64,000 bases of DNA from Mytilus californianus (Eukaryota). Position numbers and translations under genes: made by a program. Position 1 is the first letter of the stretch, and each line of letters begins with the position of its first letter. Of this stretch, positions 1 through 64,000 are shown one piece after another. A model generated the notes under the pieces. It saw only the letters and a list, made by a program, of their open reading frames with translations, ran no database searches and was not told the origin of the DNA. The stretch is taken from NCBI RefSeq assembly GCF_021869535.1, contig NW_026262734.1, positions 65,782,001-65,846,000 on the forward strand, given 5' to 3'.

Positions 1-619
1 CTAAATGCAGTGTCACTTTGCTCTTGAGGTCAAGATTTTTATTTTCATTAGCTACAAAAATAAGAAACTATTCTGTGTATAAAGGTAGGTAAAATACATT
101 TATTTTTCAAAGTGTTTTATTCAAATTTAATGTAAAAACTACGAACATACATTTTTTTTAAATCAGTTTTGTGAGGATTCTTACAATGCATGCAATGTGT
201 TTCACATACCTTCTCGAAATCAACAATATATAACTTTGTAAAATGGCAGATTGTTGATAGTCTCTGTTTAATTTATTAACACCTTTTTTCAGAATCTTGG
301 TGACATACAAATGTAGTGCTTGACCATGTTTACCTATTGTGTAGACACCAGTCTTTTTCTGAAGAATCCTTGTTTGTGAACCTGTAGAGGTTTGGTTTGT
401 TATGTGTTGTTGGATTGCTGTCTCATTGACCTTTACTTAAAAAAATTTATTCATACTTACAAGTAAAAGCATTCCAGACATGTCTGAGTAAATATACAAC
501 AGTCAGGGGAATTACTTAAAGGAGTAATTTCTTCAATTACTTATTCAAGTAACATTTTGTCCAGAAATGTTACAAGTAAGAGTTGTCTTTCTTTAACAGT
601 CAGGGATATAACTCTATAG

Positions 620-3600
620 GGTTATTACAGAAAATAACTTGCATGTGTTATTACAGATACTTTTATGAGTTGTCTACTCTTTAATCTTTAAATTTACTAA
701 ATCTGTAATAACATATGTTTGTTATTTGTAAAATAAATCATAAATATTTTTATTTTGAGTGGGCTCTAGGGAACTCTTGAAACTTTGCACAGAAACTAAA
801 TGCATAGCCTTGATAACTAACTATTAATTTAGATTAATACATTTTTCATTAACCATGGTAAATCAATGAGACAAGGCTTTTAAGTGATTAACTAAGCTGT
901 AATAACAAGGCTTAGTTATTAAAGGCATGTAACTTATTAAATGAGACACTTGGGAATTACTGGGAAGCTTGCGCAGAACCTCATTACATGCTCTGATCAT
1001 TACTTCTTACAATAAATTAAAATACATTGTAATTGAGCATGATCTATGTCTGAGCAAATGCTTTGAAGTGATGTAGAGAAGCTATAATAACACCCTTTAG
1101 TTATTACAGGCATATTTGTTCTGTAATAACATAGGTGTGATATGCATGATTGGCAAACTATGAACTGTTATATCTTTCTATAGTTAAGTATACGTAAAGA
1201 CAATAGCAATATCAATAGAACTTGTATACATTTTAACAAAACTAATGATGTATATTGTCCCTTTGAAACATGTAACATACATATGTTATCACAGTTCTTT
1301 GATTTTTTTGTCCACAATAACAAGCATATGTTTTTTTTCTCTAATAACCCTATAGAGTTATATCCTTGACTGTTTAATAACTGCCAATTTAAGTAGTACA
1401 AATAAATCACTAAACTTAGTGATTCGATCTTACTGTAGCTTTAAATTTATAATCTGATGATATTACTGATCCTGGGACTAATTATGATGCTAAAATTATC
1501 AGGTGCAACATGTGTGTTCAGAGGAGGATTTAGAGGGTTTTCCAGGGGGCCCGGGACCCCCTCTTTTGTGGGAAAAATTTGGTCAATTATATAGGGAATC
1601 ACTGAAGCGTGACTGGAGCGGGCCCCCTCTTAGGCAGTCAGTGGACCCCCCCCCCCCCCCCTTATGAAAATTTCTAGATCTGCCACTGGTGTTTATAGGA
1701 TGACCAGTCATGTCACATGATGACCCTGTACTAAATGTGGGATAATAACATGAAAATCACTTGTTTAAGTATCATACCTCTATTTTCTTCCAAAATATTA
1801 CTTCTTTTAGTATTATTTTTTTAATTAGCCCCCACTCTTTTCAACAACTATGAACACTCAAATTTTGGTTGCGACCATCAAAATTTTATTACATAATCTG
1901 TAAGCTGAAACCTAATTTTACAGGAAAAATACGTCCACTGCTGGGGAAAATCTGTTAATTTAAAAAAAAGTATAAGATCATTATGTATATAGCATTTTTG
2001 TCAACTAATTTAAAATTTACTGATAAATGATTGCTTCAAAGGCATAAATAAACCTGCTACTTTAAAGAAGCAAATAGGTCCTTTTTTTCTATTTTAACTA
2101 ATAATTCGAAATATTCTAAACCTGCATGTTTAAAATTTTGATAAAACTACAAAATCACAGAATTTCTAATTTGCTACTTGAATGAGCTCGAGTGATTTAA
2201 AAATCGCTTATTTCAGTAGTTCCCCTGACTGAACAAATGTAGCACACTTACCTGTAGGATGATTCATTGGCATTCTTGTATTCCTGAAAATTAAACACAT
2301 ACATTTAAAATGGTAAAATTTTTCATATGAAAAATTTGATGACATAAATGTACATGCATTGGATTTATAAGCAGCAGTATTTTGACTATATGTTGTCAAT
2401 TTTACATTGAATTTCTGTTGAAAATAAAGATCTATGGAAATTTAAATTAGATTACAATGCCTTTCCTACTATATAACATTTTTTTCATCTATGTAGCTTT
2501 TTTTTGTTGTTTTTGCAATAAAATCATGTACATGTAATGAAGTTGAACATTTTATGTAATGTTAAAACATTTTGAAGAATTCCTGAACACCAACAACGAC
2601 AAAGGGAAAATGAAATTAGGAGAAAAAAAACATTAGTTCTACTACTAAATGATATATATACATGTACATGTAGTACTTGCATTCAATCAAGATTAATACA
2701 TATTTTTTTAAGGAAGGCAACTTTTTTATGTTTGGATTTGAATGTTTTTACCTCACATATCAAAACTATAACATGCATAATACAAAACTACATACAGAAC
2801 AACTCAATAACTGCATGAACTGAATAAATACCTCTGATAAAAAACATCAACTTACGGCAGAAGGTTATTTACAATATTGATTTATAGCTTGACATACAAA
2901 AATGTACATGTATTATATAGTCAATTAGTCAATGGAAATCATAATGTGTTTAGGAAACGTTTTTAATATAAAATAAGTAAAGAATAATTATAAGATAAAC
3001 AAAAGACAAGAAAGATGCATGTTGTATGTTCACGCAATGTGTTCACTGTTCAGACATGTCAGAGTTGTTGAAACCTCTTTTTAGTTTCCATATATCCTTT
3101 TGATTTTTGTGGTCATCAATATGCTTATCATTAGATACAGTCAGAACTAACAGGTCTACTCTACTAAATATTGACAAATCTTAGAGGAACAGATTTCATC
3201 ATTTTTAATATGTTTAACATGCTGAACAAATCTAAACTCCAAAATTTAAATGTTTATCCATGAACATGCATGACATTTACAAACCTAGAGTCAATACAAA
3301 ATCTGTAAATTCAGAGATATGTCATATGGCTTGCTGTTCGGTGTGAGCCAAGGCTCCATGTTGAAGGCCGTACTTTGACCTATAATGGTTTATACTTTTA
3401 CAAATTGTGACTTGGATGGAGAGTTGTCTCATTTGCACTCATACCACATCTTCTTATATCTATCTACTGTCTGCAGAATATTAGTAAAAAAAAACAATCT
3501 GATGGACAGCAACATTGCAACCATTCAAAGTTGCTGGACCATGATCTAGGGAGCAGGGCTTTGAAATACAATGTAGTTGTCACACTATTATGTCCTGATA

Positions 3601-4599
3601 CTAATGCAACTTTATAGAAAACATCAGTGATCTATCACAAGTAGTTCCTATCAAACTATCTTAAGCAGAAAACAACATTGAAAATTGCTTATTAATTGAA
3701 AAGTCACAGGACCTTGAACTACATGTGTAGGTGATAGGGCCTTGAAGTAGCCATCAAACTGATATGTACGTCATGTACTGATAGTAATATAATGCAACCT
3801 TATCAGCCAAGGGTATCACTTAAATAAGTTATTCAGAGAAAATAACATCCATGTGCATGATGTGTTATTACAGATGCTTTCATGAGTTGTCTACTGTGTA
3901 TTCATAAAATGTTCTTAATCTATAGTAACATATGTTTGCAATTGTTATCTGTTAAAACAAATCTTAAATATTTGACTTTTTATTGGGAACTTGGGAATTC
4001 TTGAAACTTTGCGCAGAAACTTAATACATAGACTCATGAGACTGGATAACTCATTTTCCAATTAAATTAAATCATATTTGATCAACCGTGGTAAATCAAT
4101 GAGACAAGGCTTTTAATTGATAAACTTAGCTGTATTAATTAAAAAGCTTAGTTTTTACAGGCAAATAATTCAGAATGGGACACTTGTGAATTACTTGGAA
4201 GCTTGCACATTACATGCATGTACCTCATTTTATGCTCTGATTATTATTTATTCCAATAAATTAAAATACATTGTGATTAAGCATGATAGATGTCTGAGCA
4301 AAGGCTTTGAGGTGATATAGAGTAGCTGTAATAACACCCTTTAGTTAAACAGGTATATTTTTTTCTGTAATAACACAGATGTTATATGTATGATTGGCAA
4401 ACTATATTAGTGTTCATATAGACAATAATAATATCAATAGAACTTGTATACATTTTAATAAAACAAAGGATGCATGCTGCCATTTTGAAACATGTAACAT
4501 ACATATGTTATCCCAGTTTTGGGATTTTTTTAGTCAACAATAACAAATGTATGTTATTTTTCTCTAATAACTTATTTAAGTTATACCCTTGACTGTTTA
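620..4599 (+). repeat. Diverged direct duplication (620-1375 and 3826-4599)
   Basis: Colinear blocks, e.g. ttattacagata/gc..atgagttgtctact, gaaactttgc..agaaact, gcatgat..tgtctgagcaaa and ccttgactgttta. Confidence 0.8.
1519..1688. mobile_element. MITE with CAG..CTG termini and 5-bp TSD GTGTT
   Basis: Imperfect TIR cagaggaggatttag / ctagatctgccactg. GTGTT occurs at 1514-1518 and 1689-1693. Confidence 0.65.
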
Positions 4600-4647
4600 T
4601 AGAAAATATCATTGATCAATCAAGTAGTTCCTATCAAACTGACTTAA

Positions 4648-5040
4648 GTATGTACTTAGGTGAGGTTTAGGAATTTTTGTCAGATGTTCAGACTCCTTGG
4701 TTTTTTTCCTACGATACAGGGTAAAATATTTTGCCCCATAACACCCAGTTTTCTTTTTATATAAGATTTCAATAGCTCATAAAAGGTCATTTACCAAAAT
4801 TTAAGCAGATTCTAGATTTCTTTTCTTTCGATTTGAGACCCAAATTACACCAATGCAAATATAAGGTAAAAGTCCGAGTCAGCCTTTTCCTGCCATTTTA
4901 AAAAAATCAAATATCTCGAAAAGGAGCTCCATAACCTATCAATATTTTTAGCTTATTTTGTTCCTTAACTAATGTTCTTCTGACTTATAGTATCAACTCT
5001 AAATTCAATTTTTTTTTAATTTCACCTAGTCAGTACATAC
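4648..5040. mobile_element. MITE inserted into a duplicated segment
   Basis: TIR gtatgtact(t)aggtga / tcacctagtcagtacatac. A paralogous empty site is at about 3640-3672 (caaactatcttaagcagaaaac). The TSD is not clean. Confidence 0.55.
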
Positions 5041-5943
5041 ATCTTTAAGTAGAAAACTTAACAATTGTTGATGCATCCTCCTCTGCCATTGCCAGTCAAG
5101 CACTTGTAACAGTAACCTATGTAATTACATGTCACTACATAATACCTTCAGCAATGAGCATAACACCCATATCATATAGTAAGATAATATGAGGTAGGTT
5201 TGACCTCATGATCTCCTGAACATGCTGAATGTTATTGTTATTGTTTTAATTTAACAGCTTAATTAAATCAGGCCACTGGTTTTCTCTTTGAATTCTTACA
5301 CATTTAGTATAAAAAAAATTCCTGCAGAATGGAAAAATTGTAAAAAATGTGTCTTGCATTTGGTCAGGTAAATGGCAACAAGGCAATACTTGTCTGAAGA
5401 ACCAAATTTGTCCGACATGTCAGGCATATAAATTTGGGACCTCTAGTTACAAATGTAACATATCGGTTAAGTGTAAGACAATAATGAATATTCAAGAAAA
5501 ACTGACCGAAAGTAAACATCAGTATGTTGATTTTTTTTCTTGGGTACAAGTCAAATTGGCACCTATAGGAAAAGTCAAATCAGTACCGGGTCAATAATAT
5601 TTTTCATTTTTTTCTGCTTTATAATTATTTAAACAAAAATTGGGGGTTGGATCTTACTTGGTTCAGTTCATGTTAAAACTCTTCACATGTTATGAAGCGA
5701 TTTGAATACATAAGTTAACTGTTTGAAGTTGTTAATTTAATCACTCTATAGAACAATGTAGAAGGATAATCACTCTATACAGGTATTATCACCATATAGG
5801 GTGTTTGTTCCCAATCTGTTCTGAGTGTTCAACATATAATTCACATGGGTGCAGAAATAACTACATCGGGTGCCGATTTAACCAGGTGCCGAAGTAACTA
5901 GAAATTAGTAGAATTCTTTTTCTTTAACCTAACAAGAAATAGA

Positions 5944-6628
5944 CAGGTCAGGAATAACCACCAATTGGTGGATTATACCTCAATTGATGTATAATCCACC
6001 AATTGACATATAATGGTATAGACCAATTGACGTATAATTCTTTGTTTTTCAAAGCAAATTATTCAACCAAAATGGAGCATTATTTTCGTAAAACCATATT
6101 ATTGTATGAAAACATGTCAAACATTACTAGTTTAGTATAGTGACATAACCTATTGCATTTAATCAATAAATGTATTTGCAGTTTCTTCTATTGTTATCTT
6201 GTCAATTATTGATTGGCAAATTTACCACTAATCACCGATCAATGGACATCAATACTGTCTGCAGTCATGTGATTATGAGTACAACTCCACAGGTGAATGG
6301 AGCTCTTTGTTAATACTTGACTTTCATTATTAAAAGTCAATCATGTTGTCAATAATGGTCAATAGTACAGATGTTTCAACAAAAGAATTGTTGTACACAT
6401 GCATTCTCAAGAGATGCAGCAGGCTTTGACAAAACTGAAACTTTCGGAGGACTCAATAATGGTCATAAAATAGGTTGTAAGTTGCAAAATGATGCTCCTA
6501 TCTCACACTGGCATTTTAAAACAAAAAACTTGCATTATACGTCAATTGGTCTATACCAATATATGTCAATTGGTGGATTATACGTCAATTGAGGTATAAT
6601 CCATCAATTGGTGGTTATTCCTGGCCTG
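5944..6628. mobile_element. MITE with 95-bp TIRs and 5-bp TSD ATAGA (hAT-like CA..TG termini)
   Basis: 5944-6038 against the reverse complement of 6534-6628 gives 4 mismatches by eye. ATAGA occurs at 5939-5943 and 6629-6633. Confidence 0.85.
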
Positions 6629-7073
6629 ATAGAGAAGCACTTGTTCTGTAGACCAGTACAACTGCTATTTGAATATTTCATAAGTTAACATTTTTTAGGG
6701 GGAAAAAATATACCTATTATCACCCATAATCTATCATTTATGATTGTATCAGGCTATAATCAGCTACATTTGTACATGCAAATGACGTTAGATGTTGACA
6801 GAAGTTTCGATTATTTTTGTTTCCTGTAAACATTATTGTGACCAAGAATTTTTAGTCTTCGATCAGTTTGTTACTTAAAGGGATTATTTGAAAGTGACCA
6901 AATCCCCACAAAACAATTTTCAACAACAACGCTTCACCATGTATTAATGAAACGGCCAAGCTTATCTGATTATATTTTCGCTTAGTCTCATTGTACAGCG
7001 TTGTGAGAGGAACCTTAATCATATACTTAATTAATTCTAATGATACCGTTATTAATTTATTTCTGTTGATTAG

Positions 7074-7079
7074 CACGTG
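7074..7079. promoter_or_regulatory. E-box CACGTG about 150 bp upstream of the LRRC47 ATG
   Basis: Motif and position only; the TSS is unknown. Confidence 0.25.
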
Positions 7080-7230
7080 ATTGTAGTCGTTTGCTATCGC
7101 ACCAGTTTAAGTTTGGGATTTGGTTGCATCGTTTTTAGTTTCAATGCGAAACAATCTGGTTATATCTAACAATATTTGTAAATGGAAGAGACAAGTCGGA
7201 TAATATTTGATTCCGGTCGTACATGCAATC

Positions 7231-8214
7231 ATGACTTCCACATGGAACGAAATTACAGTTGCTATCAAAGAAAATAGACATGAACTGAAATTGCAAGGGC
7301 CTACCATATCAAGTTATCTTGAGGCAAATGGTGTAGACTCTAGGCTGTACCAATTAACAAACCTAAACTACCTTGATTTTTCAAATACACGCCTAACTGA
7401 ACTCTCTGATGACATAGGATCCCTTGTCAATTTGACCAATTTAGTTTTAGACCACAACAAGCTAACTAGACTTCCTGAAACCATTTCAAAATTGAAGAAA
7501 TTGAAATGTTTCGATGTTTCAAATAACCAGTTGGAATCAATTCCGGAGAGTATCTCTGGGTTAACTGAGCTTCATACCTTGAATTGCAGCTTGAATAGAA
7601 TTGGCACATTTCCATCGATTGAAAAGATGACATCGGTCCATGTGCTTATCATTTCAAACAATAATTTAACATCACTACCTGAGGGAATATATAGTGAAGA
7701 GTTGTCTCATCTTAGTCAAATACAGGCCAGCGACAACCAGATTGAAGAAATTCAGTCCGAAATTTCAGACTTGCCTCACCTGAACTTGTTGGACTTGTCT
7801 AACAATAAGCTATCCACCGTACCTGCTGAACTAAGTGCCTGTCCAAAGTTGAAAGAATTGAATTTGAAAGGAAATAAATTTAAAGATAGGCGATTTGGCA
7901 AATTGGTTGAACAGTGTCCGACAAAATCTGTTTTAGATTATCTAGCAAATGTTTTGAAGAAAGAGCAGGAAGCATCTGGCAAAAAAGATAAAAAACAAAA
8001 AGACAAAAAGAAGAGAGGGAAGAAAGCTAATAAAGATGTAGAAGAGGTTGTTAAAGATATGATAAATATCTTGCATTTCCAAGAAGATGAAGGTTACACT
8101 GTACAAGTGACGCCAGCAGTCCTGTCAGTCCGTCAATATGTATTATGTTGTATAGTAAGGCAGCTGTACCTCAAGAAGTCTAATATGATCTACAAACATT
8201 TCATAACACTTCAG
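7231..8214 (+). CDS. LRRC47: LRRC47 exon 1 (328 codons: all leucine-rich repeats, Lys-rich linker, start of B3/B4-like domain)
   Basis: The ORF track 7207..8235 shows repeated LxxLxLxxNxL motifs. The first ATG is at 7231 (MTSTWNEI..RHELKLQGP, resembling the LRRC47 N-terminus). The donor CAG|GTATAT is at 8214/8215, phase 0. Confidence 0.92.
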
Positions 8215-9082
8215 GTATATTTATTGCCTCAATAAGGAAAAGAACTAGAAAATATTAGTTTGTTAAAAAAGACTTAAATATTCAATTATCTCTGTTTTGG
8301 GTTTAAAAAAAGACTTAGCAACGTATATTTTAATAACATAACTTGTATATATATATTAACATGTATGTGTATAAAAAATTTAAAGAAAAGATACATATTT
8401 AGAAAACACAACATCTAGTGTCTAGTATGATAAACATGCCTGACAGTCAAATGTAATTTTTAATCATTTATATACATACACTGTAAAGGTAATTCTATAC
8501 ATGCTATAAGAAAATATAAGTATTACTCACAATTTTTGTTTTTAAATTACAATAGATTTGTTTGTTTCCATTGATTGTCTACCTTCTAGACTTCTACATG
8601 TTCAAAATTTTGAAGGAACATTACTTGCATCATTTAAATTTAACATACAAAACTGTTGAAAATAAACATGATAAGGTTAAGTTTTATATTTAACATTTTT
8701 ACAAAATCTGAAATTAAATCTGATTAGCTGGGAACATGGGGAAAGAGTGGACTTTCCACATTGGACAGGAAGAAATTACAAAATTTATGTGAAGTGTAGT
8801 GACCATACAAACTCCAAGTACCATACTCTCAAGGTGACTCAGTTTAAAATCACTCTTTCACTGAGACTGAATGCTGGTGATTTTGATCCGGAGGGCTAAT
8901 TCTGAAATATCTCTTTCTATCATGTCTTTATCATGTTTATTCTACACATATATCATGTATATAACAGGGTCCTAATTCAAGGTGGTTTTGACCTCCAATG
9001 ATATGTTATCATCCTGTTTCAAAGTGAACTACTCAATAAGAGTGATTTTTCGATGAATCACCTTAGATGAACTGCATACAGC

Positions 9083-9266
9083 AAAAACTGCACAAATACA
9101 GTCAAAAAACTGCACAAATACAGTCAAAAAACTGCACAAATACAGCCAAAAAACTGCACAAATACAGTCAAAAAACTGCACAAATACAGCCAAAAAACTG
9201 CACAAATACAGTCAAAAAACTGCACAAATACAGTCAAAAAACTGCACAAATACAGTCAAAAAACTG
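9083..9266 (+). repeat. 22-bp minisatellite (aaaaaactgcacaaatacagtc, about 8 copies) in LRRC47 intron 1
   Basis: Direct tandem units read from the sequence. Confidence 0.95.
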
Positions 9267-9466
9267 TGAAATAGATTAAAAAAATTAAATACAGAATAAA
9301 AACATCATGAATACACACCTATATCAAAGGACACAAAAGTATTGATATTACAAAAATTTCCAATTTTCACCAAGTTCAGAAATAATCTGTTACATGTAAA
9401 ATAAAATAAGATAAAATGATAAACATTAAATCATATGATAAATTGTGTTTTACATTTTTTATACAG

Positions 9467-9583
9467 ACAAAACTGCATGATGAGATATGTCAGAAGAGAC
9501 AAGCAGCTACCATTGCTACACACGATTTGAAGTCCATCAAGAAACCAGTAGTTTATGATGCCAAATTTCCACAAGCTCTAATG
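9467..9583 (+). CDS. LRRC47: LRRC47 exon 2 (TKLHDEICQKRQAATIATHDLKSIKKPVVYDAKFPQALM)
   Basis: Acceptor tttttatacag|, donor ATG|gtaaaa, 117 nt in frame. The peptide matches the LRRC47 TKLHxxxCxKRxAATxATH motif as recalled from the family. Confidence 0.92.
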
Positions 9584-10254
9584 GTAAAAAATAGAGATTT
9601 TAAGTACACCAATGAAATGTTTATTATTTAAAATGGTAGCTTCATTTTTTTAGAACCATGCACGTTTAAGCAAGATGAAAACAAACAATGCTTGATTGGT
9701 GATTTATATCTGGAGATCCTCAGATCAATAAAATGTTAATTACTATTTCTTTCCATTATTTTTTTTGAGGGGGTATGAATAGTACCATTATTATTGTAAT
9801 CAAATAAAAACAAATCGCAAAGTTCTTGAAAAGTGATAGTCCGAAGGTCCTGGCCACCAAATTTTGCAAAGAACCGACACAATTTTGATATTTGGTAATA
9901 AAAGTTTTTGTGAGGACCAGCAGATTTTCTTCAAGGACCACCAAGGAAAAAAATGATTTCGAGAAATCTGAAATCTTTTTTTAACATGTTTAATGATCAT
10001 TGTAATTTCTTTATATGTAATATTTATTAATGTATGATTCATCACAATTAATTTGCTCCTTGTGTGCACTATGATGAGCAAAATAAAGTATCTGTATAAA
10101 AAAAATCCTGCATTCTTTTATTTGAAGCTAATTTTTTACACAAAATGATCATGAAAATGCTTAAAGATTATACGACATATATATCATCCAAAAACAACGT
10201 CACATGATCACAATTACGGTAGTATACTGTTATTCAGGGATTTTTCTTTTAAAG

Positions 10255-10373
10255 ATCACTCCTTTATTTAAACAAAAAGAAGTGTCTGGTGAAAAGCTAG
10301 TGACAGATCTAAACAGAGAAGCAGAAGAGCAGAGGAAAGAAAAAAAGAGAAACACAGTGTCAGGCATACATAA
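10255..10373 (+). CDS. LRRC47: LRRC47 exon 3 (ITPLFKQKEVSGEKLVTDLNREAEEQRKEKKRNTVSGIH-K)
   Basis: Not in the ORF track; translated by hand. Acceptor ttttcttttaaag|, donor CATAA|gtaagg (phase 2). Matches the EAEEQRKxKKRxxVSGxH motif. Confidence 0.9.
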
Positions 10374-10435
10374 GTAAGGGCTTGTCAGGCATACATAAGT
10401 AAGGGCTTGTCAGGCATACATAAGTAAGGGCTTGT
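10358..10435 (+). repeat. 25-bp tandem triplication spanning the LRRC47 exon 3 donor
   Basis: tgtcaggcatacataagtaagggct begins at 10358, 10383 and 10408. Confidence 0.97.
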
Positions 10436-10469
10436 TCATAGTTTTGAAAGATCATTTAAATTATAACCA

Positions 10470-10860
10470 TTAAAATTGAGAATGGAAATGGGGAATATGT
10501 CAAAGAGACAACAACCCGACCAAAGAGCAGACAACAGCCGAAGGCCACCAATGGGTCTTCAATGCAGCGAGAAAATCCCGCACCCGGAGGTGGTCCTCAG
10601 CTGGCCCCTAAATAAAATTGTGTGCTAGTTCAGTGAAAATGGACGTCACACTAAACTCCAAAACATATAAATGAACTAAAATTAAAAAACATACTAGACT
10701 AACAAAGGCCAGAGGCTCCTGACTTGGGACAGGCGCAAAAATGCAGCGGGGTTAAACATGTTTTGAGAGATCTCAACCCTCCCCCTATACCTCTAGCCAA
10801 TGTATAATTAAGAAACACATAGCAATACACACAGTAAAACTCAGTTTAAAAGAAGTCAGA
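10470..10860 (-). repeat. Interspersed repeat family B (in LRRC47 intron 3)
   Basis: Near-identical reverse complement of 28670-29066. A further fragment is at 14870-14935. Confidence 0.9.
10708..10797 (-). ncRNA. Candidate twister ribozyme, P5-open permutation, intact core (repeat family B)
   Basis: Minus strand: GCTAGAGGT(P5) ATA GGGG(P2') GAGGG [TTGAGATCTCTCAAAACATGTT] T^AA CCCC(P2) GCT GCATTTTTGC(P3) G CCTG(P4) T CCC AAG T CAGG(P4') A GCCTCTGGC(P5'). All conserved twister core elements map in order. Canonical P1 is absent. Confidence 0.7.
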
Positions 10861-11496
10861 TTAGTAGTAATAATAAGATAAATTAAAAGTGCACACCTAT
10901 TAAATATGACTGTGTGATGTTAATTTTACATGCTTCAATTTAGATTTTATCTTTTGTATTGTCTTAATTGTCATAGATATCATTGTGCTATAAATAAATT
11001 CTACCACACCAACAAGTAAGTCATGTAGATCATAGGAAATTCATTCTCAGGATAGCGAAATTTTCAGACTTAATAATGCAAGGTTTAATGAGCATTTAAA
11101 CTTTTAAAATTTAACTATCAAGAATTGATAAATACTGTAATAAACAGGGTTATTCAACATGTGGTGTATCCAAATGGATTAAACTGGTCAAAACCATTTT
11201 AAATGCACACAATATTCAAGATGACACTATATTTTGCAAAAGAAAACCTTCGAATGGTATGGCAATTTTATTTCAGCATTTTTCTATAAAAAAAACTAGG
11301 CTATTGATATTTACCTCAATATAGCAAGACATCAGAAATAAAACTTACTCCTTTCTTTTATCCAGGATGATTCAAGATGCTTGGGAAGAATCCTTGATAT
11401 AAGTTCTAAAATAGTTCAACTGAGGAAAATATATATTTCCAAATAATGCCATAAGCACTAAATTTAAATTTCTACTCTTTTCTGATATACTGCTAA

Positions 11497-11664
<168 letters not shown>

Positions 11665-12327
11665 TGATTATTTTAGTCTATGCATTTATCTGACAACAAT
11701 TTTCTTTATATGGGAATCAACCTTTCCCACCCTGCCTTGCTTCGTTAAGAGTTTGTGATGCCCTTAGTTTTACATGTAAAATGAAAGTTAGAAAAAAGCA
11801 GTATGTTGATCAGTTCATGTTTATAAAACATAATGTAACTCATAGATGAGTAAAATATCTGGTAACATCTGACTTTCCAAAAGAATTCATCTCCTTATTG
11901 TTATATTGATTATGAAGTTGTGATTAAAAGGCAGTTCATAACCATATATTAATAACAGAGATTTTTTTGGACAATGGATCCAACAACTTGTTCATTTTAA
12001 CTGGTCTTACTTATTGCATTTGTCAGACGATTAGTTTTTTACTACAACAAAAACTAAAAAATGTTCACACATTAGAAATTCATCAGATTTCTCATACCCT
12101 GTATGCATGTCAACTCTCTTACAAATTAGTTTGTAGTGTGCACGACAATTAAGATGACATATCTCTTGATAAAACTAAAAAATATTTTTTTTACCATGGA
12201 TTCAATGTCATCAATTAGAAATTATGAAGTCATTTTGAATTTTATATTTTTGTTTGTTTTTTTGTCTTATTTATATTTACCCCACAGATCCTTTTATTTG
12301 GTAATTTTTTCAAAGGAAACACCAAGA

Positions 12328-13336
12328 TTTTTTTTATGCCCCCGCCGTAGCGGTGGGGGCATTAAGTTTTACCCTTGTCCGTCTGTACGTATGTACGTCC
12401 CATAAGTGGTTTTTAGTTCTCTAACTTAAGTTTGCCTCAACCAAATGTTATGAAACTTATATACAATGCTTATTACCACAAAACACAGATCAAGTTTGAA
12501 TTTTGCTGGCGTCACTTTAACCGTTCTAGAGTTATGCCCCTTTATAAATGGAAAAATTGCAAAATTTTTATTTTCTTCTAAATATCAAGTAATTTTTATA
12601 AATTTGGAGTTATCTTCCTTTGTCCATGATTATAGTTGAATCAACTACAATCAATGCTTTATACAATGCAATGTTTAATTTTGACTTCCACTGATAAAAC
12701 ACAGATCAAGTTGAATTTGGGTATTGTCACTTTAACCATTATTGAGTTATGCCCCTTTATAAATCGAAAGATTGCAAAATTTTTAGTTTCCATTCTGTAA
12801 CTCAAGTTTGCCCCTACAAAAAATTATGAAACCTATACACAATATTCATTACCACAAAAATAAGATCAAGTACAAATTTTTTGTTTCCGTTTTCTAACTT
12901 TAGTTTGCCTCAACCAAATGTTATGAAACTTATACACAATGCTTATTACTACATAATACAGATTAAGTACGAAATTTGGTGGGGACACTTTTACCATTCT
13001 TGAGTTATGTCCCTCTATAAACATAAAAATTGCTGAATTTTTCGTTTCCGTTCTCTAACTTTAGTTTGTCTCAACCAAATGTTAGAAAACTTATACACAA
13101 CCGTTCTAGAGTTATGCTTGTTTACAAATAGAAAAATTGCTGAATTTTTAGTTTCTGTTCTCTACTTAAGTTAGCCTCAACCAAATGTTATAAGACTTAC
13201 ACACAATGCTTATTACCACAAAACTCAGATCAAGTTCAAATTTGGGTAGCGTCACTTTTACCGTTCTTCTGTTATGTCCCTTTATAACTATATGATATGC
13301 AAGCGGGGGCATCATCTGTGTCCACACTATCCACAT
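12328..13336 (+). mobile_element. Helentron-associated non-autonomous element (HINE/DINE-1-like) with internal tandem array
   Basis: 5' hairpin atgcccccgcc..ggtgggggcat, then a GTCC/GTAC microsatellite, then about 5-6 degenerate internal repeats (ctaact..tttgcctcaaccaaatgttatgaaactta..), then the 3' inverted repeat gcgggggcat and a terminal stem-loop. Confidence 0.75.
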
Positions 13337-13356
13337 TTATTTATTTATCATTTCAG

Positions 13357-13671
13357 ATAACCAAAGATACGACAGATTTGTTTATAGAGGTGACCAGCCA
13401 TTTAAACCTTGACACGTGTAAGAAGGTCATGGATGAATTGTTGTATCGGATGTTAGAAATGGGTCTTGGTACACCAAAACCAGAAGAGGAGGGTGCTGAA
13501 GGTGGTACTGGTGATACTGAAACTCAAAATGAGGCTTCAAAAAGAGTTCAGAAGACATTGATAGTGGAACAAGTGCAAATTTTAGATACTGAAGGGAATA
13601 TGAAAGCTGTTTACCCATCGAGGGCTGATTTACCAAATGAAGCTATCAAAATAATAAGAAACTATGACTAA
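13357..13671 (+). CDS. LRRC47: LRRC47 exon 5 (ITKDTTDLFIEVTS...KIIRNYD-stop)
   Basis: Acceptor tcatttcag| at 13356. The frame is the same as ORF 13297..13671, with stop TAA at 13669-13671. The joined CDS is 545 aa. Confidence 0.9.
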   Translation: MTKDTTDLFIEVTSHLNLDTCKKVMDELLYRMLEMGLGTPKPEEEGAEGGTGDTETQNEASKRVQKTLIVEQVQILDTEGNMKAVYPSRADLPNEAIKIIRNYD

Positions 13672-15078
13672 CTAAAAAGAATGGTGATTTTTTTTATCAT
13701 GTTTATTATGAGTATATATTTAGTACAAATTGATTTTTTTCAATAACATAAAATTAGAAATTTCAGATAAAAAGATCTTTAGCTCATGATTATTAAAATA
13801 TCTTATAAATGGAGTGAAAACAATGTAAATTCTGTATGATGAAGTAAGGACAAAAAGGCTCAAATTAAGTTCAAAATTTAATGAAACCATACATGATCTT
13901 TAATTTTCCCTAACATGACTTAGGAAATAGGTGTTCATGAATTTAAAATAAAATTTCCCATTCGTTCAGTTTCCATAGCAACAAAACATGATGACATTAG
14001 TATTTTTGTAAAATGTCTTTATTTTCCTTATTTTGTATCAAACTTTTGAGTTTATTTTGGATTGAAAAATAATGAGCGCATCAAAATTATATTTGGTGGA
14101 ATGATGCACGGTAAATAGCTATAATAAGAAAGCTCTTACAAATAAAAAAAATCTTATTATAAGATGCAGCCAATGTTTCCACCACAGAAATTTGGATAGT
14201 AAACTGTATAAAATTGACACTTTCTTCATTTTTGTGAAATATGTGTATATAACAGTATAATGAGATAATTATGGCATCAAACTTAGTATAAAATCTTTTC
14301 TGATTTATTTAAATTGAAGATTTTATCGTTTCCCTATATTATGAGCAAATTTGAAGTAATTTTCAAAAATCATTTTCAAATATGGGCCTACATTCCCTTT
14401 CTTCTACAGAAGTTTTGAAATGTGTTTATTATTGTAAAAAAATTGACAGCATTAGTATTGCATTAAACAGAATTTCTATATTAAATTTGTTCCCAGTCTT
14501 TATATGCAACATTTCCTTAAATTGTGTTAATTAATTTTCTTTTTGTTATTCCATCACAGTAATAAATGTGCACAGTAATTTTGGAAGTTAAAGTAATTAC
14601 AAGATAAAAATAAACTGTTCTATATATCTTTGTTTTGGATTCTTTAGCTTTAGGTATTTTTCTTACTATGCATTATAGCTTGTAACATGAATTTATATCA
14701 TATTAGTCTCAGATACAACAATATCGGTAGAAGGGGGAGGCATTTTTCTTACCATTATAGCTTAAAACATTAATTTAAATCATTTTTATCTCAGATACAA
14801 GATATTTAATTATTTGGTATACTGTTTTACAGAACATCTATATGTTTAAGTTTCAAACAGAATTTGGGATAAAATTGAGAATGGAAATGGGGAATGTGTC
14901 AAAGAGACAACAACCCGACCAAACAGCAGAAAACAGCCATTCCATCCTCCTCCCCCAATCATCCTTAAAACACATTCAGTTTTACATGAAGAAGTAATTC
15001 TGATAGAGCATGGATATTTTTCATGCTGTTGCATTTCTTTCAATGCATTCAATTAGCCAGCCTCCATGCTTTAATATA

Positions 15079-15297
15079 CTGTGAACCAACTTATTTTCGT
15101 TGGCGATTTATTTTTCTTGACTTTTGCGAGCAGAAAAACAACGTGAATATAAATCGTCACGAATATGTAAAACTTTGATCTTTCCATTTTTAACTTAATC
15201 AAGTAAATTTGAAAACCGTGAAATTAAAAAGCAGCGAAGTGGGCTAGAAAGGGCTAATCATGAAATAAAGTATCTGCAAAAATAAGATGGTTTACAG
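15079..15297. mobile_element. Tc1/mariner-type MITE
   Basis: TA|ctgtgaaccaacttatttt ... aaaataagatggtttacag|TA. Confidence 0.75.
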
Positions 15298-15646
15298 TAT
15301 TCCATTTAATGAGTTTGGGAAGTGTAAGTAAATAAAGAGATATCAACTCCCATATACAACCAATTGATATGACATGTCTCCTGTACTTTTAGTCTTTTGA
15401 ATTTTGCAGTTGAGGCATTCTCTGTGTAAAAAGTTAATTGTACAGATGAAGAATTGAAAACTAGTCAGAATATAGTATTTCATCTGTTTAACAAGGAGGT
15501 GTTCTGTAAAAAAAAATAATTCCATAAAATGCCTCATGCTCAGATCCTATAGAGTCAGTTGTTCTCTCCGTGTTCTTCAGCTTCCTTCACCAAAAAATAA
15601 AAACTGGCCACTATGATATCACTGAGTGTGCTGACAGTGGCATTAA

Positions 15647-15926
15647 GGTGGTACCTAACACTACAGGGAGATAACTGTAAAAATCAGCTGAACGTTTTAA
15701 TCACGTTCTATTGATAAGGAAATATTAAGCTTCTCAATGATCAAAATTAGTGTTTGTCAAACTGCTATATATTCAATGATATATTCAATTTTTCCGATAA
15801 AGTGTGTGGTTGAAGTTTTTTTTAAATTTTTATATTTTCGTCAAAGGGTCAAAGAAAATATTTTGTCAAAATTTTATGAAAATTAAACGAGCCAAATTAA
15901 TTTTCGGCAAGGTGTTTGGTACCACC
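15647..15926. mobile_element. Kolobok-type MITE (TTAA TSD, GG..CC termini), copy 1
   Basis: TTAA|ggtggtacctaacac ... gtgtttggtaccacc|TTAA. Confidence 0.85.
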
Positions 15927-16282
15927 TTAAACACCAAAAATCACTAAGATCATATTTTGGAAGTATCTGATGAATGAGTGCACACAAAGTGCAATGAAGC
16001 TGAACTTTTTAAAACTTCATATCTGTTTATTTTTCTGAGAATAAAAAATTGTTGGTAAAATATGCTAAGATATAGATTTGTTCCCACCTGTTACCATTTT
16101 ACTATACTTTGGCAATGTGCATATATGTTGAGTAATGAACTTACATTTCTTTGAATTGTCTATTCAAAACCACTTGTTAATTTTCTATTTGTATGTACAT
16201 GTATGTAGTTTACATGAGATAAAAGCTACTCCTAAATTGATAACATAAGCACCAATTATTGCAGTAACACATTTATAATATA

Positions 16283-16850
16283 AAGTACATTAAAATGGTT
16301 ACATTAAATATCTAGTACATTAAAATGGTTACATTATCTAGTACATTAAAATGGTTACATTACATGTATTTAGTACATTCAAATGGTTACATGTATCTAG
16401 TACATTCAAATGGTTACATGTATCTAGTACATTCAAATGGTTACATGTATCTAGTACATTCAAATGGTTACATGTATCTAGTACATTCAAATGGTTACAT
16501 TATGTAGTACATTAAAACAGTTACAGAATCTAGTACATTAAAATGATTACATTATCTAGTACATTAATACAGTTACAGAATCTAGTACATTAAAATGATT
16601 ACATTATCTAGTACATTTATACAGTTACAGAATCTAGTACATTAAAATGATTACATTATCTAGTACATTAAAATGATTTCATTATCTAGTACATTAATAC
16701 AGTTACAGAATCTAGTACATTAAAATGGTTACATTATCTAGTACATTTATACAGTTACAGAATCTAGTACATTAAAATGATTACATTATCTAGTACATTA
16801 AAATGATTACATTATCTAGTACATTAATAAAGTTACAGAATCCAGTACAC
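16283..16850 (+). repeat. 26-27-bp minisatellite with zonal and higher-order variants
   Basis: Core tctagtacatt, with three unit types (see findings). Confidence 0.92.
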
Positions 16851-17126
16851 TAATACATTTATGGTGTGCAGTACATTTTACATTAATTTTTGTACAGCAT
16901 GTTTATTCAAACATTTACAGTATCTAGAAAATAGTTTTGTTATAGATATACTTACACTATTCTCCTTGTTGTACTAAAATGTTTTTAAAATTAGTGCTAC
17001 TTCAATAAAATATTTATATTGTTCTACAATATTCTGTTTTCATTTAAAATGCTGTCAAAAATTCAAAAGTTTAAATTATAGACGGCTACAAAGATAATAA
17101 TCAGACAAGTGTTTTTTCCCTTATAA

Positions 17127-17265
17127 GTTATATGGTTCGCTACTGACCCCCTACTGATCCATAGAGGGTTAGTAAAATCCATAGGGGGTGAGGCCGAAGG
17201 CCAAATCACTATGGATTTTATTCACCCTCTATGGTCGGTAGGGGGTCAGTAGTGAACCGTATAAC
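17127..17265. repeat. Fold-back with arms of about 58 bp
   Basis: gttatatggttcgctactgacccccta..aaatccatag / ctatggatttt..tagggggtcagtagtgaaccgtataac, with a ggcc-gaa-ggcc mini-hairpin in the loop. Confidence 0.85.
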
Positions 17266-19660
17266 GAATTTATCGCACACGGGACTTTTCTGCTGCGTTT
17301 TGTAGAAAAATAAACAATGAAACACAACAACATTAATAGATGACGTCACCATTTACAGTAGACGTGACGTCAAGAACCCCCTATGAAATTTACTAACCCC
17401 CAAAGGATCCATAGGGGGTCACCACGTGACGTCGTTAAACCAATCACAACATGATAATTTACCCGCGGTGCGATAATAATTTTTAGGGTCGGCTTATTTT
17501 AAGAAGTAGAAAGTAGAGGGTAAAAGATTGGCAAAGTTTTTATCTAATTACATTTATAATTGACCAAAAGACAGCCAAAGGCTATTTAGCTGTCTACTTG
17601 TTTGTCAGGAAAATACTTGACAGCAAAAGGATAATTCAGATTATGTTAAAATTGGACCCCAGATTGAGTTTGTTCTAAAATATCTCATCTGATATTTTCA
17701 TTTATACCTTTAAAAAAAGGTAAATAAGCACCCTATTAATAAAAGGATAAATTAAAAGTACACACTTACCCAACCCCTTTCCCTTTAAGCGTCTTCTATG
17801 TGAGGATAATTATTTTCATATAATTATCAACTGTGATATGGAATCAAAAAATACATTTCTAAACATATATATTACTATGTCCTCCTTTTCAACTTTATGG
17901 AACAAACAGAAAAAAATGATTGTTCAAACAATGGTCATTTTGGTCAAGTAAGACCTGAATTTAATTTTACCATTCTCCATAATAGATTTGCTGTAGTGTA
18001 CATCCTTCCTTCATATAGTTTTATTTCTGGACCTCAAGAAAAAACAAATGGCCATGACTCTGGATTCTGCAGCATTTTCATTTTTGTAGAAAGTTTAAGA
18101 CCTATTTAATCATTTGTTAAATTACAAGTATTCTTTTTTTCCCGACTTTTGTGACATTTAGGCCCTTATCAGGTACTTCTGAATGGACTATATATGTTGG
18201 TAATAACTTGAACTGTGTGAGACAATTTTATTTTGTAAAACTGATTTCTGCTTGTCACCTTTTGGAACAGTATTTGATGATCTTTAAAGACCATTCTAGA
18301 TTACTTTACTAAAATAATGTAAAAAGTAACATTTTAATACTAAATTCATGTCAGAGATTTTTGATTAATATTTATTTAGCATTTGTAGTGCAACAAAGAA
18401 GCAACAGATACCAAATGGTCATTCAAAACTCATAAGTCAGAGAGCATATGACAATGGCATGGCAAAAACACTACATATAAATCTTAAGACTGAGCAATGC
18501 AAACTCAAGCAAAAATTTTGGATGATCTCAGATGCTCTGAAAGAGTAAACTTTTAATCTTTAAACGGTTGACAGCAATATATTAATCAATGTGGTTCTTG
18601 TAGGAGATCGATGTATGGTATACATCAGTTATGCTGCCATCTAAATGTCTATTGGTTATTTTGTCGTTTGAGTTGCTGTCTAACAACTCAATAGACAAAA
18701 TAACGAATAGACATTTAGATGGCAGCATACAGTATTCAACAATATTCCGGTGTCCATACAGTATATTAAGCACTTAACCGTCCAAGTCTTAAAAGTTGTT
18801 ATTTTTTCTTTAATCAAACTATAAAACAAGAGTGCACACGCTGAAATGGCTCCCCTGCTTAAATGACCATTGATTTTATGTTGAAAGTCTTACAAGATAA
18901 AGGTTTTACTACAAGCATCACATAAACTTAACATTTTTAAAGAACCATGACAATGAGATCAAGGTCAGACAAATCCTGTCAGACAGACATATACACCTAA
19001 CAATTATTCCATACACCAAACAGAGTTGACCTATTGCTTATGGTATTTGAAAAACAGACCGAAACACGAAAACTTAACATTGACCAATGAAGCATGAAAA
19101 TGAGGTAAAGGTCAGATGATACCTGCCAGACAGACTTTTACACCTCACACCAATTCCATACACCAAATATAGATGACCTACTGCTTATAGTATTTGAAAA
19201 ACAAACCAAAACACAATAACTAAACATTGACCAATGAACCATGAAAATGTGTTCAAGGTCAGATGATACTTGCCAGACATACATGTACACCTTACAATCA
19301 TTCCATCCTCCATATAAAGTTAACTTATTGCTTATAGGATCTTATAGTACTTGAAGAAACTTGCCAGACTGACATCATGTATCCCTTACAATCATTTTAT
19401 ACACCATATATAGTTGACCTACTGCTTATAATATCTGAGAAACTTGACCTAATCACGTAACTTTAACCCTGATCAATGATCCATAAAATGAGATTGAGGT
19501 CAGGTGAACCCTATCTGACGGACATGAAGACGTTGCAAGGAACCTAGATACCAAATACAGTTATTTTGTTACTCATAATAAGTGAGAAATTCACATGACA
19601 AAACAAAAATTCTAGCTGTCACTGAACAATGAAAATGAGGTCAAGGACAATGGACATATG

Positions 19661-20088
19661 TTAAGCCTTTTTCAAGCCTTTTCAACTGATTTTTATAGTT
19701 TGTTCTAATGTTGTACTGTTACACCATTGTCCCAGGTTAGGGGAGGGTTGGGCGCCCGCTAACATGTTTAACACCGCCACATTCTGTATGTATGTGCCTG
19801 TCCCAAGTCAGGAGCCTGTAATTCAGTGGTTGTCTTTTGTTTCTGTGTATCATATTTGTTTTTCGTTCATTATTTTGTTCATAAATTAGGCGGCCGTTAA
19901 TTTTCTCGTTTGAATTGTATTACATTTGTCATTTCGGGGCCTATTGTAGCTGACTATTCGGTATGGGTTTTGCTCATTGTTGAAGGCCGTACGGTGACCT
20001 ATAGTTGTTAATTTCTGTGTCATTTGGTCTTTTGTGGAGAATTGTCTCGTTGGCAATTATACCACATCTTGTTATTTTTGTATATATG
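19661..20088 (+). repeat. Interspersed repeat family A, inserted in a HINE-like element
   Basis: Diagnostic ttgaaggccgtacggtgacctatagttg..ggagagttgtctcattggcaatcataccacatc block. Other copies or tails lie at about 3331-3462, 34455-34620(-), 36480-37100, 45700-46226, 57500-57655, 60108-60160(-) and 63340-63595. Confidence 0.85.
19733..19818 (+). ncRNA. Degenerate twister-like core (family A)
   Basis: CAGGT..GAGGG..T^AA CACC GCC ACAT..ATGT GCCTGT CCC AAG TCAGG A GCCTG. P2 is damaged (CACC against AGGG). Confidence 0.5.
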
Positions 20089-20917
20089 ACAGACAGAAAT
20101 TTCGTAACATAATGTATATGCATACAAGGTATGAATCATCCGGGTAATATAAAGCTTTATACAAATAGTTTACACCGACGACGCCGCCAGATAGTCACCC
20201 TAATGTCAAGCATACTGCGATTTTCATCGTAGGCGACACAAAAACTAAAAATTCCCCAAATAACAAACCCATTGAAATATGACTTAAGACAACCACTGAT
20301 GGGAAAGGCACATAAATATCTAGTTTTTTAAATCTCAATCCTACCCCTTTTTAATCTCATGCAATTAGTTGTACATAAGAAGACCACGTATGTACTTGTT
20401 ATATTAACAATGGACAATGCAGGATTTAACTGAAAAGTTTAATATATTGCGATGTTTTTTGCATTTATTTAATAAAAACTCATGGCATTTATTTTTGAAT
20501 TTATATTATGACATTATTTTCAAATAATTTTACTTAATTGGTTGTGGCCTTAAAATAAAAAATGGTTATATTATTGCAGATTCACGTTCGGGCTAATTGG
20601 TGTAAAATTTGGACAAAACATGTGTTACGTTTAGGCCAATGGCAAGTCGACATTTGGGCTAATCCTCCCATTCAAAGGTAAAATACATGTACAATATCTA
20701 TATTCTAATTATATATTTATATTCTATTATATATGTAATAAATGACATTCTATGTATAACATGTTCTTATTTTATATACAATTCTGTTTGCCAGACAGTA
20801 TCTGCTCCTTGGTCACCACGCGGTTGTGAAAGTAGGATTTTGAGCGAGACAAGTCTTTATAGCACTAAATATTGTTTAAACAATGTACAACATGAAGGTA
20901 TAAAACAGCTATGTTAA

Positions 20918-21201
20918 GGTGGTACCTAACACTACAGGGAGATAACTCAAGTAAAAGGGAGTAAAATCAGCTAAACGTTTTAATTACGTTGTGTTGTTAA
21001 GGGAATATTAAGCTTCTCAATGATCAAAGTTAGTGTTTGTCAAACTGCTATATAACCAGTCTAATTTTTCTGATAAATTGGTTGGTTCAAATTTTTTGAA
21101 ATTTTTATATTTTTGTCAAAGGGTCGAAGTAAATACTTTGTCAAAATTTTATGAAAATTAAACGAGCCAAATTAATTTTAGTGAAGGTGTTGGGTACCAC
21201 C
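20918..21201. mobile_element. Kolobok-type MITE, copy 2
   Basis: TTAA|ggtggtacctaacac ... gtgttgggtaccacc|TTAA. Highly similar to 15647-15926. Confidence 0.85.
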
Positions 21202-21623
21202 TTAAGTTACAAAGGAAATCCAATAGATTTTTCTCAAAGTTTGAAACTGGTCCTAAATTTTAATCTAACAGCCTTTAAAAACTGTGTGATACTGTGATAC
21301 TGGCTGATGTTCACTGTAAACTCATTTCATTTAAATGGTGTAAAACTTCACGTTTCTTTTCTTTTCAAACTAGCATGGTTTCCCAAGACCAGATTTTTAA
21401 GTAGGTAGTATTTTCCTATTCAATTTGTTATATATTTCATATCAAATAGTGATATAGATAAACGTTACCTGTAATTTACCCACAAAACACAAAAACGTTC
21501 AGGAAATGTTCCTGGAACGTTTCTGTTTTGTTGTGAGAACGTTGTGATTTAACGTTGTGGGAACATTAAAGTGTGGACTACCAGTTACATTATAAAAACG
21601 TTATGATATAACGTTATAAAAAA

Positions 21624-21891
21624 CCAATCTGGAACCTTAATAGAACCTTGTGTTACCAATCTTGAACCTTAATAGAACCTTGTGTAACCAATCTGGAACC
21701 TTGATAGAACCTTGTGTAACCAATCTGGAACCTTAATAGAACCTTGTGTAACCAATCTTGAACCTTAATAGAACCTTGTGTAACCAATCTGGAACCTTGA
21801 TAGAACCTTGTGTAACCAATCTGGAACCTTGATAGAACCTTGTGTAACCAATCTGGAACCTACATAGAACCGTGTGTTACAAATCTGGAAC
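21624..21891 (+). repeat. 32-bp minisatellite (ccaatctggaaccttaatagaaccttgtgtaa, about 8 copies)
   Basis: Head-to-tail units with no spacers. Confidence 0.95.
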
Positions 21892-23247
21892 CCAAATTTA
21901 ACCTAGTCCCAGACAACATTTGTATGTTGGCAACAACAATGGCCCAACGTATCTACATTCATTGGCCCAACGTTGTTTTTCTCTCCATCTTCCTGAAAAT
22001 GCATGAAAATTTTGCCACTTGACGTTTATAAGCAACCAACAATCAATCAATCTTTCTCTCCAGGAATTGTACTGTAGAATTTTACCCATATTTGAATGAA
22101 TTCAATCAACACATCCATGTTACCTATTGTTCTTAAATAATGAACACAAAGGTATGAATACTAGTATATATAATCTATTTTAGCTAGACAACCAGCAAAT
22201 TGTTAAAAGTTTTTATGTATCTACACGTTGCTAAATCAGATCTAGAATAAATATTATCTATTCATGGTGATTCATTTCTATATAAGTAATTCACTTGATA
22301 CAGTTATTTTCATAGTTCTGTATTCTAACATGGTTTTATTCACAAACTGCCCCTGTAATAAAGTAATGAATAAATGAGTACTCAACGTATACTTCTTACG
22401 AATATACTAGATCCTAAAAAAGAAGCAAAAAGACAAAAAAAACATTGTTTCCGGTATCCTGGCACAACAAAATATGATAAATAGGTAGAGAAATACTCTT
22501 TTTTCAATATTTTACCTAGACTATACAAGGCACACCAATAGGCATGCTTTACCATAATGGTAAGACTTCACCGTGCAAGCTAAAGGTAAGAAGGGAAATT
22601 GAGGGTAGATATGGATACAGGAAACAGAACCATGTCAAAAAACATTCTAACTAAATTAATAATTCTAGTGACAAAAATACGAAGTCAAATCTAAATACAA
22701 CGGCATTAACGGTAATATAAAACATTTTATGCATATATATTTTCGAATTTTGAATCCGATGTGGCATAAAGGATGGCTATTATGTTACTAACACAAAGTA
22801 ATTCATTCTGCATTTTGTCCCATTTCCATTTCCATGCATTTTCTAGCCAGAATATTGTCTATGGTAAAAAAAAATTAACTAACGAATTCTTTTATATTTG
22901 TATGAAGTAGAAATAATTAATCAACATTTCTGAAACAGTACGTAACAATTTAAGGTACATTCTTAAACAGACTGTTCCGTTGATAATGGTTATCAATGCA
23001 ATGTTCATATTTAACAAAGATTTTAAAAAATAAAATATCAAAATATTGGTAATATACAATTTTTTTAATATGATACTAATGTTCAGTGGCAAATTTTCAT
23101 GTTTATTTAGGATTAAAAATGATTTAAACAAAATCTATTTCACCCGAAACGTAAGATCAACGTACTAAAATGATAGAAATTATAGGTTTTATTTGTGAAC
23201 AACATCCCTTAGATTAAAAAACATATTGTATTTGTCATTCATAATCT

Positions 23248-23272
23248 TATATATATATATATATATATATAT
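23248..23272. repeat. (TA)n microsatellite
   Basis: Direct reading. Confidence 0.95.
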
Positions 23273-23912
23273 CAGAATTTTTAAAGTAACAACTTACATG
23301 TTTCTTTCTCTTTAGATGATGTGAATTCCTCTTTTTGTTTTCTTTGTTATCACTGCTTTCTTACAAATACACGACAGCAACTATCTTTGAAATTTGTCTA
23401 ACATCTGGTCAACCTTATCAGAATACGCTTGATTAACACAATGGCTGTATCAAATACCATTCTGTATATATAATTTCTTATTATGTTTCACAAATTAAAG
23501 TTGAATGGAAAAAGTAATAATAAATAATGAGAATAATAAAATTAAACTTTTAATCAGGCAATTTATGTTTAAGGAATAAAAGTTAGTTTTTTTTATTACA
23601 GTATTGGTGTATGAGGAGTTTCAAAAACTATCAGCATTGACTATCTTAAACAAAATAAAGGTTTGATTAATATGCATGATGGCAAACATCTTACTTAATT
23701 GCATTTTTGGCTATTAATTTAATAAAAAAAATTTGGAAAGATTAAATTTTCTAAAAATGAGGAACAGTGTACGAACGTTTTAAGACTGTTAGTAACGTTA
23801 AACAGTAACTAATATTCAACGTTTCTACAACGTACTATTTGTAACATAACCAAAATGAAACTTCCACACAACGTTAAAAAAAACGTTCCTAGAACGTTGA
23901 ATTGTAACGTTT

Positions 23913-26900
23913 CATAATAATATAATAATAATAATAATAATAATAAATTCTTTATTTAAAGAGGGTAACTCAATTAGAAGTAGTCTAATTTTCATTGAGG
24001 CCCTCAAACAAAATACATGTATACATTTAACATTCATACATTCGATTCATACATTAAAATACAATATATATTACTAGTATATACACAATTCAATCATTCA
24101 AACATACAAATGGCAATAAATGGCAATAATTGGTAAAGTTTTTATTAAATTTTCTTATACTTACAATAAAAGAAAGAAAACAAATTAATCTACTTGCATA
24201 GAATTTTCAAGAAAATGATTATAACAATGTTTCTTAAATAATTCCACATTTCGACAATTTTTTATTTTGAGTGGTAAATTATTCCATACCTTTGTTGCAG
24301 AATAATGAAAAGATTTTTTATAAAAATTTGTATTTGGTCTTGGAACAAATAGATCATTATTAGAGACAGATCGTAAGTTGTGGTGTTGCACATCATTAAT
24401 ATTTAGCATTGTTAAGTAATCAGGTGTTAGTCCATTTACAATTTTATACATTAGAATTGATTGTTGGTATTTTATTCTTTTTGTAAAAGATAGCCATTTT
24501 AAAGACGAAAACATAAAATTAGATGGAACAGAAATATCGCATTCAAGTATAATTCTTGCTACTCTTTTTTGAAGTTTTATGATTCTATCTGAATCTTTTT
24601 GTAATAAATTTCCTCAAACTGAACTACAATAGTCTATATATGGTAGAATATATGCATTATAAAATAGTTGTCTTGTGTGTATAGGCAAATATACTTTGAT
24701 TTTAAACAAAAGTGATATTTTAGATGAGATAGTCTTGCATATACGATCAACATGATCCTCCCAGATTAAATTTTCATCAATGTCAATTCCAAGTAATTTG
24801 AAAGAATGGACATTTTCAATACATGTTTCATTGACGGTAATACATAATTCTGATAGTTGTGTAAGTTTTTGTTTTGTTTTCATACACTTTGTTTTTTGTG
24901 CATTAATTTTCATACTGTTATTGTTACACCAAGATTGTATAGCATTTAAATCATTTTGCAATATGCTGTTTATTTTTTCAATGTTTTTATTATGAAAATG
25001 CAATGTTGAATCATCAGCATATAAATCCATGTCGGATTGTTTAACATGAAGTGGTAAATCATTTATATAAATTAAAAATAACAGAGGATCTAAAATAGAA
25101 CCTTGCGGCACTCCATATTTTACAAACGATTTATCAGATTTAATGTTAGCGTATTGAACTTCTTGTTGTCTCTCAGACAAATATGATTTTATCCAATCTA
25201 TCGAATGTTCTCCGATATGATAAAATTTTAACTTTTCTAAAAGTATGGCATGGTTAATAAGGTCAAAAGCCTTACTGAAATCTAAAAACACAGTACCAAC
25301 TATTTCTCCATTGTCTAAATATTTTAACCATTCATCGATTAGTTTAGTCAGCGCTGTTTGGCATGAATGACCTTGCCTGAAACCTGACTGAGCGATATGT
25401 AACAATTTTTTATTATTTAAGAATGCATATATATATAACTGTGTACATACATGTCTCTCAAAAACTTTAGATATGGTATTTCAAATAGAAATTGGACGAT
25501 AATTGGAGGGAATATCTGTTGGTCCTCCTTTATGTATAGCAGTTACTCTTGCAATTTTTAATTTTTGCGGAAAACGATTCGACGTTATACTTTTGTTTAT
25601 TAGAAAAGTTAGTGATGGCGATATTATCTCTGCACTTAGCTTTAAAAGTTTTGGACCAATTCCATCTAAACCTGCGGATTTATTAATATTAAGGTGTTTT
25701 AGTTGTGAACACACCTCTCCAACAGAAATGAGTTTTAATTTAAAAATTTCAGTTTCCTTTAATTTTGTACTAGTAAAAGTTTGTAGCTTAGAAAAATCCA
25801 TATCTGAAGTATTATTTCCAATAAGTTTTTCAGCTACGGAAGAAAAATGAACATTTAGTGTATTAACAATATCTTTGGGGTTATAAACAGTTTGATTTTC
25901 ATACTGCATTTTAGGTGGAAAAATATTATCCATTTTTGGATTTAACTCTTTAATGTGATTCCAAAGTTCTTTACTATTCTTGGAACTAGATATAGCGTTT
26001 TGATAATATTCCTTTTTTGCATTAAATATTAACGACGTTGTTTTATTACGCCACTTTTTAAAGTTTACCCAATCTTTTTTTGAATGATACATATTTCTGT
26101 ATTGAATGGAATTTTTAATTTCTTCATTGAACCATTCGGCTTGTTTAAATGGTTTTACTCTTTTAGTTTTCATTGGTGCGTGCTTGTTGATAACTTGATT
26201 AAAAAGTTCATACCATTTGTCGACAGAAATATCAATATCTTCTTCCATTTCAACAATATGAAAAGGGGTTTGATGTAAGTCTGCACAAAAGGCATCCTCA
26301 TTAAAGTTTTTGAAACACCTATACTTTATTTCGATATGATTTTCTTTCTTTACCTTTATATTGATTTTTCTATTTAAGCATACAGGGTAGTGGTCACTTA
26401 AAGCATATGAAGGAACATGACAATGAGCAATATTTTCAGGATTAGTAGTGTAAATATGATCAATAAGAGTTTCTGATTTGTCACAAATACGTGTTGCAGT
26501 GCAAATTTGTTGTTGAAGATTAAAATGGTTTATGAAATTCATCCATTTTCTATTTTCAATTTTTATCAAGTCAATATTAAAGTCCCTCATTAAAATGATC
26601 TCTTTGTTTTCTGAAAGAGCTGCGTTAAATTCATTTTCCTCCTCAAAAAGATCTATCCAGGACTTAAGGGAATTTGGTGGTCTATAAACAGTACAAATGA
26701 AGAAAGGTTTAGATTTTGGAAATTCTACCTCTAACCATAAAGTTTCTAATGTGTTTATTGATAAATCAGATCTATTTTTAACTGCAATAGAATCTTTGAC
26801 ATAAACCAATAGACCACCACCATCCTTACTCTGGCGATCTTTTCTGAAAATTTAGTATCCTGGCACTTTACGTACATTGTTCATTGTTGATATCAGGTTT

Positions 26901-27578
26901 TAAGAATGTTTCAACTAATCCAAATAAATCTAAATATTTGTTGTTTATAGTAATTATATTCTTTAACTCGTCAAATTTAGATAAAATATGTCTAACATTA
27001 AGGCATACAGCATTGAAACCTTTACATTTTAGATTAAGACAGGCTTTTTTTATAATAAAATTGAGAATGGACCTATAATGTTTGTTTCTATCACTTTTAG
27101 GTTTTGAGCTAAAGCTATTAGTGCACATACCGTTTTCTGATGTATGACAATTTTCCCTTGATTTTTTGTTTTTAAAAATCTCAGCTTCAGACATAGAGTT
27201 TTGAGTACATATACATTTTGATGTATTGCAATTTGGACATAAATAGAGAAGTATATCAAAATTGTTATGAAGAAGTAATGATTTACTATGATTTGAGAAT
27301 TTGTCTACAAATTGAAATACATCAGTTTTATCCTAAAATGTGTGACAGTCTTTATAATGATGACCATAAAAGACACAATTAAAGCAGATACCATTGAATG
27401 TATTTACAATGCTTTGTCTTTTACCATGCTGTTCATTATTTTCATTATTGGACTGAGAACTATTTGTGCGGATGAAGATGTTTACAACCCTGTTAATGTG
27501 TCTAAGTAGCTGAATTGTACCCTGATTAGTAAGGTGTATGCCATCATGGTGATAGTAAGTAGACACAAGATCGCCGCC
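23913..27578 (-). mobile_element. CR1/L2-type non-LTR retrotransposon, 5'-truncated and degenerate
   Basis: APE motifs (LNVRHI, LVETFL, VYRPPN, DFNIDL, IDHIY, SDHYPV) and RT motifs (QSGFRQGHS, LDFSKAFD, GVPQGSIL, YADD) are spread over ORFs 26868..27194, 25481..26809, 24614..25405 and 24185..24514, with frameshifts and stops. On the minus strand AATAAA is followed by a (TTA)n tail at 23913-23955. Confidence 0.93.
27333..27578 (-). pseudogene. LINE ORF1 C-terminal remnant (SGNH-esterase-like DGIH motif plus CCHC knuckle)
   Basis: The peptide ..YHHDGIHLTNQG..CFNCVFYGHHYKDC contains C-x2-C-x4-H-x4-C and lies directly upstream of ORF2. Confidence 0.7.
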
Positions 27579-27849
27579 ACGTTCGTGTAACGTTAAGGTC
27601 CAAAATAACATAACAGGAACCAATCCACAATTAACGTTCATTGAACGTTATGTGTTTAGTGGGTACTTGTACAAGTTAAAAAGATAATTAGCCCAAATGT
27701 AAACCTGACTACAACATTTATAGCCCTATTGATATCATGGTAACGCTTATGATTTAGCCCAAATGTCTTGCGCCCTTTATTATATGAAAAGTTTTCATGT
27801 CAACTTTATAGCATCACTCACTTTTGACTGTTACACACACCCACAGCTG

Positions 27850-28080
27850 TGTGATAGCGTGGTGACCCGTGTGTGTTGGAGGTGTTGGTTCAATCTCCAG
27901 CCAAAGACTTCAATATGTATATTTTCTGCTTCTACGGTAAACACGTAACAAATAGGAGTAAGAGCAAAATCTATTCGGCTCTAAATCAGAATAAAGTAGG
28001 TGACATATGTTTTCCTGGTGACGTGAAAATCCAGCATAGAGTGTATGACTATAGCTAGTACAAATCAGGAGTTACATTCA
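27850..28080 (+). mobile_element. Probable degenerate tRNA-derived SINE
   Basis: A-box-like tagcgtggtg (27855) and B-box-like ggttcaatc (27887), followed by a body with ggagtaagagcaaa that resembles mollusc SINE central domains (from recall, not verified). Confidence 0.5.
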
Positions 28081-28389
28081 CATATTTACATGTACCTGAC
28101 CTGCTATGCTTGAAATATTTTTAACTGGACCAATCCATCCATGAAACCGTTACGTACACTGTTGTGGGCAGTGATTTACAGATTTCCTCTTGTGATTAAA
28201 ACAAAACCTGGTCAGCTGAACATTGTTTAATTATACATCATATTATTTTCTTGTTTAAATATACCATTAATACAAAAATGTCAGTATTCACCTCAAAAGC
28301 TAACAAAACCTTTAAACAGACTTATTAAGAAGGGATATTGTTACGATACTGTTGTCAGGTCATTAAAGATTGCATATTTTGGCTTTGAT

Positions 28390-29066
28390 ATTGATTCAAT
28401 TATAGGGTCTTTGCATCGGAATTAAACATATTTATTCTAAAACCAGTTGTTGGCATGACACGGGTTATGTTCTTCACATATATTTTATGATGGTATAATA
28501 CTAAACCCCTAACAGGAGGGATTGTGCCTGATATTCATATGATGAAGACATAATCTTTCAATCAGTTTAATTGAGGTCTGGAGCTGGCATGTCAGTAACT
28601 GCTAGTAGTCTGTTGTTATTTATATATTATTGTCATTTTGTTTATTTTCTTTTGTTTCCTATTCTGACATCGGACTCGGACTTCTCTTAAACTGAGTTTT
28701 ACTGTGCGTACTGTTGTACGTTTGTTTTTTCTACATTGGCTAGAGGTATAGGGGGAGGATTGAGGTCTCAAAAAACATGTTTAACCCCGCCGCATTTTTG
28801 CGCCTGTCCCAAGTCAGGAGCCTCTGGCCTTTGTTAGTCTTGTATCATTTTTAATTTTAGTTTCTTGTGTATAATTTGGAGTTTAGTATGACGTCCATTA
28901 TCACTGAACTAGTATTCATATTTGTTTAGGGGCCAGCTGAAGGACGCCTCCGGGTGCGAGAGTTTCTCGCTGCATTGAAGACCCATTGGTGGCCTTCGGC
29001 TGTTGTCTGCTCTATGGTCGGGTTGTTGTCTCTTTGACACATTCCCCATTTCCATTCTCAATTTTA
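28390..29066 (+). repeat. Interspersed repeat family B, longer copy
   Basis: Ends ..ggttgttgtctctttgacacattccccatttccattctcaatttt and matches 10470-10860. Confidence 0.85.
28739..28828 (+). ncRNA. Candidate twister ribozyme (family B), one T2 mismatch
   Basis: Same layout as 10708-10797, with a 9-bp P5. GAGGG reads GAGGA at 28755-28759. Predicted scissile bond 28782/28783. Confidence 0.6.
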
Positions 29067-29899
29067 TCATTAATACAAAGCCGTTAAAAAAACCTGTCAG
29101 TTGAAATTTAATGAAACAAAATTATATGTAGTGGCATCGTACCCATTTTCTATTATTTTCTACTTAGATCAGGATTTTGTATGACGTTTAATATTTGTAA
29201 TTTGTTTTAGTAAGATTTTATTTACAGATAGATTTTTGGTATTCGTTATAATCTGGCGGCTGCTTACAGAATGTCTAGTACGTACAATACTTATCATATT
29301 ATCTAATAATAACATTAACGACATCAATTTTATTGTCCCAGAGAAGCATTTAAAAAATTTGAAAGTCCAAAACCTAATACAAACGTGAAAGAGCTCATAT
29401 AAAACTACAAAGTAAAGCCAAACACTTACACGGAACCAGTATATATAACAACTCTTATTATATGATTTGATTTTTTTATTAAGGTCAAATAAAGTAAATT
29501 TAAAATGCTACGTTATTTTTCACGACATTTGAAACAGTATTGTTCAAGTAAAATGATATAGCAAAACGTAAACTATGAAAAAAATATTTAGAGGTTGATA
29601 GAGTACTTTTGTGATTGTTGATCAATTTAGTACAAATATTTACATAAGAGAAGAATAATGAATTAAATAAGATAATAATGTATTTTAAATGAACCACTTG
29701 ATATTTCTACACAAATATATAATAATGTAATGTTGTGTACAAGTAGTAATTCAGTACCAATTATACAAATTTCGTTCAGACATTTGGCGCCATCTATCAT
29801 TATTTCGAAACTATATACTGTTCTTCTAAGTAATAGAAGGTTATCTTGAATAATTAACCAGCTTGATGTTTAAACCGTAAATGTATGTGTTTTATAACT

Positions 29900-30130
29900 T
29901 CAGCATAACATTCAGTCAGCAAATATTAAATCCACTTTGAGGACGAGAACATGCCAATGTCAAGATCATGAAACCTGCTTGGTTCTTAACTGACACTTTC
30001 TTACCGTGCTAGCTTCCAGTGTACCAGGCAACAAGTAGACATGTCAACCTAAATGCCGAGTGAAGATGCATCAAATTCCAAATTTAAAAGTCTTTTACTT
30101 GACACTGCCGGGGATCGAATCTTCGACCAT
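29900..30130 (-). mobile_element. Possible degenerate tRNA-derived SINE
   Basis: Minus strand gattcgatccccgg (B-box-like), followed by aaagact..aaatt.g..atttg.tgc, similar to the 27850 element. Confidence 0.4.
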
Positions 30131-31797
30131 CTTAATTTGAGTGAATCAAAGTGCTGTTGGAGTAGAAAGCATACAATTAATCTTCCAATCTTGGCGCCAA
30201 CGTTGATGATTTAGTACAAATAGACAAAAAATAGGAAAAACAAATTAAGAGTACAATGATTACACAAACCTGTATCTGTTAACCGAATCCTTGCGGCTTT
30301 GTTATGGCTCCGATGTGTAGATTACACTCTCCTGTATTGGCACTGTTTGGAATTATTTGCAACAAGATATAACTTTAAAGACCCAAGGAAGTGTTCCTTG
30401 TAGAAACTGAATAAAACATGACTGAAAATTAGGAGAAAAAGGGGATGCCGTTTTGGGATAAAAAAAATCAAATAAAATCGATATGAACAGATGACCATTA
30501 ATGTAAATTTTAAACTATCCCAAAAAAAGATGCACCGCAAAGAATGGCTAAATGCAACGTTCGTTTGTTTGTCAGTTTTTTCAAATGTTATCACGGCCAA
30601 TGAAAAAGTCACGACAACTTTGTTTACAATAATACAAAAGAAAGAAAACAGGAATCCAAAAAATATTGCCATCAGTTTGGCAGTTCAAAATACCAAACAA
30701 TCCACCAAACACACGTCTCTACTGATGGGCATATAATGCAGGTCGTCTTTTATGGAGAAGATATTGAATGTGTTCAGCAAAAATACAATACAATTCCAGA
30801 ACGTGCAATTTTGTTTCGATGCTGTACTATTACACTACTGTCCTAGATTAGGAGGGTTGGGGTCTGTGATCTTACAAACATGTTTAACATTTACAACCTT
30901 GTCCTGCTGCGTTTGTTTGATAGTTGTCTTATTTGAAGTCCTCCCACTTCCCTATTTTGATATTTACCCCGAATAAAATTTTATAATGTTTGTCCCAGGC
31001 CAGAAACCTGTATTATGGTTACCGTCTGTCATAATTGTTTCCGTTCAATTTTATAGGCATAAGTCAGTTCCCTTTTTTTTAAATGTCTCACAATTTGTTA
31101 TCTCGGTGCCTTTGTAGCTTACTTACTTTACGGTATGGTTTATGGTCATTGTTGAATCCCGTACCGCGACATATAGCTATTAACTTAAATTCTTGTCCTT
31201 TTGTCTTTTATTACAGTTGGTTTTTTTTTGTTGTCTCTAATGTATAGTTGTCCCATTTGCGATCATTCCATATATCTTTTTATAGCTATCTTTATTATCG
31301 TGTATGTTTATGATTGTTGATTGTCCAGAAGCTTTCGTATAAACGCCTTCAGGACTAATATACTGTCTCAAAAAATGACGGACAACATATTGATTGATTG
31401 TTTGTCTAAGGTGCAGTGACAAATATTTCATGAATTTCTGGACGAAAAAACAGTTAAAACAATAAAATAATTATATATTTTTTTGGAAAGTTGGTAGACA
31501 GAGACGAAGAACACAAAATATGAAGTGACACTAGAAAAGAAGGTTTACATTTTTGGAAAGAAAAATTGACTTTGTATTAGACCACATATCACAGCAACCC
31601 TTCAATGAAATGAAAGGCTTCGTTAACTTCTTAAACAAGGCTGTGTATTTGTACCGGCATTCTTCAGTCAGCCCAATATGAGACGGATCTTACTTGGGGA
31701 CGGAGGAAGTTTATGCGACTTTTTATATACTTCTGTCACCTTTTGGGTGTTTTATAAGCAAATAATACATTTTACATAATGTTGTATAACGTGGTAT

Positions 31798-31829
31798 CAG
31801 AGACATATAATACGTATTATATGTCTCTG
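31798..31829. mobile_element. 32-bp perfect palindrome flanked by 7-bp TSD (micro-MITE, P- or hAT-like)
   Basis: GTGGTAT|CAGAGACATATAATAC GTATTATATGTCTCTG|GTGGTAT. Confidence 0.8.
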
Positions 31830-32384
31830 GTGGTATGGTACGGTTTTACCACAGCTTATAACATCCTGTTAATAAAATAATGCGAAAAGCTATAATATTT
31901 ACTTTTATACTCTTCATTTAGAAATTCTCAGGAAACTAAGGTTCAAACTCTCGCGTTCAAAGTTGACCTTAGCATGATTCAGTTATTCTCTTTATGTCCC
32001 TTTTTGTCATAAAGCGCCTCGAGTGTTCATATATATATAATTACATTATATGAATACTTCATTATTTTACGTTAATCTCAACAGCAATCTCGCGTCATTC
32101 TGAAATTAACCTTCATTTCAAAATGAAATGTAACATTCATGATGACACGAGCTTCCACGATAAAGTGCACAGGTAAATAAAAGAAAAACTTGATAGAAAT
32201 CGTGTTTTCGTGATCCTAGCAAAAACATGTAATTATAAGTATTGAATGCTTCTTTTAGTAATTTTATAGGGTTGTAAAAGCGTTGACCGTGCGCACATTT
32301 TTAGAATAAAGCGCTTCCGCTTTTACACCCTAATAAATTTACAAAAAGAAGCATTCGATTCTTAGTATTTATTTTGGGGGTCGG

Positions 32385-32426
32385 GCATTCCTGATGAAGG
32401 TTTATAAAGTAAAGCGTTTTTGACGC
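32385..32426 (+). ncRNA. Decayed type I hammerhead remnant
   Basis: GCATTC CTGATGA AGGTTTATAAA GTAA AGCGTT TT TGACGC. The GAAA box is mutated and the stems are imperfect. Confidence 0.35.
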
Positions 32427-33435
32427 ACCAAATTTATAAAGTGTTACATTTATTTCCATTTTCATTGAAATTCAATCCTTTGGACATAGAACCATATACA
32501 CTTTTACAACTTTATCAAGTCCTGTAAAATATCCCTTTACATGCTTGTTTGTTTGATGTTTACTAGATGCTGCATTAGTTATTAAGCGTCGAGTATTTTG
32601 TTTTCGAATGCAATATATGCTATGTTTACACTTTTTTATTATCACATTCAAATAAGTATTTACACGGCATACATATAGGGTAGATAGTGGTGTACAACGG
32701 TCAGATAACTCGCTGATTATAATTATATAGTGATATGAAATATTGTAAATTTAGATAATTATCTAATACAGAACGCGTGAAAGTCATGCACTTCTAATAT
32801 GGATTACGAGTAGCTAAAACATGTGACCTCAGTAAACACGATGACACTGCTAAAGTTGACCTCTACACATGTGGATATTTATATTTTATCTTGGCGTCTA
32901 ACCTTATGACATCGTTTTTTTACTTATACCGATGTATGGTAACGTTTGCTAATGTACCGGGAAAATTGACAGAAGTAAGCTCAGCTATAATGTGAATGTT
33001 TTCGACAAGGTGTAATTAAAAATTTCAATTGACAATATTTTGCCGTTACCGATATTTTACAATTTTTCGGAGTTTATGATATCGTGATTTCCGGACTGAT
33101 GAGCAATTCTATCCAGATATAGTGTTGCTAGTTTTCTGACATAGTATTGCCATCTTCTCTAGTATAGTTTTTCGTGATTTGTGCCAATGTGTTTCCAGTT
33201 TTTCTGACAAACGTATTCTTTGAGATTTATGTTCCTTTTCTTTCTACATTGTGTTGCCGTAACTTTTTTGACATTATTGCCACGATTTCTCTGGCATTAC
33301 GGTACCGTCAAGTTTACATGCATGTTTTGTATGTATCGTTTACATCTCGTAAACATTAGTTTAAATCCTGGAATTGTATTCTTGTTGGATTACCGCAAGT
33401 TTTTATTAGCTTATACTTAAAATACGAAACAAATC

Positions 33436-34380
33436 ATGGATACCAAAATGCGTCGCATGTCTCCACTGGAAGACGAAACCGGATTGGTTGACATGGATGA
33501 GGGTGACGCTAAAGGAAGAAAGAGAAAATTGCAAATGAACTTCGGGGCTCTATGTGTCATCTGGTTATTCACATTTACAGCATATTCTGGTTTACAAAAT
33601 CTAGAAACCGCGCTGTATCAGGATGTAGGGTTGTATACCTTAGCTGCGTTGACAGGTGGCGGTGTCATCGCATGTCTTTTAGCACCGACAGCTATCAGTT
33701 ACATCGGATCCAAAGGAGCACTTATTGTATCTTGGATATGTCTTTCATTCTTTGTAGCCGCTAATTTCTTTGGTTTTATAGGAAGTGGCTTTAAATATTT
33801 GCTTGTGGTTGCTGGCGGAGTTGAAGGTCTATCTACTGGATTAATGTGGACCGCACAAGGATCTATAACTACGACAATAGCCATGGAGTATCATGAAATA
33901 ATAGGGGAACCCATGGAGAAGACCCTAAGTACACTTTTTGGAATATTTTGTATGTTCTTTCAAAGTACTCAAGTGTGGGGTAATTTAATATCTTCTCTTG
34001 TTTTGCAACAAACCTCCCAAATTACAAAACACGAATCCAATTTCACATTCTGTGGAGCAGATTTCTGTCCATCAGATGTTCTGGCGTTGCGAGGAGGCAA
34101 GCACGGGAATGGCACTGGCGGGCCGTCAAGTTTGCCAGAACCTCGACTCATAAACATACTGACTGGGATATACTTAGGTTCTACGGCTGTCGGACTGTTG
34201 ATAACTATAGCCTTTCTAAAACCAGTGAAATCGTCAATGAGCGACAGTGGAGTGACACTTAAGGTCCGTCTCCTTTCCACTGTCCGTTTACTGTTTACCA
34301 ATCTGAACATGTTTATGCTGGTACCCTTCAGTTTGTATACTGGCATGGAACAAGTTGTGATGTATGCAGAATTTACAAAT
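33436..34380 (+). CDS. UNC93A: UNC93A-like MFS membrane protein, copy 1, exon 1 (315 codons)
   Basis: Contains the motifs FTAYSGLQNLE, GLMWTAQG, FGIF..FQSTQVWGNLISS and FCGADFCP, typical of the UNC-93 family. The donor AAT|gttagt is at 34380/34381. Confidence 0.88.
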
Positions 34381-35214
34381 GTTAGTAAAGTTTTTTTTAG
34401 GGGTTCGGTAGATTGGTGTCATTTAACTAAAAAAAACAAATTAAATATCAAAATAAGAACATGTGATATAATTGCACATGAGACAACTCTCCACCAGAGA
34501 CCAAATGACATAGAAGTTAACAGCTATAGGTCACCATACGGCCTTCAACAACGAGCAAAAACCCATACCGCATAGTAAGTTGTAAATGGCCCCGAAATGA
34601 CAAATGTAAAACAATTCAAACGATGATAACGGCAGTTTGCGAACCAAATACAAAAATCAATGTTCTCAGTGGGCTTGATGATTACCAGTAGTTGTTGGTT
34701 AGTCTGTAGTTGCTGTACATTAAGTAATGAATAACAGTATATATGTTAAATTTCTTTGCCTGTAACAGTCTGTTATTTATTGAAATTAAAGGGTCTGAAT
34801 GTTGTTTAATGAATATATTGATTGATTAATTGATTGATTGTTGGTTGCTTAACGTCCAGTGGCAAAATAATAGAGAATAATGGGCTAAAAAATTAAAGGA
34901 CAAAGACAAATGGGCCAAAAAATATTAATAGCGACAATTTGCCATAACAACTAAAGAATACAAAAATGAAGGACCTCCCCGATCTAAGCCCCCGTATTAC
35001 CTCACACCTGTGATCACGAATGCACATAGGAGGCATTGCTGACATTATACAAGTAATTCAACTTATACCGTTCATATGGGTCGTTTTGAACTTGTAGCAT
35101 GATTTGAGCTTTTGCTTGGTGTTAAAGTCCTCACTGTGACTTTAAGATGACGAACAGTCATAAGGGCGCTGTTTAAGTACGTGCCTAGATTTTTGCCATG
35201 CATTATTACACTAA

Positions 35215-36110
35215 AACTCTTTTTCTTAGCAAAATTATACCAACTTCACCTGCACATGGGATATACACTTCCCAACCCGTTCGGTATTCAAGAGGTTTCA
35301 GCTGCTACTCAGACTTTATAAAACGTCACCAGTGTCTGAGCAGAGAGTTGGTGAGCCAAGGTTATGCCAAAGAACGTCTCGTCCTTTTTCTAAAAAAGTT
35401 CATTGGAAGATACCAAGACCTTGTTGATAAATATTCCGTATCAACTTCATAAATAATACATGATGGTCTTGAAGTATAGATTCTAGGTACTGACGTTGTT
35501 TATCATCTTGATTATGTGTTATAGCGGTCTTTTTATTTGTCCTTGTATATTTTTAATCTTTACTGTTTAGTCCATTTTTGGTAATATATTTTGGCGTGGT
35601 TCGGTGCATCCCGCTATTGTGTTATTGTGCTATTGTCAATTTTGTATTCTTGTCTTTCATGTTTGCTTATGTACTTTGTCTATCGTGTGTCTTTATGCCA
35701 ATATGTTTTTCTAGTGATTAAGATTATATTACAATGTTGACTGCTGTACCCCAATTTTTGACATATACCTATTATGTCTGTTTGTTTTGCTCGCACATTG
35801 TTGTCAATATAATGGAATTCTATGCGACTGTCATACAAGTGAGAGGTTTAGCTAGCCATAAAACCAGGTTTAATCCACCATCTGTCAGCTGCCCTGGACT
35901 GCTTAGGGTTTATGTATTCCAGGTGATTTAAAATAAAAGATATTACTCACAAAAAAAAATCAACCATTTTCTATATAAGGAAATGCCTGTACCAAGTGAG
36001 GAATATGACAGTTGTTTTCCATTCGTTTGATGTATTTGAACTTTTGATTTTGCCATTTGATAAGGGACTTTCCGTTTTGAATTTTCCTTGGAGTTCGGTA
36101 TTTATTTTAT
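35215..36110 (+). mobile_element. Penelope-like RT C-terminus and 3' region (repeat family C) with a twister-like core
   Basis: The ORF 35198..35452 peptide (PAHGIYTSQPVRYSRG...KKFIGRYQDLVDKY) is homologous to the thumb region of the 40.1-40.7 kb RT. The frame closes about 35480. That the tail belongs to the same element is inferred from contiguity. Confidence 0.7.
35828..36011 (+). ncRNA. Twister-like core (family C), interrupted by an insertion of about 86 bp at P3
   Basis: P5 CTGTCATA(35828-35835)/TATGACAG(36004-36011), GAGGT 35843-35847, T^AA 35871-35873, ACC 35877-35879, GCCTGT ACC AAG T 35985-35997. Confidence 0.55.
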
Positions 36111-36738
36111 TTCACTATACTCTTAATTACAAAATGTCTTATCAGGTAGCGAATTATAACGAATCTAAATTTTACCGGGTTTATAACAGATTGTTTAAGC
36201 TAGAAACCATACTAATCTAAAATAGTACATGAATATATGTCGTAGTGCAGCGAGAAAATAGACAAGAAAATCATTTTCCTAAAATAAAATGCCATTACGT
36301 TACAGTATAGAGAAAATGTTTTTGTCTTCCAAATTTTTTATCCCAGAATATCTAGGACCCATGTTCCATCGTTCTGCATTGATCATACATAAAATGTAAT
36401 TGTTTATTTATTTACATGGTGTAATTTATTTTTCTGTTGAATTTTACACAATGATAGTTTTTTTTTTTTAATTTTCGGAACATAAATGTGGTTATTGTCT
36501 TAGATGCATATTTTTTTTTTTAGTTGTTATTGGCTTTGGACTAGCTGTCAGTAACTGCGAGTACTCTCAGATCTGTAAATAGTGTATTTTTTAGTGTGGG
36601 GATGTATTAATACCCTGCCATGTCCGGTTTGTGTTTTTGTTGGATGATTTTTTCTGCTTTGTATCGATCTGATGAGTTAAGCCCTTTTCAACTGATTTTT
36701 ATGGTTTGTTCTTATGTTGTTTTGTTACACCACTGCCC

Positions 36739-36821
36739 CAGGTTAGGGGGAGGGTTTGGTGCAAGCAAACTAGTTTAACCCTGCCACATTCTCTATGTGC
36801 CAATCTCAAGTCAGGACCCTG
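36739..36821 (+). ncRNA. Degenerate twister-like core (family A) in UNC93A-like copy 1 intron 1
   Basis: GGGG GAGGG .. AACTAGTT T^AA CCCT GCC .. GCCAAT CTC AAG TCAGG. P4 is damaged. Confidence 0.45.
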
Positions 36822-37722
36822 TAATTCAGTGGTTGTCGTTTGTTGCTGTATATCATATTTGTTTTTCGTTCATTGTTCTGTACATAAATCAGGCTGTTAG
36901 TTTTCTCGTTTGAATTGTTTGATATTTGTCATTTTGGGGCCTTTTATAGCTGACTATGCGGTATGGGTTTTGCTCCTTGTTGAAGGCCGTACGGTGACTT
37001 ATAGTTGTTTACGGTGACTCATAGTTGTTAACTTCTATGTCATTTGGTCCCTGGTGGAGAGTTGTCTCATTGGCAATCATACCACATCTTCTTATTCTTA
37101 TATGGTGGAGGTTTATGATTATGTATGCCTAAAAACGTAAAAATTAATTAATTACTTAATATAGACAATTTCATTGAAAAAGTACGAGATTAAATATTGG
37201 TATAAAACTCTTATACAAGATTAAATACCAGATGTTTAATTGTGATTTTCCCTTTTTGCTTATTGAATACATTGAAAGGAACTTACCAGATATAATAGTT
37301 ACGCTTTTCGCCCAATGTTTTTTATGAACTACTTAAAAAAGTTGTAAATAAACACATCTTTTGTTTGGTTTCAATAGCAAAAACCGGCTTGTTCTTTTGT
37401 TGTTGATTTTTGTGATAGATTAGCGGTAAGATATATAAGTTAAATATCCAATACATTGCCAATTTATTTTAGGAACTTTTTCATGTTGGGGTGTACCTGA
37501 GAAGGAGGGAAACACTGTTGAACGTATATTTATATATTTATATATGTGTGTAGTTCATGATGTTCAAACTGCCTTTTCTTTTCTTTGTATGTATACTAGA
37601 CTATTGTTTCATTTTGTTATTGTCTTATTAATGTCTTATATTGTACTATGCTCCTTGTGAGCCCATTTGATGGAAATAAAACATCTTCTTCTTCTTATAT
37701 GTTTTGTACGTCATTTTTTCAG

Positions 37723-37993
37723 TCATTCGTTGCCTGTAAGCTCGGTATAGAATGGATTGGTTATACCATGATCTGCTTCGGGGTCTGTGATACGGTTGGC
37801 TCATTATTGGTAGGATTCATCGGGAAATTTACTGGACGGCCGCCATTATTCATCATTGCTACTATTTTGAACCTTGGAGTTCTTGGTATTATGAGATTTT
37901 GGTCCTTCAAAGAAGAAGTACCTTTTTATCTATTCTTTGTTATACCAGGTGTATGGGGATTAGCAGATGGAATCTGGCAAACGCAAAGTGGAG
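37723..37993 (+). CDS. UNC93A: UNC93A-like copy 1, exon 2 (SFVACKLGIEWIGY...WQTQSG)
   Basis: Acceptor ttttttcag|TCA, 271 nt, donor GGAG|gtatgt (phase 1), open frame. Confidence 0.88.
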
Positions 37994-38020
37994 GTATGTT
38001 AAAAGTAATTTCATGTACAT

Positions 38021-38235
38021 GAGGGTCTGGATTGGGTTTACAGAATAGAGAATAATGGGCAAAAAAATGCATAAAAAATAAAGAATAGGGAAAAATAGGC
38101 AAAACAAATAAAGAATAAAGAATAATTGGGTACTAAATTATAAAGAATAGAGAATAATGGACAAAATAACCAAAGAGACAAATGGATTAAAAAATTAAAG
38201 AATACATAAATGAAGGATCCCCCATCCAGACCCAT
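38021..38235. mobile_element. MITE just downstream of UNC93A-like copy 1 exon 2
   Basis: Imperfect TIR gagggtctggattggg / cccatccagaccc. Related pieces lie at 34865-35000 and 63820-63955. Confidence 0.5.
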
Positions 38236-39429
38236 ATACATGTTGTTCCGCGAGCGGATTTGTGTTTAGAAGAGAAAGGGATGGGACGTACAGCAAATGG
38301 CGTTTGACACTAAATAAAAAAGAAATTAACAACGTAGTTTTCATGAAAACTAAACAGTTCTCGATGACATAACGCATGTAACATTCCCGCAAACATTCCT
38401 TAATCAATCAAATGTATATATACATAAAAAAAAACTAAGAAAACCTAAATGATTTGTATATGATAAAAGTTATAACTAAGTCCTAACTTTGTTTTCTATG
38501 TCAAAGGCTGTCAATTCTAAATGGATTCTAAATCTATAATTAATCTAGATTTACAGTTTGGTTTCATTTTTAATATTAAAGTAATTATTGTTCTTAATTA
38601 CATTTATCTACCAAACTACACTGAAATCCGTAAAGAATGTTTTTTATTTTCAACCAAATAATGATTTTTGGACGTATAACCAAGGATTTTATAGTAGGAC
38701 TATTAAAATCCTTTGTCTAACTAAAAATTCAAATGTTCCCTTAAAAATCCACAAATCTTAAAACAATATACGCTTATCTACTAGATAGTTACTCATTTGG
38801 CTGAAACCAATTGTCAAGAGATCTCTCTAGATACAATTTTAACGACATGAATGAAACATACAAGTAATCAATCTTTTTTTAAATTAAAAACCGATTTTTT
38901 TAAATTATATTTTTTTAATTTGATTTTATCTCGACGCGAAGCTCCGAAAACATGAAGGTCAAAACACGTAAACGCGAAAAGGAGAAAACGTTCATTTCGA
39001 ATAGATTACTTCCAATAACATGAATACGCAAAATCGCAGAATGTGAAAGCGAAAACTCGAAGCTAAAACAATTCTGCTGTTTTGCGGCTTCGCCTTCGGG
39101 TTTTCGCTCTAGTATCGAAAACGCAAAATGGCTGCAACCGGCCACCATATAAATGCACAAACTGCTGTCAGTGAAGGAATTTCTTTTTAAATACACAAAT
39201 AAATGTTTGTTGTATGCCGGACAATATATAACAGTCAATGACACCAACATTCAGTGTTTGCATTAATTCGCACAACCCTATGAGTACATTGCACGTGTAT
39301 ACTATGCATCCAGGAGCTTGGGAAATCGATCATGCATAACAGGAAAAAAAGAAAGTTCCTAAAAGTACATAACATAAAGCTACAAAATGTAATTACGCAT
39401 TGACTACAATATCAGCTGGTTTTTTTCAG

Positions 39430-39653
39430 CATTGGTAGGATCTGCCTTTACAGAAGACCAGGAACCAGCGTTTGCCAACCTAAGACTGTTCCAGGCTCTG
39501 GGGTTCACTGTGGGATATTTATATAATGTACATCTATGTGAATACATCAAACTGTATATAGCAGCAGGGACTTTAGTTGTGTCCATGGTATTTGTGGCAA
39601 TAGTAGAAATTAGGATCCGCCTAAAGAACAAACCAGATGAAAGGATAATTTAA
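39430..39653 (+). CDS. UNC93A: UNC93A-like copy 1, exon 3 (ALVGSAFTEDQEPAFANLRLFQALGF...DERII-stop)
   Basis: Acceptor ttttttcag|CA in phase 1. Contains the AFANxRL..ALGF motif of the UNC93A C-terminus. The joined CDS is 479 aa. Confidence 0.88.
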
Positions 39654-40117
39654 ATTGCCAAATTTTTCAATTCACGTATTTTTTTTTTCATAATTCACTT
39701 TTTTACCAATTAAAAGAAATGTGCAGTATAAAAAACAACCTATCACCAATGACTTTTGTTATGCGTTTGTTATTTATCTTTTTTTTTCCATATTCCCTGT
39801 AGAATTAATTTTTATTACTTCCTAAAAAGGAAAAGGACCCTTTTCGACATTAAATTGAGAAAATCAAACAGTACCATCAAATATCAATCTATATATCATA
39901 TACATGTACATGTAGAACCAGTTGACGTTAATCCCTATAAAAAAACAACATGCAGCGGCAATTATTAGCGGTGTAATATTGCCACTCTTTGTACGCTGGA
40001 AGCTGGTTTCGCTCAATCAACTGGAATTTAGGTAAAACAAATATCTCTAATGCATGTGCTTGTATCAGGCTGTCCTTTATTGGATATTCTTTCTTCCGTC
40101 TGACCAAAATATTACAA

Positions 40118-40860
40118 TCTATTGATTGACAACATATTTGTTACGTTTGGAGGACGTGTTTTTCAACAAACAATCGGCATTCCCATGGGAACCAACTGTG
40201 CTCCTCTTCTTACCGACTTGTTCCTTTATTTATATGATGCTGACTTCATACAGGAACTTCTTAGGAAGAACGAAATGAAGTTAGCAGTATCCTTTAACTT
40301 CCATTTCCGCTATATAGATGATGTTCTCTCACTAAATGATTCAATATTTGGTAACTATGTTGGACGCATCTATCCCATCGAATATAAGATAAAGGCTACA
40401 ACAGATACAGTCAAGTCTGTCTCATATCTTGACTTACATCTAGAAATTGACAATGAGGGTCAGTTGAAAACAAAACTTTACGACAAAAGAGATAATTCCA
40501 TCTTCCCAATTGTGAACTTTCTATTTCTATGTAGCAACATTCAAGCAGCGCCTGCATGCGGAGTATATTTCTCCCAAGTTGATACGATATTCCAGGGCTT
40601 GTATTTCCTATCAAGACTTCCTTGATAGAGGATTGCTGCTCACAAGGAAGCTATTAAACCAAGAGTTCCAAGTGGTGAAGTTGAAATCCCAGTTTTTGTG
40701 GGGTACGTTCGTGTTGCTCAGTCTCTAGTTTTCTATGTTGCGTTTTGTGAACTGTTGTTTGTCTGATTGTCTGTTTCTTTTAAAGCCATGGCTTTGTCAG
40801 TTTATTTTCGACTTATGAGTTTGAATGTTCCTTTGGTATCATTCGGCTGTTTTTTTCAAA
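40118..40860 (+). mobile_element. Penelope-like element RT fragment plus 3' tail
   Basis: Motifs GIPMGTNCAPLL, FRYIDDV and KLYDKR. After a frameshift near 40578 it reads LIRYSRACISYQDFLDRGLLLTRKLLNQ, then joins a 3' tail also seen at about 55720, 58400 and 58950. Confidence 0.85.
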
Positions 40861-40879
40861 AGAAATGCCCAATAATTAA

Positions 40880-41105
40880 TCAAGCAAATTTTTAAAAAGT
40901 AAGAAGATACCGAGAGACCGTTACGAAAACCCCATGTCGAAGAAAGACAGACGACATCATAGTCAAACGAAAAAGTCAAACATTATCCACTAAACACTAC
41001 AGGGGTACTAAATAATTTTGTATCACGAACCGCTCCAAACACCGGCGTAACTCACATGCTCCGATAAGCACCGGCGTAACTCACATGCTCCGATAAGCAC
41101 CGGAG
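40880..41105 (-). repeat. Penelope-like tail in inverted orientation, with a 29-bp tandem duplication
   Basis: Reverse complement resembles the ggagca..gagtt..ccgg..ggttcgtg tail. The unit caccggcgtaactcacatgctccgataag occurs twice, at 41040-41097. Confidence 0.55.
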
Positions 41106-41836
41106 GCCCTTGTCATTCTATGCATGACAAAAATCTGATGATAAATCTGCGTCGTTAAATATAAATCATAAAATCGTAAAACATCCAAAAGCCAACGTCA
41201 ACTTATAATTAAGAAGTCACGGTTTAGCAGTTTCATTGTCATTAATCCACTATAATTTAAAAAAACATGAACAATGTATATACCATCTCCAATGTGAACA
41301 TCCTATACTCATGAATGGATCCTATAATCAGTCTTGGGGTACACATATAAACTGGATCTAGTGTCTTTATCTTAGGCGTAGGAACATCCTTTCAAGGAGC
41401 GTCCGTTTGGATGTTCGGGTTGTATAAATGCGCAGCCACGTCCGGTACGAACGGGTCGTTAAATTGAACCGACTCGTGTATGAGATTGACCACGTTCTCT
41501 GTACATTACGAACTCTTGCAACAACTCTTTGAGATGTCTATAGGGGTCTGTTGTAACGTAATGTTTCTGTCCCTATCCAACATATCTTAATTTTTTTATC
41601 TGGAAGTTCAAATTGTCTATGCATACGCTATCGACGCACTTTCCAGAACCTATTTTTACATTTATTGCATTTTTTCCAACTGAAAATTCATGATAAGCGA
41701 ACAACTTCAATCAATCTATTCGTCATTTTAATTTATATTTGACTGAGTTCATAATCTTTTCCGAATTTGTAACAAATTTTCAACAACTTTTCATGATTAA
41801 ATACCATATTAATTATTTTATTCTAATACACATATA

Positions 41837-42770
41837 TGTAACAGCCACATTGTTCCGTCAGTTACTTTGTTCCGGCGGAACTTTTCAACTAGTTATTTCG
41901 TTCCGATGGAACTTTCCAACTAGTTGTTTTATTCCGAGTGCAGTCGAAAAGTTCCGGAAAAAGTAGCTAGTTGAAAAGTACCGGAACAATGTAGCTAGTT
42001 GAATAGTTCTGGCGGAACAGAACAACTAGTTACATCGTTCCGAATATACCATATTTCGTCCTTTTTGTAGAAAGTGGGGGAAGAATGAGTATCAGTATAT
42101 ATAAGAGCAAATCATTAATTTACAAGAATACCCAACGCACTGAAAGGGGTTTCTTTGGGGACAAATATGCAAAATTTAAGTTGTATTTCATAGCTCACAT
42201 AAAACGGAATAAGTTGCATTATCATGCAAATTTAGTATTCATAGTACCCTCAAGAGAGGGAAGAATACCCACTCCTCATGTGGTTCCATGCATCAATTCT
42301 CAAAATGGAACTTTGTGACTGGTTGATAAGTTCCGTTGGAACTTTTGGGCTAGTTTGTTAGTTCCGGTTTTGACTTATTTGCCAAAGAGGAACTTTGTGG
42401 CTAGTTGATAAGTTCCTGATTTGACTTTTGTAATCAATATCTTGGTTTCCCTTTGAAAGGTTCAAATATAATATGTTGCGCTTTTACTTTGCATCAATTC
42501 TCCAAATGGAACTTTCTGCCTGGTTGATAAGTTCCGTTGGAACTTTTGGGCTAGTTTGTTCGTTCCGGTTTTGACTAATTTGGCAAAAAGGAACTTTCTA
42601 ACTAGTTGATATGTTCCGTTGGAACTTTTCAACTAGTCACTTTGTTCCGGTGGAACTTTTAAACCAGAGGAAGAACAAAGTAACTAGTTAATAAGTTCCT
42701 CCGGAACTTTTCGACTAGTTAGTTCTTTCCGCCCGGATCTTTCCAACGTCGGAACAAAAGAGCATTTACA
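41837..42770. mobile_element. TGT..ACA TIR element with TATA flanks (Ginger-like or Tc1-like)
   Basis: TATA|tgtaacagccacattgttccg ... cggaacaaaagagcatttaca|TATA. It has ggaacttt..caactagt iterons and an internal duplication (42289-42417 / 42490-42617). Confidence 0.65.
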
Positions 42771-43476
42771 TATATACGTGTAATATTCTACACAATGATA
42801 GTTCTAACTATTCAGGCGCGGATCCATGGATTTTGCAAATGTTGTTTTTTTTTCGTTGGATAATTTAACAGCTTTTCCTATTCATCATAATTCATGATTA
42901 ATATATATACAAACAGGTAGAGATTTTCTGTTGATACGGAAACACTTAGATCTTGGGGATTAAAAAGGTTGTCGGCCATTCTGCTAGTATTCGTTGGAAT
43001 TTCACCTTGACCATCATGATAACATTTGAATTGATATTTACTTAATTAGCATGGTTGACCATTATAAAACATTGATACATGGACATTCTCATTTTGAAAT
43101 TGAATTTGTATTTGTATTGCGTACATTTTGATATGGATATTCTTTAAAAAAAAAAGAAAAGTAAAACAATTATAGAAAGAATTATAATTTGCTTTTACTT
43201 TTGTAAAAAGGAGTTATAAGACTTGAATAACAACGAAGAAGACATGTCCAGTATATGTGTACATAATAATTATCCGGTAACGATAACAAGATTTCAGTAA
43301 TCTTTAAGGTGTTCTGAAGCTGGCGGCGGTCAGTAGTTTACACCAGTACATCAAAGGTAACATTTAATTTAATGTTGATTAACAAAACTATTGATAACAG
43401 AAAGTGCAATTCGAAAAAGTACATTTAGTTAAAGTACTTTTATATACCGTGACTCTTACGACCATCAAAGTTAATA

Positions 43477-44361
43477 ATGGATGTTATCATCGAAAAACAA
43501 AATTTAAACAAAGAAAACTTACGGAAGGAAAAAAGGAAGCTCTTATTCAATTTTGTGACAATATGCTTTATATGGCTGTTTGTTTTTACCGCATATTCAG
43601 GACTGCAAAACTTAGAGGCGGCAGTAAATGCTGAGACTGGGCTTTATTCGTTGGCGGCAGTGACTTCCGGTGGAGTCATTTCCTGTCTAGTAGCTCCGAC
43701 AGTCATAAGTTATATTGGATCTAAAGGAGCGCTTATTGTTGCATGTATTTGTCAGTGTATTTTCGTAGCAGCAAACTACTATCCAAAACCGTATATTTTG
43801 ATAACAGGTGGCGCCATTGTTGGTTTATCTTCAGGACTATTATGGACGGCGCAATCATGCTATGTGACGATGATCGCATTAGACTATCACAAAATAACTG
43901 GAGAATCGTTAGAAGCTATACTTAGTCGATTGTTTGGAATATTTTTCATGGCTTTTCAAAGCACACAAGTTTGGGGCAATCTAATATCGTCAGCAGTGTT
44001 CCAGCTAGGCGGCGCATCGACGGAACAGGCTAACAACACTTTTTGTGGTGCTCAATATTGCCCCTCAGATCAGACGATCAGTAACGGAAATGAGACTTCA
44101 GAAGCAGCCATTAGACCGGATCGCCATTTAGAAATTACTCTAATTAGCATATATTTAGGGATTACATTTATTGGTTTACTTCTGACAGTTTTTGTTCTTA
44201 AACCAATCAAATCTTCCATGAGTGACAAATATTTTACTTTAAAGGAACGATTAGCTGCTAATTTGAAATTACTTTTTACCGATCTAAATATGGCCATGAT
44301 AATTCCGTTCGCACTTTATACCGGCATGGAGCAGGTTATGATGTTTGCTCAGTTTACAACA
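43477..44361 (+). CDS. UNC93A: UNC93A-like copy 2, exon 1 (295 codons)
   Basis: Paralogous to 33436-34380 (FTAYSGLQNLE, FQSTQVWGNLISS, FCGAQYCP). The donor ACA|gtaagt is at the same codon position as in copy 1. Confidence 0.88.
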
Positions 44362-44501
44362 GTAAGTATATACTGAAGAAAAAAGTAGCGGAAATAAATT
44401 TTCACATATTTATTTGACGAGTGAAATTTGAATTTTATGGCTTATTTTCTTTGTTACCATGATTCATTTATCGTTATGTTTAGAAGTATTATGGTTTATT
44501 T

Positions 44502-44797
44502 GTATGTCCCCGCCGTTAAGTGTTACCCTTATCAGTCCGTACGTACGTACCAAAAATAGTTTCCATTCTCTAACTTTAGTTTGCCTCAACAAATGGAAGT
44601 TTTTAACGACCTTGACTGGCTATACAGCCCTTGCACGGTCGGCACCTAAACCAAATGTTATGAAACTTATATCCAATGATTATTCCCATAAAACACAGAT
44701 CAAGATTTAAGTGGCGTCACTTTTACAGTTCTCTAGTTATGTCCCTTTATAACGTTATATGCAATCGGGGGCATCACCTGTGTGCCATGGACACATT
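44502..44797 (+). mobile_element. Short copy of the same HINE-like family (single internal unit)
   Basis: atgtccccgccg..ccgtacgtacgtac..ccaaatgttatgaaactta..cgggggcatc plus the terminal hairpin tgtgtgccatggacaca. Confidence 0.75.
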
Positions 44798-47707
44798 CTC
44801 CATTTATTTAGATATATAATTAAAAGTATGTGTCGCTAAACGTTTTGTACTCAGTATTACCTGATGTACATTAGGCTTAGAATTATGATATAATGTCGTT
44901 AAATTGATTGACTGAGATTTCTTAATGTTCGGTAGCAAATGTGTCTCTCATTTTAGGACGATCTATGACAGTTTAAACAATAAATCTTCGAGGTAGGATC
45001 TGCAAAGTGGTTGAGCGAATATAAAGCGTTAAATTTGGAAATTCACTGGAAAAGGTTTTTTTAATAGGATAGAAATGTAACCTGTCATAAAGTTACTTCC
45101 GAACCGCTGAAAGAGTTTTAATAAACAAAGAGTTTGCTTAACAGAGTACAAGTCTCTTTCAACATCGATCATCGATAATAGCGGTCCGATTCCGAACGGA
45201 GGCAGCTGCGTACATTTACATGTATATATAATACATATCCCATACTGGTCATAGAGCCAAACAGACACTTTCTTGGTCCGGTCATTACTGCCAAACGAGA
45301 GAAGCCGAGTTATATTGCAAAGCCCCTAAAAATAGAGAGATGTGGTCTGTTCGCCAATTATACAACTTTCTATCAAAGACCAAATGACGTAAAAGTTAGC
45401 AACTATGATTTCGTTACCACAATTACTTAAAACCTTTACTAAATTCTTCCATAGATACAAAGATTTGGTTTCCAAGTTTGGCTGTACCTGTAGAAAACTT
45501 ATTTCAAACGGAATAGCACATCATACATTTTACGGTGATGTTGTTCAACACTGTAATTAAATCTTTGAATATTGTTTTTATTGGTATAAATATTGATTTA
45601 GTGATCAGTAAATTAAAACCATACTAAATATTACACATATGTACTTTCACGTTACTACAATCTGTCGATACCTATATTTTCGCATTGCACAAGGTCATGT
45701 TTTTCTCTGACTGTTAATGACGGCTTTAAACTAAATCCATTGGATGTTGGATTGTACTGATTGATATTTTAGTCTTAGATACATGATTTTTTATTAGTTG
45801 TTATTGGCTTTGAACTAGCTGTCAGTAACTGCGAGTACTCACAGATCTAAGTGTCTATTTTGTTGTTATGGATGAGGGGTGGATATATACCCTGCCACGT
45901 CCTGTCTGTGTTTTTCTTTGTATCGATCTGATGAGTTAAGCCTTTTTCAACTAATTTTTATAGTTTGTTCGTATGTTTTACTGTTCATGTCTGTCATATT
46001 TGTTTTTCGTAAATTGTTTTCTTATGAATTAGGCCGTTAGTCACAGTTTCTCAATTGAATTGTTTCGTATTTTTCATGTCGGGGCCTTTTATAGCTGACT
46101 ATACGGTATGGGTTTTTCTCATTGTTGAAGGCCGTACGGTTGCCTATAATTGTTTACATCCTCTTCATTTGAACTTTGGTGGATAGTTGTCTCATTGGCA
46201 ATCATACCACATCTCCTTATTTTATATGGGTCACCGTACGGCCTTAAACAATGGGGGGAATACATATTACATATCAAGCTATAAAAGACCCGACATGACA
46301 ACTGTAAAATTAGGTATAGTTTTCTTCTGACTAAATACTTGTTATATTGCACAATTGACGACAATTGTAATCGACAGAAATTGGCCAGTCAAATGCTATG
46401 TGCATAGTACAAAGAGTTATCCTAATGTTGCACATACATGCATTTTGTTTATTTTTCAAGTCTTGAATTAGTTATTACTATTAAGTCGGATGAGAAATTC
46501 GATCTTTCGACGACAAAAGAGAATACACTTGATGGAGACAAAATGCTTTCCTTGCAACATATCACATATACGGACTCTTCGAAGAGTTTTTGCAAGGTTT
46601 CTTCAACTTGGAGATATCGCGACCCTCTCCAAACAAAGGGCATCTGAATTAACGTTCTCTTACCAACCATGTATAATTCCGTAATACGTCACCAAAATGG
46701 ACACTTTCTCCTATGTATGGATATTAAAGCATGAAGGGGCAACTCAGTTTTATATTTCTGTATACTTGGGACGCCCTTCAAATTAGATCTTTATGGCAAA
46801 GAATAAAAGTATTTTTTACATTTTGAGTGTGATTGTGAAAATATGAAAACAATTGTATTAGAATAATTTTGAAACAATTGCTGGAATCCTTTGATTGATT
46901 AAGTAGATGACGTATTGCATTGTAAATTCTGAACCTGAGTGTGATGTTGCAAATATGGGGTATTTCATCCCGATCTACGAACTTTGCAGAATCCTCCGAA
47001 GTAATATTGTTTAATTTATTTTCTTCTCTTCCTGAAAAGCTTTAAAATTATTTATACTGGACATGAAGCAAACAACGGGAAAGCATTTAATAAAATACAA
47101 AATATTGCAACAGTTCTGTTGTTACCGTTTTTATTTTTTTTTACCTACATGTAACAATTAACAACATAAATCAAATCTTTCTTATTGGTTAATATGTCTA
47201 TTCTTCTTTAGGTTATGTGACAGATTTTTGAAGGATTGTAAATTCATTGAACTATTTTCCATTCTTAAATATGATTAAATAAACATTTTGAAATATATGC
47301 AAATTAGAAAAGAATCCCACTGAAAATCATAAAAATGTGTACTACTATTCAAAATCACCTTTAAATTCTCAGACCTCCAAAACCAGTCTATATATGGTTG
47401 ATAATGCTGTTGTGGCCAAATGAAGGACGACGAGGTACAATACGACCCATACCGAAATTGCAAAGATGGTAAAAATCCTCAATCCTTTCAAAAGTATAAC
47501 CGTTCCCTCGTAACAGACATGATACTAGGAGAGAATATATGTTAGCCCAGCTCAGTGATAATATATGTAATCTCTTCACTTGCATTTGTATATTAAAAAC
47601 GTTTGATAACAGAATAATAGCCATCTTACCTCAATATCTACCAGTACTGTTTTTAATAAATATGTTAATATTTAAGGTGTTTTATATAGATCTGATATTT
47701 TTTTCAG

Positions 47708-47978
47708 TCATTCGTTGCCTGTAAACTTGGTATAGAATGGATTGGTTATACAATGATTTGCTTTGGCGTTTGTGATACCGTTGGATCTCTACTAGTTGGA
47801 ATAATAGCTAAATATACCGGAAGACTAGTATTGTTCTTTATCAGCGCTTCCCTTAATTTAGGTGTCCTGGTTTTTCTACGGGTATGGTCGTTAAGTGGCC
47901 AGGTTCCATTTGAACTTTTCTTTGTTATACCAGCCGTGTGGGGGCTAGCAGATGCAGTATGGCAAGCTCAGAGCGATG
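47708..47978 (+). CDS. UNC93A: UNC93A-like copy 2, exon 2
   Basis: Acceptor ttttcag|TCA, 271 nt as in copy 1, donor GATG|gtatgt, open frame. Confidence 0.88.
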
Positions 47979-48806
47979 GTATGTTTACGAAAAAATAGTT
48001 ATTTATGTTGTTTACTTGAATGTTTTGATTGTCCGGATAATGTCCATTGTCCGTCAACAATTGATAGTTTACTGCAAGATGACAAATTGCATTACATTAA
48101 TTTATTGCTGAAACATACAAAAAAGTTAAAATATAGTGGTAGACATTGTAGCTATTAACATGCAGTACTAGTACAATCGCATGTTATACAGTATGAAGTG
48201 TTAGAATGGTCGTGGTAGGCAAAATCTGACATTAAAAAAATATTGTCCCTCTAATATAATGCATCCTAAGTTTTAATTATCGTAAAAAATGAAAGGCTTT
48301 TGCAAAAAAAAACCTTTAGAGTTTCTTAAAAAAAGGTTTTAAAGGATTGCACTGTATATGACGTTGTTGTACACTCACAAGTAATCCGCCGATATTAGAT
48401 TAAAAACACTTTTTCAATGTCAGCGGACTAATTTATTTGGGCCTCGTTTTCAGTAACTGCGGGAAGTTTTTGATATCACGTGTGCATGTATTTTTTTTAC
48501 CGGTATTACAAGGTGGCGTGCTTTTATGACCTTATGACCTTATTTGAAGTGTACTTTCTTCTATGTATCCTTTTATTTCATTGATGGAGATTAAAAATCT
48601 CAAAAATTAGTTTACCTCGCCACATAGTCACGTTCCTGTTCGAAGTCATGGAATTTGTCAGTGATTATTCATATCTTAGCGTCTTTTGTCTTTTAAGGAA
48701 TTCAGAAATGATGGCAGATCTTTAGTAGCTACTCTTGAATTTATTCACAAATTTCTAGACGCGACGTAGAATAAATCATCAAAGATATCAGGTTTTTGTT
48801 TTTTTT

Positions 48807-48850
48807 ACGCCAGATGCGTGTTTCGTCTACATACCACTCATCAGTGACGC
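48807..48850 (-). ncRNA. Minimal type I hammerhead ribozyme, degenerate
   Basis: Minus strand: GCGTCA(stem I) CTGATGA GTGGTATGTAGAC(stem II) GAAA C-ACGC-ATC TGGCGT(stem I'). The core boxes are intact; stems II and III each carry a mismatch. Confidence 0.7.
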
Positions 48851-49034
48851 TCGAACAAAAAAAATTAAAACATACGACTCATCAGTGACGCTCGTACCAA
48901 CAAAATTAAAACATACGACTCATCAGTGACGCTCGAACCAAATAAATTCAAACATACGACTCATCAGTGACGCTCGAACCAACAAATTTAAAACATACGA
49001 CTCATCAGTAACGCTCGAACCAATAAAATTAAAA
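48838..49034 (-). repeat. 41-bp tandem array containing the hammerhead CTGATGA box
   Basis: tcatcag occurs at 48838, 48879, 48920, 48961 and 49002. Confidence 0.93.
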
Positions 49035-49570
49035 GGCCAATAAAAAAATAAAGAACGAAATTGGAGAGCATTAGGGGCCAAACATTCCGAAAGGTAGAAC
49101 TTGACAAATTTGTGATCGCACATGTTGATCTCTAGATTTGATTTCGCCTGTCGTTGGATTGTTGTTTCATTATCTTACATTGTAAATTCGACATCCCCCT
49201 TTATTTATACTTTTGATAGTTTGCTAAAAAAGAATATAAATAAACAAATGACAGTCACATATAACGTCTCTATTTTTATCATTCTTCAACGAGAATTTTA
49301 GAATACATTATTATGACTGAAATAATCAAGCTTGATTTATAAGTTTTCTGCTACATGTTTCTTGTTACGGAAAACCATAAGCGGTGGAATATAGTTTGTA
49401 CTTGGTTTGAGTGGTAAGAAATGTTTTGTGTTCAACTAAAACCTTTCGAAAGGCAAGTAAAAATTGTTCATTAATTCCTCAAAATTTAAGATATTCACAA
49501 AAATTTTAAAATATTGCCTTTGGATTTTATTCTTAGCAACATTACCATCACTGATAAAACTCCGACACTA

Positions 49571-50309
49571 AGACCCCGTTCACACTAGGACATTTAGATC
49601 GATTTAAACTAGATCGGTTCACTTTAGATCGATTTAAGGGCCAATGTGAACGCGTTGAATCGATCTTCAATCGATCTAAACTAAAACACCAAAAGAGGTA
49701 GTTTAGTTTGAATCGATCTAAAGTGAACCGATCTTACTTTAAATGTGAACGCAGAGATCGGTTTAAACTAGTACGATTGAATCGAAAATAATGTATGCGC
49801 ATGTATAGCGGCACAACTATATCAATGGTTAATTGTTTAACTCATATTTCTCTGTTAACAGACCTTTGTATACATGCACGTAAAAACAAATTGAAAACAT
49901 GTTGTCTTCGCCGTAGCATAAATTTGCGAAATCTGTGTCTTCTTTTTTTAGTTGATTTTTTCTTTTCAGGAACCGCAGTATTTCGTCGTGTTGTAACTTC
50001 GTTGCTACAGTTTTTTGTTTCAAAATCAAAATTTGAACTTGTGATTCAAGAGAAACAATAACTTCATCCATTTTTTTTTCAAGTGTGTGTATCAGTGTAT
50101 CAACACATCAATTTGTTAAATTAGTTCTATTTATACACAATGTTTACAGTTTTACGGGTAATAAGGTCAGATCAATTGCATTTTTAATTGTAATGTGAAC
50201 GCACTGGTTCAGATTAGACCGATAGAGATCGTTATGATTAAAGATAATGTGAACGCTAACTGGTTTTATTTAGATCGATTAAAGAAAAATGCTAGTGTGA
50301 TCGGGGTCT
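49571..50309. mobile_element. MITE with AG..CT termini and TA TSD (Harbinger/ISL2EU-like)
   Basis: TA|agaccccgttcacactag ... ctagtgtgatcggggtct|TA, with many ATCGAT/GATCG motifs near both ends. Confidence 0.75.
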
Positions 50310-50949
50310 TACAGTCGCATTTCAAATGCGCTGTGATCCGAATGAAAAAAGTTCCAAAGTGTCAAAGTTAAATGAAGCATTGAATTTGTTTTTATTAAAC
50401 CAAGGATTTGTATAATGCAAATTTTATTCAAAACATGGACTAATCATATATCTATCAGAAAATATACCTTCTATCACTCATCTCCGTTTTTTGAGAGAGG
50501 AGTATGAAATCGAAATTGAAGTTTGGACGGACCGCCCCGTAGGCGGGATAAGTTGAGGTCATTTAGGTAAAAATGCAAATTCATTCTAGGAACCGTGTGT
50601 TCGTACTGCAATGTAAAAGTTTATAATTTGTACCAGAACTACTTTAAAGTTCTTATATCATGCATAACATTTGATAAATATTGACTGTAATACTTACAAC
50701 TATAACGTTTATTTTGATGTTTAGGCGATGGAAATATCCGCCATTAATACACGCACGCTAAGGATCATCGAAATGCACGATGGGTAATCACACAAAATTT
50801 CGCGCCGCACAACACATTATAATACAGTCTATGCAAAAGTCTACGAGATTCCAATCCTTTTAACTATACAAATCCATGATTAAACAACTGCCAGATATTC
50901 TAAATTGTTGTTTTATTTAAATTCAATGTACTGTTTGTTTATTTTTCAG

Positions 50950-51164
50950 CTTTGTTAGGATCAGTATTTCACCAGAATCCAGAAATAGCATTTTCTAATT
51001 ATCTGATGTTCCAAGCTATGGGACTAGCAATAGCGTACATGTATAACATATACCTCTGTGAAGAAATGAAATTATACATTCTTGGAGTAACTGTCATTAT
51101 TTCCTTGATATTTCTATGTATTATTGAATTCAGAGTTCGAAGGAGGAAACGAGAGGAGAAATGA
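50950..51164 (+). CDS. UNC93A: UNC93A-like copy 2, exon 3 (ALLGSVFHQNPEIAFSNYLMFQAMG...REEK-stop)
   Basis: Acceptor atttttcag|CT in phase 1, stop TGA at 51162-51164. The joined CDS is 456 aa. Confidence 0.87.
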
Positions 51165-51957
51165 TAAGTGTATGAATCTGTAGTGTAATGGCATCCATTT
51201 TGTTGACGCGCTTTGTTGTTGTGACAATGAAAATAAGAAATACATGTAGAAAATAAATAATAAAAAAAAAGAAATAATATTTTTAGTACCGGGTCGCATC
51301 AGACAAGGTCTTATACTATATAGTCACACACATTTGTAAATATAAGCTTGTTTCGTGTGAAGTAAAGGCTTTCTTAACGTCTAACGTTATATTGGGGTGC
51401 ATCTATTATGTGAGCGTATCCGTAAGTGAGACCGGAAAAAAAATTATGATAGTAGGTCATGAAAATGACAGTGAAGTGTTCAATCAAGTTAATAGTGAAG
51501 TATTGAATTGATATTTTAATGACGCAACAAAAGTGATTTAAATTAATTGACTGTTGTTCTGTCTTTATTATTCAATTGTTTTTGCATCAGATAAAAATAT
51601 TATTTTAACTTTCGCATAACTTGTTATTGTATTTTAGATCAGATCCTGAGTTAGATACAGTTATCACTCATGCGTATCGTTATACAGGATAATGATATTA
51701 CATAGAGAATAATACATGGCAAAATCCGTATCATATGCCGTATCATCCCGAGATACCAATATCAGCCCGAGGGCCTTTAGGGTTAAACGGCATGTGATAC
51801 GGATTTTGCCATGTTTTATACGCTTTTTATCATATATTTAAACAGGAGAGTATATATGAACTGCTTTCTGATCCCTATAAATATTTCTTGAGAAGCTTGC
51901 ATAAATTAAAACATGGACTTTATGTAAATTTACTACTGTCATAAATGAGAAATTCTT

Positions 51958-52526
51958 ATATGACGTGCTTCTTTCGCTTTGTAAACAACACGGTGATAAA
52001 ATTCTCGATATATCTATACTTAGCGCAGACTCAGAGATATACATAATAATGGATGTTACAATATACCTCCCTCGTAAATCCACATGTATTGGAACCTATT
52101 TGCAAACGTTATGCCGATTTTATTGTTTTAAAAACTGCAATTGAAAAAAGACTACAGAACTTTTATTCTTATTCGGATGCATAACAAAAAGAATTAATAC
52201 ACAAGAGCTCGGAGAAATCTACAAAATCAAAATAAAATAAAATTCCGCGAAAGTCCATTAATGCTTTTGGCGCATTTAAGTCATTTCAAAACATGACGTC
52301 ATACAAATGAAAACGCTAAAGCTGAAGGTTTTTCCGTTACGTGAACCATCGAAATTCGTATAATATTACATTAAAATGAAATTTTGAAGTAGGTGTTGTT
52401 TTATTTTCTATTTTATTGCATTATTGTGATAAAAGGTGCGCATCAAAGTTGAGCGATACGGATTAAACAGCAGGCTATTTTTCAAATATTCAAAACTACT
52501 GTATTTACTACTAAATATATGATAAA

Positions 52527-52581
<55 letters not shown>

Positions 52582-54235
52582 TGCAAAGTCGGAAAAACTT
52601 AAATACACAAATTTAGGAGTCCTTAGGGCAATGAACAGGAACTAACTCCGTCCGCTAACATCTGAGAAAACAAAAATGACGGCTTCATGTACTTGTTTGT
52701 ATCATAATGTTCTGACAACAAATGGTATATAGTTCACTGGGTAATATCACCACCGGATATAGGTACCCCCGAAGCAAAAAAAACAATGATAGCAAAAAGT
52801 ACCTATTAAAATCCCCGCACAGTAAACAACTATTCGCCGTACAATTTATCCGCTTTATTTCCAGAATTTCTCTGTGTAAAGAATAATTTATTTCGAAATA
52901 CAGTGTTGTTTGAGCTAAAATATGATATACAAAAATAAATCAACAGTAGTATACCGCTGTTCGAAATTCATAAATCGATTGAGAAAAACAACAAATCCGG
53001 GTTACAAACTAAAACTGAGGGAAACACATCAAATATAAGAGGAGAACTACGACACAACAGAAACACAACATTAAAATGTAACACACACAGAAACGAACTA
53101 TAATATAACAATGGCCATTTTCCTGACTTGGTACAGGGCATTTAAAGAAAAAAAATGGTGGGTTGAACCTGGTTTTGTATATAAGATATCGTAATTGGAG
53201 ATGGAAAAGGCAATCAAGGCGACAGGGTGCCTGCTGATAATAAAATTCATTTGACAATTTCGATTTTGAACATTTTTGAATACCACCGTTTTGTTTTTTT
53301 TTTCAATATTCACGAAATACAAATTGTGGAAAATGCTTTGCGGGTGAAAAAAAATAATATTAACTGCGAATCGTTTATAATTATTTAAATGTAAATGTAT
53401 GCTTTATTACAGAAATAATTCATGGAAGCCATAGATTATTTCGATTCTAATAGGACAAATGCGATAATTTAAAAAATGAAGCGAGGGTGGGTATGCCGTG
53501 TGTGCCGCGTGGCTGTTCTACCCCCCCCCCCCCCCCCCGTTAGATAAAGCTAAACATTTTCCAATAAATCCATAGCTTGCATGAATTATTTCTGAAATAA
53601 CCGCTAGAAAAATTGTGTATAATTCTTTTAATTCTCAATCCCAACGTTTGCTATTTTTAATTTACTTTCTTTCTCGTAAGCTACCGTCAAATCCACAGTT
53701 GACATTTGGTAACTAAGGAGCCGCCATGTTGACTTAAATGCTGAAATCGGTAGATGTGCGAATAATGCAACAGAATAGAAAATAAAACAACACCTACCTC
53801 AAAACTCCATTTTAATGCAATATTGTCCGAATTCCGATGGTTGACGAAACGGAAAAACCTTCAGCTTTAGCGTTTTCATTTGTATGACGTCATGTTTTGA
53901 AATGACTTTAATACGCCAAAACCAAAAGCATTAATATTCTTTTGCGGAATTTTATTTGATTTTGATTTAAAGTTTGTACATTTCTCCGAGCTCTAATGCA
54001 TTAATTCTTTTTGTTATGCATTAGAATAAGTATAAAGGTTCTGTAGTCTTTTTACAATTGCAATTTTTAACACAACAAAATCGGCCTGGCGTTTGCAAAT
54101 AAGTTACGATACATATGGATTTACGTGGGAGGTATATTATAACAGCCATTATTATGTATATCTCTGGGTCTGCGTATAGATATATCGAGAATTTTATCAC
54201 GGTGTTGTTTACAAAGCGAAAGAAGCACGTCATAT
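51958..54235. repeat. Inverted repeat pair of about 470 bp (arms 51958-52425 and 53761-54235)
   Basis: Colinear reverse-complement match. Also visible as the twin MDLRGRYI ORFs at 51838..52083(-) and 54115..54351(+). Confidence 0.9.
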
Positions 54236-55504
54236 TAGTATTATTCATTAAATACGTTTCACCAAATATCAATAAAAAACATCTTTATAGTTTCATTATA
54301 AATTGTACGAACTATGACTATAATGAACAAGAACCCTGTTATGCCCTTTGAACAGATGAGATATCCCTCCTAATACAATTTAATATAATTAAATATAATT
54401 TTATTTTATATTCAATATTCATCGTTGCAGATTTGAACAATGAAAAAAAAAGCCGCAGTGAAAAATTTTGAATTAGAACTTATTATGTAACAGTATTTAT
54501 TTAACTAAAAATATGTATTGTTTCATTTATTCAAGATAACCGGAATTTAATTAACAATCTCGCTATAGTACGTTGTTTTTCTCAGACCACTTTTCAAAAA
54601 ACCTGAGACCTAAGAATTTCTTAATTTAAAATGAATTTTCTTACATCAAAATATAGCTTATTGACAGGAGTATTCAAAAGTATGAGTTAAAAGTATTTCC
54701 TCCGCATATTAAGTGTGCTTCAATTTTTTTAGTTATTGCTGTCTCAATTATTTTGGGGTAATTCATTGATATTTACTGATGTGAGAAAGGGAATTTAGAT
54801 AATGAAATTTTCAAAAAATCGGAGCCCTAAAAATGAAATCAAATAAACTGGAATTTTTTATACCAGCAGAAAGGTAAATCTATGTAGAATTCGCCGTATG
54901 AGTTAATAAGAATCAAACGATAAATAAAAATAATACGAAAGATTAATGAAGGGTACCCATATATTTTTTCCATTACTTTCTATTTTAATCGAACATAATT
55001 GAAAACATTGCACCCCGAGTGTCTCTGATAAGGGTAATCGCCATTCTTGGATATTCGGAATCCTCTGGTTTTATCCATGTAGTGCCAGTTAAAAAATTGC
55101 CCGCTAACATCTACTTTTCTTTTATTCATTTTATTACAAATTAAAAAGCAATATTTGAAAATCCTATAAAATCCTTGTCATTTTTTCATGGTTTCGACAA
55201 AATATGTGTCAATGTTAAATGTATGAAACATCTAGAGAGAATTATTTCCCGCCAAATTTTCAATGCCTTAAATCTCGAAAATAAGCACATGGATTGGACT
55301 CTTAATTTTTTCTGCTTTTTCAGTTTCTTTATTTATATACTATCAATTTATAACAGTCTTTTAAAAAGCTTGAAACAGAGTAGCGAACATCCTTAATATA
55401 AATTTCCCAATTAAAAGAGATCATCAGATTCTGTTTAAAACCAAAAGACATGAAGAGGGCAACATAAGTCTGTGTATACAATATGTCTATAAAATAAATC
55501 GTTC

Positions 55505-55905
55505 CGAGTCTATACAAGTTGTGACTAGTTGACTGTTATGGAATATCTGTTTCACAGATGACGACGGATATGTTCCCATTTTCGTAACAACAATCTCGTC
55601 CTCTTTTCTTCATATGTGACCTACCGAATTAGACTTATCACCGGGCTTGTACTTACATGAGCAGCTAGACGGGTGCTACATGTAGAACATGATCTGTTTA
55701 CCCTTTCGGGATACTTGAGTTAACCCCTAGTTTTTGGTGAGGTTCGTGTTGCTCGGTCTTTAGTTTGCTATGTTGTGCTTTGTGTACTGTTGTAAAACTT
55801 TGTCTTTTCGCGTGTTTTTCTTTTTTTTTTTGCTATGGCATTGTCAGTTCATTTTCGACTTATGAGTTTGAATATCCATTTGGTATCTTTATCCTCTCTA
55901 TTTTA
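55505..55905 (+). mobile_element. Penelope-like 3' end (RT terminal codons ..YGISVSQMTTDMF plus tail)
   Basis: Shares the tail motif tttttggtgaggttcgtgttgctc..ctatgttgtg with 40690-40860. Confidence 0.6.
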
Positions 55906-55970
55906 ATAAGTTTATTAAAAGATTTACCATTGTTGACAATACGATAGATGTTTTATGTGTGTATTTTCAG

Positions 55971-56163
55971 TCATTCGTTGCCTGTATGCTTGGTATAGAA
56001 TGGATTGGTTATACAATGATCTGCTTTGGAGTCTGTGATACCGTTGGCTCATTACTAGTAGGATTCATCGGGAAATTTACTGGACGACCGACATTATTCA
56101 TCATTGCTACGATTTTGAACCTTGAGTTCTTGGTATTATGAGATTTTGGTCCTTCAAAGAAGA
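55971..56163 (+). pseudogene. Orphan UNC93A-like exon-2 fragment
   Basis: Intact ttttcag acceptor and close nucleotide match to 37723-37915. It has a 1-nt deletion near 56124 (ctt g-a gtt) and is truncated after aaagaaga. I saw no matching exon 1 or exon 3 nearby. Confidence 0.85.
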
Positions 56164-56606
56164 TTCTTTGGGATCTAAAACGTTTGTAAGTTGGTTTATC
56201 GGGACAATTAATGAAAGATATTGATCATAATTTTCCCAAACAGAGAGTATAAAATGACATGTCTGCTGAAAAAAATGATTCATAAAGAAGTTTACCGAAA
56301 TACGTACAGGCAGAAACGAGTGATTTAGAAATTAAGCTCTTTCCAGGGGTTAAAAATCACCACGCACAAAAAGAAAATTGTAATCCTTAAAATACTATAT
56401 TGGCATTTCATCTCTTCTATTTTTTTTCCTCCCCATTACAATGTATATGCAGAGCAATATTTTGAATGTGTGAAACTCCAAAGCAAAAAATAAAAAAACA
56501 ATTTTCAACATAAAAAGCTAAAAAAAACAAGCTTTTTAGAAAAGCTATTACTTGTATTATTTACTGTCAAGAATTACATTAAACCCACCTTACGCAATCA
56601 CACAAC

Positions 56607-58070
56607 TACGGAAGCGTATTAGAGCTACACAACTTTTTTTTTAATATTTCTTCCTATGTTTGCGTTATAACGCAAACCTTTGCGTAATAACGCAAACCTT
56701 TGCGATATAACGCAAACCTTTGCGTTATAACGCAAACCTTTGCGAAATAACGCAAACCTTTTGCGTTATAACGCAAACCTTTGCGTTAAAACGCAAACAT
56801 CTTGATTTCAAGTATTCATTAAGTTTTGTATATATGTCCGTCTGTCATTAATTTCGGTTGTGATCGATTTACTAGTAGATAGGAAAAGAACCATAAATAC
56901 AAGGCCAACTCATTATAATAAATATGCATAGGAATAATGGAATACTTAAAGTGCAATTATACATAAATTAAGAATGATTTGTGCATCAGAAAAGTATATA
57001 ATTTAACAAGAACATAGATATTGTATAGGCATATTTTAATTGAAAGAGCAAAACTAATGTCATACATTTGTGAAACTTTCAAGTCAAATAGACAAAATGA
57101 TCTTTCTGCTTTAAAATGAATTATTAATGAAGAAACATTTGTTTTTTTTAAATTTTGATGCAAGATTTTTTTTAAATCTCAAAATATGATCAAGATTCTT
57201 TGATAGAAATTCATGGAATTTTTATTTCAATCTAGTGAAGTAACTTTAAGATACTTGGGTAACAATTTAAATGTAGAGAACATAATTTTAATAATAAAAC
57301 ATCTTCATTTTATTGCAAAAAGGTAGCTTGTTTGGATCTAACCAACCTTACACAATCCTCAAACGAGAGCTTACTTTGGAAGTATATTTATATTTGGCTA
57401 TAACTATATTAGCAGGGTTGATTTTTTATATTCTTCAATACAACTTCAATTTACTCAATTTTCTTTGTAATATATATAAATGTATTATCATGTATATAAT
57501 TTTTGGGGCCCTGTATAGCTTGCTGTTCGGTGTGAACCAAGGCTCCGTGTTGAAGACCGTACTTTGACCTATATCAAATGGTTTGATTTTAGAAAGTGTG
57601 ACTTGGATGGAGAGTTGTCTCATTGCCATTCATACCACATCTTCTTATATCTATTATCCTACTCATTATTAGTCAATGATATGTTCTAAATATTCAAGCA
57701 TTTTACTTTGTTATGAGTACAAAGGAGCTAGGATACATTTTAATGTATGCAGCCTCCTCCATTTATAACTGCTACTTCCTTTGAATCTTAAATAAGAAAT
57801 AAGATAAAAAAAAATGTTTGCGTTATTTTGCAAATGTTTGCGTTATAACGCAAAGGTTTGCGTTATTTCGCAAAGGTTTGCGTTATAGTTAACGCAAAGT
57901 TTTGCGTTATATCGCAAATGTTTGCGTTATGATGCAAAGGTTTGCGTTATAACGCAAAGGTTTGCGTTATTTCGCAAATGTTTGCGTTATTTCGCAAAAG
58001 TTTGCGTTATATCGCAAAGATAGGAAGAAAATTATAAAAAAAAATTGTGTGGCGCTAATACGCTTCCGTA
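56607..58070. mobile_element. Foldback-like non-autonomous element with TAC..GTA termini and 6-bp TSD (IS3EU-like)
   Basis: CACAAC|tacggaagcgtattag ... ctaatacgcttccgta|CACAAC. The TIRs continue into arrays of a 20-bp unit at 56659-56800 and 57817-58018, in inverted orientation. Confidence 0.8.
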
Positions 58071-58394
58071 CACAACACTTTTTACACCAATCAATTCATT
58101 ACGAGGCTCTTGGCCTCAATTCTTTTGCACGTCTTAAAAAGGAGGGAATAGTATATAAACCTTTTGAAAATGTGTGGGATTAAGAAAACATTATTACTTT
58201 TGTTTACAAGTTAAACTCAAGGCTGGTTCTCTTCCTATCTGAGACAACCTTGTTGTCAGATCCAAATAGATAAAGGACAGAGCACAAAGTATAGTTAAAC
58301 TCATGAAGTCAGTATTTTGTGAACCAAGAACAGAATTGTTACTAACACTTTGATTTTTTTTTTGTAATGGGAGAAGAAATTAAATTCACCATCT

Positions 58395-59060
58395 ACATCC
58401 CCGATTTTTGGTGGTGTTCGTGTCGCTCGGTCTTTAATTTTCTATGTTGTGTTATGTATGTGTTGTCTTTTGATAGTTTTTCATTTTATTTTCATGGCGT
58501 TGTCAGTTTAATTTCAACTTATGAGTTAGGATGTCCCTTAGTTATCTTTCGCCTTCTTTTACATAACTATGATATTTTGCAATATATTTTCGAATTCTCG
58601 GTTAGTTTTCTATGTTGTGTTTTGTATACTGTTGTTTGTCTTTTGGTCTGTTTTTTGTTATGGCATTGTCAGTTTATTTTCGATGTATGAGTCTGGATGT
58701 CCCTTCGGTAACTGTCGCCTCTATTTTACACAACTAATTTGGAAATAAATGTCTCAAACTGACAAAATATATTCGAATTTATAGTTTTGAACCATCAAAA
58801 AGTGTCAAAACTTGATTAACAATTCAGAATATTACAAAATAATGTCAGAGCCGCAAGCAAGGTGAACACATGATCGATGTTATGATACTGTGAATTTTAG
58901 TAGACGTATATACATGTATCTGCTTACCTTTCCGGAGCACCTGATATCAACCCAGTTTTTGACGGGGTTCGTGTTGCTCAGTTTTTGATTTTGTTTTGCT
59001 ATGGTGATACCTGCATGTTTGTCTTCGACTTATAAATTTCGAATGTAATATTGGTATCTT
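58395..59060 (+). repeat. Several degenerate Penelope-like tail pieces
   Basis: Recurrent ttcgtgt(c/t)gctc..ttttctatgttgtg..gcattgtcagttt..tatgagt blocks at about 58400, 58600 and 58930-59060. Confidence 0.55.
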
Positions 59061-60674
59061 AGTAAGGACATATACTCTTCTATTGTATATCACATTAGAC
59101 TTGTAGCTTTTGAAGTAAATACAATCAAAGGAAATGGTTCCCTATAAAATTAGGAATAGTCTATTATGATAAACAAACAGTTCTTGAAATATTATATCTA
59201 TTTTGAAAACAATACTAGTCACGTTTTGTTTAACATAATAAGCATGATTCATTAACAAGAAAAAAATTGTTAATTTGTGGAAATAATTACTAAAGTAAAA
59301 GAGGGGTTTGATAGCTAACAACACCACGTTTCTGGCATATAATATGTCATGTTATGTATGATTCTAAGGTCAACTATGTAAACAAATGCAAAAATTGAAG
59401 CAATAGAGAAAATTAAGCATTTTATCTATGTAACAAACGTTATTTTTTGTATTTATGATGTTACTTTAGCAAATTGATAATTAAATAATTGCAATAAATG
59501 AAGTTGTAATTATATTAAATTCGTTATAAATAATAAACATGTTACATCCCTCGTTACTACTAGTAGTGCAGGAAAGACGTAAGCAATGCTCTTCCTTTCG
59601 CTGTTTTCTCTGTTGCTGTTTGCACGTGTAAGTACCTTGCATGACATACTTTAAACATCATTGACTTTAAATTTTACATCTGACAATGATGTTTTTCAAA
59701 TGAAGGATCATACTATAAAAATTAGCATTGTGTTTCCGTTTTTATTTAAAACCTTAATAAGTAAGCATCTTTACAATATTTTTCAAATTTAATTCAAAGT
59801 GTTGCAATAATTGTATTGTTTATAGAAATAACCAAAATTTTGAATGCCAAAGGAAAATTAAAGTTTTCATTCAATTTTTATCTTGAGATGATGCACCTAA
59901 TTTTATCTTTTAATTAGAATTTTCTTCTAAAAATACGAAAATAAGAATTCAGAGACGATATATTGTCACAAAATGTATTAGAAAATATGCATATTTACCT
60001 GCATAATTATGTAAATGTTCTCCTCGTGAACACTGCATGATTTCTAATGTTTAAGATATTGTGAAAAAATTTAATTGTAGTATTCGTTTAAAACCCTAAT
60101 ATAAAAATAAAGAGATGTTGTATGATTGTCAATGAGACAACTATCCACCAAAGTTCAAAAGAAGTTTGTTTGATATTATGAAAACTCTGGAATGTTCAAT
60201 CCGGTTGTAGATCACGTACTAAATGTAATCTGTTCAGTGGTGGATCCAAGGGGTTGGGGATCGATGTTGAAACCACCCCTTTATTTTACGATCAATGCTT
60301 GTGAATTGGGACATATGGTTAGTTTAAACAATTTCTTATTTTTTCAAAAGTGCACAAAATTCAATTATACAATAGAAATACAGGGATTCGGAAACAAGAA
60401 GAATTTACAAATGTATATAAATCCGTCTCCCTTTAAAAAAAATGACAAAATTAGGAACATAGTGTAAGAAACTCGCATAACATAATTTTCAATTCACATT
60501 ACATGTTTATTTTGTGGTTTGCCCGTTACTCAGAAGTCAGTTTGATCGAAAAATGTGATCAACTCATTTTTTATAATTGTGGTCTCACATGAAGCTGTGA
60601 AAATATGTAAATGTTTCAAAAATAAGGTTAAATTAAATTAAAGTTTCAAGTCTAAATCGACATCAAAAATAAAT

Positions 60675-62160
60675 GTTTATGAACCAAATCTCCCTGTTTC
60701 CAAAATAAAACTTTGTACAACTTTAAAAATATTTTCGTTTTCCTCATCACTGATGAGTTCACTACCTGATAATAATGTTTGTATATTATATCTTGGTAGT
60801 GTGGAAATGGTTTGTGTCCTATTGAGTCTATAATTATGACATTCTAGCAGATAGTGTTTGCTGCTCTCAACTTGTCCACAAATACAGAGGCTTGAAAGAA
60901 CAATATGTTTCTGTAAAAAGGTGTTCATTTAAGCCACTGCAGTTCAACCGGAGTCTGGCGTGAAGTATTTGGCCTTTTCTACAACCAGTATTATAAAATG
61001 TAGGGACTTTCTAAATATCACGATTTATATAATTTTTAAGTGTAATTTTTGATGGATTACATCTTACATCTTGTGGAAGGCTGTTCCATTCACGAATAAC
61101 AGATGGTAGGAAGGAATTTTGATAAAAAGTAGCTCTACAGTTCATGTTTTGAACGTTAAATGCCCTTCTAGTATTATAGTTATAAACTTGATAAAGTTGT
61201 TGAGGTACGAGACTATATATACACAGATAATTAGGAGCTTGATCATGAAACATTTCGCAAAGTTTGAGAATTTTATGTCTGGATCTTCTTTCACTCAGAG
61301 ATACCCAACCATTATTATTATAAAGTTTAGATTTAGAACAAAGTTTGGTGGAACCTGTGACTATACAAGCCGCTTCTATTTGGATGCTCTCTAGTTTGTC
61401 CTTTAAATAATTGGTATGTTATCCCACACAGTTTCCGCATATTAGAGAATAGGCCTGATGAAACTGGTATAAATAACTTGTAGATTATTACGCGATAACT
61501 TAAACTTTAAACTCCTCATAATATTTAAGTACGGCGTAGCTTTATCAATAATATAATTAACATGACTTTCCCAACAGCCGCTTTCTTGAAAAATTAACCC
61601 TAAATGTTTATGTTTTTCAACCTCTTGTATCAGCGTATCATTCATATATATTGCGTTGATTATGGGGTTTTGCTGTTTTTCTAGATATGGTCATGGTTTC
61701 AGTTTTTCTTGGATTAAAATTAACGAGCCATTGTTGAGACCACAAGTGAATTTTTTCTATATCAGAGTTCATTAATTCAGCCGTAGCATACTCGTTCTCA
61801 ACAACTATATATAATAATGTATCGTCAGCGAAATGTCTGATGTTGCATGATATGTCACATACAATATCATTTATAAATAATAAAAATAATACAGGGCCTA
61901 ATATTGAGCCCTGGGGGACACTTGCTTTAATTCTATAAACATCAGAGGTCTGTCCTCCTATGAAAACTCTTTGTCTTCTCTCAGATAAAAAACTTTTGAA
62001 CCATTTCAGTAAGTCCCCTCTTATTCCATATTTTTCTTGTTTATGAAAGAGGCCGTCATGCCAGACCCGGTCGAACGCTTTACTGATATCACAAAACACA
62101 ACTCTGATTTCCTTTCCAGAATCAAGGGCTTTAGCAATATCGTTGGTAATATAATGGTTG
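60675..62160 (-). mobile_element. Second CR1-like LINE fragment (RT C-terminal half)
   Basis: Motifs DISKAFDRVWH, VPQGSILGPVLF, FADD and HKHLGLIF occur across the frameshifted ORFs 61638..62186, 61442..61645, 61011..61253 and 60677..60928. Confidence 0.9.
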
Positions 62161-64000
62161 GAATCCCCCTTTACCCTGGAACCCACTTTTATAAATGGCT
62201 GGATCCATCCCTGCTGCTAAAGGTAGAAGTGGAGGGGTGGGGGTTGGCGGGTAAGGGGGTGGGGGTACTAAATCAAAATCCATAGATTTTTTTAATAATT
62301 TGATAAAATTCAGTTTTATATAAAAAAATATGGGTCACGTGGCTTTTATTCAAGCTACATCTTGGGTAAAATGTGGAAAACACAATTTCTTGGGATAGAA
62401 AGACAACTAAACCAAAGAGCTTTAAGATAAAATATGAGACAATAGCTCTTAGAAATTAAAACAAAATTATGATCACGGGACTCGTTTTCTTTTAACAAAA
62501 CAAAATAGGTAACCAGTATACAAGTTACATTATCTGAGTTATCCCCCCTCATATGGCGGGAAAAATTGAATCAAATAACAGATATATTTTTTTTGTAAAA
62601 ACAGTCGCAAGAATATGATAAAACATAATTTTCTTGGTTAAGTAGAAAAGTCTTACACAAGAATTGCATTCTTCTCTTAAGATCGCACATTACATTAAAG
62701 ATATAGACCGATTGTTTGATTTGCATTGTTTTCTGCTATATAAATCCAAGATGGCAGAAGACACCCGAGCTTCCTTAAACGTATTGGCATAGTTTGCAAA
62801 ACTTGCATTAAACTAAAATATATGCAGAAAATTAGTGTTGGGTTTTCTTTTATCAAACATATCAAATTGGTTTACACAAGTGGTCCGCACTTAAATCGCA
62901 AATTGTGTTTTGAACTTGATGTGTACTTAGGCATTGTTTTATCCGTTTTAAATTGTATCATATTTGTTGGTTAACTGGAGGTCTAAAGTTCGACAGTAGG
63001 TTCAAAATTAAGATAGCATCAATTTTGCTGTTCGTATGGATGACAGCCTAAATTTGCAAAATATTTTTGCCTCCATTTAGTTGTTTGTTAATATGTAAGA
63101 CAGCCTCCATTTAGCTGTTTGATATGTAAGACAGCCTCTATGTGGCTGTTCGAATGAATTGTGGGCTCCATTTTGCTATTTGAGATGTGTCAATCGGTAG
63201 TCAACTGTAGACTAGTCAAAATGGAGACTTATTCTCACAATTCATGATCAGTATTTTATCTTGTCCGTATTTTTTTTTTTTTTTTTGAGAGCAAAGTAGT
63301 TTAACTTATTCTTTGTGTGCTTGTCAGATGCATGTTAATCAGTGGTTGACGTTGGTTCATGTCTGTCATATTTGTTTTTCGTAAACTTTATTGTATTATA
63401 CATTAGTACGTTAGTTTTTCTCTTTGATTTGTTTCACATTTTTCATATCGGGGCCTTTAATAGCCGACTATACGCCATGGATTTTTCTCATTGTTGAAGG
63501 TCGTACGGTGAACCATTACTGCTTTTATCTTCGTCATGTAAACTCTGGTCGATATATTTCCCTGTTGCATTCATATAACATCTCCTTATTTTTAGATTAA
63601 AAAAAATCTCCAATAGCACGTTAACGACAGTTTAAAAATAAATGACACTTTTTGCCAATTATCAAAGTAAAGTTGACGACCAAATCTATGTCCTTATTCT
63701 ATATATAATTTTTGCCTTTGCAGGTCACAGCTCGGTCTCGTAAGTATTTTTAAAACCTTTACTTTAAGAAAACATTTTTATAATAATGTTACTATCAGTG
63801 AGGGTCTAGATGGGGATCCTTTCATTTTTAAACTTTGGAATTTTTTTTTTATTATGCTCACAGCGCATTTGGAATGCAAAACACTTCACTGTAAGTTTCG
63901 GAGTTCTATGAGGGCCTGGATGGGAGTCCTTCAATTCTGTATTCTTTAATTTTCCAGGTTTTTTAATCTGTTTTCTATATATTGTTTGCCTATTAGTCTC

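Follow-up and report, generated by a model that had tools for sequence, protein, structure and literature searches.

A candidate type-P5 twister ribozyme in the 3' tail of Naiad Penelope-like retroelements, with palindromes in place of P1

An interspersed repeat on the minus strand of a 64,000-nt window of Mytilus californianus DNA (the window being the whole stretch analysed) raises the question of whether a mobile element carries a self-cleaving RNA here and, if so, which element that is. A sequence-only reading had placed a permuted twister core in this repeat, which it called family B. We put the probability at about 70% that the motif is a type-P5 twister in the 3' tail of a selenocysteine-encoding Naiad element, with a cut that we infer at U^AA and with P1 supplied by palindromes between copies. 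The type-P5 permutation of the twister is itself already published (Roth et al. 2014, as reviewed in PMC5408937).

The motif on the minus strand

Read directly, the 92 bases from 10798 to 10707 on the minus strand contain all twister elements in type-P5 order, and this order is the one originally described (Table 1). The P5 stem had also been recognized, although at 10 bp it is one pair longer than claimed. A single U separates the GC after P2 from P3, and a single G separates P3 from P4. A review of twisters describes three Watson-Crick pairs in T1, conserved nucleotides in L1 and L4, and G45 and the cut-site A7 as the likely catalytic residues of the rice twister (PMC5408937). The conserved L1 and L4 nucleotides are present here (AA 10753-10752, GAGGG 10781-10777 and a CCCAAG-type loop at 10728-10723), as are the essential stems P2 and P4, each of 4 bp and Watson-Crick paired. 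The double pseudoknot is formed by T1 (GGG/CCC) and T2 (GC/GU), the latter with the G-U wobble that had been pointed out. The cut named earlier, 10754/10753, coincides with the N^AA position of the consensus and is the predicted site; an alternative cut after palindrome 1 was ruled out because P2 does not follow there. We take the first G of GAGGG to be the probable counterpart of rice G45, a mapping made through the rice sequence, with which the numbering fits.

Table 1. Coordinates of the candidate twister, its carrier repeats and its relatives (window positions unless given as distance past the stop codon)
Feature	Position	Strand	Remarks
Candidate twister ribozyme motif, type P5, from P5a to P5b	10707..10798	-	Twister-P5 23.2 bits; own model R1 116.4 bits; fold
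P5 5' arm (P5a) GGCUAGAGGU	10789..10798	-	Partner 10707-10716; sequence; two-sided changes at 10/10 pairs across families
AUA	between P5a and P2'	-	Sequence
P2' GGGG	10782..10785	-	Partner P2 10748-10751
GAGGG	10777..10781	-	Putative general base: first G; T1 formed by GGG and CCC 10726-10728
23-nt linker	between GAGGG and U^AA	-	Contains palindromes 1 and 2
Palindrome 1 GAGAUCUC	10767..10774	-	10-12 nt in sister copies
Palindrome 2 AAACAUGUUU	10754..10763	-	Last base is the scissile U; proposed in-trans P1 strand; variants palindromic
Predicted cleavage site U10754^A10753	10753..10754	-	N^AA position of twister consensus
P2 CCCC	10748-10751	-	4 bp Watson-Crick with P2'
GC after P2	10746-10747	-	Pseudoknot T2 with G10723 and U10722
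Optional stem P3 (GCA, loop UUUU, UGC)	10735..10744; arms 10744-10742 / 10737-10735	-	Compensatory changes in 3/3 pairs
P4 CCUG / L4 UCCCAAGU / P4' CAGG	10733-10730 / 10729-10722 / 10721-10718	-	AAG invariant
P5 3' arm (P5b) GCCUCUGGCC	10707..10716	-	Sequence, fold, covariation; preceded by A
"Family B", 3' tail of Naiad-type Penelope-like element, 390 bp, 5'-truncated	10471..10860	-	89% identical to 29066-28676
Longer 5'-truncated copy (800 bp), same element	28272..29068	+	91% to L002, L007, L011 over 800 bp
69-bp fragment, extreme 3' tail of same element	14870..14938	-	95.7% identical to 10471-10539
Twister-P5 of second repeat family	19722..19824	+	R1 78.5 bits; P2 weakened; palindrome 1 GGGCGCCC
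Twister-P5 copy, partly decayed (P4 mismatches)	36728..36827	+	R1 52 bits
Twister-like core, ~100-nt P3 insert	35821-36013	+	R1 20.8 bits; GAGGU/ACC in T1 like L019; P2 looks damaged
Decayed twister-like copy	48568-48656	+	R1 15.7 bits
L013, R1 twister	380 nt past stop
L014, R1 twister	322 nt past stop
L015, R1 twister	264 nt past stop
L016, R1 twister	263 nt past stop
L017, R1 twister	263 nt past stop
L018, R1 twister	211 nt past stop
L019, R1 twister	725 nt past stop
L020, R1 twister	283 nt past stop
L023, R1 twister	271 nt past stop
L024, R1 twister	269 nt past stop

A check against the Rfam twister models had been proposed, and it gave a divided result. Twister-P5 (RF02684) aligned end to end over the full model, positions 1-58, at 10785-10718(-) (E 0.0046 in a 201-nt search against 4227 Rfam families), but its score of 23.2 bits lies under the gathering score of 37.6 bits. 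The match was therefore absent when the whole window was scanned at the gathering threshold, a scan that listed no twister; a second scan of the whole window by E-value lost it at the filter stage, and the motif surfaced only in the 201-nt scan. A custom covariance model had likewise been suggested; our model, R1, was built from nine copies and scores the motif as given in Table 1. P5, P2, P3 and P4 all occur in the minimum-free-energy fold (z = -2.66), and the window has three occurrences of a 23-nt core where none is expected. The motif is like the type-P5 twister of RF02684 in its element order, its ending in P5, its L1 and L4 nucleotides, P2, P4 and the optional P3, both pseudoknots and the N^AA cut site. 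It is unlike that class in having two palindromes for P1, a G.U pair in T2, a sub-threshold score and an animal retroelement as host.

The carrier element and covariation among its families

A 21-nt core was scanned against public metagenome contigs and found at 12 loci, three of which (L002, L004 and L007) are ~3.6-kb elements arranged head to tail. The ORF of L007 (498-3506, 1002 codons) contains four in-frame stops, all TGA, and terminates with TAA. Its motifs are a GIY-YIG close to the N-terminus with YVG at residue 106, a CxC (CNC) at 385, DKA ('PADKAAN') at 512 and YLDD at 787. The diagnostics of Naiads are an N-terminal GIY-YIG, CxC and DKA and, in clams, UGA codons in the reading frame and a SECIS immediately past the stop (Craig et al. 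2021, PMC8557442). L007 has the GIY-YIG N-terminal to the reverse transcriptase, the CxC link and DKA instead of DKG, and the selenoprotein features are found as well, namely in-frame UGA codons together with a SECIS at or just past the stop. Matches to SECIS_1 occupy this position in every locus and reach the Rfam gathering score of 35 in three (35.3-39 bits in L015-L017). Pfam left the protein unrecognised when searched with pieces of the ORF, so the Naiad assignment depends on comparing the motifs by eye with those of PMC8557442. The elements are like the published Naiads in GIY-YIG, CxC, DKA, UGA codons, a SECIS past the stop, partial tandem arrangement and abundance in bivalves.

Full-length elements have the order GIY-YIG, CxC, reverse transcriptase, stop, SECIS, twister and then a tail of ~300 nt, with the twister ~0.2-0.7 kb past the stop; elements and their tails are frequently head to tail. 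The copy at 10471-10860 matches full-length L002, L004, L007 and L011 at their 3' ends with 84-86% identity. The longer copy at 28272-29068(+) retains the C-terminus of the ORF, with a stop codon at 28424-28426, and its twister at 28732-28830(+) scores 117 bits with R1 and has GAGGA for GAGGG. By these alignments and the motifs of L007, the repeat called family B represents the 3' tail of a selenocysteine-encoding Naiad element, a remnant of 5' truncation.

A protein search with the C-terminal 435 residues of L007 returned 4376 relatives, from which 10 loci in at least 7 samples were taken for divergence (52-76% reverse transcriptase identity) and contig size, with the RNA ignored. R1 matched in 10/10 of these protein-chosen loci, on the coding strand and 211-725 nt past the stop (Table 1). 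Rfam Twister-P1 scored at most 20.8 bits in the relatives against the 67.2 required, Twister-P5 had no match in L020 or L018, and L020 had only a partial Twister-P1 match of 13.5 bits; diverged families thus escape the Rfam twister models. Since most copies are missed by Rfam, the number of unannotated ribozymes in these very abundant mollusc repeats may run into the tens of thousands, a part of them intragenic.

Pairing covariation had been expected of a genuine twister family, and it is strong in P2, P3, P4, P5, T1 and T2. Twenty-three copies, all first found by R1, were parsed into elements. The GA of GAGGG, the AA past the cut and the AAG in L4 occur in 23/23 parsed copies, these being letters that the parser demands. 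For P2, T1, T2 and P4, 92.7% of cells are paired, in a register that the parser picked partly by pairing, and two-sided changes occur in 8 of 13 pairs; that fraction was reached by 0/2000 shuffles, which ignore sequence relatedness. The nested helices were counted in an alignment (A5) that was fitted to the model, where 89.1% of cells are paired against 67.2% in shuffles and 22 of 25 pairs are compensatory, and sliding the partner columns by 1-3 as a control left at most 46.5% paired. T1 reads UGG/CCA in L014, AGG/CCU in L020, AGA/UCU in L018 and GGU/ACC in L019, and the first pair of T2 (T2.1), G.U here, is G-C, A-U or C-G elsewhere. P2'/P2, here GGGG/CCCC, is elsewhere UGGA/UCCA, GGGU/GCCC or GGGC/GCCC, and P4 is elsewhere AUCG/CGAU, ACUG/CAGU or ACCG/CGGU. 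Some copies have core defects (GAGGA at 28.8 kb, a T1 U.U in the L016 family and the weak P2 at 19.7 kb). An intact twister core is indeed carried by an interspersed repeat, as the sequence-only reading held, its helices and both pseudoknots covarying across families; substitutions between copies show that the predicted twister RNA fold is under selection.

Palindromes in the linker, a proposed mechanism and its rivals

The absence of a canonical P1 stands as regards a single molecule, where no P1 hairpin links GAGGG with U^AA, and a hairpin from the linker ends was ruled out, these being non-complementary; the linker has two palindromes instead. Of 21 distinct linkers, each running from GAGGN to the cut, 17 contain two perfect Watson-Crick palindromes, which cover 14-22 of 20-24 nt (p from shuffles 0.026 or lower, in most cases 0.001 or lower). 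Variants of palindrome 1 are UGAGAUCUCA, UGGGAUCCCA, GGGCGCCC, UUGGCCAA, UGAGUACUCA, AUGGCCAU, AGGUACCU, AGGAUCCU, GGGGCCCC and UGGUACCA, and close relatives differ at this site (AUGGCCAU, AGGUACCU, AGGAUCCU) with palindromy kept. The last base of palindrome 2 always lies at -1 or -2 relative to the cut, and its variants (AAACAUGUUU, AAACCGGUUU, AAACUAGUUU, AAAUGCAUUU, AAGCCGGCUU and AACCGGUU) are all palindromic. The central dinucleotides are only AU, CG, GC and UA, with one U-G wobble as the exception. A hairpin leaves its two central bases unpaired, so their self-complementarity would be unconstrained, whereas a duplex between copies would constrain it; a protein-binding DNA site would hold the sequence constant and is a misfit for palindromes whose sequences vary. 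In cofolding, the dimer was better than two monomers by 8-16 kcal/mol. Nested pairing in a domain-swapped dimer takes in one palindrome only, and both would need a pseudoknotted or side-by-side geometry. With sequences that change between families and self-complementarity kept through the centre, the palindromes fit an RNA duplex between two copies.

We propose that read-through transcripts of tandem or nested elements would fold the twister and that two copies, whether tandem neighbours or separate transcripts, would pair, each palindrome with its counterpart. P1 would then consist of palindrome 2 with palindrome 1 beside it rather than a hairpin, and each twister would be cut at N^AA (10754^10753 here). 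Such a cut would leave a 2',3'-cyclic phosphate and a 5'-OH and would trim unit-length element RNA, a task that canonical Penelope hammerheads have been proposed to perform, and efficient cutting, or RNA pairing, would require two copies. The copy at 10471-10860 is solitary and promoter-less, so any activity hinges on outside transcription; with its intact core, it probably acts only if transcribed and partnered. A stronger form of the proposal is that Naiads, dominant in bivalve genomes, carry a "double twister", whose P1 would arise solely when two copies meet through their fast-evolving, self-specific palindromes, in convergence with the Penelope double hammerhead; this we hold tentatively, at slightly less than even odds.

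Twister P1 is dispensable in vitro for near-wild-type cleavage (PMC5408937), and since a twister cuts well without P1, the palindromes may be unneeded for catalysis. This speaks for a monomeric "mini-twister" that cuts without P1, with the palindromes serving RNA dimer linkage or partner recognition in packaging or template switching, comparable to retroviral palindromic dimerisation loops. The core elements and pseudoknots can all form in one molecule, and the palindromes diverge fast among close relatives, like a self-recognition code. However, the end of palindrome 2 at -1/-2 of the cut is the exact place of a P1 strand, and canonical Penelope elements have the same palindromic solution at the helix beside the hammerhead cut (PMC4209133), so that we consider this explanation unlikely. 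A purely structural role in the 3' UTR, such as offering the reverse transcriptase a handle in target-primed reverse transcription, with cleavage lost or never present, is distinctly less probable again. The location would suit such a handle, since 3' UTRs are the part of the template that retroelement reverse transcriptases bind, as would the T1 mismatches in several families and the C at N-1 in L019, but the catalysis-linked G of GAGGG and A1 and also the L4 AAG are kept in all families, and the covariation of T1 and T2 is like that of active twisters, neither of which a pure protein handle would need. Least credible of all, and nearly negligible, is a functionless chance resemblance to a twister in a repeat. 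A Rfam score of 23 bits is under the threshold, and a single such match is insignificant at genome scale; against this, the motif was found at the same place in 10/10 Naiad loci chosen blind to the RNA, and compensatory changes occur in each helix and in the two pseudoknots, a covariation that already contradicts chance. The reading that we prefer remains a type-P5 twister whose P1 would come from palindromes between copies.

Two independent copies of different families, L003:702-810(-) and L005:1527-1607(+), have homology that starts exactly at palindrome 2 (AACAUGUUUAAC...). This edge lies ~9 nt upstream of the predicted cut; it may be due to chance, or it may mark a preferred 5' end or a site of template switching.

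Known systems and other repeats in the window

Canonical Penelope elements carry minimal type-I hammerheads with a short palindromic helix III, thought to be dimeric in tandem copies (Cervera and de la Pena 2014, PMC4209133). The Naiad motif is like these hammerheads in being a ribozyme of the terminal repeat region, with a palindromic helix adjacent to the cut and wide sequence variation accompanied by covariation, and unlike them in belonging to the twister class and the Naiad clade. Naiads are abundant in bivalves and in partial tandem arrangement; hammerheads alone were searched for in them and none was reported, and twisters are unmentioned (Craig et al. 2021, PMC8557442). In some genomes that hold both, Naiads far outnumber the Penelope families with hammerheads, and a ribozyme was therefore taken to be unneeded for spread (PMC8557442). 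Should Naiads have a twister in the corresponding position, this argument falls, and self-cleaving RNA would look like a constant part of Penelope-like elements, exchanged between folds; if the double twister holds, dimer-gated ribozyme cutting would be a general need of the Penelope life cycle served by two unrelated folds. Palindromes in place of P1 would make this the first natural twister built to work paired, and they offer a direct test of why Penelope-like elements favour dimer-dependent ribozymes.

Published twisters include some from eukaryotic repeats and some from the 5' ends of LINEs, among them the twister variants at the 5' end of the Schistosoma mansoni Perere-3 (RTE) LINEs (Liu et al. 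2021, PMC8501958). These are likewise embedded in a retrotransposon whose RNA they are thought to process, with a P1 that is weak or drawn from flanking sequence. They are unlike the Naiad motif in being of type P1 at a LINE 5' end with P1 partly from the target-site duplication, whereas the Naiad motif is of type P5, in the 3' UTR and with palindromes. A 2024 high-throughput twister survey includes predicted type-P1 candidates in bivalves. Searches of the accessible literature for Naiads with twisters, for bivalve or mollusc twisters and for palindromic dimer twisters found no paper that describes this motif, although overlap with the candidates of that survey is possible; a 2026 preprint that treats animal retrozymes together with Penelope elements does not describe it either. 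The sequence-only reading knew of no description of the motif in such repeats, and none of this architecture or of its Naiad host was found in the literature searched; type-P5 twisters, retroelement twisters and predicted bivalve type-P1 twisters had been published.

Retrozymes are non-autonomous, hammerhead-bearing elements that yield circular RNAs. The repeats studied here are like them in being short, ribozyme-bearing and derived from or mobilised by retroelements, with tandem tails in L015 and L017 that could release unit RNAs; they are unlike them in carrying a twister, and the window copies are plain 5'-truncated tails. Each of the tandem tails of L015 has a twister (205-308, 4432-4530, 4779-4882 and 5356-5445), as does each of those of L017 (4962-5065 and 5807-5910). 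Tandem twisters lie 350-850 nt apart in these loci, and cuts at both ends would free short retrozyme-like unit RNAs. An interpretation of the 390-bp repeat as a SINE-like or retrozyme-like unit was dropped, because its 800-bp and 3.6-kb relatives reveal a truncated element tail.

Several other features of the window were recorded. A SECIS-like element occurs at 28477-28541(+), 50 nt past the remnant stop of the longer copy (SECIS_1 29.8 bits, gathering 35); a truncated retroelement fragment can spread SECIS elements through host genes. A 25-nt unit, CCCTTACTTATGTATGCCTGACAAG, is repeated three times in tandem at 10385-10460(-), immediately 3' of the element end, and Naiads are reported to prefer simple repeats as insertion targets. 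An LRR-repeat ORF lies near the motif at 7207-8235(+) and has a molluscan nearest cluster; neither the LRRC47 identity claimed earlier for this gene nor the placement of the motif in its intron 3 was confirmed, and further recognisable exons were looked for and none was found beyond that ORF.

The twister-like core with the long P3 insert is preceded by a C-terminal remnant of a Penelope-type reverse transcriptase ORF (35198-36013(+) in all, stop near 35452). A weak type-I hammerhead match at 48807-48891(-) (Rfam 20.3 bits, gathering 34) lies 150 nt from the decayed twister-like copy, and the window may hold both ribozyme kinds of Penelope-like elements. Another Penelope-type reverse transcriptase fragment, with GIPMGTNCAPL and YIDD, occupies 40122-40860(+); its tail differs, and no twister was found in the tail of this different family at 40.6-40.9 kb. 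Kinship of the repeat with a non-LTR element at 24.6-27.2 kb(-) was dropped, the two being on opposite strands with no sequence in common; this retrotransposon (24614-27194(-)) has a 442-aa ORF followed by an RVT_1 ORF (E 2e-28). UNC-93-like ORFs at 33436-34575, 37648-38022 and 43477-44376(+) are apparently host exons with Penelope-type fragments in between. An array of short inverted and tandem units (UUGCGUUAUAACGCAAAGG-like) extends over 56640-58020 and gives several spurious matches to Rfam microRNA families.
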